NCBI GenBank assembly: GCA_029262795.1
Contig: JAJCYT010000027.1
Coordinates: 54,962 to 118,961, forward strand
DNA length: 64,000 bases
Source of the DNA: Candidatus Fraserbacteria bacterium
GTDB lineage: Bacteria; Bipolaricaulota; Bipolaricaulia; RBG-16-55-9; JAJCYT01
Direction of reading: 5' to 3'
Below, one piece after another: positions 1-64,000 of this stretch (its first letter is position 1; every line of letters starts with the position of its first letter). The translations under genes and the position numbers were made by a program. The notes below the pieces were generated by a model that was given only the letters and a program-made list of their open reading frames with translations, did no database searches and was not told the DNA's origin.

Positions 1-1
1 T

Positions 2-310
2 GATGCTCAACTCAAACGACTGCTTCCAATGAATGATGCGTTTGATTGGGAAATTAATATGTTCACCTTTCAACCAGGGGCAACATTGCCATTGGTTGAA
101 GTTCATGTGATGGAGCATGGATTGGTGATGCTTGAAGGTCAAGGAATTTACCGACTAGATGAACATTGGTATCCAATTCAAAAAGGTGATGTGGTTTGGA
201 TGGGGCCGTATTGTCCGCAGTGGTTTGCCGCCATTGGCAAAACACCCTCTTCATATCTTTATTACAAAGATGTGCGACGTGATCCTTTGGCAGAATTTAA
301 TTTGCTTTGA
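2..310 (+). CDS. cupin-domain protein, 5' partial (frame open to window edge)
   Basis: ORF open to position 2; C-terminal beta-barrel-like sequence with conserved His/Glu pattern (HVMEHGLVMLEGQG...) typical of cupins. Confidence 0.45.
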   Translation, partial: DAQLKRLLPMNDAFDWEINMFTFQPGATLPLVEVHVMEHGLVMLEGQGIYRLDEHWYPIQKGDVVWMGPYCPQWFAAIGKTPSSYLYYKDVRRDPLAEFNLL

Positions 311-313
311 GTT

Positions 314-802
314 TTATTTCGATTGCAATCGTTCGCTGAGCGCTTCATCCACCACTTTCGGTACCAGATGGGAAATCTTTTCGCCATACCCTTTAACTTC
401 CTTGACGATGGAAGAACTTAAAAACACATAACGTCCACTGGTCATCAAAAACACACTTTCAATTTCAGGTGCCATGTCTCGATTCATCAACGCCATTTGG
501 AACTCATAATCAAAGTCTGAGTTTACGCGCAAGCCGCGTACGATGGCGTCCACGTTCATGTCGCGTGCAAACTCTACCAGCAGGCCGTTGTATGTGACCA
601 CTTCGATACCTTCCAGTCCCACTTCCTGCATTGCATCATTGACCAGGGCTTGCCGTTCTTCAAGCGTGAATAGCATATCTTTGTTCGGATTGTGCACCAC
701 TGCTACGATCAATTGGTCAAACAATTTTTGTGCTCGCTTGATAATGGCCAGATGTCCGTTGGTAATTGGGTCAAAACTGCCTGGATACAGCGCCTTGGTC
801 AT
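314..802 (-). CDS. coaD: phosphopantetheine adenylyltransferase
   Basis: N-terminal YPGSFDPITNGH nucleotidyltransferase motif, ~160 aa, whole-length CoaD-like. Confidence 0.9.
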   Translation of the reverse strand: MTKALYPGSFDPITNGHLAIIKRAQKLFDQLIVAVVHNPNKDMLFTLEERQALVNDAMQEVGLEGIEVVTYNGLLVEFARDMNVDAIVRGLRVNSDFDYEFQMALMNRDMAPEIESVFLMTSGRYVFLSSSIVKEVKGYGEKISHLVPKVVDEALSERLQSK

Positions 803-937
803 GGAGGACTCCTCGAAAGAAAGTTATAGACAGACTAACAATTGACATCATCAAGGGCAAACCTCGTGGCGAATAAAGCCAGATTCGTTTCAAAACTGCA
901 TGATAGCTATGATGGGTAAAAAAATAAAGGGGAATTC

Positions 938-1855
938 ATGGCGAAAGCTTATCTGGTGACAGGTGCCAGTAGTGGAATTGGGTTGGATTTATCTAAATAT
1001 TTGGCTGAGTTGGGTCATACCATCTATGCCACCGTTCGCAAACAAACAGACTATGACCGTCTGGAAACGATTGAAAACATCATGCCCATGATGGTGGATG
1101 TATCCAATCCACAGCAAATTGCTGAAGCCCGTGCTTTTATTGATGAGCAAGGGGCAGGGCTGGATGGGTTGATTAACAATGCAGGGCTTGGCCATTTGGG
1201 TTATTTGCACACCTTCACCGAAGCCGAAATGAAACTTCTGCTTGATGTGAATATTCATGGCCCAGTTCGAATGGCCAATGCTTTTTTGGATTTGTTGATC
1301 GCTTCCAAAGGGCGTGTGGTCAATATTGGTTCACAAGGTGGATCAGTGTCGATGGCATTTTTTGGACCTTATACCATGACCAAACATGCGCTTGAGGCTT
1401 ACACCGTTGCTTTAGGTGAAGAATTAAAATCATTTGGCGTGCATGTGAGCATCATTCAACCGGGTGGGATTGTGACTGAAATTTTTGACAATGGACGCGC
1501 ACCAAACATCGAACGGTTCGAGCGAGCAAAACCACCCTTTGATGAAGTTGCGAAAAAGATGATTCACGCACTCAATCAACCTATTGAATTTGATGCGAGC
1601 CAGCCGGAATCCGCATCAAATCGAAACCCATCGTCAACGGATATTGTGAATCAGGCAGCCCATCACGCATTGTTTTCAGATACTCCAAAAACACGTTATC
1701 TGGTCGGGACTCGATGGGAAGGTGGCCGTGTGATCAATATGCTGATTGAACGATTGCTTGATGCCAATGATTGCCCTTCTTTGCAGTACTCAAAAGAAGA
1801 ATTGTTTGAAAAGATTGAAGCGCATATGGGAAACAGAAACGATAGCCGGTGGTAA
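938..1855 (+). CDS. short-chain dehydrogenase/reductase (SDR) family oxidoreductase
   Basis: N-terminal TGASSGIG Rossmann motif, SDR length/architecture, long C-terminal extension. Confidence 0.8.
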   Translation: MAKAYLVTGASSGIGLDLSKYLAELGHTIYATVRKQTDYDRLETIENIMPMMVDVSNPQQIAEARAFIDEQGAGLDGLINNAGLGHLGYLHTFTEAEMKLLLDVNIHGPVRMANAFLDLLIASKGRVVNIGSQGGSVSMAFFGPYTMTKHALEAYTVALGEELKSFGVHVSIIQPGGIVTEIFDNGRAPNIERFERAKPPFDEVAKKMIHALNQPIEFDASQPESASNRNPSSTDIVNQAAHHALFSDTPKTRYLVGTRWEGGRVINMLIERLLDANDCPSLQYSKEELFEKIEAHMGNRNDSRW

Positions 1856-3700
1856 TCAGCGTTTGAGATACACCATCAGTGAAGCCAAATCCGCCTGAGA
1901 CACGCCAGGAATTCGTGAAGCTTGGCCGAGCGTTTCAGGTCGAACAGTCTTGAATTTTTCCCGACCTTCGCTGGAGATATTGGCTAGGTCATCGTATTGA
2001 AAACTAAATGGGATTCGTTTTTCTTCCAGTCGCTTTAATCGATCTATCTGATCCTGATGGCGATTGATGTAGCCTTCGTACTTGGCGCAGATGTCGAGTT
2101 CCTCTGCGATATCGGATGTGATGCCGTTGCGACTGGGGTCGAAGTCTGAAAGTGTGTAATAGTCGTATTCTGGGCGCTTGAGCAATTGGAACAGGCTGGA
2201 GCCAGGTTCAATGTTTTCGATACGAAGTCGATCCATATTGCCATTGCGATGAACTTTTGTGGTTCTTAGACGACTGAGCTCTGATTCAAGATTGAACTTT
2301 CGTTGCTGAAACATTTCATAGCGAACATCATCAACCAATTCAATTTGGCGACCATATTCAGTGAGCCGCAAGTCTGCATTGCCTTGGCGCAGAAGTAGGC
2401 GATATTCAACGCGGGAGGGCAGCATACGATAGGGTTCTTCTGTGCCTCTTGTGACAAGATCATCAATCATCACGCCGATGAAGGACTCCGTTCGTTTTAA
2501 GATCAAAGTTTCTTTATCACGAATCTTTTGCACAGCATTAATCCCTGCCATTAACCCTTGAGCAGACGCTTCTTCATAGCCTGTGGTGCCGTTGATTTGA
2601 CCAGCGAGATATAAGCCCTCCAACACTTTTGTTTCCAGTGTCGGCTTTAGTTGAGTGGGAAATGCGAAATCATATTCAACATCATAACCATAGATTTCAA
2701 TCACAGCTTCTTCTAATCCAGGGATACTGCGAATGGCTGCATCCTGAACTGCTGGCGGAGATGAGGTGGCAAAGCCACCGACGTACATGTGGTCTGTATC
2801 CACACCTTCGGGCTCCAAGAACAAGATATGAGAAGTACGTTCTGGAAAGCGCAAAATCTTTGTTTCAATTGAAGGGCAATAGCGTGGTCCTTCACCGCCA
2901 AGCGTTCCATTTTTGCCAGGATTTAGATGAAAAGCATCATGTAAAATTTGATGGGTTTCAGCATTGGATCGTGTGAGATAAACGGAATAATCTTTACTCA
3001 GTGAGACAGGTTCTGACATATAAGAAAAAGCCAATGGTTCATCTGCCGTTTCCTGAAGATTCATGTCTTTGAAATTGATTGAGTTTTTATTGAGGCGAGG
3101 TGTGGTGCCTGTGTTCAATCGACCCAATTCCAAGCCGGTTTCAAGCAAGGAATAAGACAGCCCAACAGCAGGTGGCTCACCTTCGCGGCCAGCATCAAAG
3201 GATTCATCGCCGCGATGACAGCGTCCTCTTAAAAAAGTTCCAGTGGTGACGATTACAGCTTGGGCGTGAATAATTTCACCGTTTTGCAATTCTACACCTG
3301 TGATTTTCCCATTTTTCCAAAGAAGCTTTTCGACCAGGCTTTCAACAAGAGTTAGGTTCTCTGTTTGTTCAAGGACTTGTCTCATTTCGGCTTTGTAGCG
3401 ATCACGATCAATCACGGCTCGAAGGGCATGCATGGCGGGACCTTTGCCCGTGTTGAGCGTACGGACGTTGATCATGGCCTTGTCGGTGACTTTACAGATT
3501 TCGCCACCGAGGGCGTCAACCTCACGCATCAACTGAGCTTTGCCAGGACCACCCATTGCGGGATTGCACGGCGCTTTGGCAATTTCATCCAGCTTGCCGG
3601 TGACGAGAGTGGTGTCACAACCCATACGTGCACTAGCCAATGCAGATTCGCATCCTGCATGGCCGCCGCCGATCACTAAAATTTCCGTGTGTCGATTCAT
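1856..3700 (-). CDS. mnmG: tRNA uridine 5-carboxymethylaminomethyl modification enzyme MnmG (GidA)
   Basis: FAD motif VIGGGHAGCE at N-terminus, 614 aa, conserved GidA core and C-terminal tRNA-binding region. Confidence 0.92.
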   Translation of the reverse strand: MNRHTEILVIGGGHAGCESALASARMGCDTTLVTGKLDEIAKAPCNPAMGGPGKAQLMREVDALGGEICKVTDKAMINVRTLNTGKGPAMHALRAVIDRDRYKAEMRQVLEQTENLTLVESLVEKLLWKNGKITGVELQNGEIIHAQAVIVTTGTFLRGRCHRGDESFDAGREGEPPAVGLSYSLLETGLELGRLNTGTTPRLNKNSINFKDMNLQETADEPLAFSYMSEPVSLSKDYSVYLTRSNAETHQILHDAFHLNPGKNGTLGGEGPRYCPSIETKILRFPERTSHILFLEPEGVDTDHMYVGGFATSSPPAVQDAAIRSIPGLEEAVIEIYGYDVEYDFAFPTQLKPTLETKVLEGLYLAGQINGTTGYEEASAQGLMAGINAVQKIRDKETLILKRTESFIGVMIDDLVTRGTEEPYRMLPSRVEYRLLLRQGNADLRLTEYGRQIELVDDVRYEMFQQRKFNLESELSRLRTTKVHRNGNMDRLRIENIEPGSSLFQLLKRPEYDYYTLSDFDPSRNGITSDIAEELDICAKYEGYINRHQDQIDRLKRLEEKRIPFSFQYDDLANISSEGREKFKTVRPETLGQASRIPGVSQADLASLMVYLKR

Positions 3701-3822
3701 TATTCAAGTCCTTGTGTCAAAAAAAATCAAGATCAAAACCTATTATACAAATTTGAATTCACTTGCTCATCATGGCTATGATCCATTTGTATTTTACATT
3801 CAAAAAGAGGAGTGAATACTGA

Positions 3823-4341
3823 ATGACTCAATTCAAAGATAAAAAAAGAAATAAACTGATTTTTAGCCTGTCCATTGCCACTGCTTTGCTTGGGGCAATG
3901 GTGTGGGCGGGGGTTTCTTTGATTGGCTTTGGGCAACCCTCTGGTGATGCTATCGTTATTCCTGGGGCGACATTTCAACCTTTGAATGGATGCTCTGTTG
4001 GCAACAATGGTGTCGTTTTAAAAGTGATGGCTGAGTGTGATGTCTTTTTTCCATTAAACCTTCCTGAGGGTGCGTTTATTTTTAGTATAGAGCTGGTCAC
4101 GTCTACAGGCAGACTGAATCTCAGGGATGTTTTCTTGGATATTTTCGATTTGCCAACAGGAGAATTTGAATCCATCAATCTAGGATTACCTGGAGATGAA
4201 CGGTGTGAAAATTTTTGTGTGGGTAACCTGCAACCAAATGTTCCTGCAGACAGTATTTTTCAAAACTATAGTTTAAGAATTTCAACCAGAGACCCCATTG
4301 ACATCTATCGAATGACGGTGTTTTATGATTTTTTAAGATAA
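3823..4341 (+). CDS. hypothetical secreted protein (signal peptide, 4 Cys)
   Basis: Lys-rich N-terminus followed by hydrophobic helix LIFSLSIATALLGAMVWAG; no recognisable domain. Confidence 0.4.
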   Translation: MTQFKDKKRNKLIFSLSIATALLGAMVWAGVSLIGFGQPSGDAIVIPGATFQPLNGCSVGNNGVVLKVMAECDVFFPLNLPEGAFIFSIELVTSTGRLNLRDVFLDIFDLPTGEFESINLGLPGDERCENFCVGNLQPNVPADSIFQNYSLRISTRDPIDIYRMTVFYDFLR

Positions 4342-4356
4342 CGAATCAGGAGCGAT

Positions 4357-4809
4357 ATGACTGAGATTCACGAAAAATTTATTCGCAAAAGTATCGAGCT
4401 TGCTCAAAGTGCGGTTGAAAAAGGCAATCACCCTTTTGGTGCATTGTTGGTTAAGGATGGAGAAATTATTCTCACGGCTGAAAATTCTGTTCATACTGAA
4501 AATGATTGCACTCGCCATGCTGAATTAAACCTGGTCAGCATGGCAGTGAGGCAATTTAATGCCGATACGTTGGCACAATCCACGCTTTACACCAGCACAG
4601 AACCCTGCGCGATGTGTTCAGGCTCTATCTATTGGTCTGGCATTTCGAGGGTGGTGTTTGCATGTTCTGTTGAAGGACTGGCAGAGATCTCCGGTGGAAA
4701 TTTAATGTTGCCTTGTCGCGAAGTGTTTTCGCGAGGCCAAAAAGAAATCGAGGTTTTGGGGCCTATTCTTGAAGCTGAATCCCAAAAGGTGCATCAGTCG
4801 TTTTGGTGA
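4357..4809 (+). CDS. CDA-fold nucleoside/guanine deaminase (GuaD/TadA-like)
   Basis: HAE...PCAMC zinc-binding motifs of cytidine/deoxycytidylate deaminase superfamily; strong resemblance to small bacterial guanine deaminases (…LYTS.EPC.MC…). Confidence 0.75.
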   Translation: MTEIHEKFIRKSIELAQSAVEKGNHPFGALLVKDGEIILTAENSVHTENDCTRHAELNLVSMAVRQFNADTLAQSTLYTSTEPCAMCSGSIYWSGISRVVFACSVEGLAEISGGNLMLPCREVFSRGQKEIEVLGPILEAESQKVHQSFW

Positions 4810-4878
4810 TTTTTTTAGCGCTGACTTGAATTTTCCTTGCGAGGGCATGAAAAGAGCGTGAAAAACTGACCATGCCTC

Positions 4879-7467
4879 TTGAATCCTCTTCTGAATAAGG
4901 TTTATAGTAAAGATATTAAGGAGGGCGATATGAGGCGTTTTTTGTTGATCTCGCTTGTGGTTTCATTCGCATTTTTCGGGTTTTCTGAAACTTTGGCTCA
5001 AACTGACGATGTGGGTAATGAACCCACGGCATTTGAAGCCTCCCTGCTGCCCTCCGACAATGTAGAAGTTCGCGGTCAGATTGAAGTAATTGGTGATGTC
5101 GATTGTTTCATGTTTGAAGTTGTCTTTCCAGAAGACAGCAACCAGGTGAACTACACACTCGAAACCAGTGATCTGAGCGGGAGCTTGGACACAGTGTTGG
5201 TGTTGTTTGATCGTAATGGACGAACTGTATTGGCCATTGATGACAATAGTGGTCAGGATCGTGGCTCACGCATTGAGTTCGCGCCTTCCTTTGAAGGGCT
5301 TTACTTTGTGTGTGTGCGTAATGCGCGATCCACACAAGGCGCTGGCAGTTATACCTTGAGCGTGATCAACAATGGCAGTAGCGCACCTACAACGACGGTA
5401 AACACACCGCCTGCGCCCACAACACCACCAGCCACGCCACCTTCGAATAACGAGAACAACGAAGAGAACACGACAAACCAGGAAGAAGAAACCAACAACG
5501 AACCGGAGACGACATCTCAGCCTCCACAACAGGAGGAAACCAATACCCCTCCGGTTCCTGAAACCCCTGAGCCTCCAACAACAAACAATACGCCACCTGA
5601 AACAGAAGAACGTCCTACCGCGCCAAGTAGCTCAACCGAGGTGCTTCGCGAAGGTCGCATTGCCCTCCTTGGCGGCGACGATGATGACAGCATCCGCAAC
5701 GTGCAGAGTTATTTGATGGCAACAGGGTCGTTTCCATCAGTAGATGTGATCAATGTGTCGCGGGAAACGCCATCTGAATTTGAGCTGAATCAGTACGAAG
5801 CGGTTTTGGTGTGGGCCGACAGCGGCTTCCAGGATGCGGATGCAATGGGAGATCGCTTGGCATCTTACGTCGATCGTGGTGGTGGTGTGGTGGTGGCTGC
5901 CGTGAGTTTTGATATTCCTGATCCATTTGATCCAGACACTTTAGGTGGACGATTTTTTACTGGCAATTATTACGTGATTCAACCTGACACCGACAACGTG
6001 AGTGACGATCGTCGCGTGTTGGGTAATGTGCAAAATCCAAACCATCCTGTGATGTTAGGGGTTACAAAGATTGATGGTGGCCCTAGCAGCTTGCATTCCC
6101 CCACATCAAATTTGACCTCTGGCGGTCAGACGTTGGCTTCATGGGACAATGGCTCTGTATTGGTGGCTGCCAAAAGCATGGGGCAGGCCAATCGAGTTGA
6201 TATCAATTTGTTCCCTCCATCCAGCTTACTCGACCCTGATTTGTGGCCATTTACACAAGACAACGATGTGCCACGATTGATGGTTAATGCCTTGTTCTGG
6301 GTGGCGGGGCGAGATCAGCCTTTCACCGAAACACCTGAAGGACAGCCAGGTTTGTTGGAAGCCAGTGTGCCTTTATTGAGTTTTAATGCCCGACCGGGCG
6401 ACACGGCGACAAATCAAAACGTGACCTTGCGCAATGTGGGTGGTCAATCTTTAACTTGGTCCGCTTCTGTAGATGTCAATTGGATTAGCCTCAACCCATC
6501 TCAAGGAGAGCTTGGTTCCGGAGATTCACTTAACGTGTCTGTGTCTGCCAATCCGGGGAGTTTGGGATTGGGCACACACAATGGCACCATCACATTTATG
6601 ATGGTGGGTGGTGAAAGTGGTGTGGTTCGTGTACCTGTCACATTAACGTTGAATTCTGAAGCTGCACCACCGACCACGAATAACCCGCAGCCGCCATCAA
6701 CACCAAGTGGCAGTGGCAACGTATTACAGGTGCCGACACAATTTTCCAGCCTCAGCGGAGCTTTAGCGCAAGCGCAGGCAGGCGATGTGATTGAAATTGA
6801 TGCAGGGACATTGACGAATGTGGCCGTTACGATTTCTCAACCCATCACCATTCGAGGCTCAACTGGCTTAACGCGTACCGTGCTTCGCGGCAGTGGCGCT
6901 GCCCCCGTGATTACAGTCGGGGCCAATGTGGCAGGTGTCAACTTGCAAAACATCACCATCAACAGTGGTCGCATTGGCGTGCTTGCCACCGATGGCTCAC
7001 AGGTGGCTTTACAAAATGTGGTGGTGACGGACAATTCAGGTTGGGGTGTTCAAGTCCTGGGAGCCTCCATTTTCTCATCAACAGGAAGCACGATTGCCAG
7101 CAATGGATCAGGTGGTATCACGCTTGACATTGGAGATGCTACCAACAGCTCGCTTCAAGTATTGATGAACAGCAACACGATTCAGAACAATTCCGGCTGC
7201 GGTGTTCATGTGGCTTCGGATGAAACAGGGATTCAGATTTCTGGTAGCAACAATCGTGTGGCTGGTAACAATGTTGAGCTTTGTGACAATGCCAATCGCT
7301 TGCCCGCAAACTTTGTCAACGCCGATTCAGCTTCTTCAAACAATTCAGGCGCCAACAACTCTGGCCCTTCAGCCACCGAATTCGACGATGATGGCGATGG
7401 TGTGCCAGATGCTGATGATTTTTGCCCAATTACTCCGGGTAGAGTAGATAACAATGGCTGTCCATAG
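4879..7467 (+). CDS. large secreted multidomain protein: PPC-like domain, Pro/Thr-rich linker, ThuA/GATase1-like domain, Ig-like beta-sandwich, parallel beta-helix (PbH1/NosD-like) repeats, C-terminal TSP3-type Ca-binding repeats
   Basis: Signal peptide; DVDCFMFEV (PPC D-x-D-x-Y/F-x-F pattern); PTTPPATPP low-complexity linker; IALLGGDDDD…AVLVWADSG…GGGVVVA GATase1-like pattern; NVTLRNVGGQSLTWSAS…NVSVSANP Ig-like; G-x-G/N-x-G parallel beta-helix periodicity; DDDGDGVPDADDFCP at C-terminus. Confidence 0.7.
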   Translation: MNPLLNKVYSKDIKEGDMRRFLLISLVVSFAFFGFSETLAQTDDVGNEPTAFEASLLPSDNVEVRGQIEVIGDVDCFMFEVVFPEDSNQVNYTLETSDLSGSLDTVLVLFDRNGRTVLAIDDNSGQDRGSRIEFAPSFEGLYFVCVRNARSTQGAGSYTLSVINNGSSAPTTTVNTPPAPTTPPATPPSNNENNEENTTNQEEETNNEPETTSQPPQQEETNTPPVPETPEPPTTNNTPPETEERPTAPSSSTEVLREGRIALLGGDDDDSIRNVQSYLMATGSFPSVDVINVSRETPSEFELNQYEAVLVWADSGFQDADAMGDRLASYVDRGGGVVVAAVSFDIPDPFDPDTLGGRFFTGNYYVIQPDTDNVSDDRRVLGNVQNPNHPVMLGVTKIDGGPSSLHSPTSNLTSGGQTLASWDNGSVLVAAKSMGQANRVDINLFPPSSLLDPDLWPFTQDNDVPRLMVNALFWVAGRDQPFTETPEGQPGLLEASVPLLSFNARPGDTATNQNVTLRNVGGQSLTWSASVDVNWISLNPSQGELGSGDSLNVSVSANPGSLGLGTHNGTITFMMVGGESGVVRVPVTLTLNSEAAPPTTNNPQPPSTPSGSGNVLQVPTQFSSLSGALAQAQAGDVIEIDAGTLTNVAVTISQPITIRGSTGLTRTVLRGSGAAPVITVGANVAGVNLQNITINSGRIGVLATDGSQVALQNVVVTDNSGWGVQVLGASIFSSTGSTIASNGSGGITLDIGDATNSSLQVLMNSNTIQNNSGCGVHVASDETGIQISGSNNRVAGNNVELCDNANRLPANFVNADSASSNNSGANNSGPSATEFDDDGDGVPDADDFCPITPGRVDNNGCP

Positions 7468-7506
7468 CGGGCTCATCTGAATCAATCAAACAATAAATCT
7501 TTTATA

Positions 7507-7538
7507 AGAGCCAAGCATTGCTTGGCTCTTTTTCTTTT
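7507..7538 (+). terminator. rho-independent terminator after the 862-aa secreted protein gene
   Basis: perfect 10-bp stem agagccaagc/gcttggctct with 4-nt loop followed by TTTTTCTTTT. Confidence 0.55.
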
Positions 7539-7606
7539 GATCGCAACTGAGAGCAATGAACAGTATCCTGATATTTATTTCTATTCTGAATTGAGGGAGG
7601 ACGTGC

Positions 7607-8629
7607 ATGAAAGCCGCACTTTTCCATGAGCATGGAGATATAGATGTATTGAAGTATGGAGATATGGACACACCAAAGCCTGATGCAAGCGAGGTGTTGG
7701 TTGAGGTGAAAGCCTGCTCAGTCAACCATCTGGATATCTGGGTTCGTAAGGGGTTGCCCGGACTTGACCTACCGATGCCACATGTGGGTGGCAGCGACAT
7801 TGTGGGTGTGGTGGCCGAAGTGGGTGCAGGTGTTTCAGACGTTGAAGTCGGGGCACGTGTGGTGGTGGATCCTAATCTTTATTTGGGCCAACGTCCCTGG
7901 TCTGATGGCGATGAGGGCGAAATGCACGCCATTATTGGGGAACATACTCGTGGCGGTTTTGCCGAGTATGTCGTGGTGCCTGCCCACAATCTTTTGCCTT
8001 TGCCAGATCATGTCGAGTTTGAAAAAGCAGCTGCAGTGCCATTGGTGTTTCTCACCGCTTGGCGGATGGTGATGGGCAACGCCAAAGTGAGTGCAGAAGA
8101 TACCGTGGTTGTTTTAGGTGCAGGCGGGGGCGTGGCCAGTGCGGCGATTCAAATTGCCAAGTTGGCGGGGGCAACCGTCTATGCCACTGCAGGTCATCCT
8201 GAAAAATTAGAAAAGGCAAAGCAGTTGGATGTCGATGAATTGATCAATCATCGTGAGCATGACTTTTCCAAAGTCACATGGAAGCTGACCAACAAACGCG
8301 GGGTCGATGTGATCATTGATCCTGTGGGTGGCAGTGACACTTTGCCAAAATCAGTAAAGGCACTCGCCAAATATGGTCGTTATGTCACTTGTGGTGCAAC
8401 CACAGGCGCAACGGCTGAAATTAACGTTCCCTTGATGTTCTGGAAACAAATTCAATTGTTTGGTTCTACAATGGGATCACGCAAAGAATTGAGCGATGTG
8501 CTCAACCTTGTCTGGCAAGGAAAGCTCAATCCAGTGGTAGATCAAACATTGCCCTTATCTGAAATTAAAAAAGCACACGAACTAATTGAATCCCGAGATG
8601 TGTTTGGGAAATTGGTAATGATGCCTTAA
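7607..8629 (+). CDS. zinc-dependent alcohol dehydrogenase / quinone oxidoreductase (MDR family)
   Basis: GroES-like N-terminus with CSVNHLD zinc ligand region, GAGGGVASAA Rossmann motif. Confidence 0.85.
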   Translation: MKAALFHEHGDIDVLKYGDMDTPKPDASEVLVEVKACSVNHLDIWVRKGLPGLDLPMPHVGGSDIVGVVAEVGAGVSDVEVGARVVVDPNLYLGQRPWSDGDEGEMHAIIGEHTRGGFAEYVVVPAHNLLPLPDHVEFEKAAAVPLVFLTAWRMVMGNAKVSAEDTVVVLGAGGGVASAAIQIAKLAGATVYATAGHPEKLEKAKQLDVDELINHREHDFSKVTWKLTNKRGVDVIIDPVGGSDTLPKSVKALAKYGRYVTCGATTGATAEINVPLMFWKQIQLFGSTMGSRKELSDVLNLVWQGKLNPVVDQTLPLSEIKKAHELIESRDVFGKLVMMP

Positions 8630-8665
8630 CAAAATTGCAAAACAAAACCGTATGATAAGAGGCCA

Positions 8666-9307
8666 TTAGAACTGGTTAATAATGGGGCCTCTAAAATCAT
8701 TGAGCCTAATCGGTTTTTGATCAGCAAAGTTTGCGAAAGTACTGGAGTTGTCACCCGTTGTGGTTGATGTTTCTGGTTGCAGGGTGATGTTGCCAGAAAC
8801 ATCAAAATTGTCGACCACACTGACATTATCAGATACCAGTGCATGATCGATTGGGTTGAATGAACTCGGCATCACATTGAGGACCAATGCCATCAAGGCA
8901 ACCGCAGCAGAAGCGGTATACGTCCATGCCAAAACACGCTTGCGGTAACCGGCAAAACCAAACGCACTAAAGTAATCCTGAAACCAGGAGGCACTTTTAT
9001 CAGCTTTGCGCAGTTTGTCAGCCACCTTGCTGCACTGAGCACAAGTTTGAACATGCAGGGAAAGGTCGGTGAGGGTCCATTCAAGCGCCACATCTTCGGC
9101 GCCCATCCAATTGGCTGAATCTGTTTGCGGGCGTTGCCAAAGATCAGGCATGGCATTGCTGTTGTTTAAATATTCTTCAATTTGATCTTTGGATGGATGT
9201 TGCGTGTAATTCTGCTTGCCACGCTTCAAAGGTTCAAATAAATGAATAAATTCTTTAATCAAGTTTTTAGATTCTTGTTCGTTTAAAAAGTTGTTGTCCT
9301 CACTCAT
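8666..9307 (-). CDS. hypothetical single-pass membrane protein with cytoplasmic CxxC zinc-finger-like motif (anti-sigma-like topology)
   Basis: TCAQC motif, central TM helix AVALMALVLNV, Ser/Thr-rich periplasmic tail; no homology assignable. Confidence 0.4.
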   Translation of the reverse strand: MSEDNNFLNEQESKNLIKEFIHLFEPLKRGKQNYTQHPSKDQIEEYLNNSNAMPDLWQRPQTDSANWMGAEDVALEWTLTDLSLHVQTCAQCSKVADKLRKADKSASWFQDYFSAFGFAGYRKRVLAWTYTASAAVALMALVLNVMPSSFNPIDHALVSDNVSVVDNFDVSGNITLQPETSTTTGDNSSTFANFADQKPIRLNDFRGPIINQF

Positions 9308-9792
9308 GCGGTTTCCCTTTCAAGGTTGTCCTGAGCTGCGAGCTGTTGATGAATGGCTTTGATGCGGTCTTTCTCGCGGGTCGGATTAAATTCCTTGCCA
9401 ACCAGCTGAAATACATGACTCCAGTTCAGGTGTGTGCCAACAATTTTTTCCATGGTCAGTGACCTGAAATCGATGGCTTTTTGGTCAATTTTTTCCAACA
9501 GCCAGGCACGTTTGCTCCGATCGACCTTATCGGTGCTGTTACTACACATGTAGATGAGCAGCCCACGAACGGCATCTGCATCGCCATCCTCGACTGCATA
9601 CGCAAAGGAAAGCCATTGCCGTGCGGCATCAACATCTCCGTCCATACACAGAAATTCTTCCATTTCTGTTGGAGGAAGGTTGGTCCCACGAACGATTTGC
9701 TCACCATATGCCAATCGTGCGTATTCAATATTAAGTGCCATAATTGCCTGTAGCTCTTCATCATCATAACACAATTTTAGCAGCATCGTCAA
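9304..9792 (-). CDS. hypothetical cytoplasmic protein, translationally coupled (ATGA overlap) to the membrane protein downstream
   Basis: ORF with overlap 9304-9307; no recognisable sigma-70 motifs. Confidence 0.4.
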   Translation of the reverse strand: MTMLLKLCYDDEELQAIMALNIEYARLAYGEQIVRGTNLPPTEMEEFLCMDGDVDAARQWLSFAYAVEDGDADAVRGLLIYMCSNSTDKVDRSKRAWLLEKIDQKAIDFRSLTMEKIVGTHLNWSHVFQLVGKEFNPTREKDRIKAIHQQLAAQDNLERETA

Positions 9793-9922
9793 GAATTCTG
9801 ACAGATTTGGACAATTGTCGCGAACGTAACCGACATCACCTTCATTCGTAATTCAAGCTGAGTTGTGCTAAGATAGGTCAAAAGAAGGTAGTTGTTATCA
9901 GGCGTTTACAGGCGGTAACACC

Positions 9923-10102
9923 GTGGAGTGGTTGCTTATTTATTTGGTGGTAGGGTTTGTTTTGTTCAGTTTAGGACTAACCCGCGTTGATGAAACGGTT
10001 TGGATTGGGTTTCGTGCGGTTCCCGAAATTTTCTTATTTCAATTGCTCACATTCGTCATCTTCTGGCCATTGTTGATTGCCGTTGAAATGAATCGTCACT
10101 GA
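9923..10102 (+). CDS. possible small two-TM membrane protein (59 aa, GTG start), below ORF-track cutoff
   Basis: in-frame GTG…TGA; translation VEWLLIYLVVGFVLFSLGLTRVDETVWIGFRAVPEIFLFQLLTFVIFWPLLIAVEMNRH is two hydrophobic helices; 50 nt upstream of decarboxylase gene. Confidence 0.25.
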   Translation: MEWLLIYLVVGFVLFSLGLTRVDETVWIGFRAVPEIFLFQLLTFVIFWPLLIAVEMNRH

Positions 10103-10153
10103 AATATTTTATAAAAATTTCTGACGCTCGTTAAATCAATAAACTCATCCCAT

Positions 10154-11617
10154 ATGACAGATTCCTTAGAGAACGCGTCGAATGATCCTAGAGACATTGA
10201 ACAATTTCGCCAATATGGTCATCAGCTTATTGACTGGATTGCCGATTATTACAATCACCCTGAAAATTACCCTGTTTTGTCACAATGTCAGCCTGGAGAT
10301 ATTCAAAAACAAATTCCGACTACACCGCCGCAACAGCCTGAATCACTAGAGAAAATTTTCAAAGACACGGAAGACATTATTGTTCCTGGCATGACCCATT
10401 GGAATCATCCAGGTTTTATGGCTTATTTCAGTGTGTCAGGTTCGCCTACAGGTTTGTTGGGCGAGTTGATGGCAGCGGCCTTCAACGTCAACGCAATGCT
10501 TTGGAAAACCTCTCCTGCTGCAACTGAACTTGAACAAGTGGTGTTGGATTGGCTGCGTCAATTGTTTGGTTTCCCTGAATCTTTCTTTGGTGTCATCCAT
10601 GACTCTGCATCCACATCGACGTTGTGCGCCTTGGTTGCAGCACGTGAAGCAATTGCGGCGTTGGATTCTCGTCACGAAGGGTTGAGCGGTGGTTCGCCGT
10701 TGTGCGTTTACATCTCGGATCAAACCCACTCTTCTGTTGAGAAAGCGGCCATCATCATAGGCGTTGGTCAAAAATATGTTCGCACGATTCCATCAAATAA
10801 TGATTTTCGCATGGATATGGTTGCCTTAGAAGCAGCGATCAAGGCAGACTTTGAGGCAGGCTACCGCCCCTTTGTGGTGGTGCCGACGGTGGGAAGCACC
10901 TCAACCACAAGTGCGGATGATGTGGAAGCGGTTGCAGAGCTTGCCGAAAAATACAATTTGTGGCTCCATGTGGATGCGGCCTACGCTGGTCCCATTGCCA
11001 TGTTGCCAGAAATGCGCCATTACTTTGTGGGATGCGAACGGGCAGATTCATTGGTCACCAACCCGCACAAATGGTTGTTCACTCAAATTGGATGCAGCGT
11101 TCTTTATTGCAGCAAGCCGGATGTTTTAAAGCGTGCCTTTAGCCTTGTGCCGGAATATCTCAAAACCCAAGAAGAAGATGAAGTGGTCAACTACATGGAC
11201 TACGGTGTAGCGCTTGGCCGGCGATTCAATGCACTCAAATTGTGGTTTGTGATACGCTCTTTTGGAGTTGAAGGCATTCAGGGGGTTTTGAGAAAACATC
11301 TTGAAATGGCTCAACAATTACGCAGTTGGGTTGAAGGACATCCAGATTTCGAGATGATGGCACCAGTGCCATTCAGTGTGGTTTGCTTTCGGGCCAAACC
11401 CAATGATTGGTCAGGTTCTGATGAGGATTTGGATATATTAAACGATCAATTGATGCATGCGGTAAACCAAACTGGAAAAGTCTTTTTCTCTCACACCCGC
11501 CTCAAAGGTCAGCTTACCCTTCGTATTGCAATAGGCCATCTTTACATGGAAATAGATCATGTGAAAATTGCTTGGAAAACTATCACCAGCGAACTTCAAA
11601 GTTTACTTGAAAAATAG
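10154..11617 (+). CDS. PLP-dependent aromatic-L-amino-acid (tyrosine/DOPA/tryptophan) decarboxylase, group II
   Basis: NPHKWL PLP-lysine motif, HVDAAYAG, 487 aa group II decarboxylase architecture. Confidence 0.85.
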   Translation: MTDSLENASNDPRDIEQFRQYGHQLIDWIADYYNHPENYPVLSQCQPGDIQKQIPTTPPQQPESLEKIFKDTEDIIVPGMTHWNHPGFMAYFSVSGSPTGLLGELMAAAFNVNAMLWKTSPAATELEQVVLDWLRQLFGFPESFFGVIHDSASTSTLCALVAAREAIAALDSRHEGLSGGSPLCVYISDQTHSSVEKAAIIIGVGQKYVRTIPSNNDFRMDMVALEAAIKADFEAGYRPFVVVPTVGSTSTTSADDVEAVAELAEKYNLWLHVDAAYAGPIAMLPEMRHYFVGCERADSLVTNPHKWLFTQIGCSVLYCSKPDVLKRAFSLVPEYLKTQEEDEVVNYMDYGVALGRRFNALKLWFVIRSFGVEGIQGVLRKHLEMAQQLRSWVEGHPDFEMMAPVPFSVVCFRAKPNDWSGSDEDLDILNDQLMHAVNQTGKVFFSHTRLKGQLTLRIAIGHLYMEIDHVKIAWKTITSELQSLLEK

Positions 11618-11768
11618 ATCATAACTTTCCGTCAGAGAGTTTGAAGGTTAGATATAATGAGTGCTTATAGCATCTCTAGTAGATTTTTTTGACAGATGTT
11701 TTTTTATATGCAAATGCTTTAGATATTTACTTTTTAATTCTTTTGAGTAAGAAGGTTGAAATTCCATT

Positions 11769-12380
11769 ATGGCAGACCTTGTGGGTAGCCCGGATATAAT
11801 TTTAGTTTGGCCAAAGGGGCAAGCTCTATCAGTTCCCCAATCAGTGTCGGGATATTCTGTTCAAGTATTGACGCCTGAACTCGATGAATGGTGGATTGAA
11901 ATTCACCGTAAAGCTGTGCCTTCATTTCCAGCTTCTAGTTTGTCCACTTGGCTGGAGCGGTATCGGTCGTTAGCGTTGGAAGACGGCATCATTGTGGCGA
12001 CTGATAATGCGACTAAACAACCCGTTGCAACTGCTGGAAGCATTGACTCCGATAAAGATGGTATGTTTCCTAAAGGCGGCCAATTGGCATGGGTGGCAAC
12101 TGTACCAGAGTATCAAAAACATGGCTTGGCAACCTGGTTAAGTGCGTTGGTCACACAGCGTTTGATTGATGAAGGATTTGAGAATATTTTTCTTTGTACA
12201 GGGGATGATCTAATACCAGCCATCAGTGTCTATCTCAAGCTTGGATATCTTCCCTGTCTGTATGCCTCGGATCAGGCGGACCGTTGGTCTAAAATTTGTG
12301 ACACGATTCACCGTCCTTATGAACCCCATTTATGGCCGTCCATACAAGATTATTTAAGCAGCTTTCCTCCATCCAATTAG
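11769..12380 (+). CDS. GNAT family N-acetyltransferase
   Basis: Q/R-x-x-G-x-A acetyl-CoA motif region (QKHGLATWLSALV), ~200 aa GNAT fold pattern. Confidence 0.7.
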   Translation: MADLVGSPDIILVWPKGQALSVPQSVSGYSVQVLTPELDEWWIEIHRKAVPSFPASSLSTWLERYRSLALEDGIIVATDNATKQPVATAGSIDSDKDGMFPKGGQLAWVATVPEYQKHGLATWLSALVTQRLIDEGFENIFLCTGDDLIPAISVYLKLGYLPCLYASDQADRWSKICDTIHRPYEPHLWPSIQDYLSSFPPSN

Positions 12381-12473
12381 AAATTTACCTGTTGTGCAGG
12401 TTTAGTTGTTAGGAAAATTGAAGGGGCATTCATCCTTGAACTCCGGTAAAATCCTTCGTAGACTAAAACCACT

Positions 12474-13313
12474 ATGAGGGGATTAAAACACCGCAAAGCT
12501 TTGTTGATTTCTTTGGGCATTTATCTCACTGTTTTTGCCGTGTCTGTCAATCCACCAGAACGGTCTGTTCAGGCCACTGAAGCATTGTTGGAAGATGAAG
12601 ACAGGTTGTATTTATATTTCCTCGGTGGCTGGCTCCACATTGGTTTGGGGCTAGATACATTGAATGAACTGGGTGAGCCTGAAGGTCTAATATTCTGGGA
12701 TTTCGGTTCTCGCAATCACTACAGCTACAAAGATGAAGAATGGGTGAGCGGAAATAAAGATTGGTTTGGCAGCATCAACAACCTCACGTTGTTACAGGGA
12801 ACCACCGAAGGCGAAATGCGCGCCTGGGACCCGACCAAGCGTTTTGGCATGACGCTACATGAATTTATGCAGTCGAATAAAATTAAAGTTCGTATCCCTA
12901 TCACACGCATTCAGTGGCAGATTTTAAACGACTGGCTCCGTGAACAGACCACCGCATTTGATGAACACCACGCCTACCCTGATCATGGCCTCAACATCTG
13001 GTTCAATGGCGGGGTAGATTACAATCTGTTTCTCTACAATTGTGCCACGTTTATTGCGGAAGGTATGTTCAAGGCAGGTATTTTGACTGAAGACAATATG
13101 CCTAAATCTTTTAGTAAAACCGATCCGGTGCCTTCGCGCTGGTTGTCCCCGCCCAGCTTGATGAAACATTATGCGACGCACCCGCTTATGAGTGCTGATA
13201 TGCTCAAACGCAAAATTCAGTATCGTCAGCAACACCATCAATGCCAGAAACGTTTGCAAATATTTGGTCGCTCTATGGCTGGATTTGTGACTGGTGCTTG
13301 CGCTTTAGGATAA
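12474..13313 (+). CDS. PPPDE/DeSI-like permuted-papain-fold peptidase (peptidase C97-like), N-terminal signal anchor
   Basis: motifs GGWLHIGLG…FWDFGS (His box) and YNLFLYNCATFIAEGMF (Cys box) closely parallel the GIWHTSIVV…FFFG and YNLFEHNCNTFSNEVAQF boxes of eukaryotic DeSI/PPPDE proteins. Confidence 0.6.
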   Translation: MRGLKHRKALLISLGIYLTVFAVSVNPPERSVQATEALLEDEDRLYLYFLGGWLHIGLGLDTLNELGEPEGLIFWDFGSRNHYSYKDEEWVSGNKDWFGSINNLTLLQGTTEGEMRAWDPTKRFGMTLHEFMQSNKIKVRIPITRIQWQILNDWLREQTTAFDEHHAYPDHGLNIWFNGGVDYNLFLYNCATFIAEGMFKAGILTEDNMPKSFSKTDPVPSRWLSPPSLMKHYATHPLMSADMLKRKIQYRQQHHQCQKRLQIFGRSMAGFVTGACALG

Positions 13314-13407
13314 AGATTTTTCTGCTGAATGGAGAGTTACATTTTTTTGCTTCATCTGATATACTCTGCTCAAAATTTAATGGACGTACATCCAGAAGAG
13401 GTGAATT

Positions 13408-13665
13408 TTGGACCAGCTTCGTATGGAAATTGATGCAATTGATGATCAAATTTTATCATTATTAAACAAGCGCGCTAAGTTGTCGTTGAAAGTCCTGGAG
13501 AAAAAAAAGCAACTTCAGATTGCTATCAGTGATCCAGAGCGTGAGGCTGAAATTATAGGAAGACTCAACATCAATCACGAAGGGCCGCTGAGCGATGGTG
13601 CGATATCAAGAATTTACCAGACACTTTTGGCTGAAATGCGCTTGATGATGGAACGCTCATCTTGA
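13408..13665 (+). CDS. chorismate mutase (AroQ class), TTG start with GAGGTG RBS
   Basis: L..IR..ID.ID..I..LL..R pattern of AroQ chorismate mutases; 85 aa. Confidence 0.75.
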   Translation: MDQLRMEIDAIDDQILSLLNKRAKLSLKVLEKKKQLQIAISDPEREAEIIGRLNINHEGPLSDGAISRIYQTLLAEMRLMMERSS

Positions 13666-13950
13666 CAGCGTTGGGCATTGGTTTCATAATCAACAGTCAT
13701 TCTAAAAGCGAGGTGAGCTGCATGAAGTTTAAGTTCAATCTAAATTCAAATCATTCAACCTCTTTTCTAAAACCTTCCTACGCCTATTCACCTCGTTATT
13801 ATTGATGGTTTTCACCATCTATCTAATCTTTCTTTTCTAAAACTTATTATTACAACGGATCGACATTCTCATTATGTTGATTGATTTTTTAGTTTGACTT
13901 TAATGAATTAATTTGGAGATAAACATGGATGAAATTTTAGTAGGTATCCT

Positions 13951-15042
13951 ATGAGCAATTGGCCACAGAAAATTTGTATGGTTGGCTTGGGATTGATTGG
14001 TGGGTCAATGGCAATGGCCATTCGCCGATTGCATCCCCATATAAAATTACATGCGTTCGATGTAGATGAAAAGACAAGAAAGTTGGCTGAAGATCGTGAT
14101 ATCGTACATCAATCATTTGACGATATCAGTCCAGCCGTGGCCGATTGTGACTTGATCATCTTGGCAGCGCCGGTGGATGCGATTGTGTCTCTGTTGCCAC
14201 AGTTGGCAAATTCAGTTAAATCAGATGCCATTGTTACTGACGTTGGTTCGACAAAGAATCGAATCTGTCAGGACGGTCAGGCTGTGTTGGGGGATCGCTT
14301 TGTTGGTGGACATCCTTTGGCAGGTGGGGAGCAAAACGGCCTGGAAGCCGCTGACCCCTTTTTATTTGAAAACGCTTTGTATGCATTGACACCTGTGGGG
14401 ACATCGACCGATTCAGCCGATCAACTTAAGGTGTTTATCGACTCTCTTGGCGCACAAACACTGATCCTTTCTCCACAGGACCATGACACTATTTTGGCCC
14501 ATGTCAGCCACTTGCCTCAGTTAGTGGCCACTGCTTTGTGTGATCTGGTGCGTGATCGTGCCACAACAAATCCACTCTATCGAGAATTGGCTGCAGGTGG
14601 ATTCAAGGATTTAACCCGTGTGGCTGCATCACCTTATTCGATGTGGAAATCCGTTTTGCGAGACAATCAGGCATTGATTGATTCTGCTTTGGCTGCACTA
14701 CAGGACCGAATTCAACTGATACGCTACGAACTTCGGGATCAGCAACTTGATGGCCGATTTGAACAGGCAGGGCAGTTTCGACGCGAACTGCCCTGGCGAT
14801 CGAAGGGGCTTTTAAAACCACTCCACCGAATTGCCCTGGTACTTGAAGATCGTCCAGGTGCGTTGGTTGAAGTGCTTCAAGTATTGGCTCAGCATGAGAT
14901 TAACTTAAAGGATTTAGAACTCAGAAAAACCCGTGAAGGCGATGGCAGCACGTTTCATATCTATGTTGAATCTAAGGATGCAGCAGCACAAGGCGCACAT
15001 CATTTGAAGCAAGCTGGATGGGAAGCCAATCAGGTCACTTAA
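13951..15042 (+). CDS. tyrA: prephenate dehydrogenase with C-terminal ACT domain
   Basis: N-terminal GLGLIGGS NAD motif, prephenate DH core, C-terminal ACT-like regulatory region. Confidence 0.85.
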   Translation: MSNWPQKICMVGLGLIGGSMAMAIRRLHPHIKLHAFDVDEKTRKLAEDRDIVHQSFDDISPAVADCDLIILAAPVDAIVSLLPQLANSVKSDAIVTDVGSTKNRICQDGQAVLGDRFVGGHPLAGGEQNGLEAADPFLFENALYALTPVGTSTDSADQLKVFIDSLGAQTLILSPQDHDTILAHVSHLPQLVATALCDLVRDRATTNPLYRELAAGGFKDLTRVAASPYSMWKSVLRDNQALIDSALAALQDRIQLIRYELRDQQLDGRFEQAGQFRRELPWRSKGLLKPLHRIALVLEDRPGALVEVLQVLAQHEINLKDLELRKTREGDGSTFHIYVESKDAAAQGAHHLKQAGWEANQVT

Positions 15043-16247
15043 TCAACCAGCCATTGAGATTTAAGTTCGCTCAACGTGCCCTCGACAATTGCCTGACGCA
15101 CATCTTTCATCAGGTTCATCAAGGTGTGCAAATTGTGAATGGTCACCAAATGCCCTGCCAATGGTTCTTTGGCGTGGAATAGATGGTTTAAGTATGCGCG
15201 TGAGTGGGTTTGACAGGTGGCACATTCACACTCAAGGTTGATAGGGTTTGGGTCTTTTTTGCATTTAGCGGAAGTGATATCCAGGCGATATTTATTTTCG
15301 CCTTTCAATAAAGCATTGCCATAACGTCCATAGCGGGTAGGAGTTACGCAATCGAACGTATCTACGCCACGCTCCACGATATCGAAAATGTTGTCAATCT
15401 CTCCGATGCCAAGTAGATGACGAGGTTTTTCTCTGGGCAAGAATGGTGTGATCCAATCCAACACCCGATAAATGTCTGACTTGGATTCGCCCAATGTGCC
15501 GCCAATGCCGATACCATGAAAGTCCATGTCGCCAATGAAAGTAGCACTTTTCTCCCTCAAGTCTTCGTGTGCGCCGCCTTGGATGATGCCGTAAAGCGCC
15601 TGATTTTTGATGTTCAATGATTGAAAATGGTCCAAGGCACGTTTGGCCCATCGATGAGTCAACTCAAGTGAATTGCTTGTGTAATCGTAATCATGAAACG
15701 GAGATGTGCATTCATCCAGTACGAGGATGATGTCTGACCCCAGTTTGTGTTGAATATCAATCGTGTTTTCCGGCGTGAACAAATGTTTGGAACCATCAAT
15801 GTGTGAACGAAAGTGTGCGCCTTCTTCGGTCAACTTCACTCTTGATTGACCTTTTGGTGTATGTCGATCAAGTTTTTTTCCTTCATCGCCAGGAAAGATA
15901 GAGGCCACTTTGCCCACACCATGCTCCATGCTGGCCCCGAGACTGAATACTTGAAAGCCACCAGAGTCGGTCATGATCACACCGTTCCAGCCCATGAACT
16001 TTTGCAACCCGCCCATTTCTGCAACAAGGTCTGCCCCTGGTCGCAGATGCAAATGATAGGTGTTGCAGATAATCATGGAGACATCGAGCGCGTTGATATC
16101 GCTGGGCTTCATTGTTTTGACGGTGGCTTGGGTGCCGACAGGAATAAATGTGGGTGTTTCCACCACGCCGTGAGGTGTTTCCAGCCGCCCGATACGGGCT
16201 TGGCTGTTTGGGTCTTCGTATTGGATATCAAATTTTAAAGCGCTCAT
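15039..16247 (-). CDS. tgt: queuine/preQ1 tRNA-ribosyltransferase
   Basis: canonical Tgt N-terminus (FDI…ARIGRLETPHGVVETPTFIPVGT), zinc site CECATC…H; ORF track offers a longer start at 16292 but internal Met at 16247 fits Tgt alignment. Confidence 0.9.
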   Translation of the reverse strand: MSALKFDIQYEDPNSQARIGRLETPHGVVETPTFIPVGTQATVKTMKPSDINALDVSMIICNTYHLHLRPGADLVAEMGGLQKFMGWNGVIMTDSGGFQVFSLGASMEHGVGKVASIFPGDEGKKLDRHTPKGQSRVKLTEEGAHFRSHIDGSKHLFTPENTIDIQHKLGSDIILVLDECTSPFHDYDYTSNSLELTHRWAKRALDHFQSLNIKNQALYGIIQGGAHEDLREKSATFIGDMDFHGIGIGGTLGESKSDIYRVLDWITPFLPREKPRHLLGIGEIDNIFDIVERGVDTFDCVTPTRYGRYGNALLKGENKYRLDITSAKCKKDPNPINLECECATCQTHSRAYLNHLFHAKEPLAGHLVTIHNLHTLMNLMKDVRQAIVEGTLSELKSQWLVD

Positions 16248-16248
16248 C

Positions 16249-17199
16249 TTAATAAAATACCGTTCTTGTTCGATGATAAGGTTTGGCATCAATGCCCTGG
16301 CTCAAATGCCACAGTAGCCAATCCACTTCAAAGCTTTTTAATTGAACATCATGGTCAGCAAATATTTGTTTTAATTGTTCCACTGCATGAATCGTAAATG
16401 CTCGAATCTCAATTTCTTCGCTAGACCCCATCGGTAATTCAATTTGGGCATCTACTTTTTCAGCCAGTGAAGGTTCATAGTGTAAGACTTTGTGTGCGCG
16501 AAGCAACTGTGGCAGTTTGTAATCGGCAAAGGCAGTAAGTTGATCGACATCGTGAAATTGTCCCCAACCCTGGCCTTTGAATGTGCCATATACATCTGCG
16601 CAAAAAATCTGAGCGCGTTTGTACAGGCATACATGAAAACCACGATAGTTGGCTTCATCGCGATAACTGACAAAATGATCGGCCAGCAGTTCGACCAAGC
16701 TGAGCACGGAGCCATTCGCCTGCGCCATCAGGTTGGTGATTTTGCCATCAAAGTTTTCCAAAAGACTTTTGCCTGCTTCGCGCAGCACCCTTAACCTGGA
16801 GTCTAGCAGAGGAATTTGTCCTTCTTCTCCATCCAGAAGTTTTTCAACTTGGGATAAATCCAACTGTGCCAGATAACTGGCATCATCCAACGGATCACCA
16901 CGCACAAAAGCATTTTTGAGGCAAGCGGCCAGGGCCATGTAGCCATCGAGTAATTGATCCTGGTGGCGATATTTCCAGCGAGGTTTGCCCCAGAAACAAA
17001 AGTTCAGAGTGTCTAACACAAATACATAAGCCAAAGTTCGATCTGTGCCATCGTTGAAGTGATCATCCGCACTCCATACAGACAAGGCGCTCACCTGATT
17101 GAGGTGGTTTTTTACGAAGCTCTGTGCTGCTTCAGCATCAAAACGGACAAATTGACTGACTTGGACAACTTGCTGAATGGAATCAAGAATGGGATGCAT
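16249..17199 (-). CDS. queuosine salvage protein, DUF2419/Qng1-like (queuosine 5'-phosphate N-glycosylase/hydrolase family)
   Basis: ~316 aa; conserved …LTAFADYKLPQLL… segment characteristic of DUF2419; immediately upstream of and co-directional with tgt. Confidence 0.6.
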   Translation of the reverse strand: MHPILDSIQQVVQVSQFVRFDAEAAQSFVKNHLNQVSALSVWSADDHFNDGTDRTLAYVFVLDTLNFCFWGKPRWKYRHQDQLLDGYMALAACLKNAFVRGDPLDDASYLAQLDLSQVEKLLDGEEGQIPLLDSRLRVLREAGKSLLENFDGKITNLMAQANGSVLSLVELLADHFVSYRDEANYRGFHVCLYKRAQIFCADVYGTFKGQGWGQFHDVDQLTAFADYKLPQLLRAHKVLHYEPSLAEKVDAQIELPMGSSEEIEIRAFTIHAVEQLKQIFADHDVQLKSFEVDWLLWHLSQGIDAKPYHRTRTVFY

Positions 17200-17211
17200 A
17201 ATTTTCCATGT

Positions 17212-17517
17212 TTAAAAATGCTTGAGATATTTGAGTGTTTCCATCAATTCTTCGACTTTTTCATCGCCTTGGCCTTGCTCAATGGCGGCAGCAATGCAGT
17301 GTTTCATGTGATTTTCACTAATGAGGTGAGCTACTTTACTGAGGGAGGATTGCACGGCTGCAATTTGCTTCAAAATGTCGATGCAATAACGTTCATCCTC
17401 AATCATTTTGTCAATGCCTTGGGTGTGACCAGTGACGGTTCGGATTTGATTGAGAATTTTCTTTTTGGTGTCTGGTTCTAAGCCCAAGCTGCCATGCGTA
17501 TCTGTGGATGAAGGCAT
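17212..17517 (-). CDS. csoR: CsoR-family copper-sensing transcriptional repressor
   Basis: MIEDERYCIDILKQIAAVQSSL and ENHMKHC segments reproduce the Cys…His-x3-Cys Cu(I) ligand set and core helix of B. subtilis/M. tuberculosis CsoR; 101 aa. Confidence 0.75.
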   Translation of the reverse strand: MPSSTDTHGSLGLEPDTKKKILNQIRTVTGHTQGIDKMIEDERYCIDILKQIAAVQSSLSKVAHLISENHMKHCIAAAIEQGQGDEKVEELMETLKYLKHF

Positions 17518-17815
17518 ATAAACTCCTTATGAAAATTCCTAAAGACAGTTTGAAGAAGAATCAGAAAAATTGCAAGGAATTTGATTTTGAGGACATCATT
17601 GGCTTTTTAAAAGATATAAAAACAAATACCAATTATGTCTAAAATACAACAATTTTAATGTGTGAAAAGCGCCTGCCAAAACCATTCTTGAAGGTTATCA
17701 AGGAGACTAGCATAGAAGGATACGTTTGTGTTAAACTTCCGTGAGAGCATAAAATCACATTATTTAGTTTGCAGTTATTGAAAAAATTATCAAGGGGTTT
17801 GGCGGTCATCATCTC

Positions 17816-18265
17816 ATGCGTTATTATCGAAAAACTTGTTCTAATTGCGATTGTTTTATCAACAAGCTTCCCGACGAAGCGTTTGCACAAGTACGATCTA
17901 AAACCTTTGAACCGGGCGAAGTTCTCTACACCGAAGGTGCTTTGTTGGATCGAGTGATGTTTGTGTGCGAAGGCACAGCACAATCGTTTCGCTTAAATAA
18001 AATAAAAAACGAAAAACAAATCCAGTCTTTTATCCAAACAGGCACCCTTTTAGGGATGCAGGAATTGATGGAAGCCAGCGCTTGTTGGACTCATTCTGTA
18101 GAAGCTGTAGAATCCTGTCAGGTGCTGATATTAGATGCTGAAGTGTTTATGGCCAGCCTTAACGTAACTGAAGTTTTAATGCAGGTGCTACATCACACCA
18201 TCGAACGTGAGCAAAGTGTGAAACGTCAATTGGTCAATGCTTTTGAAACAGAAGACTTATCTTAA
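17816..18265 (+). CDS. stand-alone cyclic-nucleotide-binding-like (Crp/Fnr effector) domain protein with N-terminal Cys cluster, no HTH
   Basis: EPGEVLYTEGALLDRVMFVCEGT beta-roll motif; CSNCDC near N-terminus; only 149 aa. Confidence 0.5.
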   Translation: MRYYRKTCSNCDCFINKLPDEAFAQVRSKTFEPGEVLYTEGALLDRVMFVCEGTAQSFRLNKIKNEKQIQSFIQTGTLLGMQELMEASACWTHSVEAVESCQVLILDAEVFMASLNVTEVLMQVLHHTIEREQSVKRQLVNAFETEDLS

Positions 18266-19311
18266 GCTGTCGGCAGTGCCAATGCGGGGGACGCAGACAT
18301 ATCCAACGAGCTTTGTTCACCCATTTTTTCATATCGATAACGGGCACAGGCAGCAATCATGGCTGCATTGTCCATGCATAACTTTAAGTCAGGGTAGTAA
18401 ACTGTTTTAGATTCCTTTTTTGCGTATAGATCCAGCTGTTGACGCAATCCAGAGTTGGCGGCCACGCCACCCACCACGACCAATTGATCCACCTTCTTTT
18501 GATTCGCTGATGCAAATAGTTTGGTGATCAATACATCCACCACCGCTGCCTGAAATGAAGCGGCTAAATCTTCCAGATGGGCATCAGGGTGATCGTCCAG
18601 ATAGTAGCGAATGGCAGTTTTTAGCCCTGAAAAACTAAAATCCAGACCTTTTTTGAGCATGGGTCTGGGAAAGTCAATGGCTTGAGAATTTCCCTGTTGA
18701 GCCAGTTTGTCAATCTGTGGTCCAGCTGGATAACCTAACCCCATTAATTTTCCCGCTTTGTCAAACGCTTCACCGGCGGCGTCATCACGAGTGTTGCCTA
18801 AAATTTCGTAATCGCCCCAAGCTTTGACATGAATTAAATTGGTGTGTCCTCCCGAAGCCAGCAATGCCAAAAAGGGAGGTGGCACGTTAGGAAAAGTGAG
18901 ATGATGTGCAAATAAGTGACCTTCCAAGTGATTGACAGCAATAAAGGGAATACCTAATCCGAGTGACAACCCTTGCGCAGCACTGAGGCCGACCAGCAGT
19001 GGGCCAATTAAACCAGGACCGTTGGTCGCGCCGATGAGGTTGATTTGCTCAAGCGAAACACCAGCCTCATCCAAAGCTGATTGAATGACAGGAGAAATTT
19101 TGACCACATGGTTGCGTGATGCCACTTCAGGTACCACACCGCCATATTGTGCGTGCAAATCGACTTGCGAGTAGACCACATTGGACAGCAATTCATGATC
19201 GTTTTTTAGCACTGCTGCAGCCGTTTCGTCACAAGAGCTTTCGATGCCCAGCGTAAAAAAATCTGTCATAAGTTCTCCATTGTCTAAGTGTGCTAGAATA
19301 TACACATCCAA
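18262..19311 (-). CDS. tsaD: tRNA N6-adenosine threonylcarbamoyltransferase TsaD (Kae1/YgjD)
   Basis: LGIESSCDETAAAV N-terminal motif, HxxGH metal site, 349 aa. Confidence 0.92.
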   Translation of the reverse strand: MDVYILAHLDNGELMTDFFTLGIESSCDETAAAVLKNDHELLSNVVYSQVDLHAQYGGVVPEVASRNHVVKISPVIQSALDEAGVSLEQINLIGATNGPGLIGPLLVGLSAAQGLSLGLGIPFIAVNHLEGHLFAHHLTFPNVPPPFLALLASGGHTNLIHVKAWGDYEILGNTRDDAAGEAFDKAGKLMGLGYPAGPQIDKLAQQGNSQAIDFPRPMLKKGLDFSFSGLKTAIRYYLDDHPDAHLEDLAASFQAAVVDVLITKLFASANQKKVDQLVVVGGVAANSGLRQQLDLYAKKESKTVYYPDLKLCMDNAAMIAACARYRYEKMGEQSSLDMSASPALALPTA

Positions 19312-19313
19312 TC

Positions 19314-19982
19314 ATGAATACGCACGTAATGATAGCTCAAAAAACTCGTTGGCTGGTACAAGTGTTGGGCGTTGTTGTGATTTTTGCACTGTGCCTGAGC
19401 CTGCACCCTACGCCCTCCATTTTTGGAAAAGTGCTGATTGAAACCGCAACCAACCAATTGCAAAACGCACTGCAACAAATTGAACTAGGGGAAGATTCAA
19501 TTTCTCTGGTTCAAATGAAGCATCAAGCCCAACAGGTACTTGATCAGTTAGGTGGAAATTTGATTGCTGAAAACGCAGACATCCCTCTTAATGATGGCAG
19601 TGTGCGTCATTATCTGATTGATTTTTGGGAGCAGCAATCCATTGAACTTGTTCAGTTAGTTAATCGATACGGGCCTCATGGTGAAGTTTCGGTATCACAT
19701 CAACAACTGATGATGGTGGTCAACACCGTGCTAATCCGCCTGGGACAGGCAGAACATTTTGCTCAAATGACGTTGTTGACCAAGGACGCTGAAGCAGCCA
19801 AGCGATACTTGCAAAACCTTCAAACAACATTGCAAAGTGCTATCGGTGGTCAAAAAAACCTAAATGAGGCTGGCGCTGCTTTCGTTGAAGCAACGTTTAA
19901 CCGAATTGCCCATCTCAGTCAATCTCAATGGCCTTCTATGTTTCAGCCAGCCCAACGATCACATCAAGTGGCTTCTGAATAA
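19314..19982 (+). CDS. hypothetical membrane-anchored helical protein (start trimmed to second Met to avoid overlap with tsaD start)
   Basis: single TM WLVQVLGVVVIFALCL then Gln/Leu-rich helical region; no family assignable. Confidence 0.35.
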   Translation: MNTHVMIAQKTRWLVQVLGVVVIFALCLSLHPTPSIFGKVLIETATNQLQNALQQIELGEDSISLVQMKHQAQQVLDQLGGNLIAENADIPLNDGSVRHYLIDFWEQQSIELVQLVNRYGPHGEVSVSHQQLMMVVNTVLIRLGQAEHFAQMTLLTKDAEAAKRYLQNLQTTLQSAIGGQKNLNEAGAAFVEATFNRIAHLSQSQWPSMFQPAQRSHQVASE

Positions 19983-21589
19983 AGATAGCGCTTAATATCC
20001 AAGGTGCTTGTCTTTTCAAATGGCGTGTCCACAATGATCAAATCCTGCTCACTTTTAGGTCGCTTAAACTGTGCCAACTGTTGACTTTCCTGTTTGACAG
20101 AAGCCCAAATGTTTGCGCGGATTTCATCTTTTGGTGTGCCTTCTTTGATGATCTCATAATTGGGGTACACCAGTACTTTGATCACTTCCACGCCTTTTCG
20201 CTCACCGGAGGTGACCATCATTTCATCGATTTCAGGAATGTTGGCCAACTGGAATTCGATTTCTTCGGGATACACATTCTTGCCGCTTTCCAGCACAATC
20301 ACATTTTTCTTGCGGCCTTTGAGGAACAACCAGTTTTCATTGTCCAGGTAGCCCAAGTCGCCAGTGTGCAACCAGCCATCATCGTCGATGACTTCTTTGG
20401 TGCGCAAATCATTTTTGTAATAGCCCTGCATGATGTTCGGGCCACGCACCACCACTTCGCCGATATTTTCTTCGTCCTTGTCGGCGATCTTCAATTCTAG
20501 AGTCGGAATAGGTGTGCCGACCGATCCGTATTTGGCATTGAATGCAGTACAGGCAGTCAATACTGGAGATGTTTCCGTCATCCCATAGCCTTCGATGACG
20601 CCAATGCCCAAGCGGCGTAAGCCTTCCATCACCTTTGGATCAAGCGGCGCAGAGCCAGACACCATAAAGCGTAGCTTGCCGCCAAAGCGTTCGATCACTT
20701 TTTTGCCGACCATTTTTGGCAGTGTTTTGTACATCAAATTTTTAATTGGGTTGGCGGTCATCGTTTGCTCTAATTTGTCGAACATGCCATGAAACAGCTT
20801 GGGTACGCCGACCAAAATAGTGACACCATTTTCCGTCAGCAATGCAGGCAAGCGTTTGTAGTCGTCTGTATAAATAATACGACATCCTGTAAAGATGCCA
20901 GCAATGAGGACCAGAACGCCAAAAATATGATTCCATGGTGCAATTTCCAACAGCACATCTTGATTGGTAATGTCAATCACCTGCATGGCATTGTGGATAT
21001 TGGAGCTTAAATTTTCGTGGCTCAACATCACAGCTTTTGCATCGCCGGTCGTGCCGGAAGTACACATCAATAAAGCCAGGTCCGAGGGTTTTCGTTCGAC
21101 AGGCTGTGGCTCTGCGGTTTCGGAAAGCAGCTGGCCAAATGCCAAAACATCAGGGTTGTTAATGGCATCGAACGAAACAAACTTTTCCAACGTTTCGATG
21201 CGATCCATCAGTCCATCCATTGCTGAAAGTTTTTCAATCCAATCGCCACTGGCCATCACCCATTTAACATCGGCAGCAACAAAGAGCCGTTCGATTTCTC
21301 CAGGTGTGAGCGTGGGGTCCATTGGTACAGCAACGGCGCCTGTTCGCAAAATACCATAAAAGCCAATGGCCCATTCCAGGCGAGGTTTACCGATGAGGGC
21401 AATTTTATCACCAGGCTGAATGTCATTTTGCTGCAACGCGGCACACAGAGCTTTGCTCCAGGTGTTGAGTTCGTGGTAGCCGGCTTCTTCATAGCCGGAC
21501 TGGCCCATACGTGGCACCTTGAGGGCAATGTTTTTTCCATGGTTGGAAATGTTCCCGATCAGATCAACAACAGTTGGATATACAGCCAA
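19964..21589 (-). CDS. AMP-dependent synthetase/long-chain-fatty-acid--CoA ligase
   Basis: AMP-binding signature LLMCTSGTTGDAKAV, 541 aa adenylate-forming enzyme architecture. Confidence 0.85.
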   Translation of the reverse strand: MAVYPTVVDLIGNISNHGKNIALKVPRMGQSGYEEAGYHELNTWSKALCAALQQNDIQPGDKIALIGKPRLEWAIGFYGILRTGAVAVPMDPTLTPGEIERLFVAADVKWVMASGDWIEKLSAMDGLMDRIETLEKFVSFDAINNPDVLAFGQLLSETAEPQPVERKPSDLALLMCTSGTTGDAKAVMLSHENLSSNIHNAMQVIDITNQDVLLEIAPWNHIFGVLVLIAGIFTGCRIIYTDDYKRLPALLTENGVTILVGVPKLFHGMFDKLEQTMTANPIKNLMYKTLPKMVGKKVIERFGGKLRFMVSGSAPLDPKVMEGLRRLGIGVIEGYGMTETSPVLTACTAFNAKYGSVGTPIPTLELKIADKDEENIGEVVVRGPNIMQGYYKNDLRTKEVIDDDGWLHTGDLGYLDNENWLFLKGRKKNVIVLESGKNVYPEEIEFQLANIPEIDEMMVTSGERKGVEVIKVLVYPNYEIIKEGTPKDEIRANIWASVKQESQQLAQFKRPKSEQDLIIVDTPFEKTSTLDIKRYLYSEAT

Positions 21590-21592
21590 AAG

Positions 21593-22564
21593 TTATGCCT
21601 CCCCTTCGTCTTCTCTCCAGATAGGATCTTCCAGATATCGCATGGCTTCGAGCGCAGCGATACAGCCATCGCCCGCAGCGATTACTGCTTGGGCATATTG
21701 TGCCGAAAATTGACGCACATCGCCAACAGCATACACACCTGGTTCTTTGGTGCGTGTTCGGGCGTCTGTGAGAATGTAGCCATGATCGTCTAAAGCCAGC
21801 TTGCCTTCGAGAAAACTTGTTGATGGTTTGTGCCCAATGGCGACAAATACCGCAGCAAGGTCGTCCATCGTTTGTTGACCACCGCCGTTTAAATCGTTGA
21901 GCACCGCACCTTCTACTTTTTGTTCGCCGAAGACTTCATCTACAGTCACATTCCAAACGAATTTAATTTTTTCATTTTCAATCGCGCGTTTTCTGAGTGT
22001 TTGATCTTTGGCACGAAGTGCGTGAGGATCACCTTCTGGGTGACGAACCGCGATACGAACTTCGCTGGCAAATTTGGTTAGAAAAAGCGCTTCTGTTAAT
22101 GCACTGTCACCGGCACCGACCATCAGCATGTTTTTGTCTTTAAAGAAAAAGCCATCACAGGTGGCACAATAAGACACGCCGCGACCAGCCAATCGTTCCG
22201 CACCTTTGGCAGGCAGTGGTACAGGGTTGGCTCCGGTGGAAATGATGATGGATTTGGTTTGGTATTCGGTGGTATCGGTAACCACAATGTGACCATTTTT
22301 GCCATTGAATTTGAGATCGACCACTTCTTCATTGGCATTGATTTTTAGGTCAAACCGCTCTGCCTGCTGACGCATTTGATCCATTAACTCTGGTCCTTGA
22401 ATCGCATCGACAAAGCCAGGATAGTTTTCTACTTCCGTGGTGTCATTGAGTTGTCCACCTGGAAGTTTTTTGTCGAACATCAGCACATCCAGATTGCCGC
22501 GCGAGGCATAGATGCCTGCGGTGAGTCCTGCTGGACCGCCGCCAATAATAATTAAATCGTGCAT
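21593..22564 (-). CDS. trxB: thioredoxin-disulfide reductase
   Basis: IIGGGPAG FAD motif, redox-active CATCDGFF, second GAGDSA NADPH motif; start set at MHDLIII. Confidence 0.9.
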   Translation of the reverse strand: MHDLIIIGGGPAGLTAGIYASRGNLDVLMFDKKLPGGQLNDTTEVENYPGFVDAIQGPELMDQMRQQAERFDLKINANEEVVDLKFNGKNGHIVVTDTTEYQTKSIIISTGANPVPLPAKGAERLAGRGVSYCATCDGFFFKDKNMLMVGAGDSALTEALFLTKFASEVRIAVRHPEGDPHALRAKDQTLRKRAIENEKIKFVWNVTVDEVFGEQKVEGAVLNDLNGGGQQTMDDLAAVFVAIGHKPSTSFLEGKLALDDHGYILTDARTRTKEPGVYAVGDVRQFSAQYAQAVIAAGDGCIAALEAMRYLEDPIWREDEGEA

Positions 22565-22680
22565 AAAGTGGCTCCAATCAGCTGTAAAAATAATGGGGAT
22601 GCCAGTGGCGCACACATCGGGTGCAAAAGGGGCGCATTACATCTCTTAGAACATCACTATATTTGGTTCAGCAACAGGGT

Positions 22681-23133
22681 TCAAATTTTGTCTATAGGAA
22701 GTTGTCCAGGTGGGTGGAACAAAATCTTTCTGGACCGTCCCTCAATGTCGAACACAATCCAGCGACTGTTTTTTGGCAATGCTTGTGGTACTTTGTCTCC
22801 CCATTCCACCGCGACGATGCCACCTGCATTCAGGTATTCATCAAAGCCAATCTCTTCAAGTTCTGATGCGTCATGAAGCCGATAAGCGTCTACATGAAAC
22901 AAAGGCACTTGACCTTCATATTCTTGAACGATCAGATAGGTGGGAGAGTTAACCGGTGATTTAACGCCAAGTCCTGTTGCAAGTCCTTGGATGAAGGTGG
23001 TTTTTCCTGCGCCTAAATCACCCACCAGCACCAGGCAATCGCCTGGTGCCAGTTGGTGAGCATATTGTTTACCTAATTCGATGGTGGCTTCTGCCGAATC
23101 AGTGACCACGATTTGATTAAACGTATCCTTCAT
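22681..23133 (-). CDS. tsaE: tRNA threonylcarbamoyladenosine biosynthesis ATPase TsaE (YjeE)
   Basis: Walker A GDLGAGKTTF, ~150 aa, typical TsaE. Confidence 0.85.
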   Translation of the reverse strand: MKDTFNQIVVTDSAEATIELGKQYAHQLAPGDCLVLVGDLGAGKTTFIQGLATGLGVKSPVNSPTYLIVQEYEGQVPLFHVDAYRLHDASELEEIGFDEYLNAGGIVAVEWGDKVPQALPKNSRWIVFDIEGRSRKILFHPPGQLPIDKI

Positions 23134-23144
23134 TGAAATTTTCT

Positions 23145-25988
23145 CTAAAGGAACGGAATGCCCAAGCGCAGATACGGTTCGAAAATGGTGAAATCTGCCG
23201 GGCCATTGCTGCCAAGCAACGAAATGGCTACACCGGCAGTCACATTGAAAGACAACAAGCCGCCAAACATCTGACCACTGGCAGTGGCTTCAAACCCACC
23301 TTCAGCCAGTGTCATGTCGATATCGAACTGGTCAAAATCATCCCAGGTCTGTGCCGCTGCTACATACACATTTCCTCGGATCTCGCGGACCAAAGCCAAA
23401 CCGGCCACCGAATAAGCCATGTCGCGCTGCATGGGGAAGCTGACGCTTAAACGGGCCGAGCCTTTGTATCGCCCTGGAAAAGTGAGTTTTCGTTTCGCGC
23501 CTTCATCTGTGAAATCATAAAAACTGTTGAGTTCAGCAAGGTTAAAATAAAGGAACTCAGGCAATTCACCCATGCTGTAGCCAAAATCCGCCTGCAGATC
23601 TAACGTCACATTTGGGAATAGCAACGATTGAGTCACCGCTGCTGCATTGAGTCTTGTGAATGAAAATGGATCGACAAGAGCATTTGCCTGAAACACATGG
23701 CGTGCATTGAGCAACTGACTAAACGTATAGGTGATACCGCCATAGTTGACGGGGGTCTCGTCAAAATTTAAGCGCCTGGAAATCGACAGACGCAAGCGAT
23801 GACTAGGTTCCCAATATTGGCCCTGAAGGCCCAGGTCCGGGTGTTCGTATAATGTTGCGTTCCAGCCAAATTCGGCCAGCACATCGTCGCCAAACACCAG
23901 TGCGCCATCAATGGTATTGCCTCGACCTTGATTCATCACAAAGGCAATCAAGCCGTCGGCCAGCAGCCAGCGGTAATCGAGCACGTAGCCGCCTTCAAGG
24001 ATTTGTGAGATGGGGTCAAAGCGGATCAAATACGAATCCAGGGGCACATCCACTCCGCCATCGGGAATGATGCGCAAGCGGGTGGGAAAATAATTGTCGA
24101 TACGTGCCACATCCGGCGTCCAGCTTTCGGGGTCTACCTGTACTTCCAACAACGGTGCAGGGAGAATAAAAGTCAGTGTTTCCGTTTCGGATTCAGGTGT
24201 CCAGGTTTGGCGCGTGAGCGTGCCATCTTCACTGAGCAGCACCACTTCCACAGGCAGTCGGCCTTCGCCTTCATGCTTCAAGCTGACGGTGGTGGTATAA
24301 GTGCCATCATCATTTGGATCGGTTTTGACACGTTCAATGCCATAGTCGATAGAGGCATCACCATACACCCAATCCTCAAAGAAGGCGTCCATATCTAGGC
24401 CGGAAATATTTTCAGCTTGCGTTTTTAGTAAGTCGGTATCCAGAATATTGTGGTTGAATTTTTCATAAGTTTCCAGCAACAATTGATCCATGCTCTCGCT
24501 GCTGATCACGCCTTCCAAAGCACGAAGGACCAAATAGCCTTTGTTATAAATGCGTGTTTGATTGTTGTTGGCAAATTCAACCGCCTGCTGTGGTTTAACC
24601 AATGCTTCATCAAATCGATCCCGATGAACGACCAAATAAGGCAACTCACTAAAATGTTGTCGCAGATTGAGATAACCAAATTGCGAATCAATCAGGTTTT
24701 CTAAAAAACCCTTTCTTTTAACCTGAATCACATTTGGGCGATTGTTACCGTATTTTTCCTCAAAATAGCTGATCGAAAGATATTCAGCAAAAGCTTCGGA
24801 TAAGAAATTTTCGGCGTTCAAGTCGGTGCTGACGCCAATACCCCACCACATATGGGCGATTTCGTGCGCCAGTAAATATTCTAAAAAACGATCGGCCATG
24901 CCGGCCACGGTGAGGTCTTTCTCAGCAAACCCACTGTTGCCCAAAATGATGAACCCATCGGCCGCCATGCCAAAATAACCACTGGCCCAGGAGGTGACGA
25001 TAGACAGTTGCTTATACCCATAGGCACCACGATTTTCGTTGTAACTGTCTAAAATTTCCACAGCATAAGTGGCAATCTGGCGGGCAGCCGCTTCTTCACT
25101 GGGCAAATAATAAACATGAACAGGAATGTCCTGGTTGGGCAGCGTGTAGCGTTTGAAGTCCGGCGAAATGCTTAGCGGAATCGAACGAACGGGTACATCA
25201 CTTTTCAGCAGCAGCGTTTTCGTGCCAGCGAGTTCATCGACCGAAGTTTCCTCCTGCGTGTCCAGACCAGTGACTACTGTGTAATGATCCGGCACAGTGA
25301 AACTCATTTCATACAGTGCGGCAGGATAGCGCCAGCGCACATAATCTTGACCCTCGCTATGATATTTTCCATCCACCAAATCAGTGGCAGTGACGGCCAC
25401 CGGGTTCCAGGCAAAACGCCAGGTATAAATGTTTTGATGAAAGCTCTGGTCGGTGTTGAGACTGCTGGGAAACCTGGTTTCAAATTCCACCACAACGGTT
25501 ATTGCTTGACCTGGCGCCAAAGTGTTGGGCAAATCTACCTTGAGTAAATTCTGCTCAAGTGAATAACTTTGAAAGGTTTCTGGCCCCGCTTCATAAGACC
25601 AAGAAAGCGCATTGCCAGCTTCATCGATGACGTCATATACATCCAGCCAAGAAGCATCAAACCCCTTGTCGTAACTGGAGTCAACAATCACCGGACTCAA
25701 ATTTGGATTTGGCTCACGATTTAAATTCGGTGCCAAAATAAAATACAAAGCATCCAGATCAGTGTCTCCGTTGTTGACATACACCACCTCTTGGGTGGCT
25801 TTGATGGATTGAGAATAAATGTCTAACTCGGCCTCAAGGGTGTATTGGGTCTGTTCCCCCTCTTGCGCCAACACAGTTGGCACATAAAGCACGGTCAGAA
25901 TAAATACAAAAAGCCCAAAAAATCGCACAGATGTTCCTCCTTCTCTGTTGTCCTTTACCAATGTAACGAAAAATGCCAAGTCACTCAA
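23145..25988 (-). CDS. secreted M1-family (gluzincin) zinc metallopeptidase fused to ~300-aa C-terminal outer-membrane-barrel-like domain
   Basis: signal peptide; HEIAHMWWG…(18 aa)…EAFAEY = HEXXH-X18-E of aminopeptidase N family; C-terminal third has alternating hydrophobic/aromatic beta-strand pattern ending …YLRLGIPFL. Confidence 0.65.
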   Translation of the reverse strand: MSDLAFFVTLVKDNREGGTSVRFFGLFVFILTVLYVPTVLAQEGEQTQYTLEAELDIYSQSIKATQEVVYVNNGDTDLDALYFILAPNLNREPNPNLSPVIVDSSYDKGFDASWLDVYDVIDEAGNALSWSYEAGPETFQSYSLEQNLLKVDLPNTLAPGQAITVVVEFETRFPSSLNTDQSFHQNIYTWRFAWNPVAVTATDLVDGKYHSEGQDYVRWRYPAALYEMSFTVPDHYTVVTGLDTQEETSVDELAGTKTLLLKSDVPVRSIPLSISPDFKRYTLPNQDIPVHVYYLPSEEAAARQIATYAVEILDSYNENRGAYGYKQLSIVTSWASGYFGMAADGFIILGNSGFAEKDLTVAGMADRFLEYLLAHEIAHMWWGIGVSTDLNAENFLSEAFAEYLSISYFEEKYGNNRPNVIQVKRKGFLENLIDSQFGYLNLRQHFSELPYLVVHRDRFDEALVKPQQAVEFANNNQTRIYNKGYLVLRALEGVISSESMDQLLLETYEKFNHNILDTDLLKTQAENISGLDMDAFFEDWVYGDASIDYGIERVKTDPNDDGTYTTTVSLKHEGEGRLPVEVVLLSEDGTLTRQTWTPESETETLTFILPAPLLEVQVDPESWTPDVARIDNYFPTRLRIIPDGGVDVPLDSYLIRFDPISQILEGGYVLDYRWLLADGLIAFVMNQGRGNTIDGALVFGDDVLAEFGWNATLYEHPDLGLQGQYWEPSHRLRLSISRRLNFDETPVNYGGITYTFSQLLNARHVFQANALVDPFSFTRLNAAAVTQSLLFPNVTLDLQADFGYSMGELPEFLYFNLAELNSFYDFTDEGAKRKLTFPGRYKGSARLSVSFPMQRDMAYSVAGLALVREIRGNVYVAAAQTWDDFDQFDIDMTLAEGGFEATASGQMFGGLLSFNVTAGVAISLLGSNGPADFTIFEPYLRLGIPFL

Positions 25989-26021
25989 AGCGCTCTTAAG
26001 CTGTTTCCATAAAACCTTTGT

Positions 26022-26250
26022 CTTCTAACCCCCAACCCCTTTACATAAGGGGGCACGATTGGGCTGCGGGGATGGATTCTTTGATATTCGATAGTTTATT
26101 CTTTTCGGTTTCTTTTATAGGAGTATTAAGGCCTTTTTGGTTTTCAGTTAGAATATGCAGAAAAGTTGAGAACAGACATTTTCAGGCATATCGTAGCCCC
26201 CTTTTGATTTTAGAAGGGATCCCTTTCTAGATAAAGGGGGGGGAAAGCTT
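26022..26250. mobile_element. MITE-like repeat, copy B (left TIR intact, right end degenerate)
   Basis: left end AACCCCCAACCCCTTTACATAAGGGGGCACGATTGGG and internal GCGGGGATGGATTCTTTGAT are homologous to copy A at 57689; right end GTAGCCCCCTTTT…AAGGGGGGGG partially matches. Confidence 0.5.
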
Positions 26251-26261
26251 TCCCCCATTAG

Positions 26262-27545
26262 TTACGCCTCGACGTCTGTCTCTACTTTCTGTTTAGGAAT
26301 GATTTTTAATCGAACCGTTTGGATTTCTCTATCGCTGGCGGATTCGACCTTGAGGTGTGCGCCATCGACAGTCAGCGATTCGCCGGTTGCGGGGATTTCT
26401 TCGAGTCGGTTGAGGATCAGGCCACTGATGGTGGTGCCTTCCTCGGTGGGCAAGGTGAGATTGAGTTCATCATTGATGTGGTCAATTTCAGTGACACCTT
26501 CTAGCAGATAGGTGCCATCGGGCAAATGTTGAATTTCTTCTTCGGGTGTGTCGTATTCATCGTGGATTTCGCCTACAATTTCTTCCAAAATGTCTTCAAT
26601 TGTGACGATACCGGACATGCCGCCATACTCATCCATGACGATGGCCATTTGTTGTTTGGAACTTTGAAAATCACGCAACAAATCATTAATAGGTCTGGAT
26701 TCAGGGATAAACGTTGCCGTGCGAACCAAATCTTTTAAGTCGATTGAATTGTCACCACAGTGAAGCAAGTCCTTCACATGCAAAATGCCGATAATGTTGT
26801 CCGGTTCTTCCTCATAAACGGGATACCGAGAATGTTCTTCTTCTTTAACAATGGCTCGAACCTCACCCAGCGTGGCGGTGACTTCGATGGTTTCCACCTC
26901 GGTACGGGAGACCATCACTTGTTTGGCAACAAGATCATCAAATGCAAAAATGCGGCGGATCATGTCCACTTCTTCTTCTTCAATCAGGCCGCGTTCTTCA
27001 CCCATTTCAAGCAGCATGGTGATTTGATCTTCGCTGACTTCAGGTTGTTCCTGATCACGCAAGTGTTTGGGCATAATGCCCACGATGAGGTTGGTGATAG
27101 CTTTAAATAAAAAGATCAACGGTGTTAATAATCGTCTGAGAGCGACCATCGGGCGGATGAGCACCAGAGTCAATGTTTCTGGATTGTTTTTGCCGATAGT
27201 TTTGGGAGTGATTTCACCAAAAATGAGCACATAAATAGTCATGAAAAATGTGGCGATCAAGCCTGCGGTGGTTTCGCTCATTCCTGCGAGCAGATCGATG
27301 GTCATGATGGTGGCAATAGAACTGGCCAAAATATTGGAAAAGTTGTTGGCAATGGCAATGGTGGTCAGCAGGCTGTTGGGATCGTCCATTAAAACCTGCA
27401 ACGCCTTGGAATGACGGGGGCGCTCTCGGATCAAGACACCAATCCGAATCTTTTCCATAGAGGTCAGGGCAATTTCCGCTGATGAAAGAAAGGCAGAAAA
27501 GCCAACGAGTACGAGAAGTAAAATAGTTCCTATTAGAGGATCCAT
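26262..27545 (-). CDS. DUF21/CNNM-CBS-CorC_HlyC family protein (hemolysin-like Mg/Co efflux-type)
   Basis: 4 N-terminal TM helices, tandem CBS region, C-terminal CorC/HlyC domain, 427 aa. Confidence 0.85.
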   Translation of the reverse strand: MDPLIGTILLLVLVGFSAFLSSAEIALTSMEKIRIGVLIRERPRHSKALQVLMDDPNSLLTTIAIANNFSNILASSIATIMTIDLLAGMSETTAGLIATFFMTIYVLIFGEITPKTIGKNNPETLTLVLIRPMVALRRLLTPLIFLFKAITNLIVGIMPKHLRDQEQPEVSEDQITMLLEMGEERGLIEEEEVDMIRRIFAFDDLVAKQVMVSRTEVETIEVTATLGEVRAIVKEEEHSRYPVYEEEPDNIIGILHVKDLLHCGDNSIDLKDLVRTATFIPESRPINDLLRDFQSSKQQMAIVMDEYGGMSGIVTIEDILEEIVGEIHDEYDTPEEEIQHLPDGTYLLEGVTEIDHINDELNLTLPTEEGTTISGLILNRLEEIPATGESLTVDGAHLKVESASDREIQTVRLKIIPKQKVETDVEA

Positions 27546-27649
27546 ATATGGAACACCAATTCCGATTATAGATCAGTTTGTGTCGGCTTGCAAATGACAT
27601 GGGTTAGCAGGTATCTTTACCCATTATCCTAATAGCAAGGTGACTGGCA

Positions 27650-28117
27650 GTGAATATTGAAGAGATCAAAGCGCTGATTCAGTTGTTTGAAGCATCTTCG
27701 CTGAGTGAATTAAGTGTCAAACGTGATGGCACCCAGGTGGTGCTCAAGCGCGATCAGTATAGTGGGCAAGCCGTAATGACGGCGACACCGGCACCGATAT
27801 CGGCTCCAACACAAACGCCAGTTCAAGAAACGGTTGTGGTGGGCACACCTGCACCAGCAACTCCGACTCTCCCTTCTGGGCATGTGGTGACTTCGCCGTT
27901 GGTGGGTACGTTTTATCGTCGCCCATCACCAGAGGAACCTGCCTATGTTGATGTGGGCAGTGAGGTAAAGGTTGGGCAAACGCTGTGCATCGTTGAGGCG
28001 ATGAAAGTGATGAACGAAATCAAGTCCGATGTATCCGGCACCGTACGCGAGGTGTTGTCAGATGATGGCAACATTGTTGAATACGGCCAGTCTCTAATCA
28101 CCATTGATCCTTCCTGA
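27650..28117 (+). CDS. accB: acetyl-CoA carboxylase biotin carboxyl carrier protein (GTG start)
   Basis: Pro/Ala-rich linker then biotinyl-lysine motif EAMKVMNEI. Confidence 0.9.
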   Translation: MNIEEIKALIQLFEASSLSELSVKRDGTQVVLKRDQYSGQAVMTATPAPISAPTQTPVQETVVVGTPAPATPTLPSGHVVTSPLVGTFYRRPSPEEPAYVDVGSEVKVGQTLCIVEAMKVMNEIKSDVSGTVREVLSDDGNIVEYGQSLITIDPS

Positions 28118-29451
28118 TGTTTAAAAAAGTTTTAATTGCCAATCGCGGTGAAGTTGCCTTGCGAATTATTGATGCCTGCCATCATTTAGGCATTCAAACC
28201 GTGGCCATGTTTTCAGAGGCCGACCGCCAATCGCTTCATGCACGTCTGGCCGATGAGGCTTATTGCATTGGGCCAGCACCAGCCAATCAGAGTTACCTCA
28301 ATATCCCACAGGTGATGAGTGTGGCTGAGGTCACCGGAGCTGATGCGGTGCATCCTGGCTATGGATTTTTGGCGGAAAACGCTCAATTTGTGGAAGTGTG
28401 TGAGGATTCCGATCTCAAATTCATTGGCCCCAGGGCAGACATAATGGAAGCCACAGGCGATAAACTCAAAGCCAAAGCCGCTGCCAAGCAGGCAGGGGTG
28501 CCACTTATTCCAGGGTCTGGTCTGATTACCAATGAAGCACAGCTCAAAGCCGAAGTTGAAAAGGTTGGCTATCCTGTGCTGCTCAAAGCATCTTCCGGCG
28601 GCGGTGGACGTGGCATGCGAATGGTCGATGACCCTGAAAATTTGATCAACGAATTCCATGCCGCCCAGCGCGAGGCCCATGCTTCATTTGGGCGCAGTGA
28701 TGTGTATGCGGAAAGATTGCTCAGAAACCCACGCCACGTAGAAGTTCAAATTCTGGCCGATGAACATGGCACCGTGGTGCATATGGGCGATCGCGATTGC
28801 TCGATACAACGTCGCTTTCAAAAGCTGATTGAAGAAGCACCTGCATTTGGCCTGCCTGAGGACATGCAGCACGAAATTCGCAAAGCGGCAGTCAAGGTGG
28901 CCAAAAGCCTGGATTACACCAATGCAGGCACGGTGGAGTTTTTGGTGGAAAACGACGAGTTTTATTTCATCGAGATGAATGCGCGCATTCAAGTGGAGCA
29001 TCCAGTATCGGAAATGTTGGTAGGGAAAGATCTGATTGCAGAGCAAATTCGTGTGGCGGCTGGTGAAAAATTGGGCTATACACAGCGTCAGATTAAATTG
29101 GAAGGTCACGCCATCGAGTGTCGTATCAATGCTGAAGACCCGAGCAAGGATTTCATGCCTTCATCTGGCGATTTGGTGTTGGGTCAAATGCCAACTGGTC
29201 ATGGGGTTCGTTGGGACAGTGGCGTGTATGGCGGCATGAAGGTGACACCGTTTTATGATTCACTGATTGGAAAACTCATCACTTGGGGGCCGGATCGCGA
29301 ACAGGCTCGCCGCCGCATGTTGAGTGCGTTGCGAAAACTTGATTTGCAAGGTATTGCTACCACACGCGAGCTGTGCCAGGAAATTATCAATCACGAGCAG
29401 TTTACCAACCAAACCCACACCACAGATTTCATCGACAGTCTTTTGGGTTGA
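28117..29451 (+). CDS. accC: acetyl-CoA carboxylase biotin carboxylase subunit
   Basis: MFKKVLIANRGEVALRI N-terminus, ATP-grasp core, 444 aa; overlaps accB stop. Confidence 0.93.
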   Translation: MFKKVLIANRGEVALRIIDACHHLGIQTVAMFSEADRQSLHARLADEAYCIGPAPANQSYLNIPQVMSVAEVTGADAVHPGYGFLAENAQFVEVCEDSDLKFIGPRADIMEATGDKLKAKAAAKQAGVPLIPGSGLITNEAQLKAEVEKVGYPVLLKASSGGGGRGMRMVDDPENLINEFHAAQREAHASFGRSDVYAERLLRNPRHVEVQILADEHGTVVHMGDRDCSIQRRFQKLIEEAPAFGLPEDMQHEIRKAAVKVAKSLDYTNAGTVEFLVENDEFYFIEMNARIQVEHPVSEMLVGKDLIAEQIRVAAGEKLGYTQRQIKLEGHAIECRINAEDPSKDFMPSSGDLVLGQMPTGHGVRWDSGVYGGMKVTPFYDSLIGKLITWGPDREQARRRMLSALRKLDLQGIATTRELCQEIINHEQFTNQTHTTDFIDSLLG

Positions 29452-29632
29452 AAATTAGCCCCTTATAGATTAAACTTCCGAGCGCTTTGGGTATCGATTT
29501 TAGAAGTAAGAAATGACACTTTTTTCATTTGTCTGATTTCGCTTTAAATTCCGAAACGATACAGTCAGAGTCCATAAGCAAGAGCGAACAATCGCTCAAT
29601 TTAGAATTTAGATTGGATCGTCAAATTGAAAC

Positions 29633-30940
29633 ATGTTTGAAGCTTTAAGTGAGAAGATAACTGGGGCATTAGATAAACTGAAGCGCAAAGGCGCGCTCAC
29701 CGAGGCGGATATTAAAGCCGCAATGCGTGAGGTGCGTCTGGCGTTGCTTGAGGCCGACGTCAATTATAAAGTGGTCAAAAGCTTTGTCGAACGGCTGTCC
29801 GAAAAGGCGATGGGGGCCGAAATCCTCAAAAGCCTGACCCCAGGTCAGCAAGTGGTCAAACTGGTTCGAGATGAATTGGTCGAAGTGCTTGGTGGGCAAA
29901 AAGCCGATTTGGATTTTTCCAAGCGGCCTACTGTTATCATGCTGGTTGGCCTTCAGGGTGCAGGTAAAACGACCTTGGCTGGAAAACTGGGATTGCATCT
30001 TCGTAAGAACAAGCAAAAATCACCGTTGCTGGTGGCAGCAGACGTGCAACGTCCGGCCGCTATCGAGCAATTAAAACAACTGGGCACGTCGCTTGATGTA
30101 CCTGTATTTAGTGTGGAGGATGGTCAAACCGCCCCACCTGACATCGTGCGTCAGGCCTTAGATCAGGCACAACGCAACGCCCATGATGTGGTGATCGTAG
30201 ACACCGCCGGTCGTCTGCAAATTGACGAAGACCTGATGGACGAACTGGTCGAGTTGAAAATGTGGACAGAACCTTCTGAAGTGTTATTTGTGGCCGATGC
30301 CATGACCGGTCAGGAAGCGGTCAACATTGCGGCCAGTTTTCACGAAAAATTATCACTCACCGGCATTGCCCTGACCAAGATGGACGGCGATGCACGCGGT
30401 GGTGCGGCCCTCTCCATGATTGAAGTGACCAGCGTGCCGGTCAAACTGATCGGTGTGGGTGAAAAGCCTGCGGACTTGGAAGAGTTTTATCCAGACCGCC
30501 TGGCCGAACGCATTTTGGGCATGGGTGACATCCTCAGTTTGGTGGAACAGGCAGAAGCCAATATGGATGTTTCTGCGGTGGAGGATTTAGAGAAGAAAAT
30601 CCGCACTCAGAAATTTACGCTGCAAGATTTTTTGGATCAGATGCAGCAGATGCGCAAACTGGGCCCGTTGCAAAAGTTAATTGAAAAATTGCCTGGTATG
30701 GGCAAGATTGAAGTCGATGAAAAAGAACTGGCAAGGGTAGAGGCCATCATTCGTTCGATGACGAATCAAGAGCGAAAAATGCCTAAAATCTTAAATGCCA
30801 GTCGCAAAAAACGAATTGCACGTGGCAGTGGCACAAAAGTAAGCGATATCAACCGTGTACTGCAACGCTTTAAAGATGCACAGAAGATGATGAAACAAAT
30901 GGGAAAAATGAAGTTACCACCGGGAGCTATCCCGCGATAG
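29633..30940 (+). CDS. ffh: signal recognition particle protein Ffh
   Basis: N domain, GTPase GLQGAGKTT / DTAGR motifs, Met-rich C-terminal M domain. Confidence 0.93.
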   Translation: MFEALSEKITGALDKLKRKGALTEADIKAAMREVRLALLEADVNYKVVKSFVERLSEKAMGAEILKSLTPGQQVVKLVRDELVEVLGGQKADLDFSKRPTVIMLVGLQGAGKTTLAGKLGLHLRKNKQKSPLLVAADVQRPAAIEQLKQLGTSLDVPVFSVEDGQTAPPDIVRQALDQAQRNAHDVVIVDTAGRLQIDEDLMDELVELKMWTEPSEVLFVADAMTGQEAVNIAASFHEKLSLTGIALTKMDGDARGGAALSMIEVTSVPVKLIGVGEKPADLEEFYPDRLAERILGMGDILSLVEQAEANMDVSAVEDLEKKIRTQKFTLQDFLDQMQQMRKLGPLQKLIEKLPGMGKIEVDEKELARVEAIIRSMTNQERKMPKILNASRKKRIARGSGTKVSDINRVLQRFKDAQKMMKQMGKMKLPPGAIPR

Positions 30941-30962
30941 GCGAAGGAGGAGTTTTTATATT

Positions 30963-31370
30963 ATGCCTGCAAAAATCCGTTTGAAACGAGTGGGACGACG
31001 CGGCCAGCCATCTTACCGTGTTGTTGTGGTGGACGAAGATCGATCCAGAAACAGTGCTGTGATTGAAGAATTGGGTTATTTTAACCCTATTGAAGATAAA
31101 TTTAGCATTGATACAGCTCAAGCATTGGACTGGTTGCAAAAAGGCGCACAGCCCACCCCCACCACCCGAGACTTGCTGTCCAAAGTGGGCGTCATGGCAC
31201 AGTGGCATGCCACCCGCCATGGCAAAGATTTGCCAGAACCGAAGGCACCACCTGCCCCACAGCCAGGTCAACGCAAAAAGAAAACAGCCACCCGTGCTGC
31301 TGCCGAAGCTGCTGCCGCTGCACCCGCAGAAGAAGCACCGGCTGAAGAAAGCGGCGACGCAGCAGAATGA
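30963..31370 (+). CDS. rpsP: 30S ribosomal protein S16 with Ala/Glu-rich C-terminal extension
   Basis: MPAKIRLKRVGRRGQPSYRVVVVD… canonical S16 N-terminus. Confidence 0.9.
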   Translation: MPAKIRLKRVGRRGQPSYRVVVVDEDRSRNSAVIEELGYFNPIEDKFSIDTAQALDWLQKGAQPTPTTRDLLSKVGVMAQWHATRHGKDLPEPKAPPAPQPGQRKKKTATRAAAEAAAAAPAEEAPAEESGDAAE

Positions 31371-31969
31371 GCCAAGCTATCGCTGTTCCTCCATTGGTGG
31401 AATTGCTGCAGTTTTTGGTGTCTCAGGTGGTCAGCGCTCCTGAGTCCATCCAGATTTCCAGGGTGGAAACACCAAAGACAGATTTGTTTTATCTCAAAGT
31501 CAGCCAAGACGATTTGGGGCGTTTGCTGGGCCGCGAAGGTAAAACAGTAGAATCCATCCGCGTGATGCTGGATGTGGCTGCCGGGCAACTTGGTAAAGGT
31601 GCCATTGTGGATGTGATTGAACCAAAGCACGGCAAAGCGTCTTCTTCTACAGATAATCGATCCAAACGGCCCCGACGAGGTGGCAGAAAAGGTCGGCGAC
31701 CTCGAAGTGGCGACAAACCGGGCCAACAGACTGGTGGTCAGAATAAAAAAGCCGGTGGGCAAGCCAAACCTGCTAGAGGTACAAAGCCCAAGCCAACTCA
31801 AACAAGCAATGCAGAAGGTTCAGAAAAGCCAACTGAAGGAAATAAGCCCAATCGAAACAGAAATCGAAACAGGAACCGCAACAGAAACAGGAATAGAAAT
31901 CAAGCCAATAAAAAGCCCAATTCATCAAGCCCATCTGACAAATCAAACAAGCCTGACTCTTCGAGGTAA
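31367..31969 (+). CDS. KH-domain RNA-binding protein (UPF0109/YlqC-like) with ~120-aa basic low-complexity tail containing (NR)n repeat
   Basis: KH core …LKVSQDDLGRLLGREGKTVESIRVML…; tail rich in K/R/G/P with NRNRNRNRNRNRNRNRN; ATGA overlap with rpsP. Confidence 0.7.
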   Translation: MSQAIAVPPLVELLQFLVSQVVSAPESIQISRVETPKTDLFYLKVSQDDLGRLLGREGKTVESIRVMLDVAAGQLGKGAIVDVIEPKHGKASSSTDNRSKRPRRGGRKGRRPRSGDKPGQQTGGQNKKAGGQAKPARGTKPKPTQTSNAEGSEKPTEGNKPNRNRNRNRNRNRNRNRNQANKKPNSSSPSDKSNKPDSSR

Positions 31970-31975
31970 TGGTTC

Positions 31976-32653
31976 ATGCGTGTCGATATCATCACCATCT
32001 TTCCCGATATGCTGACTGGTTTTTTTGAGTACGGTGTGCTCAAGGCCGCACGTGAAGCGGGTTTGATTGAAATCAACATGCACAGCCTTAGGGATTACAC
32101 TGACGACAAACATCGTCAAGTCGATGACCGTCCTTATGGCGGCGGTGCGGGCATGGTGTTAAAAGTTGAGCCGTTGGTGCGGGCCGTCGAAGCGATTTCT
32201 CAGCCAGATAAAAAAGTTCAGGTGATTTTAACCTCTGCACAAGGCAAACGCCTTACTCAGAGCGTGGCGAAAACCTTTTCGAGCTTTGATCAGTTGATCC
32301 TTATCTGTGGCCGTTATGAAGGCGTGGATGAGCGGGTGATGTCTGTGGTCGATGCCGAAATTTCTATAGGCGATTACGTGCTCAGTGGTGGCGAAGTGGC
32401 TGCTGCCACGATCACTGAGGCGGTTTGTCGTATGACGCCTGGCGTGGTGGGCGATGAGGAATCGGTGGTGACCGATTCGTTCTATCAGGAGCAACTGTTG
32501 GGTGTGCCGCAGTACACGCGTCCGCCAGAATTTCGTGATCTGAAAGTGCCGGATGTGTTGTTGTCGGGCAATCACGAGCAGATTGCCACTTGGCGACGGG
32601 AGCAATCTCTTAAAAAAACGCTGGAAAATCGCCCCGATTTGTTAAAAAACTAG
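31976..32653 (+). CDS. trmD: tRNA (guanine37-N1)-methyltransferase
   Basis: [13 protein letters not shown]-terminus and SPOUT knot motifs ([23 protein letters not shown]). Confidence 0.9.
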
Positions 32654-32672
32654 GGGTTTTAAATTAAAAAAC

Positions 32673-33236
32673 ATGGGAAATCTTTACGCAGGTATTCTTC
32701 ATTATCCAGTTAAAAATTCAAAAGGAAACATTGTTGCCACCGCATTAACGGGGCTGGATTTGCATGACATTGCACGCAGTGCCAGAACGTTTGAACTGGC
32801 CCAATATTATGTGATGACGCCTCTAACCACCCAGCGCCGCATTGCCAAGACCATGGTCGAATACTGGAAAGACCCTGGGGGCAGGGCTTCCAACCGATCT
32901 GAAGCCTTGAAAAACGTGCAGGTGCTTGCTACTCTTGAGGACAGTTTGGTCGAGATACATTCGCGCGAAACAGAAAGGCCTTTGCTCGTTGCCACCTCGG
33001 CACGTGACGTGCCTCTGACTCAGATGAGTTACGAAGCCTTACGGACACAAATTGAGACCGAATCTCGGCCTGTTTATTTGTTGTTCGGCACCGGCTGGGG
33101 GCTTGCAGATGAATTGCTGCCCAAGCTGGATTGTGTGCTTCCGCCCATTCTGGGGCCAGGAGATTTCAATCACCTTTCTGTCAGAGCAGCTGCAGCCATC
33201 ATTTTTGATCGGTTGCGCGGATTAAAGGAGACTTAA
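32673..33236 (+). CDS. uncharacterised SPOUT-like putative RNA methyltransferase occupying the position where rimM is expected
   Basis: C-terminal …YLLFGTGWGLADELL… and …NHLSVRAAAAIIFDRL… resemble SPOUT motifs II/III (…LVFG.E..GL… / …SLNVS.A.AIvLYE…); N-terminus unlike RimM. Confidence 0.4.
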   Translation: MGNLYAGILHYPVKNSKGNIVATALTGLDLHDIARSARTFELAQYYVMTPLTTQRRIAKTMVEYWKDPGGRASNRSEALKNVQVLATLEDSLVEIHSRETERPLLVATSARDVPLTQMSYEALRTQIETESRPVYLLFGTGWGLADELLPKLDCVLPPILGPGDFNHLSVRAAAAIIFDRLRGLKET

Positions 33237-33238
33237 AA

Positions 33239-33559
33239 ATGTCAGATCATTTGATCAAAACAGTGGAGCAGGACTTTTTGCAAGAACTGCCTGCTTTCCG
33301 TCCTGGTGACACCTTGCGCATCCATGAACGAATTCGTGAAGGCGGCAAAGAAGGCCGTGAGCGTATTCAGATGTTTGAAGGCATTGTGTTGAAAAAAAGC
33401 GGCAGTGGTTCCAATGCCATGTTTACCATCCGCAAAATGTCTTCGGGTATTGGCGTGGAGAAAGTGTATCCTTTACACTCCCCCAAGATTGCTGAAATTG
33501 AGATCATCACGCAGGGCCGTGTACGCCGAGCAAGACCCAATTATTTGAGAAAGCGTTAA
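33239..33559 (+). CDS. rplS: 50S ribosomal protein L19
   Basis: full-length L19 signature (…RPGDTLRIH.RI.EG.KERIQ.FEG.V…). Confidence 0.92.
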   Translation: MSDHLIKTVEQDFLQELPAFRPGDTLRIHERIREGGKEGRERIQMFEGIVLKKSGSGSNAMFTIRKMSSGIGVEKVYPLHSPKIAEIEIITQGRVRRARPNYLRKR

Positions 33560-34437
33560 TGGAAGACACCCCAGAACGAAAACCAGAAGAGCCCAAGACG
33601 AGCCACGACACACCGAGTGAAGCTTCAGAAGCTGAAGTTTCTCCTGTGTTGCCAGAACTGTCTGAGATCGAAATGGAAGCATCCGATTTTCCTAAAAGCA
33701 ACACGGATGCTTTTTCAGCTTATAGTGGTGGGCCATATAATCCCAATCCTGCGTTTCCGTGGGCAGGCAAGCACGAAGATGAGTTTCAGCCCATCTATAA
33801 GGAAGTGTTTCGCTCCAAGCCATTTTTGTCTCGCGGGTTAAACAAAATTGGGATTCGCACTGGCCCGTTTGTCGATTCCATGCTGGACTGGGTGCAAGTA
33901 TTGGCTGTGGCGGCGGTGCTGGCCTGGTTGACCATGAGCTATGTGGTGGTGCGCATGCGTGTGCCTACCGGCTCGATGGAGCCTACCATTCGTTCTGATT
34001 CTAGCTTTTTTGTTGATAAATTGTCTTTTTACTTTCGAGAGCCTACCCAGGGTGACATCATTGTGTTTTGGCACAATGAAAATGCCAGTAAACGTGTACG
34101 TTATGTGAAACGTCTGGTGGCAACGGAAGGGCAAACGGTCAGTATTAAAGACTGTATTCAAAATCCACCTGAAACATGTGGTGTTTACATAAATGGCGAA
34201 AAACTCACCGACCCCGCCTTTGATCGCCCTTACTATGCCAACGGCAAAATGCGTGACGAAGAATGGGTGGTGCCTGAAGATTCCTACTTCGTCCTTGGCG
34301 ACAATTCCAGAAACAGTTTGGACAGCCGCTTCTGGGGCTTCGTTGATCAAACAGACTTCATCGGCGAACCTTTCCTTCGCGTGTGGCCCCTCAATCAATT
34401 TGGTTTCATGAATGGCTATTTTGGAACTGGGCCTTGA
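33559..34437 (+). CDS. lepB: signal peptidase I with acidic N-terminal extension
   Basis: TM helix then GSMEPTI (Ser box), VKRLVA (Lys box), GDNSRNSLDSRFWG box E. Confidence 0.85.
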   Translation: MEDTPERKPEEPKTSHDTPSEASEAEVSPVLPELSEIEMEASDFPKSNTDAFSAYSGGPYNPNPAFPWAGKHEDEFQPIYKEVFRSKPFLSRGLNKIGIRTGPFVDSMLDWVQVLAVAAVLAWLTMSYVVVRMRVPTGSMEPTIRSDSSFFVDKLSFYFREPTQGDIIVFWHNENASKRVRYVKRLVATEGQTVSIKDCIQNPPETCGVYINGEKLTDPAFDRPYYANGKMRDEEWVVPEDSYFVLGDNSRNSLDSRFWGFVDQTDFIGEPFLRVWPLNQFGFMNGYFGTGP

Positions 34438-34544
34438 TTAATTAAAAACATGTGAACCTTTTCGACTAAAACATAAAAACTTGCTTTCGCAAACTCGTTT
34501 GAAAATTCTTAAGTCAATTTGTAAGCTAGCTTTAACAAAAAGCA

Positions 34545-34632
34545 ACGGGGAGCCTGAACATGACAGGCTGAGAGGAAGCTTCGGCTTCGACCCTTAGAAC
34601 CTGATCCGGATCATGCCGGCGGAGGGAATGCA
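34545..34632 (+). promoter_or_regulatory. TPP (THI-box) riboswitch
   Basis: …GGGGAGCCTG…CTGAGAG…ACCCTTAGAACCTGATCCGGATCATGCCGGCGGAGGGAA matches THI element consensus (CUGAGA … ACCUGAUCUGGAUAAUGCCAGCGUAGGGAA); sits ~115 nt upstream of thiamine-binding protein gene. Confidence 0.8.
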
Positions 34633-34747
34633 ATGGTTTCTCAAAACATTTCAACACACACTCCACTAAAAGCACAACACAAACTGGTTCCTTGGGTCAC
34701 TCATCTGTTTTGCTGACGGCGCTTCAAATCAACCTTGAGGTGATGTC

Positions 34748-35776
34748 ATGCGCTTACTTTCATTTAGTCTGATTGCTCTGTTTTTGCTGAGCCTGGGAGC
34801 ATTGGGACAGGAAAACACATTGGTGATTTACACCTACGACAGTTTTGTGTCGTTTGGTCCGGCCACGGAGATTGAAGCACGCTTTGAAGCCGAAACAAAT
34901 GCGGATGTTCAGTTTGTGGCAACGGACGATTCCCGCTCCATGCTGGCCCGATTGTTGACCGAGCGCGACAGTGGCGGCACGCCTGCAGATGTGTTCATTG
35001 GCGTGGAAGTCAACGATTTGTCTACAGCGACGGAAGACGGCGCGTTTATTTCCTTGAACGAAGATGAGATTCCTGCCCTACAGCAGATTGACTCGACTAT
35101 TCGTTTTGACGCGCAAAATCGATTGCTTCCTTACGAGCATGGATTTATTACGCTGGTTTATGATGCTGAAGCCATCAGCGAAGATGAGTTGCCCCAAACG
35201 TTTGCAGACTTGGCTGACCCTCGCTTTCGTGGAAAACTGTTGGTGCAAGACCCTCGAACCAGCAGTCCGGGGTTGAGTTTTTTGCTCTGGACAATCAATC
35301 AATTTGGAGATCCTGGCTATCTGGATTATTGGCGCGAACTGTTTCCCAACATCCTGACGGTGACGCCAGGCTGGACAGAGGCGTTTACGTTGTTTCTCCA
35401 AGGAGAAGCGCCGATTCTGGTTAGCTTTTCTACCGATCATGCGTTTGATGTGATCATCAACGACAGTGACCGCAATCGCATATTGCTGTTGGAAAACCAA
35501 GGGTATCGAACCATTTTTGGCGCCGGTGTGGTGGATACCAGTGATCAGGTGGATTTGGCCAAACAGTTTGTTAATTTTCTGTTGAGTGAAGAAATACAAA
35601 CCCTATTACCCACCAGTGAGTGGATGTTTCCTGCCAATCCCAATGCGTTATTGCCTGTGGCGTTTTATCAAAATGCAGTGCGTCCGCCTGTGGCTGCCTT
35701 CGTTGATGCGGATACGGTAAGTGATAATTTGGACCGTTGGCTGCGCGCATGGGCAAACTTGGCTGTGGGTCAGTAA
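34748..35776 (+). CDS. thiB: thiamine/TPP ABC transporter periplasmic binding protein
   Basis: signal peptide; blocks LVIYTYDSF, DPRTSSPGLSFLLW, GWTEAFTLFLQGE parallel E. coli TbpA (LTVYTYDSF, DPRTSTPGLGLLLW, GWSEAYGLFLKGE). Confidence 0.85.
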   Translation: MRLLSFSLIALFLLSLGALGQENTLVIYTYDSFVSFGPATEIEARFEAETNADVQFVATDDSRSMLARLLTERDSGGTPADVFIGVEVNDLSTATEDGAFISLNEDEIPALQQIDSTIRFDAQNRLLPYEHGFITLVYDAEAISEDELPQTFADLADPRFRGKLLVQDPRTSSPGLSFLLWTINQFGDPGYLDYWRELFPNILTVTPGWTEAFTLFLQGEAPILVSFSTDHAFDVIINDSDRNRILLLENQGYRTIFGAGVVDTSDQVDLAKQFVNFLLSEEIQTLLPTSEWMFPANPNALLPVAFYQNAVRPPVAAFVDADTVSDNLDRWLRAWANLAVGQ

Positions 35777-36340
35777 AACTTCAATTTTTTAGAGCAGAAT
35801 TGTCTTTTTTGTTACAAAGAATTGACTAAGATAGATGCGTATTAGGCACACTCTAAAGGATGGAGCAGGATGGAAAAGGGTTGGAGCGATGATGTTTTAT
35901 AGTTAAAAGTTTTGAAGGCCCTTTCCCATCCTACCAAAGGCTGATTCATAGCGGGGGTAATGTTTGGATAGGTGTGCGATTGTATGCTATAAACTCAGCC
36001 CTATCTAAATCAATATTCAATTAATGGTGCATCTATGGTGTTGCCCAAAATGATGTTTTGTTCCTCTCTCGATTATCGATGCGTCCTCTCAAAAACCATC
36101 GATAATGCCCTATCTATGAACAAAAGGAAGGTCCCTATCTTCCTTTATAAACACCTGTAAATCGTAGTTTACAAGTATTTGGTGTCGCAGATGTCACTAA
36201 AAAATGTCGTCTACGTTACATAGTATCCAGAAACATTTGACATTTGCAAAGGACATGTGTCCCCTATCGTTGAAAGTCCAATTCTATTGGTTTCTTGGGT
36301 TTCTTATTTTTTAATTCTGTAAACAATTTGTGGACTTGAG

Positions 36341-38176
36341 TTAGTCTTCTTTCTTCAAATAACGTTTACGCTCGTGAGGGTTGAGGTGCAACTTGCGGAT
36401 GCGGATGTTTTTCGGAGTGATTTCCACCAGCTCGTCTGGGCCGATGTATTCCAAGGCCAAATCCAGAGGCATTTCTTGCGGTGGTGCCAAAATGATGTTT
36501 TCATCTGAACCAGACGCACGTACGTTTGAAAGCTGTTTGCCTTTGGTGGGATTCACTTCCAAATCCTGATTGCGAATGTGGCGGCCAATCACCATACCGT
36601 TGTAAACATTGACGCCTGATCCAATGAACATGATGCCGCGATCCTGAAGATTGTAGAGCGAATACCCGGTGCTGGCGCCATCAACCATCGAAATTAAAGA
36701 CCCGTGCGGACGACGTTTTCGTGCTTTTTGCACCGGCTGATAGGAATCAAAACGGTGATGCATGATCACGGTGCCATTGGTGCGGGTGAGTAAATAACTT
36801 TTTAAGCCAATCAGATTTCGAGTGGTGACGTGAAAGGTGTACCTTAATGTGCCTTCCGAAGTGGGCGTCATGTCCTGCCATTGACCACGACGTTCGCCCA
36901 TTTCTTCCATGATCACGCCGCTGTAGCTTTGCGGCACTTCAATGATGAGCACCTCCATGGGTTCAGACTGAACTCCATCAATTTCTTTGAGCAGCACCTC
37001 AGGTTGAGACACTTGAAGTTCAAACCCTTCTCGGCGCATGGTTTCAATCAATACGCCCAGGTGCAATTCACCGCGCCCTGCAACCAAAAAGCGATCGGTC
37101 GCGTCGGTAGGCGTGACGCGCAAACTGACGTTGGTTTCAGTTTCTTTGAGGAGACGATCACGAAGTAAACGTGACGTGCAAAATTCGCCTTCATTGCCTG
37201 AAAATGGTGATGTGTTAACACCAAATGTCATTTGCACGGTGGGTTCATCAATGATGATCGGTTCAAGCTGTTTGGGATTTTCAGCGTCAGTGATTGTTTC
37301 GCCGATGCTGATGGTTTCTATGCCAGCCACGGCCACAATTTCGCCTGCTTCAACAGACTCAACAGGTGTTCGTTCAAGTCCCTGATATACTAGTAGTTCT
37401 GTGACGGATGCAGGGATTTGTGTCCCATCGCGCTGAATCTGCATGACCTTTTGGCCTTTTTTCAGGCTGCCGGCCTCCAGCTTGCCCACGCCCATTTTTC
37501 CAAGATAAGGGGTGTGTTCCAGAGCAAGCACCAGCAACTGAGGTATTTCCTCTGTGCGGATTTCTGCTCCAGGCACTTCTTCCAAGATAGTATCGAGCAA
37601 AGGCAACAAATTTTCCTCAATTTGATCCAGGCTTCGTCCTGCAATCCCTTTGACGGCAGAAGTGTAAACGGAGGGAAATTCCAGTTGTTCTTCATTGGCG
37701 TTCAACTCTAGAAAAAGCTCAAACGTTTTTTCTTCGACCACATCAAGCTGTGCCTCAGGGCGGTCAATTTTGTTATAGACCACAATCGCCTTCAGACCAA
37801 GCTCAAGTGCTTTACTGAGCACATATTTGGTCTGAGGCTGCGGACCTTCCGCCGCATCCACAAGCAACAGCACACCATCGGCCATCCTCAAAGTACGTTC
37901 CACTTCACCGCCAAAGTCGGCATGGCCTGGGGTGTCGATGATGTTGATTTTTGTATCTTTGTATCGGATGCTGGCGTTTTTTGCTTTAATCGTAATGCCA
38001 CGTTCACGTTCCAAATCCATCGAATCCATGATACGATCCTGAGTTTCTTTGCGCTCGTTCAACGTTTTTGTTTGTTGTAAAATGGCGTCAACCAGGGTGG
38101 TTTTACCGTGGTCAACGTGGGCGATAATGGCTACATTGCGCAAATCGGCTCGCGTGGCTGTTTTAGTGATATTCAT
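36341..38176 (-). CDS. typA: translational GTPase TypA/BipA
   Basis: AHVDHGKTT G1, DTPGHADF, EF-G-like domain order, 611 aa. Confidence 0.93.
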   Translation of the reverse strand: MNITKTATRADLRNVAIIAHVDHGKTTLVDAILQQTKTLNERKETQDRIMDSMDLERERGITIKAKNASIRYKDTKINIIDTPGHADFGGEVERTLRMADGVLLLVDAAEGPQPQTKYVLSKALELGLKAIVVYNKIDRPEAQLDVVEEKTFELFLELNANEEQLEFPSVYTSAVKGIAGRSLDQIEENLLPLLDTILEEVPGAEIRTEEIPQLLVLALEHTPYLGKMGVGKLEAGSLKKGQKVMQIQRDGTQIPASVTELLVYQGLERTPVESVEAGEIVAVAGIETISIGETITDAENPKQLEPIIIDEPTVQMTFGVNTSPFSGNEGEFCTSRLLRDRLLKETETNVSLRVTPTDATDRFLVAGRGELHLGVLIETMRREGFELQVSQPEVLLKEIDGVQSEPMEVLIIEVPQSYSGVIMEEMGERRGQWQDMTPTSEGTLRYTFHVTTRNLIGLKSYLLTRTNGTVIMHHRFDSYQPVQKARKRRPHGSLISMVDGASTGYSLYNLQDRGIMFIGSGVNVYNGMVIGRHIRNQDLEVNPTKGKQLSNVRASGSDENIILAPPQEMPLDLALEYIGPDELVEITPKNIRIRKLHLNPHERKRYLKKED

Positions 38177-38228
38177 GTATTCTCCAGCCGCGAATTATAC
38201 CTGTTTAAGTTGAGAATCTCTATAAAAA

Positions 38229-40976
38229 TCAGCCGGTACTTTGCAGACCTGCCGCAACCCCGTTAACCGATAACAACACAGCGTTGTGCAATGATTGATG
38301 CTCGCTTTCGGGCGCTTGCTTTAAGCGGCGCATAAGAGCCACTTGTATGAAATTAAGAGGGTCCACATATGGGTTGCGAAGCTGAATACTTCGCTGAAGC
38401 CAGATTTCATTATCCAGCAATGCTTCATAATCGGTGATTTTTAGGATCATATGTTCGGTTCGCTGATGTTCATCAAACAGTGTTTCAAAAATCTTAAGCT
38501 CTTCGGAATCATCAATCAATGTTGCATATTGCTTGGCAATGTGCATATCGGCATGGCGTAATCCCAACTGAGCATTGTCGATCATCGTTCTGAAAAATGC
38601 CCATTGTTTATACATTTCTTTCAATGTGCCGATACCATTGTCGCCAGCTTGTGCCAAATAGTGTTCCAATGCCGTTCCCAGACCATACCACCCTGGCAAG
38701 TTGACGCGAGACTGGGTCCAGGAAAACACCCAGGGAATCGCACGTAAATCTGCGATCCCTTCGGTTTGTTTGCGTTTGGCAGGACGTGAACCGATATTGA
38801 GTTTGCCAATGAAGTCGATGGGAGTGGCATCGTGAAAATAACGGATGAAGCTGGGGTGATCGACTAATTCGTGATAAGTATTGAAAGCAGTTTCTCCCAA
38901 GGCATTCATGGCATCTGACCATGCCGGCTTTTGTGCCAGCTTGGATGGCTGGCTGGTGGACATAAGCACTGCGTTGACCAATTGTTCAAGATGGCGGTGG
39001 GCAATATCGGCGTTGGCATAGCGACTGCTCATCACCTCGCCTTGTTCAGTCAACTTGATACGACCCATCACGGATTCAGATGGTTGTGCCAAAATCGCGC
39101 GGTTGGCAGGGCCGCCGCCGCGGCCAATAGATCCACCTCGTCCGTGGAAAATGGTGAGCAGCATCCCGTGTTTGTTGCAGGTTTCGGCCAGTGTTTGTTG
39201 CGCTTGATATAACTCCCAATTGGCGCGAACAAACCCACCATCTTTGTTGGAATCACTATAACCAATCATGATTTGCTGATGTTGGCGTCGTACGTCCAAG
39301 TGTTTTTGATAAATTTTATTTTCAAACAAGCGGGTCATGATTTCTGGTGCGGCATGCAAATCTTCCACCGTTTCAAACAAAGGAACCACATTGATTTGCC
39401 CATACAATCCAGCATCCTTTGCCAGTAAAAGAACTTCCAGCATGTTGCTGACACTGGTGGTCATACTGATGATATAAGTGCGGATGGCGTTTTCTCCAAG
39501 ACGTTCTCGCGCTTGTTGAATCAAGCGGAACAAGCGAATCGTTTCATTTGTAGATTCCGAGAAGCTGAGTTGAGCAACCATCGGTCGCGGGCTTTCAATT
39601 TCTTTTGTCAAAAGCTCAATTTTTCTAGCTTCCGACAACGACTCGTAATCAGCACACAGATTGTAGCGCTTAAAAATTTCAGCCAATGCAGCACGATGGA
39701 CTTCCGCATGTTGACGTACATCCAGTGTTGCCATATGAAATCCGAAAATTTCAACACGTCTGACCAGTTGAGATAATCTGCCTTGTGCCAACTTTTGGCC
39801 TTTGTTGTCCATCAGGCTGGATTGAATTAATTTGAGGTCTGCCAAAAAATCTTCAGCATGCTGATACATTTTTTTATCTTCAACACGATGTTCCCAGGAA
39901 TGTTTGTTTGCCTCACGGGATGCTTCAAGGCGTCTGCTGATGAACGAAAGTTTTTGGCGATAAGGTTCTAACTGAAATCGTGCTCGAATTCGTTCACCTT
40001 CTTCATGAAAGCTTTGTTCATCACGATCCAAGCTTTCTGAAAACTCATTTGAAAAACTGACCCTGGTATGTGCCATCGTGATGTGATCATGCAGTTGGTT
40101 GACTTCCTTTTGATACAATTCCAGGCTTAAAGCCTTGTGTTTTCGGAGCGTTTGTTCGGTGACTTCGACAGTTACAAATGGATTGCCGTCACGGTCACCG
40201 CCGATCCAGGAGCCATACCTTAAAAATATGGGAATATGAAAAGTATCTTCTGGGTAATAAAGCTTGAGTGCTCGTTCCAGTTCGTCATAAATACGGGGGA
40301 TCAAATCGAACAGTGTGTTTTCAAAGAAGTAAAGGCCATTACCCACTTCGTGCATTACTGTGGGTTGTCGGTCGCGTGTTTCATCTGTTTGCCATAAGGA
40401 CACAATATGTTCACGAATCAAGCTCATTTCATGATCGTATTCTTCAGGTGACAATTCTTTGGTGTAAATACGATCCAGTGTTTTGGTCAACGCTTTGAGT
40501 TTGATCAACACGGTACGTCGCTTGGCCTCTGTGGGATGCGCTGTAAACACAGGCATGATGAACAGGTCATCCAAAATGGTTTGCACAGCAGAGGCGCTTT
40601 TTCCCTGAGCATGTAAATAATGAATGGCATCAGCCACGGATTCACGCACGGGTTCTTCTTCCTGCCTTGCTTGATGTGCACGATTTCTTAACACACGAAC
40701 ACGCTGTTGTTCTTCAGCGAGATTGACCAATTGAAAATAAATGGCAAACGCTTTGAGAACGGCCAGCATTTTGGGCAGGTCAGTTACAATTTGTTCCGTT
40801 TTAGAAACCAGTTTTTCTTCGGCAGATTCATCCCCGCCTCGAAATTCCTTGGCCAGTGCTCGAATTTCTTCTTCAAGCTCAAAAACTTCTTGACCTTCTT
40901 GTTCAATGATGGTTTCACCCAGCAAATCGCCCAGTAGATTGATGCTTTCTTTTAGCGTTTCCCGTGTTTGATTCAT
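38229..40976 (-). CDS. ppc: phosphoenolpyruvate carboxylase
   Basis: 915 aa; VFTAHPTE and GYSDSNKDGG signatures, C-terminal …QSTG. Confidence 0.93.
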   Translation of the reverse strand: MNQTRETLKESINLLGDLLGETIIEQEGQEVFELEEEIRALAKEFRGGDESAEEKLVSKTEQIVTDLPKMLAVLKAFAIYFQLVNLAEEQQRVRVLRNRAHQARQEEEPVRESVADAIHYLHAQGKSASAVQTILDDLFIMPVFTAHPTEAKRRTVLIKLKALTKTLDRIYTKELSPEEYDHEMSLIREHIVSLWQTDETRDRQPTVMHEVGNGLYFFENTLFDLIPRIYDELERALKLYYPEDTFHIPIFLRYGSWIGGDRDGNPFVTVEVTEQTLRKHKALSLELYQKEVNQLHDHITMAHTRVSFSNEFSESLDRDEQSFHEEGERIRARFQLEPYRQKLSFISRRLEASREANKHSWEHRVEDKKMYQHAEDFLADLKLIQSSLMDNKGQKLAQGRLSQLVRRVEIFGFHMATLDVRQHAEVHRAALAEIFKRYNLCADYESLSEARKIELLTKEIESPRPMVAQLSFSESTNETIRLFRLIQQARERLGENAIRTYIISMTTSVSNMLEVLLLAKDAGLYGQINVVPLFETVEDLHAAPEIMTRLFENKIYQKHLDVRRQHQQIMIGYSDSNKDGGFVRANWELYQAQQTLAETCNKHGMLLTIFHGRGGSIGRGGGPANRAILAQPSESVMGRIKLTEQGEVMSSRYANADIAHRHLEQLVNAVLMSTSQPSKLAQKPAWSDAMNALGETAFNTYHELVDHPSFIRYFHDATPIDFIGKLNIGSRPAKRKQTEGIADLRAIPWVFSWTQSRVNLPGWYGLGTALEHYLAQAGDNGIGTLKEMYKQWAFFRTMIDNAQLGLRHADMHIAKQYATLIDDSEELKIFETLFDEHQRTEHMILKITDYEALLDNEIWLQRSIQLRNPYVDPLNFIQVALMRRLKQAPESEHQSLHNAVLLSVNGVAAGLQSTG

Positions 40977-41017
40977 GTGTTTGATTGTAGACGAATTGGC
41001 AGAACGGTCAAGCGTTT

Positions 41018-42970
41018 TTATTCATTTATTGAAGGATTTAGTTCAAAAGCTTCAAGTTCGGCCATGGCCGCTTCCCATTGTTCGAGCAGGCTAGTCTGTT
41101 CAGCTTTGGCCTGCTCATATTGTTTGCTTAAGGTTTGAACTTTTTCCAAATCCTGATTGTAGCTGGCTTGTTCCATTTCTTTTTCGAGCAGGGTGATTTG
41201 CTCTTCAAGTGTGTTCATTTGCGTTGATAACTCAACTTCCTGTCGCTCCAGCTTGCCTCGTTCGCGATCTTTAATTCGTTTTAATTTACCAGGAGACAGT
41301 TTCTTTTTTGTTTCTTCTTGTGGTTTTTTACCTGAGGATTCAAGAGCAGATTTCGTTTGGGAAGGTTGGTCTTTCTTTCTAAGATAGAAAGCATAGTCGC
41401 CTTTATAAACATGAAGCTGTTCCTCTTTGACTTCCCAGATTTGGGTGGCGATGGTTTGAATAAAATATCGGTCATGAGACACAAACAGGATGGAGCCAGG
41501 GAATTTGATCAACACTTCTTCAAGTGTTTCTCTGGATGGAATATCCAGATGGTTGGTTGGTTCGTCGAGCAGAAGAAAGTTGCCGCCAAGTTGAGAAAGC
41601 CGAGCCAATGCGACACGGCTTCGTTCACCACCGGACAACATGCCCAGTTTTTTGAAAACGTCATCTCCTCGGAATAAAAACTTTGCCAGCAATTCACGCG
41701 CTTTGGAAATGGTCCAGCCATCTTGATCGATCAATGAATCAACCAAGGTCATGTCTCGATCAAAATAGCCCCAAGCGGTTTGGGCAAAGTAAGCAGGTTC
41801 AACAGCATGACCCCATTCAACTTCGCCTCTCAATGTGGAAAGCTGTTGCACCAATGTTTTAAGCAGCGTCGTCTTACCACTTCCATTGGGGCCAATCAAC
41901 GCAATGCGTTCATTGCGATCCATGATGGCATGCGACGCATTAAACAGCTTTGTTTCGCGAGCATCGGCGGTGGCAGGGTAGCCAATGTCGATATCCTGAA
42001 GGCGAAAAATACGCTTTCCGCTTTCACGTGGGAATTGAATTTCAAAAGAAATCTGTTTTTCTTTTTCGGGTTTTTCCAACGTCTCTGTTTTTTCAATCAT
42101 CTTGCGGCGCGACTTGGCCAGGTTGGTGGTTTTTTTATCATAAATATTTTTTTGCACAAAATCTTCAGATTTTTTTAACCAGGCCTGTTGTTCATAATAA
42201 GCTTCAAGTTGATGCTTCAATTCTTCTTCTCGTTGAGGCACATAATCGCTGTAGTTGCCGGTATAAAGTTTGAGCTTTTTATGATTGATCGCCCAAATTT
42301 TGTCCACCAAGCGATCGAGCAAGTGCCGGTCATGGGATGAAATGATGTAGGCTTTTTTCCATCGAGACAAATAATCTTCTAGCCATTCCACAGAATCGAC
42401 ATCCAGGTGGTTGGTCGGTTCGTCTAACAACAAGACATCCGGTTCTTCAAGCAATAGTTTTGCCAAAGCAGCGCGTCCGGCTTGGCCACCACTGAGATGT
42501 GAGACCGGTTGTTGTGCATCTTCCTGAGAAAACTTTAAACCGTTGAGAACCGAATGAATCCGGCTTTCATAGCTATAGCCGCCGCCTGTTTCAAATGCAT
42601 GATGGAGTTCGTCGTAACGACGAATTACGTCATCCTTGCCTGAGGAGAGTTCAGGTTCCAAATCTTGCATTGAGTTTTGAAGTTCCAGCAGATTCGAAAA
42701 AACACTTTTCAATTCTTCGTAGAGAATACGATTACTATCGAGTTGCGACTCTTGAGTCACATAACCAATCTTGGCATTGCCAACAATTTGAGTGGTACCA
42801 GAGCTGGCTTCTTCATTGCCCGTCAAAATATTTAGAAGTGTGCTTTTACCTGCGCCATTTGGCCCGATCAGGCCAATATGCTGCCCCTCTCCGACCTGAA
42901 CAGATACATTCTCCAGGACGGATTCACCGCCAAAATCCTTGTTCAAGTTTTGGGCAATAATCAGGGACAT
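41018..42970 (-). CDS. ABC-F family ATPase (Uup/EttA-like, two ABC domains plus C-terminal coiled coil)
   Basis: two Walker A (GPNGAGKST, GPNGSGKTT), two LSGG signatures, K/E-rich linker, C-terminal coiled-coil. Confidence 0.88.
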   Translation of the reverse strand: MSLIIAQNLNKDFGGESVLENVSVQVGEGQHIGLIGPNGAGKSTLLNILTGNEEASSGTTQIVGNAKIGYVTQESQLDSNRILYEELKSVFSNLLELQNSMQDLEPELSSGKDDVIRRYDELHHAFETGGGYSYESRIHSVLNGLKFSQEDAQQPVSHLSGGQAGRAALAKLLLEEPDVLLLDEPTNHLDVDSVEWLEDYLSRWKKAYIISSHDRHLLDRLVDKIWAINHKKLKLYTGNYSDYVPQREEELKHQLEAYYEQQAWLKKSEDFVQKNIYDKKTTNLAKSRRKMIEKTETLEKPEKEKQISFEIQFPRESGKRIFRLQDIDIGYPATADARETKLFNASHAIMDRNERIALIGPNGSGKTTLLKTLVQQLSTLRGEVEWGHAVEPAYFAQTAWGYFDRDMTLVDSLIDQDGWTISKARELLAKFLFRGDDVFKKLGMLSGGERSRVALARLSQLGGNFLLLDEPTNHLDIPSRETLEEVLIKFPGSILFVSHDRYFIQTIATQIWEVKEEQLHVYKGDYAFYLRKKDQPSQTKSALESSGKKPQEETKKKLSPGKLKRIKDRERGKLERQEVELSTQMNTLEEQITLLEKEMEQASYNQDLEKVQTLSKQYEQAKAEQTSLLEQWEAAMAELEAFELNPSINE

Positions 42971-43072
42971 ACCAGCACCTCGGTCTCACTTGCTTGTGAC
43001 CTTCATAGTTTAATCAGAGGGGTGATAGAAAGAAAGACATAATTAAAAAACTAGAATAATAAATAATGGAAA

Positions 43073-43265
43073 GACTCTAATCCCCCAGCCCTCTTTGTGT
43101 AAAAGGGGGAACGGTTTGACTGTGTAGGCGATTTGTAGATGTGGAATATTCTTCTAGTTGAATATTAATCTGGCTTTCACAAAGAGAAATGTAACGAAAA
43201 ATAGAATTCACTTTCAAAAAAAATGTAGCCCCCTTGAGACCAAGGGGGTTGGGAGTTTGAAGCCT
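43073..43265. mobile_element. MITE-like repeat, copy C (both TIRs recognisable, internal sequence divergent)
   Basis: left AATCCCCCAGCCCTCTTTGTGTAAAAGGGGGAACGG and right GTAGCCCCCTTGAGACCAAGGGGGTTGGGAGTTTGAAGCC match the TIRs of copy A including flanking TTTGAAGCC. Confidence 0.45.
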
Positions 43266-43460
43266 TGTAAATTTTTAAACCCTTTAAAAGGGAGGGCGGG
43301 AAGCCGCAGGCTGAAGACTGAAAGAATCTTTTGGGAGATCCATTCCAGTTAAGGGGAATGGTCTTAAAGTTCCAGTATCCTGCCTCCGGCTTCCTCGGGG
43401 CGTAGGGTGGAGCATTTGAAGCGGGTTGCTGCTGGGTTTTTCGTTGTTGAGAGAAGGCGT

Positions 43461-44204
43461 TTAGTTGAGTTGCTCCTTATGCCCATAGCCCTTTTCGCGT
43501 AATTGTCTCTCATCTGTAATCGTAATATAACGTCCTTTTTTCAGGAGTCCGTTGGAATAAAACATGCTTAACATCATGGTCACGTTGGTACGTGTGGCAC
43601 CAATTAAATCGGCCAGATCTTGATGTGTTAAACGACAATCAATCTGAAGCCCTTGTGGGGTATGATGACCGTGTGTGTCTGAAAGATGTAGCAATACACG
43701 AGCCAGACGCGTTGGCAAATCTTTAAATGCCATGTCTTCCAGCTTGTGTTGAACGCTGCGGGAACGGCTGCCAATCAAGTTCAAAATTTCGAACATTAAG
43801 CGTGGATCTCGCTTGGCTTGATCCAGCAGGCGGTTGCGATCAGCGGCAACCACTTCGGTGCTTTCCAGTGCTTCAGCCAGCAGTTCGCGCTTGTCCACTT
43901 GAGTCAGTGACAACTCGCCAAACAATTGCCCTTCACCAAAAATATCCAAGGCCAATTTGCGGCCAGTTTCATCGAGGTAGCTCAATTTGACGCGGCCCTT
44001 CTTGATCCAATAAATCATGTCATTTGGATCGTCCAATCCATAGATGAGATCTCCGCGTTTGAAATGAAGCAAAACCCCACGTTGTTCCAAAATTTCGCTA
44101 AAACGAGACGTCAACGGTATCACGTGAGTCCTCCCTTGTCCGTTTTTTTGTAAACGACAATATTTTTTTGATCCCCCTAACAAAACCCCTTCGACACGAA
44201 ACAC
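43461..44204 (-). CDS. Crp/Fnr family transcriptional regulator
   Basis: cNMP-binding beta-roll (GELSL), C-terminal HTH …QDLADLIGATRTNVTMMLSMF…; true start may be slightly downstream of annotated Met. Confidence 0.8.
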   Translation of the reverse strand: MFRVEGVLLGGSKKYCRLQKNGQGRTHVIPLTSRFSEILEQRGVLLHFKRGDLIYGLDDPNDMIYWIKKGRVKLSYLDETGRKLALDIFGEGQLFGELSLTQVDKRELLAEALESTEVVAADRNRLLDQAKRDPRLMFEILNLIGSRSRSVQHKLEDMAFKDLPTRLARVLLHLSDTHGHHTPQGLQIDCRLTHQDLADLIGATRTNVTMMLSMFYSNGLLKKGRYITITDERQLREKGYGHKEQLN

Positions 44205-44305
44205 ATGGAAAAGACCACGCGAAACGCAACTTCTGTTAGATGGTTTTCACATTGTCACTTTTGGAAAGCATCCTCCCTGACGCTTTTTTCAAAATGAACG
44301 GTGAA

Positions 44306-44325
44306 TGATCACTGTTTAAGTGATA
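44306..44325. promoter_or_regulatory. palindromic candidate Crp-family operator in divergent crp / wzy-TPR promoter region
   Basis: TGATCAC-TGTTTAA-GTGATA: ATCAC-N7-GTGAT perfect inverted repeat ~100 nt upstream of the crp-family gene start. Confidence 0.3.
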
Positions 44326-44625
44326 CCATGAATTCGCTTTCCTTCGCTGTAATTCGAGTCACAGTGAAAATAGTGTTCAAAACGTTACGAATTACAAAAT
44401 TTTCTCGATTGAGGTAATCCACTAGACATTTTTCAAGCATTGGTCATTATTTGATTTATGGAAGTTGCCAACAGGTGATGAGTTCGACGTTTTTTAATTA
44501 AGCTTTGCAAAAAGAGGATGATGACGCGTTTTAATGATGAAAATTGGCACACTAAGATGAAGTTTTCAAAATATCACTGCTGTCCTTGAAACCCCACAAA
44601 GTGTGCGTTAAGGTTTGAATGACTT

Positions 44626-46830
44626 ATGAGTAAAGTAAAAAAGAAACAGAGAAAAGGCATCAATCGAGGGGCGCCAAAAGGGATAGCTGTTGAATGGCTT
44701 CAACTGATTCAACATGCGCTCACGGCTGTTTTTATCCTTACTTTGCCTGTGTTGATCTACACCAACAATTCTGAATATGGCTATACCAAAATCATTTATG
44801 CCTATTTGATGATCACTGCTTTATACGGTTTATGGGGTGTGCAGGCGTGGCTGGAAAATCGACTTACCTTTTGGCGACCCGCTTTGTTTTGGCCGGCGAT
44901 GGGAGTGGTTTTAGCTGGGGTGTTATCCATCATCAATGCCAGCAGCTTTGGTATTGTGTTACAAAGCCTGGCTGTGTTGATTTATTTCATTCTGTTTTAT
45001 TTTTACATTGCCAACACCACAAATCGTAAAACGTTCTACCTTTATTTGAGTGCAGGCGCACTGAGTGCATTGTTCGTCGCGGTGTATGGCATTTTGCAAT
45101 ACCATGCATTGCTGCCGGGCTTGACCAGCAAAGGCGATGAACACGATATGCTGTCCAGTTTTGGCAATAAAAACTTTTTGGCAGAATTCCTCAATTTGTG
45201 GATCTTGCCGATTTTGGTGTTGTTGCTACGCTTTAAACTGATTTGGGCCAAAGTGTTAGTTTTGGTTATCACGATGGCTAGCTTTATTGCCTTTATCAAT
45301 GCTGATTCCACAGGTGCGTTGCTTGGGTTTTTAGCAGGTGGTTTTTTCTTTGGTGTAGGGTTTATCATTTTTCAAAAACCAATTCGTCATGTGCTTAAGC
45401 GTCAACGCACTTGGGTGTGGGTAGGCGTTTGGGTGATGGTCATTTTGGCCTCTCTGTTCCTGGCCGATCGACCAGGACTGGTGCGCGAATTCCTAACAAG
45501 GGAAACAAACTCCACCGAAGCCTTGGCCTTTGAGCATAGCGTTAAAGTGATCAATACCTTCCAAGGCCCGTTCGATCAGATCAGGGACGTTATTGATCGT
45601 TACTGGGAAGAAGGTTCTGGAAACACCCGTGCCTGGGACTGGTGGGTGGCTTATGAAATGTGGCGAGCCAATCCCGTATTTGGGGTTGGGTTAGGCCATT
45701 ACAAAGTTCAGTTTATCAATTACAAGATCGATTTTTTGGCCACGGAACAAGGCCAGCAATACGACTTTTACATTGCACGCGCGGCCCAGGCGCACAACGA
45801 CTATTTTCAGTCGGCTGCCGAGCTGGGGTCGGTTGGTGTGGCTGCTATTTTATTTGTGATGGCAATGCTGATCTGGACCACTATTCACCAATTGAGGCAA
45901 GTGAAGGGGACGCAAAAATGGGTGATGCTGGCATTGTATGCTGGTGTGGTGGCGTTCTTCGTTGATGCCATGGTGAACTTTCCCGGTCGTTTAGCGGCGT
46001 CTTCATTCAGTATGTTGTTGTTGCTGGGGATGCTTCATTCCAATTATTTGTTTCCAAAACTCAAGGCATTTCAATTGAAGCAAACGGGCGTCAAAATTGC
46101 GGTGTCTGTGTTTTTGGTCTGCGCGTTGACTGTAACTGTATTTGCTTTGCGTGACTGGCAGGCCAATGTGCACTTGGATGCAGGCATTCGTCATTCGGAT
46201 CAGGGGCGTTATCAATTGGCGCTAAGCGAATATGAGAAAAGCTTGGCGCTGGATTTTCAACCTGCTGAAGTTCTTTTCCGCTTAGGGGCAACCCATCAGG
46301 CGCTGGGCAACGTGGATGACGCTGCAACATATTTTGAACGATCTATGGACAGTTACTTGGTTGATGAAGTATTCCTGCCTCTGGCCGTTTATAAGCTGAA
46401 TAACCAACAATACGATGAAGCACGGGCATTGTTGGACCGTATGGTAAGTTCCAAGCCAAGAGACAACCTGCTTCAGGAAGCTGAGTTGTTTCGTGCGGTG
46501 ATTGAAGTTCGTGACGACAATCTGCCCACAGGCATTTCTCTGCTGGAAACCATGACTATAAAATATCCGAATTTTGAGCGTGCCTATTACACGCTTGGAG
46601 ATGCGCTTATGGCCAATCGAAATTGTCCAGCGGCATTGGTCCAATACGAAAAAGCATTGGAAATTTCAGTGACACAGCGAGACGGTTTCCAAAGGCGAAT
46701 GGACAATCTTCAGGGGCAAACTGTCTTGGCACAAACATTCTCTCGCATTCGTGCTTCGCTGGAACGCTATACCAAACTCAGTGAAGATATTCAGGAAACT
46801 GTGGATCGGGTGCGTGGTCAGTGTGGTTGA
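44626..46830 (+). CDS. O-antigen ligase/polymerase-like (Wzy_C) polytopic membrane protein fused to C-terminal TPR repeats
   Basis: ~11 predicted TM helices with long periplasmic loop (Wzy_C-like) in first 480 aa; C-terminal 230 aa shows TPR-type A/Y/L periodicity. Confidence 0.65.
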   Translation: MSKVKKKQRKGINRGAPKGIAVEWLQLIQHALTAVFILTLPVLIYTNNSEYGYTKIIYAYLMITALYGLWGVQAWLENRLTFWRPALFWPAMGVVLAGVLSIINASSFGIVLQSLAVLIYFILFYFYIANTTNRKTFYLYLSAGALSALFVAVYGILQYHALLPGLTSKGDEHDMLSSFGNKNFLAEFLNLWILPILVLLLRFKLIWAKVLVLVITMASFIAFINADSTGALLGFLAGGFFFGVGFIIFQKPIRHVLKRQRTWVWVGVWVMVILASLFLADRPGLVREFLTRETNSTEALAFEHSVKVINTFQGPFDQIRDVIDRYWEEGSGNTRAWDWWVAYEMWRANPVFGVGLGHYKVQFINYKIDFLATEQGQQYDFYIARAAQAHNDYFQSAAELGSVGVAAILFVMAMLIWTTIHQLRQVKGTQKWVMLALYAGVVAFFVDAMVNFPGRLAASSFSMLLLLGMLHSNYLFPKLKAFQLKQTGVKIAVSVFLVCALTVTVFALRDWQANVHLDAGIRHSDQGRYQLALSEYEKSLALDFQPAEVLFRLGATHQALGNVDDAATYFERSMDSYLVDEVFLPLAVYKLNNQQYDEARALLDRMVSSKPRDNLLQEAELFRAVIEVRDDNLPTGISLLETMTIKYPNFERAYYTLGDALMANRNCPAALVQYEKALEISVTQRDGFQRRMDNLQGQTVLAQTFSRIRASLERYTKLSEDIQETVDRVRGQCG

Positions 46831-46908
46831 TCATTTCGGATCATCTTCTAATTCTCACGAATTTTTGCGGTTTTATGGAAACACTCATAAAATAGGGGTG
46901 GAGGCATT

Positions 46909-49494
46909 ATGTTAGATATTTTCAAAAAAACCGTTGACCGATTGTTTGGGGAAACCCCTGAGCAGAAAGTGAAAAAACTGCAAAAACACCTGGAGCAGGT
47001 CAACGAACTCGAAGCTGAAATAAAAGCACTGACCGATGAACAACTCAGCGGCAAAACAGTGGCGTTTCGCCAGCGCCTGGAAGAAGGTGAAGATCTTGAC
47101 GATCTATTGCCCGAAGCCTTTGCCGTGGTGCGTGAAGCCGCACAACGCACCATTGGTCTGAGACATTATGATGTGCAGATTTTAGGTGGCATCATTCTGC
47201 ATCAAGGCCGCATTGCCGAGATGAAAACAGGGGAAGGGAAAACGCTGGTGGCGACCCTGCCTGCCTATCTCAATGCATTGGCCGGCAGCGTGCATGTGGT
47301 CACCGTCAATGATTACCTGGCCAAGCGTGACTGCGAGTGGATGGGGCCGGTGTATGAATTTTTAGGCATCACTGTAGGCCTAATTCAAGAAGGGGTAGAA
47401 CAAAAAGAGCGCCAGCAATCCTATCAGTGTGACATTGTTTTTGGCACCAACACGCAGTTTGGGTTTGATTATCTGCGTGACCATCTGGTGTCTTCTGCCA
47501 GTCAGAAAGCACAAGGACCTCTGGATTTTGCGATTGTGGACGAAATTGACAATATCCTGATTGACGAAGCGCGAACCCCGTTGATTATCTCTGGCTCCAC
47601 ACAGCAAACTGCTCAGCTTTATAAACAGTTCGCACGGTTGTCTGGAAAATTTGAATCGAGCATCGATTTTGAGATCGACGAAAAAGCCAAGCGCGTCAAT
47701 TTGACTGATGATGGTATTTCTAAAATTGAAAAACTGCTCAAGGTAGACAACATCTATGCGCCCAATAATATCGAGTTGCTGCATCACTTAGAGCTTTCCC
47801 TGCGCGCCCGCTTGTTCTATCACAAGGACAAAGAATATATCATTCAGGACAAACAGATTGTGATTGTCGATGAATTCACTGGACGCCTCATGCCGGATCG
47901 CCGTTGGAGCGACGGGTTGCATCAGGCCGTCGAGGCCAGAGAAGGGTTGGAAATTCGCCGTGAGAATCAAACACTGGCGACGATCACACTTCAACATTAC
48001 TTCAGGCTTTATGGTGGCTTATGCGGGATGACCGGAACAGCTGCCACCGAAGAAGATGAGTTTAAAGATATTTATGATCTTGATGTGGCTGTCATTCCCA
48101 CCAACAAACCTTTATTACGTGAAGACCTGCCTGACAAAATGTTCCGCACCGAAAATGCGTTGTTCAATGAACTGGTTGAAGAGATTGATAAATTTCATCA
48201 ACAGGGACGTCCCGTACTGATTGGGACGAATAATATCGACAAAAGTGAATATCTAAGCAACATGCTGAATCGGCGCGGGCTCAAACATGAAGTGCTCAAT
48301 GCCAAGCAACACGAACGCGAAGCCGACATCATTATGGATGCCGGGCAGCACGCTGCGATTACAGTGGCAACCAACATGGCAGGCCGTGGCGTGGATATCA
48401 AACTCGACGACGAAATTAAAGCGTTGGGTGGTTTGGTCATTTTAGGGACACAACGCCACGAAAGCCGTCGCATTGACGATCAGTTGCGTGGCCGTGCTGG
48501 CCGTCAGGGTGATCCTGGTTTGTCTCAGTTTTTCATTTCGCTTGAAGATGAACTGATTCGCCTGTTTGGGGGCGACCGCTTGGGACAGATCATGGACAGC
48601 TTTGGCATGAAGGAAGGCGACTCCATCGAGCACCAGATGCTGTCTAAAGCCGTGCGCAATGCCCAGAAAAAAGTGGAAGCCCGCAACTTTGACATTCGCA
48701 AAAATCTTCTTAAATACGACCAAGTGATGTCCAAACAGCGTGAAGCCATTTATGCGCTGCGTGATCGCTTCCTCATCGACGTTGAAGATGGTAAGGAAGA
48801 TTTGGAAGAATACTTGCGCGAACTGGTGATTGAAGAAGCTGAAACGATGGTTCAAGAAGCAACTGCATCCGATCTGATCGAAGAATGGGATCTTGATGGG
48901 TTGCAGATTGAAATCAACAGTTTTCATAATGCGCCTCATATTTCTTTAAAAGGCATCGAGGACCCGGAAGAACTTCAAGAAAAAATTGAAGCCTTTATGC
49001 TGGAAAATCTGGACAATCAGATCGAAAACTTAGGTGAACATTTCAATCCATTGGGCCGACTCATGATTTTAAACAGCCTGGATGAACGCTGGCGTTTGCA
49101 TTTATATGGACTGGATGACTTGCGTGAGGGCATTGGTTGGCGTTCTTATTCTGGCCGTGATCCGTTGTTTGAGTTTACGCGAGAGTCTTTTGCTTTGTTT
49201 CAGGAAATGCTGGGCGGTGTACAGTCACAATTGATCAAAGTGTTGGTCAAGCCCAAACTGAAAATTCAAGAAGCTGATCAGGCTGGTGAACAACAGTCTG
49301 AAAAACTGCAATTTGTACACGAAGAAGCCCGTGCCATTGGCAGCAATGAGGGAGGTAAAAAAGCACCTGTACGTGCATCAGCCTCACAAACCATTGGCCG
49401 AAACGACCCTTGCCCATGCGGCTCTGGCAAGAAATTCAAGCAATGTCACATGGGGCGCGAAAACGAATTGTCCCAAAATGGCAACGACCAATAG
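46909..49494 (+). CDS. secA: preprotein translocase ATPase SecA
   Basis: 861 aa; DEAD motor motifs (GEGKTLVAT, DEIDNILIDEARTPLIISG), C-terminal zinc finger CPCGSGKKFKQCH. Confidence 0.95.
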   Translation: MLDIFKKTVDRLFGETPEQKVKKLQKHLEQVNELEAEIKALTDEQLSGKTVAFRQRLEEGEDLDDLLPEAFAVVREAAQRTIGLRHYDVQILGGIILHQGRIAEMKTGEGKTLVATLPAYLNALAGSVHVVTVNDYLAKRDCEWMGPVYEFLGITVGLIQEGVEQKERQQSYQCDIVFGTNTQFGFDYLRDHLVSSASQKAQGPLDFAIVDEIDNILIDEARTPLIISGSTQQTAQLYKQFARLSGKFESSIDFEIDEKAKRVNLTDDGISKIEKLLKVDNIYAPNNIELLHHLELSLRARLFYHKDKEYIIQDKQIVIVDEFTGRLMPDRRWSDGLHQAVEAREGLEIRRENQTLATITLQHYFRLYGGLCGMTGTAATEEDEFKDIYDLDVAVIPTNKPLLREDLPDKMFRTENALFNELVEEIDKFHQQGRPVLIGTNNIDKSEYLSNMLNRRGLKHEVLNAKQHEREADIIMDAGQHAAITVATNMAGRGVDIKLDDEIKALGGLVILGTQRHESRRIDDQLRGRAGRQGDPGLSQFFISLEDELIRLFGGDRLGQIMDSFGMKEGDSIEHQMLSKAVRNAQKKVEARNFDIRKNLLKYDQVMSKQREAIYALRDRFLIDVEDGKEDLEEYLRELVIEEAETMVQEATASDLIEEWDLDGLQIEINSFHNAPHISLKGIEDPEELQEKIEAFMLENLDNQIENLGEHFNPLGRLMILNSLDERWRLHLYGLDDLREGIGWRSYSGRDPLFEFTRESFALFQEMLGGVQSQLIKVLVKPKLKIQEADQAGEQQSEKLQFVHEEARAIGSNEGGKKAPVRASASQTIGRNDPCPCGSGKKFKQCHMGRENELSQNGNDQ

Positions 49495-49840
49495 TTTTTC
49501 AATTTTGGCTATAGTTTTCTTGAAGTTGTACTTTGAGGTCATTTTGTTGGCTTTTTCGTTGTTCTGAGTGAATCTTTTTGATCAAACTATTTCAGGAGAT
49601 ATTTGCCGTTGTGATCAACATCGGCTCAGTGGTGAGCGTATCCAGGCTGAAAAAATGTCTTGGGCGTCCTATTTGCTGTACTTGTGCTTAGTGGAAGATA
49701 TAATAGAGTTAGACAAAAAGGGTTGAAAATAAAGCCCCCACGGCTACTATACCAGCGAGCGACATCTACGTCCTCTCGCTACCCTCTCACCACAGCCGTG
49801 GGGGTCTATTATTAAAATGTTGTGAAACTGAAAAAAATAA

Positions 49841-49870
49841 ACCGAAAGAGCGCAACAACGCTCTTTCGGT
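49841..49870 (-). terminator. hairpin + U-tract on minus strand (candidate terminator of the minus-strand operon ending at 50116, ~250 nt 3' UTR)
   Basis: ACCGAAAGAGCG/CGCTCTTTCGGT 12-bp stem; on minus strand followed by TTTATTTTTTT. Confidence 0.4.
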
Positions 49871-50115
49871 TAACTTTACTTCCCTGAAGAAAAAATAATA
49901 ACCAACATAAAATGTAATAATGACTTTCTAACAATTTTAGGTCCGGAGTTGTATCCCCCACCTCGCGGACAAATCTACTCTGTGTCCATACGGTAACGCG
50001 ATTTTCTTCGGATGTCAAACTGATATTTGTCCAGTTTTATGTGTGTCTTTAATCGTGTATTTTCTAATCGCGAAAGACACGCCTATTAACTTTGAATAGG
50101 GCTTTATATCCGCAA

Positions 50116-50475
50116 TTAAAGCTGAATAGTGCGTTCGCTGTCTTTTAAAATGGCGATCACATCAGGCCCAGCGATTTTTATAAAGTCATCTAAAATGTCT
50201 GCCTCGTTGACACCGCGATTTTTTAAACAGGGCATACACACATGCAGTTTCGCACCCATTTGATGAATTTCTTCAATCAAAGGCTTTAATGGTTTGAATG
50301 GTTCACCGTTGTTCAGGTCATCAGCATATCCCTTTAGTGCCAAGCGTGTGCCTTCGCTGACCAAGATGACGGAAACAGTTTCACCTGCCTCCAAAGCAGC
50401 GCGAGCCAACGTTAAACTGATGGTGGCTTTGTCCACGTTTTCTTTTCCATAGCCAACTAGAATGGCAAAATTCAT
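50116..50475 (-). CDS. DsrE/YchN-like small sulfur-relay-fold protein
   Basis: 119 aa, layout and KLHVCMPC cysteine motif parallel E. coli YchN (…VKLCKTC…). Confidence 0.55.
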   Translation of the reverse strand: MNFAILVGYGKENVDKATISLTLARAALEAGETVSVILVSEGTRLALKGYADDLNNGEPFKPLKPLIEEIHQMGAKLHVCMPCLKNRGVNEADILDDFIKIAGPDVIAILKDSERTIQL

Positions 50476-50484
50476 AGGATCTCC

Positions 50485-51318
50485 TTAAAGCTTAATCGTC
50501 TGATGGTATTCATTTGCACGAGTCAAAAATTTGAGAATGGCAGGGTTCACTTGTTCGGGCACTTCTGCATGTGGGTAATGGCCTGCGCCTTCGACAGACA
50601 TCACTTCGGTCATGCCGCCCATGCAATGAGCAATGTACTGACCTTCCCAGGTTGGGTCTGGAAAGTCTGGATCTTGAGAGCCGGTGATAATCATGGTGGG
50701 GGCTTCGATTTGAGACATTCGCGGTTCGCCAATTTCTTTGCTGGTTTGCAGCAGTCTTTTCAGCGCATAAAGGCGGTTTTTCTCTCTCAGGTTTTTCTTG
50801 ATTTTTTCGGCGTGATTATCTAAATCGCTTGGTTGCTGAGATTTATAAAGGCTTTTGTAATAGTTTGCCCAACTGTTGGCCCCCCAGGGGCGCATCATCA
50901 TGAATTTAAGGGCGAGTCGTTGACTCGTAGATAAGGGAATATCTCGAATAAATGCGTTGATCATCACCAATCCGGCCACTTTTGATGGTGTTTCAGAAGT
51001 CACAATTGAAATCGTTGCACCGCTCATGGATGTACCGATTAAAAATGCTGGGCCGGCATCCAGGTAGTCGAGTAAATCTTCTAAATCATCGGCATTGGAT
51101 TGAATACTGTAATCGGGCCACCAGGCGGAAGATTCTCCTTGACCACGCAAATCCACTGTCACCACACGGTAACCGGCTTTGGTCAGTTCAGGTTCAAGAA
51201 AGCGATACTCAGAACGCAGGTCGCCGATCCCTGGTAGGCAAACGACCAAAGGGCCATCTTTGTGAGTGTCTTCAAAAGCAATTTTTCCTTTTCCGCGTTC
51301 TAAAATTTCGACTTCCAT
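50485..51318 (-). CDS. alpha/beta-hydrolase fold protein
   Basis: LVVCLPGIGD…RGQGES, nucleophile elbow GTSMSG, C-terminal His. Confidence 0.75.
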   Translation of the reverse strand: MEVEILERGKGKIAFEDTHKDGPLVVCLPGIGDLRSEYRFLEPELTKAGYRVVTVDLRGQGESSAWWPDYSIQSNADDLEDLLDYLDAGPAFLIGTSMSGATISIVTSETPSKVAGLVMINAFIRDIPLSTSQRLALKFMMMRPWGANSWANYYKSLYKSQQPSDLDNHAEKIKKNLREKNRLYALKRLLQTSKEIGEPRMSQIEAPTMIITGSQDPDFPDPTWEGQYIAHCMGGMTEVMSVEGAGHYPHAEVPEQVNPAILKFLTRANEYHQTIKL

Positions 51319-51411
51319 AAAAAACCTTTCTTAAAAAAATTCAACTCTATTTTAAGGATTTGCCAAACACTGTCCATTTTGTCAAATTAAGATTATTCTT
51401 CAACTACAATT

Positions 51412-51912
51412 TTGATGAAAGGAGTAGAGATGAGTTTTCAACAAGATGAAAAAATTCGGTTTTTAACCCAAGTGGATGTTGTCAAGAATAGCATTGAGCA
51501 TACCCCAGCTGACAAGCAAGGCTGGAAACCTGAAAACAGTTGCATGTGCCCTCAGGAGATGATTGATCATTTGTCCGGTTCCAATCATTTCTTTGCTGCA
51601 ATGCTTCAAGGTAAAGAGGCCCCAGCACCTCCAGCAGATACGCCAAAATTGACTTTTGAACAATCAATGGCGGCATTTGAACAAAGCAGTCAACAACTTG
51701 CTGATGTTATTGGCGCAATCCCCGACGAAGCATTAAGTCAAGAAGTGCCTTTGCCCAATGGGAACACGGCCCCCATGAAGTTTTTGGTGACCATTCCTGG
51801 AAATCATACCGCTTATCATTGGGGCCAGTTGGCCTATATGCAGACCGTTTGGGGCGATAAAGAAGATCACTTTTTTGATTCTGATTTTCAAATTGGCGCT
51901 CGATATAGATAG
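51412..51912 (+). CDS. DinB/YfiT-like (DinB_2) metal-dependent hydrolase family protein
   Basis: HTAYHWGQLAYMQ C-terminal His motif, four-helix-bundle size. Confidence 0.55.
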   Translation: MMKGVEMSFQQDEKIRFLTQVDVVKNSIEHTPADKQGWKPENSCMCPQEMIDHLSGSNHFFAAMLQGKEAPAPPADTPKLTFEQSMAAFEQSSQQLADVIGAIPDEALSQEVPLPNGNTAPMKFLVTIPGNHTAYHWGQLAYMQTVWGDKEDHFFDSDFQIGARYR

Positions 51913-51966
51913 TACAAATAAACCAAAAAAGGAGCGTTTTGCAATGCGCTCCTTTCTTTTTTAACT

Positions 51967-52965
51967 ATGGAACAGGTTAAAAATCGAATCAGAAAACAGC
52001 AACTTGAAGAAGTTCTTGGGCGATACAACATCCATCCAGATCAAGTGAAACATCTGGCTTCTCTGGCCAATCTCATCTATGAATTTGAGCGTGGTGACGA
52101 ATCGTATATTCTGCGCATCGGGCACACCACACGGCGCAATGGCATTCAAACTATGGGAGAGATTGACTGGCTCAATCACCTAAAAAAAGGCGGGGCGGGG
52201 ATTGCCTATCCGGTGCCATCGGCTTCAGGTGAATATGTTGAGGAAGTCGATGATGGAAAAGGTGGTCAGTTTGTGGCTGTGAGTTTCACCAAAGCCAAGG
52301 GCAAGGCTGTGGATGATTCAGTTTGGAATGAACGCCTGTTTGAAGCTTATGGCAAACATATGGGGCGAATTCACGCATTGTCTCAAACGTATGAACTTCC
52401 CAATGAGGATTGGCGACGGCCTGAGTGGGATTTACCTGGAATGTACCCTATCGAAACATTTTTACCTGAATCGGATGCCTATTTGGTCGAACGGTTTTTC
52501 AAGCTGAAAGATCACATGATGAACTTGCCCAAAAATAGCTCATCTTATGGGTTAACTCATCAAGATCCACACAAAGGCAACTTTTTTGTCGATGAGGATT
52601 ACACCATCACCATGTACGATTTTGATGACTGTTGCTATGCTTATTTCATTCACGATTTGGCGATGGTGTTATTCTATGCAGCATTGCACGAAAAAGACCG
52701 TTTGGCATTTGCTCAAAAATTCCTGCCACCATTCCTCAAAGGGTATGCTCAGGAAAACAAGTTAGACCCTGTTTGGCTCAAAGAGTTGCCACACTTTATG
52801 AAGTTCCGTGAAATGTATCTGTACGCGATTGCCGTTTACATTGCTGAAAAACAACCTGAAGCGGAATGGACAGCCAAATACATCAGTATGCTCAAACACA
52901 ACGTTGAAAATGAAGTGCCTTACATCGAATTGGATTTTGAAAAATATTCAGATTTATTGAGATGA
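51967..52965 (+). CDS. aminoglycoside/homoserine-kinase-II type phosphotransferase (APH/protein-kinase-like fold)
   Basis: Brenner catalytic motif HQDPHKGNFF and DFDDC metal-binding motif. Confidence 0.7.
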   Translation: MEQVKNRIRKQQLEEVLGRYNIHPDQVKHLASLANLIYEFERGDESYILRIGHTTRRNGIQTMGEIDWLNHLKKGGAGIAYPVPSASGEYVEEVDDGKGGQFVAVSFTKAKGKAVDDSVWNERLFEAYGKHMGRIHALSQTYELPNEDWRRPEWDLPGMYPIETFLPESDAYLVERFFKLKDHMMNLPKNSSSYGLTHQDPHKGNFFVDEDYTITMYDFDDCCYAYFIHDLAMVLFYAALHEKDRLAFAQKFLPPFLKGYAQENKLDPVWLKELPHFMKFREMYLYAIAVYIAEKQPEAEWTAKYISMLKHNVENEVPYIELDFEKYSDLLR

Positions 52966-53832
52966 AGTTTGACTGAGTTGTTGGATTCGTTCCAATCGTT
53001 CTGATTCATTTTCAACCATCCAGACATCCTGAGACATGGTTGCGTAAGCGAGTGTAAAGTATTTTCTGGCTTCATCTTTTCGATCCAAAAGCCACAAACA
53101 CTCACCGAGTTCTTCATGCACATAGCCGCTGTCGGTTACAGTTTCAGACTCAATGTCTTTGAGAAGCAACTTTTGAATCTCTAACGATTCTTCAATTTTT
53201 TCCAATGATCTTAAAGCACGGGCCACGCACCATTTGGCGATATGAATCCGATGCGTGTCTTGTCGTTGCTTCATATATTCTAGTGCTTTTTGAAATAGCT
53301 CCAGAGCTTTTTCAAATTCACCTGAATCGTGATACGTCCATCCGATGTTGTTATACAAAGAGCCTGCCCATCGTTTTGCTTTATCACTGTCGGTTTGTTC
53401 AACTCGATCTAAGGCTTTGAGATTCCATTCCATTTGCTTTTCGGGTGGTTCTACAAAGGTCATCATGTGGGCGGCATCAATGGCGTGGAAATCTTCCTTG
53501 ATCTGGCTGCCCAATTCCCAGGCTTCAAAAAAAAGTGGCCGTGCTTCGTCGGGGTTGCCTGATGATCGAAACACTCTGCCGCGTTCCAGTAAATAGCGGA
53601 CTTTCCCGACGGAATTTGGATGATCAATCAATTGCTGAGCTTGATCGAGCGTTTGATGGGCTTGCTCAAATTTTCTTTGTAACCCTTGTGTTCGAGCAAT
53701 TTGTGTGAGCAGTTGACAGTGATAGCTTTTATGTTCAGGAACTTCTGGGTTACTCAGAAGTTCCTGAAATTTTTGTTCTGTTTCATCGGGATTCTGATAA
53801 TCCCACCAGGCATCAAAATCAGGTAGAGTCAT
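52954..53832 (-). CDS. TPR repeat protein (start trimmed to MTLPDFD to avoid overlap with asnS)
   Basis: repeated W/L/G/Y/A/F/A/P TPR periodicity throughout. Confidence 0.55.
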   Translation of the reverse strand: MTLPDFDAWWDYQNPDETEQKFQELLSNPEVPEHKSYHCQLLTQIARTQGLQRKFEQAHQTLDQAQQLIDHPNSVGKVRYLLERGRVFRSSGNPDEARPLFFEAWELGSQIKEDFHAIDAAHMMTFVEPPEKQMEWNLKALDRVEQTDSDKAKRWAGSLYNNIGWTYHDSGEFEKALELFQKALEYMKQRQDTHRIHIAKWCVARALRSLEKIEESLEIQKLLLKDIESETVTDSGYVHEELGECLWLLDRKDEARKYFTLAYATMSQDVWMVENESERLERIQQLSQTSSQ

Positions 53833-53842
53833 CTGTAAATCC

Positions 53843-55291
53843 TTATGGATACAGACGGTGAATCTGTCTTGGAAACGGGATGCACTCACGCAAATGATGC
53901 ACGCCCGTAATCCAGGCGACGGTGCGTTCCACACCGATACCAAAACCGGCATGTGGTACAGAGCCGTATTTTCTTAAATCCAGAAACCATTTGTAAGGTT
54001 CTTTGGGTAGATTGTGTTCTTCAAGTTTCTTTTCCAACACATCCAAATCCACAGCGCGGGAACTGCCACCGATGATTTCGCCGTAACCTTCAGGCGCAAT
54101 TAAATCGGCATTGAGCACCCGATCTGGATTGTCTGGGTCAGGCTCCATGTAGAACGGCTTCATCGAGGCAGGGTAACGTTCAATGAATACAGGTTTGCCA
54201 AAATGGTGACTCAATGCTTCTTCTTGAGGCGAACCAAAATCGTCACCATCTGCCATAGTCATGTTGTTTTCTGCGATAATCTTTTTGACTTCATCGGCAG
54301 AAAGTTCGGGCAGAACTTCTTCGTGGTGGCCGTTTTCAGATTCAGCATCACTTGTTTCATCATCATCTTCTTTGATGTTACGTCTCAATGACCACTTCTG
54401 TGCCATGAAGGTGAGCAACGCTTCGCTGTTAATTAGCTCAATTGCATCATCGTAAAGCACACGGGCGAATGGTTCGTTGATGTATTTTTCCAATGGCGCA
54501 CGGTCTCGACCCAGAGCTTCGAGTTCCAGTGCTTTGTGATCCAAGACGCGTTGCATGATGTATTTCACCAAACGTTCCTGAAGGGCCAGATTGTCTTCAT
54601 GGCTGTAGTAGGCCATCTCACCTTCGGCCATCCAGAATTCTGTTAGATGTTTTCGAGTTTTGGATTTTTCAGCACGGAATGCGGGCCCAATCCAGTACAC
54701 ACGACCTAGGGCCATCGCAGTTGCTTCCAGATAAAGCTGACCACTCTGAGACAGATAAGCCTCTCCCAAATCGAAATAAGGCGTGCCAAACAATGTGGTG
54801 GTGCCTTCAACAGAAAGCGGCGTGAGCAAGGGAGATTCTGTGGCGATAAATTCATTTTCATGGAAGAAATCACGAATGGCCTGCATCACTTCATGGCGGA
54901 TTCTTAACAACGGAACCTGTTTGGCGGATCGAATCCAAAGGTGGCGATGATCCAGCAAGAACTCAGCGCCATGTGATTTGGGTGTAATAGGATATTCCTG
55001 TGCGACATGTACGATTTCAATGTCACAATCCTGCAATTCAAACCCAATGGCGGAACGTGTGTCGGCAGCCACCGTGCCGCGCACGATGAGGGAGGATTCA
55101 GTGGTGAGTTGCTTGGCATTTTCAAATGCCTGTTCCATTTCTTTGGTAACGATGCACTGCACAATGCCTGTGCCATCGCGCACCTGAAGGAACATAATTT
55201 TGCCACCTTTGCGCTTGCGATAGAGCCAGCCGCGCAACTCGACCTGCTGGCCTTCATACTTGCCAATTTTATTAATATATGTTTGCGTCAT
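53843..55291 (-). CDS. asnS: class IIb aminoacyl-tRNA synthetase, most likely asparagine--tRNA ligase, with acidic insertion
   Basis: N-terminal OB fold …GKIMFLQVRDGTGIVQCIV… parallels Bacillus AsnS …GKIAFLQLRDGTGFMQGVV…; FLLDHRHLWIRS motif; class II motif 3 …GFGIGVERTVAWITG…; AspRS cannot be fully excluded. Confidence 0.65.
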   Translation of the reverse strand: MTQTYINKIGKYEGQQVELRGWLYRKRKGGKIMFLQVRDGTGIVQCIVTKEMEQAFENAKQLTTESSLIVRGTVAADTRSAIGFELQDCDIEIVHVAQEYPITPKSHGAEFLLDHRHLWIRSAKQVPLLRIRHEVMQAIRDFFHENEFIATESPLLTPLSVEGTTTLFGTPYFDLGEAYLSQSGQLYLEATAMALGRVYWIGPAFRAEKSKTRKHLTEFWMAEGEMAYYSHEDNLALQERLVKYIMQRVLDHKALELEALGRDRAPLEKYINEPFARVLYDDAIELINSEALLTFMAQKWSLRRNIKEDDDETSDAESENGHHEEVLPELSADEVKKIIAENNMTMADGDDFGSPQEEALSHHFGKPVFIERYPASMKPFYMEPDPDNPDRVLNADLIAPEGYGEIIGGSSRAVDLDVLEKKLEEHNLPKEPYKWFLDLRKYGSVPHAGFGIGVERTVAWITGVHHLRECIPFPRQIHRLYP

Positions 55292-56070
55292 GATGCCTCC
55301 CTTAGCGCTGCCATCATCTCGTCATGGATCAGTCCGTTGGAACACAATAGATTATGCGTGTCTAGCTCGTATTTGCCACCTTCAAAATCAGACACAAGCC
55401 CACCGGCTTCGCTGATGATGATTCGGCCTGCGGTCACATCCCAAGCATTTAGGCCCATTTCCCAATAACTATCAAAGCGTCCCATCGCCACCCAGCACAT
55501 ATCCAATGCAGCCGAACCCAGGCGGCGAATGGCGCGGGATTGATGAATCAGGCTGCCAAAATAAACGAGATTCTTTTTGATGATTTGGTCATCGTAATAA
55601 AACCCTGTGCCCAAAACACTTTGTGAAATTTTTCCAATGTTTGAAACCTGAATGGGCATGTCATTCAACGTTGCGCCCTGACCTTTGGCTGCCACAAACA
55701 TTTCAGACATCGCAGGTGCATACACCACGCCGACAATGGGGTCATTTTGATGAAGCAATCCAATAGATACTGAGAAAATGGGACTGTGGTGCGCATAATT
55801 GGTGGTGCCGTCAATGGGGTCAATAACCCACACATATTCGGCATCGAGATCAATGCTTAAATCTTCTTCAGCCAGAATGCCGTGTGTTGGATATTTTTCA
55901 CGAATGATGTTGACAATGGTTTCTTGAGCTTTTCGATCAAACTCAGTGACCAAATCGGTGTCGCTGCTTTTAAAATCAATCTGTTTGGATTGACCGAACC
56001 CCTGCATGGCAACGTCGCCACCCGCTTGAGCCACCTCAATGGCGGTTTGTTTTAAAGCGTCCAGTTCCAT
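55288..56070 (-). CDS. suhB: inositol monophosphatase family protein
   Basis: WVIDPIDGTTNYAH metal-binding signature. Confidence 0.85.
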   Translation of the reverse strand: MELDALKQTAIEVAQAGGDVAMQGFGQSKQIDFKSSDTDLVTEFDRKAQETIVNIIREKYPTHGILAEEDLSIDLDAEYVWVIDPIDGTTNYAHHSPIFSVSIGLLHQNDPIVGVVYAPAMSEMFVAAKGQGATLNDMPIQVSNIGKISQSVLGTGFYYDDQIIKKNLVYFGSLIHQSRAIRRLGSAALDMCWVAMGRFDSYWEMGLNAWDVTAGRIIISEAGGLVSDFEGGKYELDTHNLLCSNGLIHDEMMAALREAS

Positions 56071-56828
56071 GTGTTCAGTGTCTCCATTTGAGAGGTTTCA
56101 GTGCGGTCAATGTTCAATGGGGTGACGGTGATCCAGCCATCTTCAAGTTTGGCATAATCAACATCTGGAGAATCATCAGGAAAAATTTCAACCTTGGTTC
56201 GAAATAACACACAATGATGGTCACCGTCATAAGGCTCCGATTCAAACTGAGGCACAAAGCGCTGATGTGCCTGAGGTGCCACTGCGATGCCCTTTATATC
56301 ATCAGGCGCAATCGAAGGCACATTGACATTGAGGCAGAACCGATCAGGAATTTTTTTATCTAAAACCTGATCAAACACATTGACACACAAACGCGCGGCG
56401 GTGTCTACATCCATTGGATTTACTTTGGTTTCATCACGAAGATATTGCATGGACATGGCCATGCTGGGAATGCCTTGAATGGTGCCTTCGCTGGCGCCGC
56501 CGATGGTGCCGGAATAAAAGGTGGATACGCCGACGTTGTCACCAGAATTCATACCGGAAATCACCCAATCAAATTTTTTCTGACTCCAATAAACGCCCAT
56601 TTTAACACAATCAACGGGGGTTCCTTCCACGGCAATGGCATCGTGCCCATTGGGCAGTTTGATGTTGCTGTAGTAAACGGGGCGTTTATAAGAGAAGGCA
56701 TGGCCAAACCCACTGCGCTGGCTTGCCGGTGCAATCACATAAAGTTCGGCGCGTTCCTTGAGTAATTCAACCAATGCCAGTAGGCCTGGAGAATCAACGC
56801 CATCGTCATTGGTCAATAAAATTTTCAT
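56052..56828 (-). CDS. surE: 5'/3'-nucleotidase SurE
   Basis: MKILLTNDDGVDSPGL N-terminus. Confidence 0.9.
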   Translation of the reverse strand: MKILLTNDDGVDSPGLLALVELLKERAELYVIAPASQRSGFGHAFSYKRPVYYSNIKLPNGHDAIAVEGTPVDCVKMGVYWSQKKFDWVISGMNSGDNVGVSTFYSGTIGGASEGTIQGIPSMAMSMQYLRDETKVNPMDVDTAARLCVNVFDQVLDKKIPDRFCLNVNVPSIAPDDIKGIAVAPQAHQRFVPQFESEPYDGDHHCVLFRTKVEIFPDDSPDVDYAKLEDGWITVTPLNIDRTETSQMETLNTWNWTL

Positions 56829-56875
56829 GATGAGTTGGACATCCTTTTTAAAATTTGCGTGTAAGATTCAGAGCG

Positions 56876-57619
56876 TTAAAGTCCTGATTTAAGTCGATTA
56901 TACAGAGGGGCAGGCAGGTTCACAGCTTGCATCTTTTCGCAGGTTTTTTCAACATTATATTTCAGTCGATGCCAGGTGACTTTTTCAGCATCATCTGTCT
57001 TTTCATAGATCACCAAACTCAAACGCCAATCTCCGTCACGAGGCTGCCCCACACTGCCAGGGTTGATGAGATAACGCTCATTGGCATTGAGGTATAGGGT
57101 TTCTTCATCGCGGATGAAGCCTCCCTGAATGTCGCCGCCATTTTCAATGAACAACGTGGGATGATGAGAATGACCAAACCAGCAAATGCGTTCGTCGAAA
57201 TGATGAAAGTTATTGTACGCCACTACGCGCTCCGTCATATATTCCCAAATGGGATCACGTGGGCTGCCATGCGTAACAAAAAAATCCTGATAAGGTGTTT
57301 TTAAAGGACGTTGCTTCAAAAACACTTCGCTACTTTCGTTGAGTTGTTCCTCCGACCAACGTAACGCAATGCCTGCATTGCCATTGAATCGTTCAATGTG
57401 GATCGTGCCAATGGCTGCTGCATCATGATTGCCCAACACACAACAACCGCAATGTTTCTGAATCAGCGTCACACACTCATTTGGCCAAGGACCATACCCC
57501 ACCACATCACCACAGCAAATGATGTCGTGAACGCCTTCGGACTGAAGAAATGCCAGGGCGGTTTCTAGAGCCGATAAATTTCCATGAACATCGGAAATGA
57601 TCCCATACTTAATTTGCAT
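56876..57619 (-). CDS. calcineurin-like metallophosphoesterase
   Basis: ISDVHGN, GDVVGYG, GNHD motifs. Confidence 0.8.
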   Translation of the reverse strand: MQIKYGIISDVHGNLSALETALAFLQSEGVHDIICCGDVVGYGPWPNECVTLIQKHCGCCVLGNHDAAAIGTIHIERFNGNAGIALRWSEEQLNESSEVFLKQRPLKTPYQDFFVTHGSPRDPIWEYMTERVVAYNNFHHFDERICWFGHSHHPTLFIENGGDIQGGFIRDEETLYLNANERYLINPGSVGQPRDGDWRLSLVIYEKTDDAEKVTWHRLKYNVEKTCEKMQAVNLPAPLYNRLKSGL

Positions 57620-57688
57620 GGCTGTAGGGTAGCTAAGATTGAACTTAATTTCAAAAGAAGATTTTTAGCCAAAATATAGATTTTAAAA

Positions 57689-57909
57689 GCTTTCAAATCC
57701 CCCAACCCCCTTGAGATCAAGGGGGCACGATTGGTTTGCGGGAGGATATTCTGATTTGAGTAAGTTGATTCTTTCTAAAAAGGAGAACTATCAAAAGAAA
57801 AATGTTTTGTTCTTGAACTTTGCCAAGAAAAATATGCTTAAAAGCAGAATCCACCTTCGAAGTCCAAATCGTGCCCCCTTTAGAAAAGGGGGTTGGGGGA
57901 TTTGAAGCC
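57689..57909. mobile_element. MITE-like repeat, copy A (best preserved; ~45-bp terminal inverted repeats each containing a C5/G5 hairpin)
   Basis: left GCTTTCAAATCCCCCAACCCCCTTGAGATCAAGGGGGCACGATTGG; right CCAAATCGTGCCCCCTTTAGAAAAGGGGGTTGGGGGATTTGAAGCC is its near-perfect reverse complement; no coding capacity. Confidence 0.6.
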
Positions 57910-58000
57910 TTTAACCTATTTCTCTTTCTTCTGACCAAATTCTTTTCCAAGTTGTTTTACCCTCCGTGGTGTTTAAACTTGGAGGACCAAGGAGGCACCG

Positions 58001-59620
58001 ATGAAATGGAAGTTTGCCAAACCTAGCAATGATATGGATGCGATTCCCAGTTATGCGCCTGGGACGCCTGAACGCGAGCAACTGACGAAAGAGCTGGAGC
58101 GCATCAAGCAAAACACTGAAGAAATTCCACTGATTATTAATGGACAAGCAGTAAAGACAGGTGAACTTGAGGATGTGGTTTGTCCTCACAATCACCAGCA
58201 AGTGTTGGCCAAGGCGCATTATGCAGGTGAGAAGGAATTGCAGCAGGCCATTGATACCGCCCTTGAAGCGCAAAAATCCTGGGCAGCGCTGGATGGCTAT
58301 CAGCGTGCAACCATCCTCAATCGTGCGGCTGACTTGGTGGCGGGGCCTCGACGAATTGAACACATTGCGGCGATCATGGCCAATCAGTCAAAAACGCCGT
58401 TTGAGGCGGAGATTGATCTGATCGAGCTCATTGATTTTTGGCGTTTTAATGCTTACTACATGCAGGAAATCTATGAACAGCAGCCTGACCAATTCGATGG
58501 TGAAACCAATCGCTTTGACTGGCGTCCGTTGGAAGGGTTTATTCTGGCGATTTCGCCATTCAACTTTTATGCGATTGGTGGCAACCTGCCCACTGCACCT
58601 GCATTAGTGGGCAATGTGGCTTTGTGGAAGCCATCCCCAACTGTGATTTTTTCCAATTATAAAATCATGCAGGTACTTCAGGAGGCAGGCTTGCCTGATG
58701 GTGTGATTAATTTCGTGCCATTCGATGTCAAGCACAGTGATTTATTGATGAACCATCGCGACTTGGCAGGACTTCATTTCACCGGAAGTTATCAGACATT
58801 TACCCATCTCTGGCAGAAGATCGGCCAGAACCTTCCCAACTATAAAAACTTCCCTCGAATTGTTGGCGAAGCTGGCGGCAAAGATTTTATCCTCGTTCAT
58901 CCATCCGCAGATGTGGGCGCAGTCGTCGCAAATTCAGTTCGTGGTGCGTTTGAATACCAGGGCCAGAAATGTTCAGCAGCATCTCGAATGTACGTGCCGG
59001 AAAGTTTGTGGGATGAGATCAAATCAGAGATGCTGACTCAATTGAAAAACTTTAAACACGGTCCTGTTGAAGACCTCAGCATGGCGATGGGCGCGGTGAT
59101 TTCCGAAGCTTCTTTCAAAAAAGTATCTTCCTATTTGGATTATGCCAAGCAAAATACGGATCAATATGAAATCCTTCACGGTGGAAACTGTGATGATTCT
59201 CAAGGCTGGTTTGTCGAACCGACGTTGATTCAGACCACTGACCCTAAAGGTCAAGTGATGTGTGAGGAAATCTTTGGACCAGTATTAACCGTTTATGTCT
59301 ATGCAGACGCCGATTATGAAGCGACGTTGAAGTTGGTTGATGAAGCCACGCCTTATGCACTCACCGGTGCAATCTTTGCGCAGGATCGCTATGCAATTGC
59401 TCAAGCAGAAGAAGCACTCCGGTTCTCCGCAGGGAATTTTTACATCAATGACAAACCCACTGGGGCCATTGTTGGACGCCAGCCCTTCGGAGGCACTCGC
59501 CATTCCGGTACCAATGACAAAGCTGGATTCTGGCTCAATGTTTCCCGTTGGATGAGTCCACGTACGATTAAAGAAACGCTCGTTCCTCCGTTGAGTTGGG
59601 AACGTCCTTACATGGAATAA
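58001..59620 (+). CDS. L-glutamate gamma-semialdehyde (1-pyrroline-5-carboxylate) dehydrogenase, ALDH superfamily
   Basis: 539 aa; ALDH core with catalytic Cys region (…GQKCSAASR…) and P5CDH-type N-terminal extension. Confidence 0.85.
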   Translation: MKWKFAKPSNDMDAIPSYAPGTPEREQLTKELERIKQNTEEIPLIINGQAVKTGELEDVVCPHNHQQVLAKAHYAGEKELQQAIDTALEAQKSWAALDGYQRATILNRAADLVAGPRRIEHIAAIMANQSKTPFEAEIDLIELIDFWRFNAYYMQEIYEQQPDQFDGETNRFDWRPLEGFILAISPFNFYAIGGNLPTAPALVGNVALWKPSPTVIFSNYKIMQVLQEAGLPDGVINFVPFDVKHSDLLMNHRDLAGLHFTGSYQTFTHLWQKIGQNLPNYKNFPRIVGEAGGKDFILVHPSADVGAVVANSVRGAFEYQGQKCSAASRMYVPESLWDEIKSEMLTQLKNFKHGPVEDLSMAMGAVISEASFKKVSSYLDYAKQNTDQYEILHGGNCDDSQGWFVEPTLIQTTDPKGQVMCEEIFGPVLTVYVYADADYEATLKLVDEATPYALTGAIFAQDRYAIAQAEEALRFSAGNFYINDKPTGAIVGRQPFGGTRHSGTNDKAGFWLNVSRWMSPRTIKETLVPPLSWERPYME

Positions 59621-59633
59621 ATGAAGTGATACT

Positions 59634-60794
59634 TTGAAGGCATACCCTAAAGCATCAAGTCTGCCTATCTGGAAGCGTATTGTGCCTCTGATGGGCGCAC
59701 ATTTCTGTAGCGATTTTTTTGGCAATGTGTTGCCCGTGATTTTGCCGTTGATCAGTGCAAAATTTAACTTGTCTTTGTCTCTGGTGGGGTTGGTGTCAAG
59801 TGTGGGTACCACCACTGCTTCTTTGACACAATTATTTTTTGGCTTTATTTCAGATCGTTTTGGTAAGGCCAATTTTGTGTTGTGGGGGCCGGTGCTAAGT
59901 GGCTCCATGATCAGCCTGGCTGGACTGATGCCAAACTATCCGCTGCTGTTACTGGTGGTTGGTATTGGCGGTTTGGGGTCGGCCATGTTTCATCCTCAGG
60001 CGACGGCGACTGTGGGATCATTGTTTCACCAACGGCGCGGGTTAGCGCTTTCTTTGTTTATCACCAGTGGACGCACAGGGGCTTCTTTGGCACCAATTGT
60101 GGCTGGATTTATTTTCGGCACGCTGGGATTGACCAACGGTGCATTTGCATTGTTAGGGGTGGTGGGCGTGATTTTTGTCGGCTTGAAATTCACCGTGCCC
60201 GCCCCGCCCAAACAGGAAAAGAAAGACAAACTCTATCTCAAAGAAGCCAGCCGAAAGTTGTTTCTTGTTTTGTGTCTGGTGGTGTGTCGTCATATCGTGT
60301 ATGCCTCTTTTATCACTTATCTCATTTTTATGTTGCAGGAGCGCGGGTGGTCTTACGAGTTGGCAAGTTTTGGATTGTTTTTGTTTCTGTTTGGCAACGC
60401 ATTTGGTTCCTTGATTGGCGGGCCATTGTCGGATCGTATCGGGCGCAAGCCGATGATCATTGGTTCTTATGCTTTGGCTTTTGGTTTTCTCTGGCTTTTC
60501 TTAAACATGCCTGGATATGAGTTCTTATGGCTGGTGGTGGGAGGCATCATCTTGGTGTCTAATAACCCTGTCCTGGTGGCCCATGCGCAAGAGGTGATGC
60601 CGGAACATGCGGGCACAGCCTCTGCCGTTGCAATGGGTTTAGGCTGGTTTGGCGGTACGGTGACCGTGCCACTGATCGGTATTCTTGCAGACCAGACCAG
60701 TATCATGACTGCACTGAATGTTTCCATTTATGGTGCATTGATGGCAGCTTTAATAGGGTTTGTTTTGCCAAATGAAAAAGCACTCAAAAGTTGA
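59634..60794 (+). CDS. MFS transporter
   Basis: 12 TM helices, G-x-x-x-D-R-x-G-R-K motifs between TM2-3 and TM8-9. Confidence 0.8.
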   Translation: MKAYPKASSLPIWKRIVPLMGAHFCSDFFGNVLPVILPLISAKFNLSLSLVGLVSSVGTTTASLTQLFFGFISDRFGKANFVLWGPVLSGSMISLAGLMPNYPLLLLVVGIGGLGSAMFHPQATATVGSLFHQRRGLALSLFITSGRTGASLAPIVAGFIFGTLGLTNGAFALLGVVGVIFVGLKFTVPAPPKQEKKDKLYLKEASRKLFLVLCLVVCRHIVYASFITYLIFMLQERGWSYELASFGLFLFLFGNAFGSLIGGPLSDRIGRKPMIIGSYALAFGFLWLFLNMPGYEFLWLVVGGIILVSNNPVLVAHAQEVMPEHAGTASAVAMGLGWFGGTVTVPLIGILADQTSIMTALNVSIYGALMAALIGFVLPNEKALKS

Positions 60795-60797
60795 ATT

Positions 60798-60828
60798 GAA
60801 ACAACCGCTTGTCGGTTGTTTTTGTGTT
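60798..60828 (+). terminator. rho-independent terminator after MFS transporter gene
   Basis: AAACAACCG-CTTGT-CGGTTGTTT hairpin followed by TTGTGTTTC. Confidence 0.5.
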
Positions 60829-60847
60829 TCTAAAAAATTTTGGCACA

Positions 60848-61672
60848 ATGCATTTTATGCTCAGATCAAAACATTTCTTTTTCATGATGATGCCTTTAAC
60901 ACTTCTTTTGCTTACAGGATGCCAGGAATTTTTAGTGAATAGTTCGGCGTTCTTCCCTCAGAAGATCAATCCGAATCAGCCTCCTCCAAATGATGATCGC
61001 TTTGAAGAACTCTTTTTCGATTCTCTGGATGGCAAGCGGCTTCAAGCACTGTTCTTTAATCACCCAGACAGTGAACAAGTGGTCGTGTTCTTTCACGGCA
61101 ACGCAGGTTATCTTTATCAACGGATCAGTCACGCGCTCGCGCTTTACGAAAGAGGCGTCAGTGTGTTTTTGCTGAGTTATCGAGGCTATGGCAAAAGCGA
61201 AGGGCGACCCTCCGAACAAGGGGTTTACAAAGATGCACAAGCCACGATGAACTATGTTCGAGACGAACTTGGTTTTGCCGAGGAACAAACGTTCATCTTG
61301 GGGCGATCTCTAGGTTCTGCTGTTGCCATCGAAGTGGCACAGAATAAAAATCTGGCCGGCCTCATCCTTGTGACCCCACTTAGTTCCGGTCGAGATATCG
61401 CCCACTATCGTAACTTAGGATGGGCCGTTGGCTTGATTGGTCACCCGCTCGATTCCATCAGCAAAGTGAAACATCTGCAAATGCCTGCCTTATTCATTCA
61501 TGGTGATGCTGATTGGGTGATTCCTATTGAGCAAGGAAAAAAACTTTTTGAGGCGTATGCTTCAGATCGCAAGATTTTTAAAACCGTTATTGGTGCAGGG
61601 CATCTCAACATCATTGGCATGGCTGGTTCTATTTATTGGGACTTGATGCGTGAATTTGTTAAGTCAAATTAG
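60848..61672 (+). CDS. alpha/beta hydrolase (BEM46-like) lipoprotein; start moved to MHFM because annotated Met lies inside the upstream terminator
   Basis: lipobox LLLTGC, HGNAG oxyanion motif, GRSLGS nucleophile elbow, C-terminal GAGH. Confidence 0.7.
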   Translation: MHFMLRSKHFFFMMMPLTLLLLTGCQEFLVNSSAFFPQKINPNQPPPNDDRFEELFFDSLDGKRLQALFFNHPDSEQVVVFFHGNAGYLYQRISHALALYERGVSVFLLSYRGYGKSEGRPSEQGVYKDAQATMNYVRDELGFAEEQTFILGRSLGSAVAIEVAQNKNLAGLILVTPLSSGRDIAHYRNLGWAVGLIGHPLDSISKVKHLQMPALFIHGDADWVIPIEQGKKLFEAYASDRKIFKTVIGAGHLNIIGMAGSIYWDLMREFVKSN

Positions 61673-61714
61673 AACCTGTCTTTGTTTTCTGCCACAACAA
61701 TGACCATGAAAAAA

Positions 61715-61748
61715 GCCAGCGACGCATTTGCGTCGCTGGCTTTCAGTG
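61715..61748. terminator. bidirectional terminator between convergent genes
   Basis: GCCAGCGACGC-ATTT-GCGTCGCTGGC perfect 11-bp stem flanked by AAAAAA on one side and TTTC…TTTT on the other. Confidence 0.55.
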
Positions 61749-61779
61749 TTTCTTTTAGAGTCTGAACGTAATTGTTCGT

Positions 61780-64000
61780 TTACTTCTTGCGGATGCGTTC
61801 GGGCACGTTTTCGGAGGTGTCCGTGGTATTGGTGGCGATCACGTTTTCGCGACCGGCGACCACAGAGTTGTCGTCTGCGTGGATACCGAAGCCCTGGTTC
61901 CCCGTCACCTGCGTGTCGCGCAAGCTGACCAAGGAATCTTCCAAAGCCACACCGTCTGTGCTGTTGTCAGCAATCACCATCTGAATGGCAGAAGCTGCGG
62001 AACTGTTCAACACTTCCAAGCCGCGACCGGTGTTGTTAGATAACGAACCGTTGCGTAAGGAAGCGGTAGAACTGTCCAAGCTCACGCCGCCCTGGTTGCC
62101 CGTAACCGTGGTGCCGATGAACAACATGGCAGAACGTTGCTGAGCGTGGATGCCCAAGCCACCATTGTTTTCAATCAAGCCACCGCGCAACGAAGCCACG
62201 GCACTGGTGAGGCTCATGCCGCCCTGGGTGTTGTTGCCAAACGTACTTTCCACAAACTGCACCGCTGTTCGATCACTGGCCATCAACGCCCAGCCCTGGT
62301 TTGCCGTAATTGCACTTTGTGTGATGCTGGCTGGTGAGTTGACCAAGCGGATGCCATCGCTTGGATGGTTGGTGATCGTGGTGTTGTCCAACGTGACTGT
62401 TGCATCTTTGGCGTCGATGCCGTAGCCGCCGTTGCCATCCATGATGCTGTTGTTGCGGAGTTCAACGGAGGAACTTTGTGCCAAGATGCCGTCAGAAGCG
62501 TTGTTCATTAACTGACTGTTGTTGATCGTGATTTCAGATTCGCTCAAGTCCACTGCGCGGCCCTGGTTGTTGTTCACAAAGCTGTCGCGCAAGTCCATGG
62601 ACGTTTCTCGCAAGAAGAAACCGTCGGTTGGATGACCCGTCAATGTGACGTTGGCAAAAGCCACTGTGGACAAGCTGGCGTTCAAACCGTGACCACCATT
62701 GTTGGTGATTTCGGAATCACGCAAGTCGGCTTTGGAATCGCTCAACAAGAGCGCGTCCTGGCCAGAACCGCTGATGAGGGCATTCGTGCCCAACAACGTA
62801 CCGTTGCTGGAGAACACGCCACGACCGCGGTTGTCCGTGATTTGGCTGCCTTTCAAGTCCACCGAGCTGGCGTCCAAGGTGATGCCGTCGCCTGGGTGGT
62901 TCTTGACAAAGCTGTTTTGCAAGGTCACACGAGATTTGTTGGCTTCAGCAATACCCACGCCACCGTTGCTGTCGAAGGTGGTGGTGCGGATCGTTGCGGA
63001 AGAGGCCGTCATTGTCATGCCGTGGTTGCCGTTGCTGGCAATCATCGCGCCTTCAAAGGTTACTTTTGCGTCGTTGAGCTGCAAGCCCACGCCGCTGTTG
63101 TTGATGACTTCACTGTTGACAAATTTAGCCGTGCTTTCCAACAACACAATGCCTTCCTGTGGATGGCCTTTGATGACCGTCTGGTTGGAAGTGCTGGTGT
63201 TGGAATCAAATGAGTTGATGCCAAAACCGCTGTTGGTGTCGATGGTGGTGCTTTCCAAGCTGGCGTTTGATTCGCTGAGGTTGATGCCGTTACCGCGGTT
63301 GCGGGCGATCATCGTGTCTTTGGTGTCGATGGTGGAGCGAGACAATGCGTTTACACCGTCGCCCTGGTTATCGACCACTTCAGCCGTAATCATTTCTGCC
63401 ACGGAATCGTTGAGCAACACGCCTTCCTGTGGATGACCACTCACGAGCGAACCGTTCAACGTCACTTTGGTGTTGCTGGCGTTGATGCCGCGTGCGCCGT
63501 TGCTGGTGACTTCGCTGTTTACCAATTCACTGGATGCATCTACCAAAATCATGCCGTCGCGACTGTTATTGGTAACCGTGCTGCCAGTGAGGAAGAATTC
63601 AGCGCTGTCCACACCGTTCAAGCCTGCACCGGAGTTGCCACTCACTTCACTGTCGGTGAGGTCGCCTTTGGCGTTGGTCAACGTCATGCCGTCCACACCG
63701 TGATTGATGAAGCGACTGCTGAAGGTGATGATGGTGGAGTCGGTGGCTTTTACACCACTGCCCTGATTCTGCTGTACCACACTGTCAGCAAATTCAGCAG
63801 AGCCGTCCAACATCGTCAAACCATCCACTGGATGGCCGGAGATTTCACTGTTGACCAAAACCTTGACAGCAGCGTTGGTGGCTTCGATGCCGCTTTGACC
63901 GTTGTTCAAGATTTTGGATGTCTGCAATTCCGTGGAAGAATTTTCCAAGAAAATGCCAGAACGTGGATGCTGCTCAACCGTGCTGTCGATCAACAAGGCG
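61780..64000 (-). CDS. giant right-handed parallel beta-helix (PbH1) repeat protein, N-terminus beyond window (>738 aa in window)
   Basis: uninterrupted ~22-23-aa repeats of type …T.N.G.GI.A..S.V.L.NS.I.GHP.DGI.L… across the whole ORF; frame open at window edge. Confidence 0.7.
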   Translation of the reverse strand, partial: ALLIDSTVEQHPRSGIFLENSSTELQTSKILNNGQSGIEATNAAVKVLVNSEISGHPVDGLTMLDGSAEFADSVVQQNQGSGVKATDSTIITFSSRFINHGVDGMTLTNAKGDLTDSEVSGNSGAGLNGVDSAEFFLTGSTVTNNSRDGMILVDASSELVNSEVTSNGARGINASNTKVTLNGSLVSGHPQEGVLLNDSVAEMITAEVVDNQGDGVNALSRSTIDTKDTMIARNRGNGINLSESNASLESTTIDTNSGFGINSFDSNTSTSNQTVIKGHPQEGIVLLESTAKFVNSEVINNSGVGLQLNDAKVTFEGAMIASNGNHGMTMTASSATIRTTTFDSNGGVGIAEANKSRVTLQNSFVKNHPGDGITLDASSVDLKGSQITDNRGRGVFSSNGTLLGTNALISGSGQDALLLSDSKADLRDSEITNNGGHGLNASLSTVAFANVTLTGHPTDGFFLRETSMDLRDSFVNNNQGRAVDLSESEITINNSQLMNNASDGILAQSSSVELRNNSIMDGNGGYGIDAKDATVTLDNTTITNHPSDGIRLVNSPASITQSAITANQGWALMASDRTAVQFVESTFGNNTQGGMSLTSAVASLRGGLIENNGGLGIHAQQRSAMLFIGTTVTGNQGGVSLDSSTASLRNGSLSNNTGRGLEVLNSSAASAIQMVIADNSTDGVALEDSLVSLRDTQVTGNQGFGIHADDNSVVAGRENVIATNTTDTSENVPERIRKK

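Follow-up and report, generated by a model that had tools for sequence, protein, structure and literature searches.

Correia elements of Neisseria and ERIC elements of enterobacteria duplicate TA. They are nearly complete palindromes, non-coding MITEs of 100 to 300 bp that lie between genes and number from tens to hundreds per genome (PMC10969869; PMC3184786). The criteria given for MITEs are terminal inverted repeats, a flanking target duplication, no transposase, a stable hairpin and IS-like ends (PMC3184786). REPs carry an unpaired GTAG, or a GYRG-type variant, to one side of their palindrome (PMC3733652; PMC3116915). In GTAG REPs, GTAG abuts a GC stem of 6 to 13 bp; subfamilies whose stems differ by complementary changes have been described, as have structured loops of great length, inverted homo- and heterodimers, variable spacers and many singletons, and RAYT genes were proposed as the mobilizers (Di Nocera et al., 2013; PMC3733652). 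In REPINs the inverted doublet is the replicating unit (Bertels and Rainey, 2011; PMC3116915).

We analyzed a stretch of 64,000 nucleotides (the 64-kb window) of a Candidatus Fraserbacteria genome, referred to here as genome W. Three look-alike sequences in the window are genuine copies of one small non-coding palindromic intergenic repeat. As in Correia and ERIC elements, TA stands at either border, the long inverted arms fold into a long hairpin, and related species have copies at orthologous sites in common; like Correia, the family is without a known autonomous parent. Unlike either of them, each arm contains a separate, strong GC hairpin footed by GTAG or CGTG, and the length of the element is variable. 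The comparison with Correia and ERIC is by their descriptions and established no sequence similarity; a search of plasmids and one of viral contigs with the exact arm pattern gave no match.

With GTAG REPs and REPINs the family shares a GC-rich stem of 8 to 9 bp, a short loop, GTAG at one foot of the stem (in 10 of 32 arms), complementary stem subfamilies, a variant with a long structured loop and many singletons. The inverted homo- and heterodimers (tags inward, TT type) fold as one hairpin (fold z -8 to -9), and the intergenic location, the absence of a visible target duplication and the long vertical persistence are REP-like as well. The unit, however, is ~105 nt long vs 20 to 40 nt for REPs, with a 20-nt outer tail and inner boxes conserved; the commonest tag is CGTG; the two hairpins lie ~120 to 200 nt apart vs the 20 to 100 bp reported for most REP dimers; and no RAYT gene was located in the ~216 kb searched. 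Subterminal hairpins with a short guide-like foot motif are also found at IS200/IS605 ends and in the "TIRtron" repeats flanking RAYT-like genes (PMC3733652), and TIRtrons likewise form long inverted-repeat families, some of them partly self-complementary, single or dimeric. The two ends of IS200/IS605 elements are not inverted copies of each other, unlike the present arms, and no IS200/IS605-type gene was found in the ~216 kb searched. The family is new and lineage-specific; its MITE/REP-doublet type is already familiar and it represents no new kind of system. With it, a lineage of which there are metagenomes alone gains a clearly bounded family of repeats.

Three Copies in the Window

The three copies and their arms are as follows (gene neighbors by Pfam).

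Copy A, 57684 to 57913, no strand: full element, 230 bp including the bordering TA
Copy A left arm, 57687 to 57739, plus strand: nhmmer E 1.8e-15, local fold -9.5 kcal/mol; C5 at 57699-57703, AA, C5 at 57706-57710; stem-loop 57706-57725, then CACGATTGG
Copy A right arm, 57861 to 57911, minus strand: nhmmer E 4.8e-15, local fold -11.9 kcal/mol, z -3.3; stem-loop 57874-57892, then TT and G5 at 57895-57899
Copy A neighbors, divergent: Metallophos gene, 56876 to 57619, minus strand; P5C-dehydrogenase-type Aldedh gene, 58001 to 59620, plus strand
Copy B, 26020 to 26256, no strand: full element
Copy B left arm, 26020 to 26067, plus strand: CACGATT type, nhmmer E 7e-14
Copy B right arm, 26184 to 26256, minus strand: GTAG type, degenerate outer end, loop with a nested extra hairpin of ~28 nt
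Copy B neighbors: stop of the CNNM/CorC gene (26262 to 27545, minus strand) and start of the M1 peptidase gene (23145 to 25988, minus strand)
Copy C, 43070 to 43266, no strand: full element
Copy C left arm, 43070 to 43122, plus strand: decayed hairpin GGGGGAACGG, nhmmer E 1.4e-7, weak fold
Copy C right arm, 43228 to 43266, minus strand: GTAG type, nhmmer E 1.2e-7, minus-strand T-run after the hairpin
Copy C neighbors: stop of the Crp-like gene (43461 to 44204, minus strand) and start of the ABC-F gene (41018 to 42970, minus strand)

An earlier note, made from the sequence of the window, had reported three intergenic copies at these places, and both the chance controls and a profile search agree with it. 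The outer arm motif AAGGGGGTTGGGGGATT, allowing up to three mismatches, has 5 matches in the window vs 0.18 expected, a count reached in 0 of 100 shuffles. The hairpin core CCCCTT-N6-AAGGGG also has 5 matches (0.12 expected), and no shuffle reached this count. Searching the 64 kb with the arm profile detected arms at the loci of copies A, B and C exclusively. The neighbors named in the note (M1 peptidase, ABC-F and P5C dehydrogenase) were confirmed by Pfam and by the names of the Aldedh homologues, which are called P5C dehydrogenase. Its location of copy A (57689-57909) was right and is extended to 57684-57913 when the bordering TA is included. For copy B the shared left arm was correctly recognized and the right arm (26184-26256), also present, was missed.

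Copy A is a homodimer in which both arms are of the CACGATT type. Its arms read AAAGC(T)TTCAAATCCCCCAACCCCCTT-loop-AAGGGGGCACGATT(T)GG and the outer 27 nt are 93% complementary. The whole of copy A folds into a single long hairpin (-57.1 kcal/mol as DNA, z -8.1; -103.4 kcal/mol as RNA, z -9.4) and the local hairpin of an arm taken by itself folds at -8 to -12 kcal/mol. The C5/G5 hairpin that had been noticed in each arm is there: the arms carry CCCCC-AA-CCCCCTT(loop)AAGGGGG. A search of Rfam 15 gave no match at the gathering score. Sub-threshold matches to plant miRNA-precursor models (50 bits vs 230 required) are due to the long-hairpin shape. The nested-hairpin variant of the copy B right arm recurs in a copy from a related genome (genome J, locus L093, 215-251; 70% identity over 230 nt). 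The L093 copy was rejected as the ortholog of copy B since its neighboring gene is unrelated.

Structure of the Half-Unit and Its Hairpin

Thirty half-elements from the window and genome J were aligned; for the outer flanks, a profile of their own was made from the full set of 33 arms. The half-unit is ~105 nt long with a sharp outer end, and two inverted halves plus a variable center make up a full element of 197 to 292 bp. The arm length of ~45 bp in the earlier note was thus too short, as arm homology extends over ~105 nt per side. The half-unit consensus starts with (GG)TAAAGGCTTC(T/A)AATCCCCCAACCCCC, followed by TTT-loop-AAA-GGGGG, then CACGATT or CTACRRTT, nG-CTGCG and two TTCT boxes ~20 nt apart. 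The stem extension of the hairpin consists of TT plus two variable pairs and the loop is 4 to 6 nt. Conserved outside the hairpin are a 20-nt tail and the two inner TTCT boxes. Two arm types were distinguished, GGGGGCACGATT vs GGGGGCTAC(A/G)(A/G)TT, which combine freely: both arms of copy A belong to the first type (CACGATT/CACGATT), the majority of copies have one arm of each, and the genome J ortholog of copy C is CTAC/CTAC. In doublets the tags face inward (tail-to-tail), homo- and heterodimers both occur, the center is variable in length, and the two arms of an element are 76 to 93% complementary.

The outer end of the arms is (GG)TAAAGGCTTCTAATCCCCC. TA borders 25 of 33 arms, including both ends of copy A, and GG often stands before the TA, within the inverted repeat. 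Outside the bordering TA there is AT-rich background, and conservation falls at position -13 to -15.

Of 32 arms, 10 have GTAG as the tag at the hairpin's inner foot, 18 have CGTG and the remaining 4 another sequence. In the same 32 arms the 9-pair stem is 93.4% paired. Next to the loop, two pairs covary (TT/AA, GA/TC, AA/TT, CA/TG, TA/TA), with 25 cells showing two-sided changes; this number was reached by 0 of 500 shuffles and the signal vanishes when the partner is slid. G.T and A.C mismatches in the stem are balanced (13 vs 11), so there is no sign of a strand-specific RNA constraint. The stem compensation may come from template-switch repair in quasi-palindromes, for which selection is not needed.

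Another change within a hairpin was seen in the left arm of copy C. Read on the minus strand of the window in both genomes, the loop is ACAC in W (43086-43110) and GTGT in the genome J ortholog (L109, 9862-9901), and the stem is kept. Such a loop flip is as expected of recombination or template switching inside the hairpin.

Copies in a Related Genome

The exact arm pattern has 0 matches in 185,579 GTDB species genomes. In JGI metagenomes it was found in 16 stretches, of which 14 lie on two contigs of one sample, genome J (3.66 Mb), 12 of them on one 3.2-Mb contig. The remaining two stretches were discarded as unrelated GC-rich chance matches. Genome J is a relative of genome W, with 89% identity in ABC-F, 87% in CNNM and long synteny. 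The further copies anticipated in the earlier note were found there, mostly at non-orthologous sites: the loci L085-L100, which were chosen by the pattern, are not orthologous to the window. The closest named homologues of the organism's proteins are from Bipolaricaulota/Acetothermia at 47 to 70% identity, and a search for relatives with the Aldedh protein gave a best match of 60% identity, too low to be of use for comparison.

The arm profile detected 28 arms in the fetched genome J stretches, which together with 5 in the window make 33. These arms represent 10 full elements (two of them the orthologs of copies B and C), 11 half-elements and 3 elements truncated by the ends of the loci. For at least one arm that looks solo (L088), a decayed partner is recognizable in the sequence. 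All copies in the window and the genome J loci are intergenic. Among 18 independent sites, 10 are between tandem, 5 between convergent and 3 between divergent genes; there is no orientation rule, and the arm types occur in either order. DNA chosen independently of the pattern has ~1 element per 20 kb (the 64-kb window has 3, and ~37 kb of syntenic genome J DNA have 2), which suggests, by rough extrapolation, copies on the order of 100 per genome. Genome J carries dozens of dispersed copies or more.

Logan contigs end inside the right arm of copy A, at window positions 57879 and 57902. Short-read assemblies of both W and J break inside the arms, as expected of a repeat, and the family thereby explains assembly breaks at particular intergenic sites of these organisms.

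In locus L089 of genome J, two inverted half-elements (8832-10907) bracket a 2-kb segment that contains only genes for an ABC-transporter binding protein and a permease. The arrangement could be due to chance, a split element, or gene capture between two arms.

Filled and Empty Sites in Relatives

Three relatives were compared with genome W at the sites of the window copies. Lineage E is 92% identical to W in Aldedh, 86% in CNNM and 81% in ABC-F; lineage S is 93% identical in Aldedh and 87% in CNNM; and the relative in L108 is 80% identical in Aldedh. About 96 kb of DNA from E, S and L108 contain no copy of the W/J family, just related-looking hairpins.

The intergenic gap at site A is 381 nt and filled in W. 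S (100 nt) and L108 (139 nt) are both without the element, and the gap of 226 nt in E holds a different repeat. Lineage S has also lost the ancestral flank and has an extra deletion at this site, and the flanks are too diverged for exact junctions. The element at site A was either gained in W specifically or lost elsewhere. At site B the gap is filled in W (273 nt) and J (363 nt) and empty in E (122 nt) and S (127 nt); the downstream flank GACAAAGGTTTT is kept in all four and the C-terminus of CNNM is unchanged. At site C both W and J have the element; the arms are 76 to 83% identical and the interior 60%. The E contig, which ends 231 nt upstream of the ABC-F gene, has the repeat peculiar to E there.

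Copies B and C stand at the same sites in genome J and are therefore old and vertically inherited. In copy B the left arms of W and J are 88% identical and the interiors align at ~65%. Overall, the orthologous copies are 76 to 88% identical in their arms and 60 to 65% in the interior, with the exception of the composite right arm of copy B (46%). On these comparisons, the family was active before the W/J split and has been inherited since. The filled and empty sites can serve as markers to distinguish sublineages. The earlier note had suggested aligning filled and empty sites and had named as its alternative a set of conserved regulatory hairpins at orthologous positions, with no further copies. 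The comparison shows sites A and B empty in relatives, that is two of the three window sites, so the loci are not orthologous conserved hairpins only, even with copies B and C conserved in J.

The right arm of copy B differs between the genomes: in W (26184-26256) it is the nested-hairpin variant, in J (L113, 11314-11353) it is plain, and the rest of the element aligns. The difference suggests that copies have exchanged sequence, or that the loop received an insertion once W and J had split.

Lineage E carries its own palindromic repeat at sites A and C (L101, 9815-9948; L111, 1-231 and 4944-4975), whose copies have the core GGATTCTGCCGA..CCTCAGTCG.GCCT.CGCAGGAATGA in common. In L101 (site A), and not at site C, it is joined to the hairpin CCCCTCTCCCTTGGGGAGAGGGTTGGGGTGAGGGGG, inside which there are two matches to GGGGWSAS, a motif reported in inverted repeats that flank RAYT-like genes (PMC3733652). 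Assemblies also break inside the E repeat, and a W-like arm variant is present at the end of L111.

Search for a Mobilizing Enzyme and a Target Duplication

No transposase and no parent IS with the same ends was found in ~240 kb (the 64-kb window plus ~175 kb of genome J loci). A phmmer search for RAYT/IS200 proteins among six-frame ORFs of ~216 kb (the window, genome J loci L085-L100 and four short W contigs) gave nothing better than E 0.46; the queries were approximate sequences of YafM and IS200 TnpA and the DNA covers ~4 to 6% of each genome. The 10 ORFs adjoining arms that were checked by Pfam are ordinary genes with no transposase among them. The bracketed segment of L089 (8832/10907), the sole widely spaced inverted pair, was considered as an autonomous parent and rejected, as it encloses the transporter binding protein and permease.

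Nine full elements were examined for direct repeats of 2 to 8 bp at all offsets. No consistent target duplication was found, and none of at least 3 bp. The TA at the borders is palindromic and often preceded by GG, so it is indistinguishable from the element's own end and may or may not mark a TA duplication.

Origin of the Elements

We conclude that the family is very probably a trans-mobilized, non-autonomous repeat of the MITE/REPIN class. The earlier description as a non-coding, multi-copy inverted-repeat family of intergenic DNA that relies on functions supplied in trans is supported. Its label "MITE-like" holds for the inverted repeats, the dispersal and the lack of coding capacity; no duplication of at least 3 bp was found at 9 full elements, and no parent IS in ~240 kb.

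Within this class, a REPIN-like element moved by a RAYT-type enzyme is tentatively proposed and slightly favored over a classical TA-duplicating MITE. The elements would behave as REP doublets (REPINs), each arm being a GC-rich hairpin with an unpaired GTAG, or the variant CGTG, at the inner foot. A transposase of the RAYT type (IS200-like, HUH/tyrosine), with its gene elsewhere in the genome, would recognize the arms as hairpins of single-stranded DNA and would move or copy the doublet without a target duplication. Half-elements would be broken or decayed doublets, and local effects, such as the copy C arm and T-run resembling the terminator of the upstream gene, would be incidental. The stem pairing, the tags, the homo- and heterodimers, the structured-loop variant and the lack of a direct repeat of 3 bp or more are consistent with this proposal. 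Against it, the conserved unit of ~105 nt has five times the length of a REP (20 to 40 nt), its outer end is sharp, exact GTAG is found in just 10 of 32 arms with CGTG the commonest tag, and the ~216 kb contain no RAYT/IS200-like ORF, with ordinary genes beside the arms. REPs tend to avoid gaps between divergent genes, and 3 of the 18 independent sites are in such gaps. The compensatory stem changes are explicable by template-switch repair without selection, and the sharp TA-bordered outer end (25 of 33 arms) would also suit a TA-duplicating DDE transposon.

The latter is the basis of a second reading, possible though doubtful, in which the family is a classical MITE: it would have arisen by internal deletion from an IS whose DDE transposase (e.g., IS630/Tc1-mariner-like) duplicates a TA target. 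It would be moved by cut-and-paste by a full-length IS elsewhere, or by one now lost (cf. Neisseria Correia), and the arm hairpins would be incidental or serve as binding features for the transposase or a host factor. The long terminal inverted repeats, the sharp outer boundary where conservation drops at -13 to -15, the TA at 25 of 33 arms and at both ends of copy A, the size of 197 to 292 bp with no coding capacity and the existence of filled and empty orthologous sites all fit such an origin. So do the long hairpin formed by the whole element, a classic MITE trait (PMC3184786), and the two conserved subterminal TTCT boxes, which are putative protein-binding sites. This origin is weakened by the absence of a parent IS or transposase from the ~240 kb of window and genome J DNA and by the lack of a duplication of at least 3 bp. 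Furthermore, the palindromic TA is inseparable from the element's own end (GG precedes it as part of the inverted repeat), and the widely varying length, with half-elements as common as full ones, is unusual for copies of a single master.

A narrower form of the REPIN-like proposal looks unlikely at present: a replicator of a little-studied candidate lineage whose GTAG/CGTG-footed hairpin sits in a half-unit of ~105 nt and which would co-evolve with a lineage-specific RAYT or "TIRYT"-like tyrosine transposase. If true, such a co-evolving transposase would explain why sister lineages have different, similarly built hairpins at the same sites. A RAYT-type gene found beside arms would show that the REPIN/RAYT link also holds in a deep-branching candidate group and with arms of far greater length; an IS parent, if found, would make the family an ordinary MITE. 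Either outcome would leave the understanding of such elements unchanged.

Regulatory Role

Promoter and terminator scans at copies A, B and C gave results at chance level, except for the right arm of copy C. The general terminator or promoter role suggested for the elements in the earlier note therefore found no support beyond this one arm with its T-run. The consensus arm hairpin continues into CACGATT, CTACRRTT or TTGGGGG, not into a T-run. The form of an intrinsic terminator (GC hairpin followed by a T-run) is found in the copy C right arm alone, and the T-run is kept in the genome J ortholog. This arm is plausibly the terminator of the Crp-like gene, as predicted from its sequence.

In the last reading to be weighed, the repeats would be structural or regulatory hairpins selected by the host, not mobile now and perhaps never transposed as a unit; they would act as mRNA-end stabilizers, terminators or sites for nucleoid proteins or gyrase, and would be spread and homogenized by recombination or gene conversion. 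The retention of copies B and C at orthologous W/J sites with arms more conserved than the interior, the stem maintained by compensatory changes, the conserved terminator-like arm of copy C and the different type of copy B right arm in W and J, which would reflect exchange between copies, can be cited for it. It is quite improbable, since there is no consistent orientation or position (10 tandem, 5 convergent, 3 divergent), most arms lack a T-run and the scans are near chance, wobble pairs show no strand bias, and the presence or absence at sites A and B and the dispersal to unrelated loci need a spreading mechanism.

Other Features of the Window

Three other non-coding features were noted. 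The first is a 620-nt gene-free gap (49495-50115) between SecA and a DsrE-like gene, which is ~90% identical to genome J over ~470 nt; other intergenic DNA of W and J is ~62% identical, far below this value. On the minus strand it contains hairpin plus T-run sites at ~49838-49878 and 49733-49806. The gap has no match to an Rfam family, tRNA or tmRNA, and is a candidate for one or two small RNA genes. Lineages E and S have an acetyltransferase gene after SecA instead. The second feature lies just outside copy C, at 43267-43432, downstream of the Crp-like stop. This stretch of ~175 nt is 86% identical between W and J and contains the GC-rich sequence GGGAGGGCGGGAAGCCGCAGGC. The third, at 34536-34644, is an ordinary TPP riboswitch (Rfam RF00059, 72.8 bits) located upstream of a solute-binding protein gene (34748-35776).
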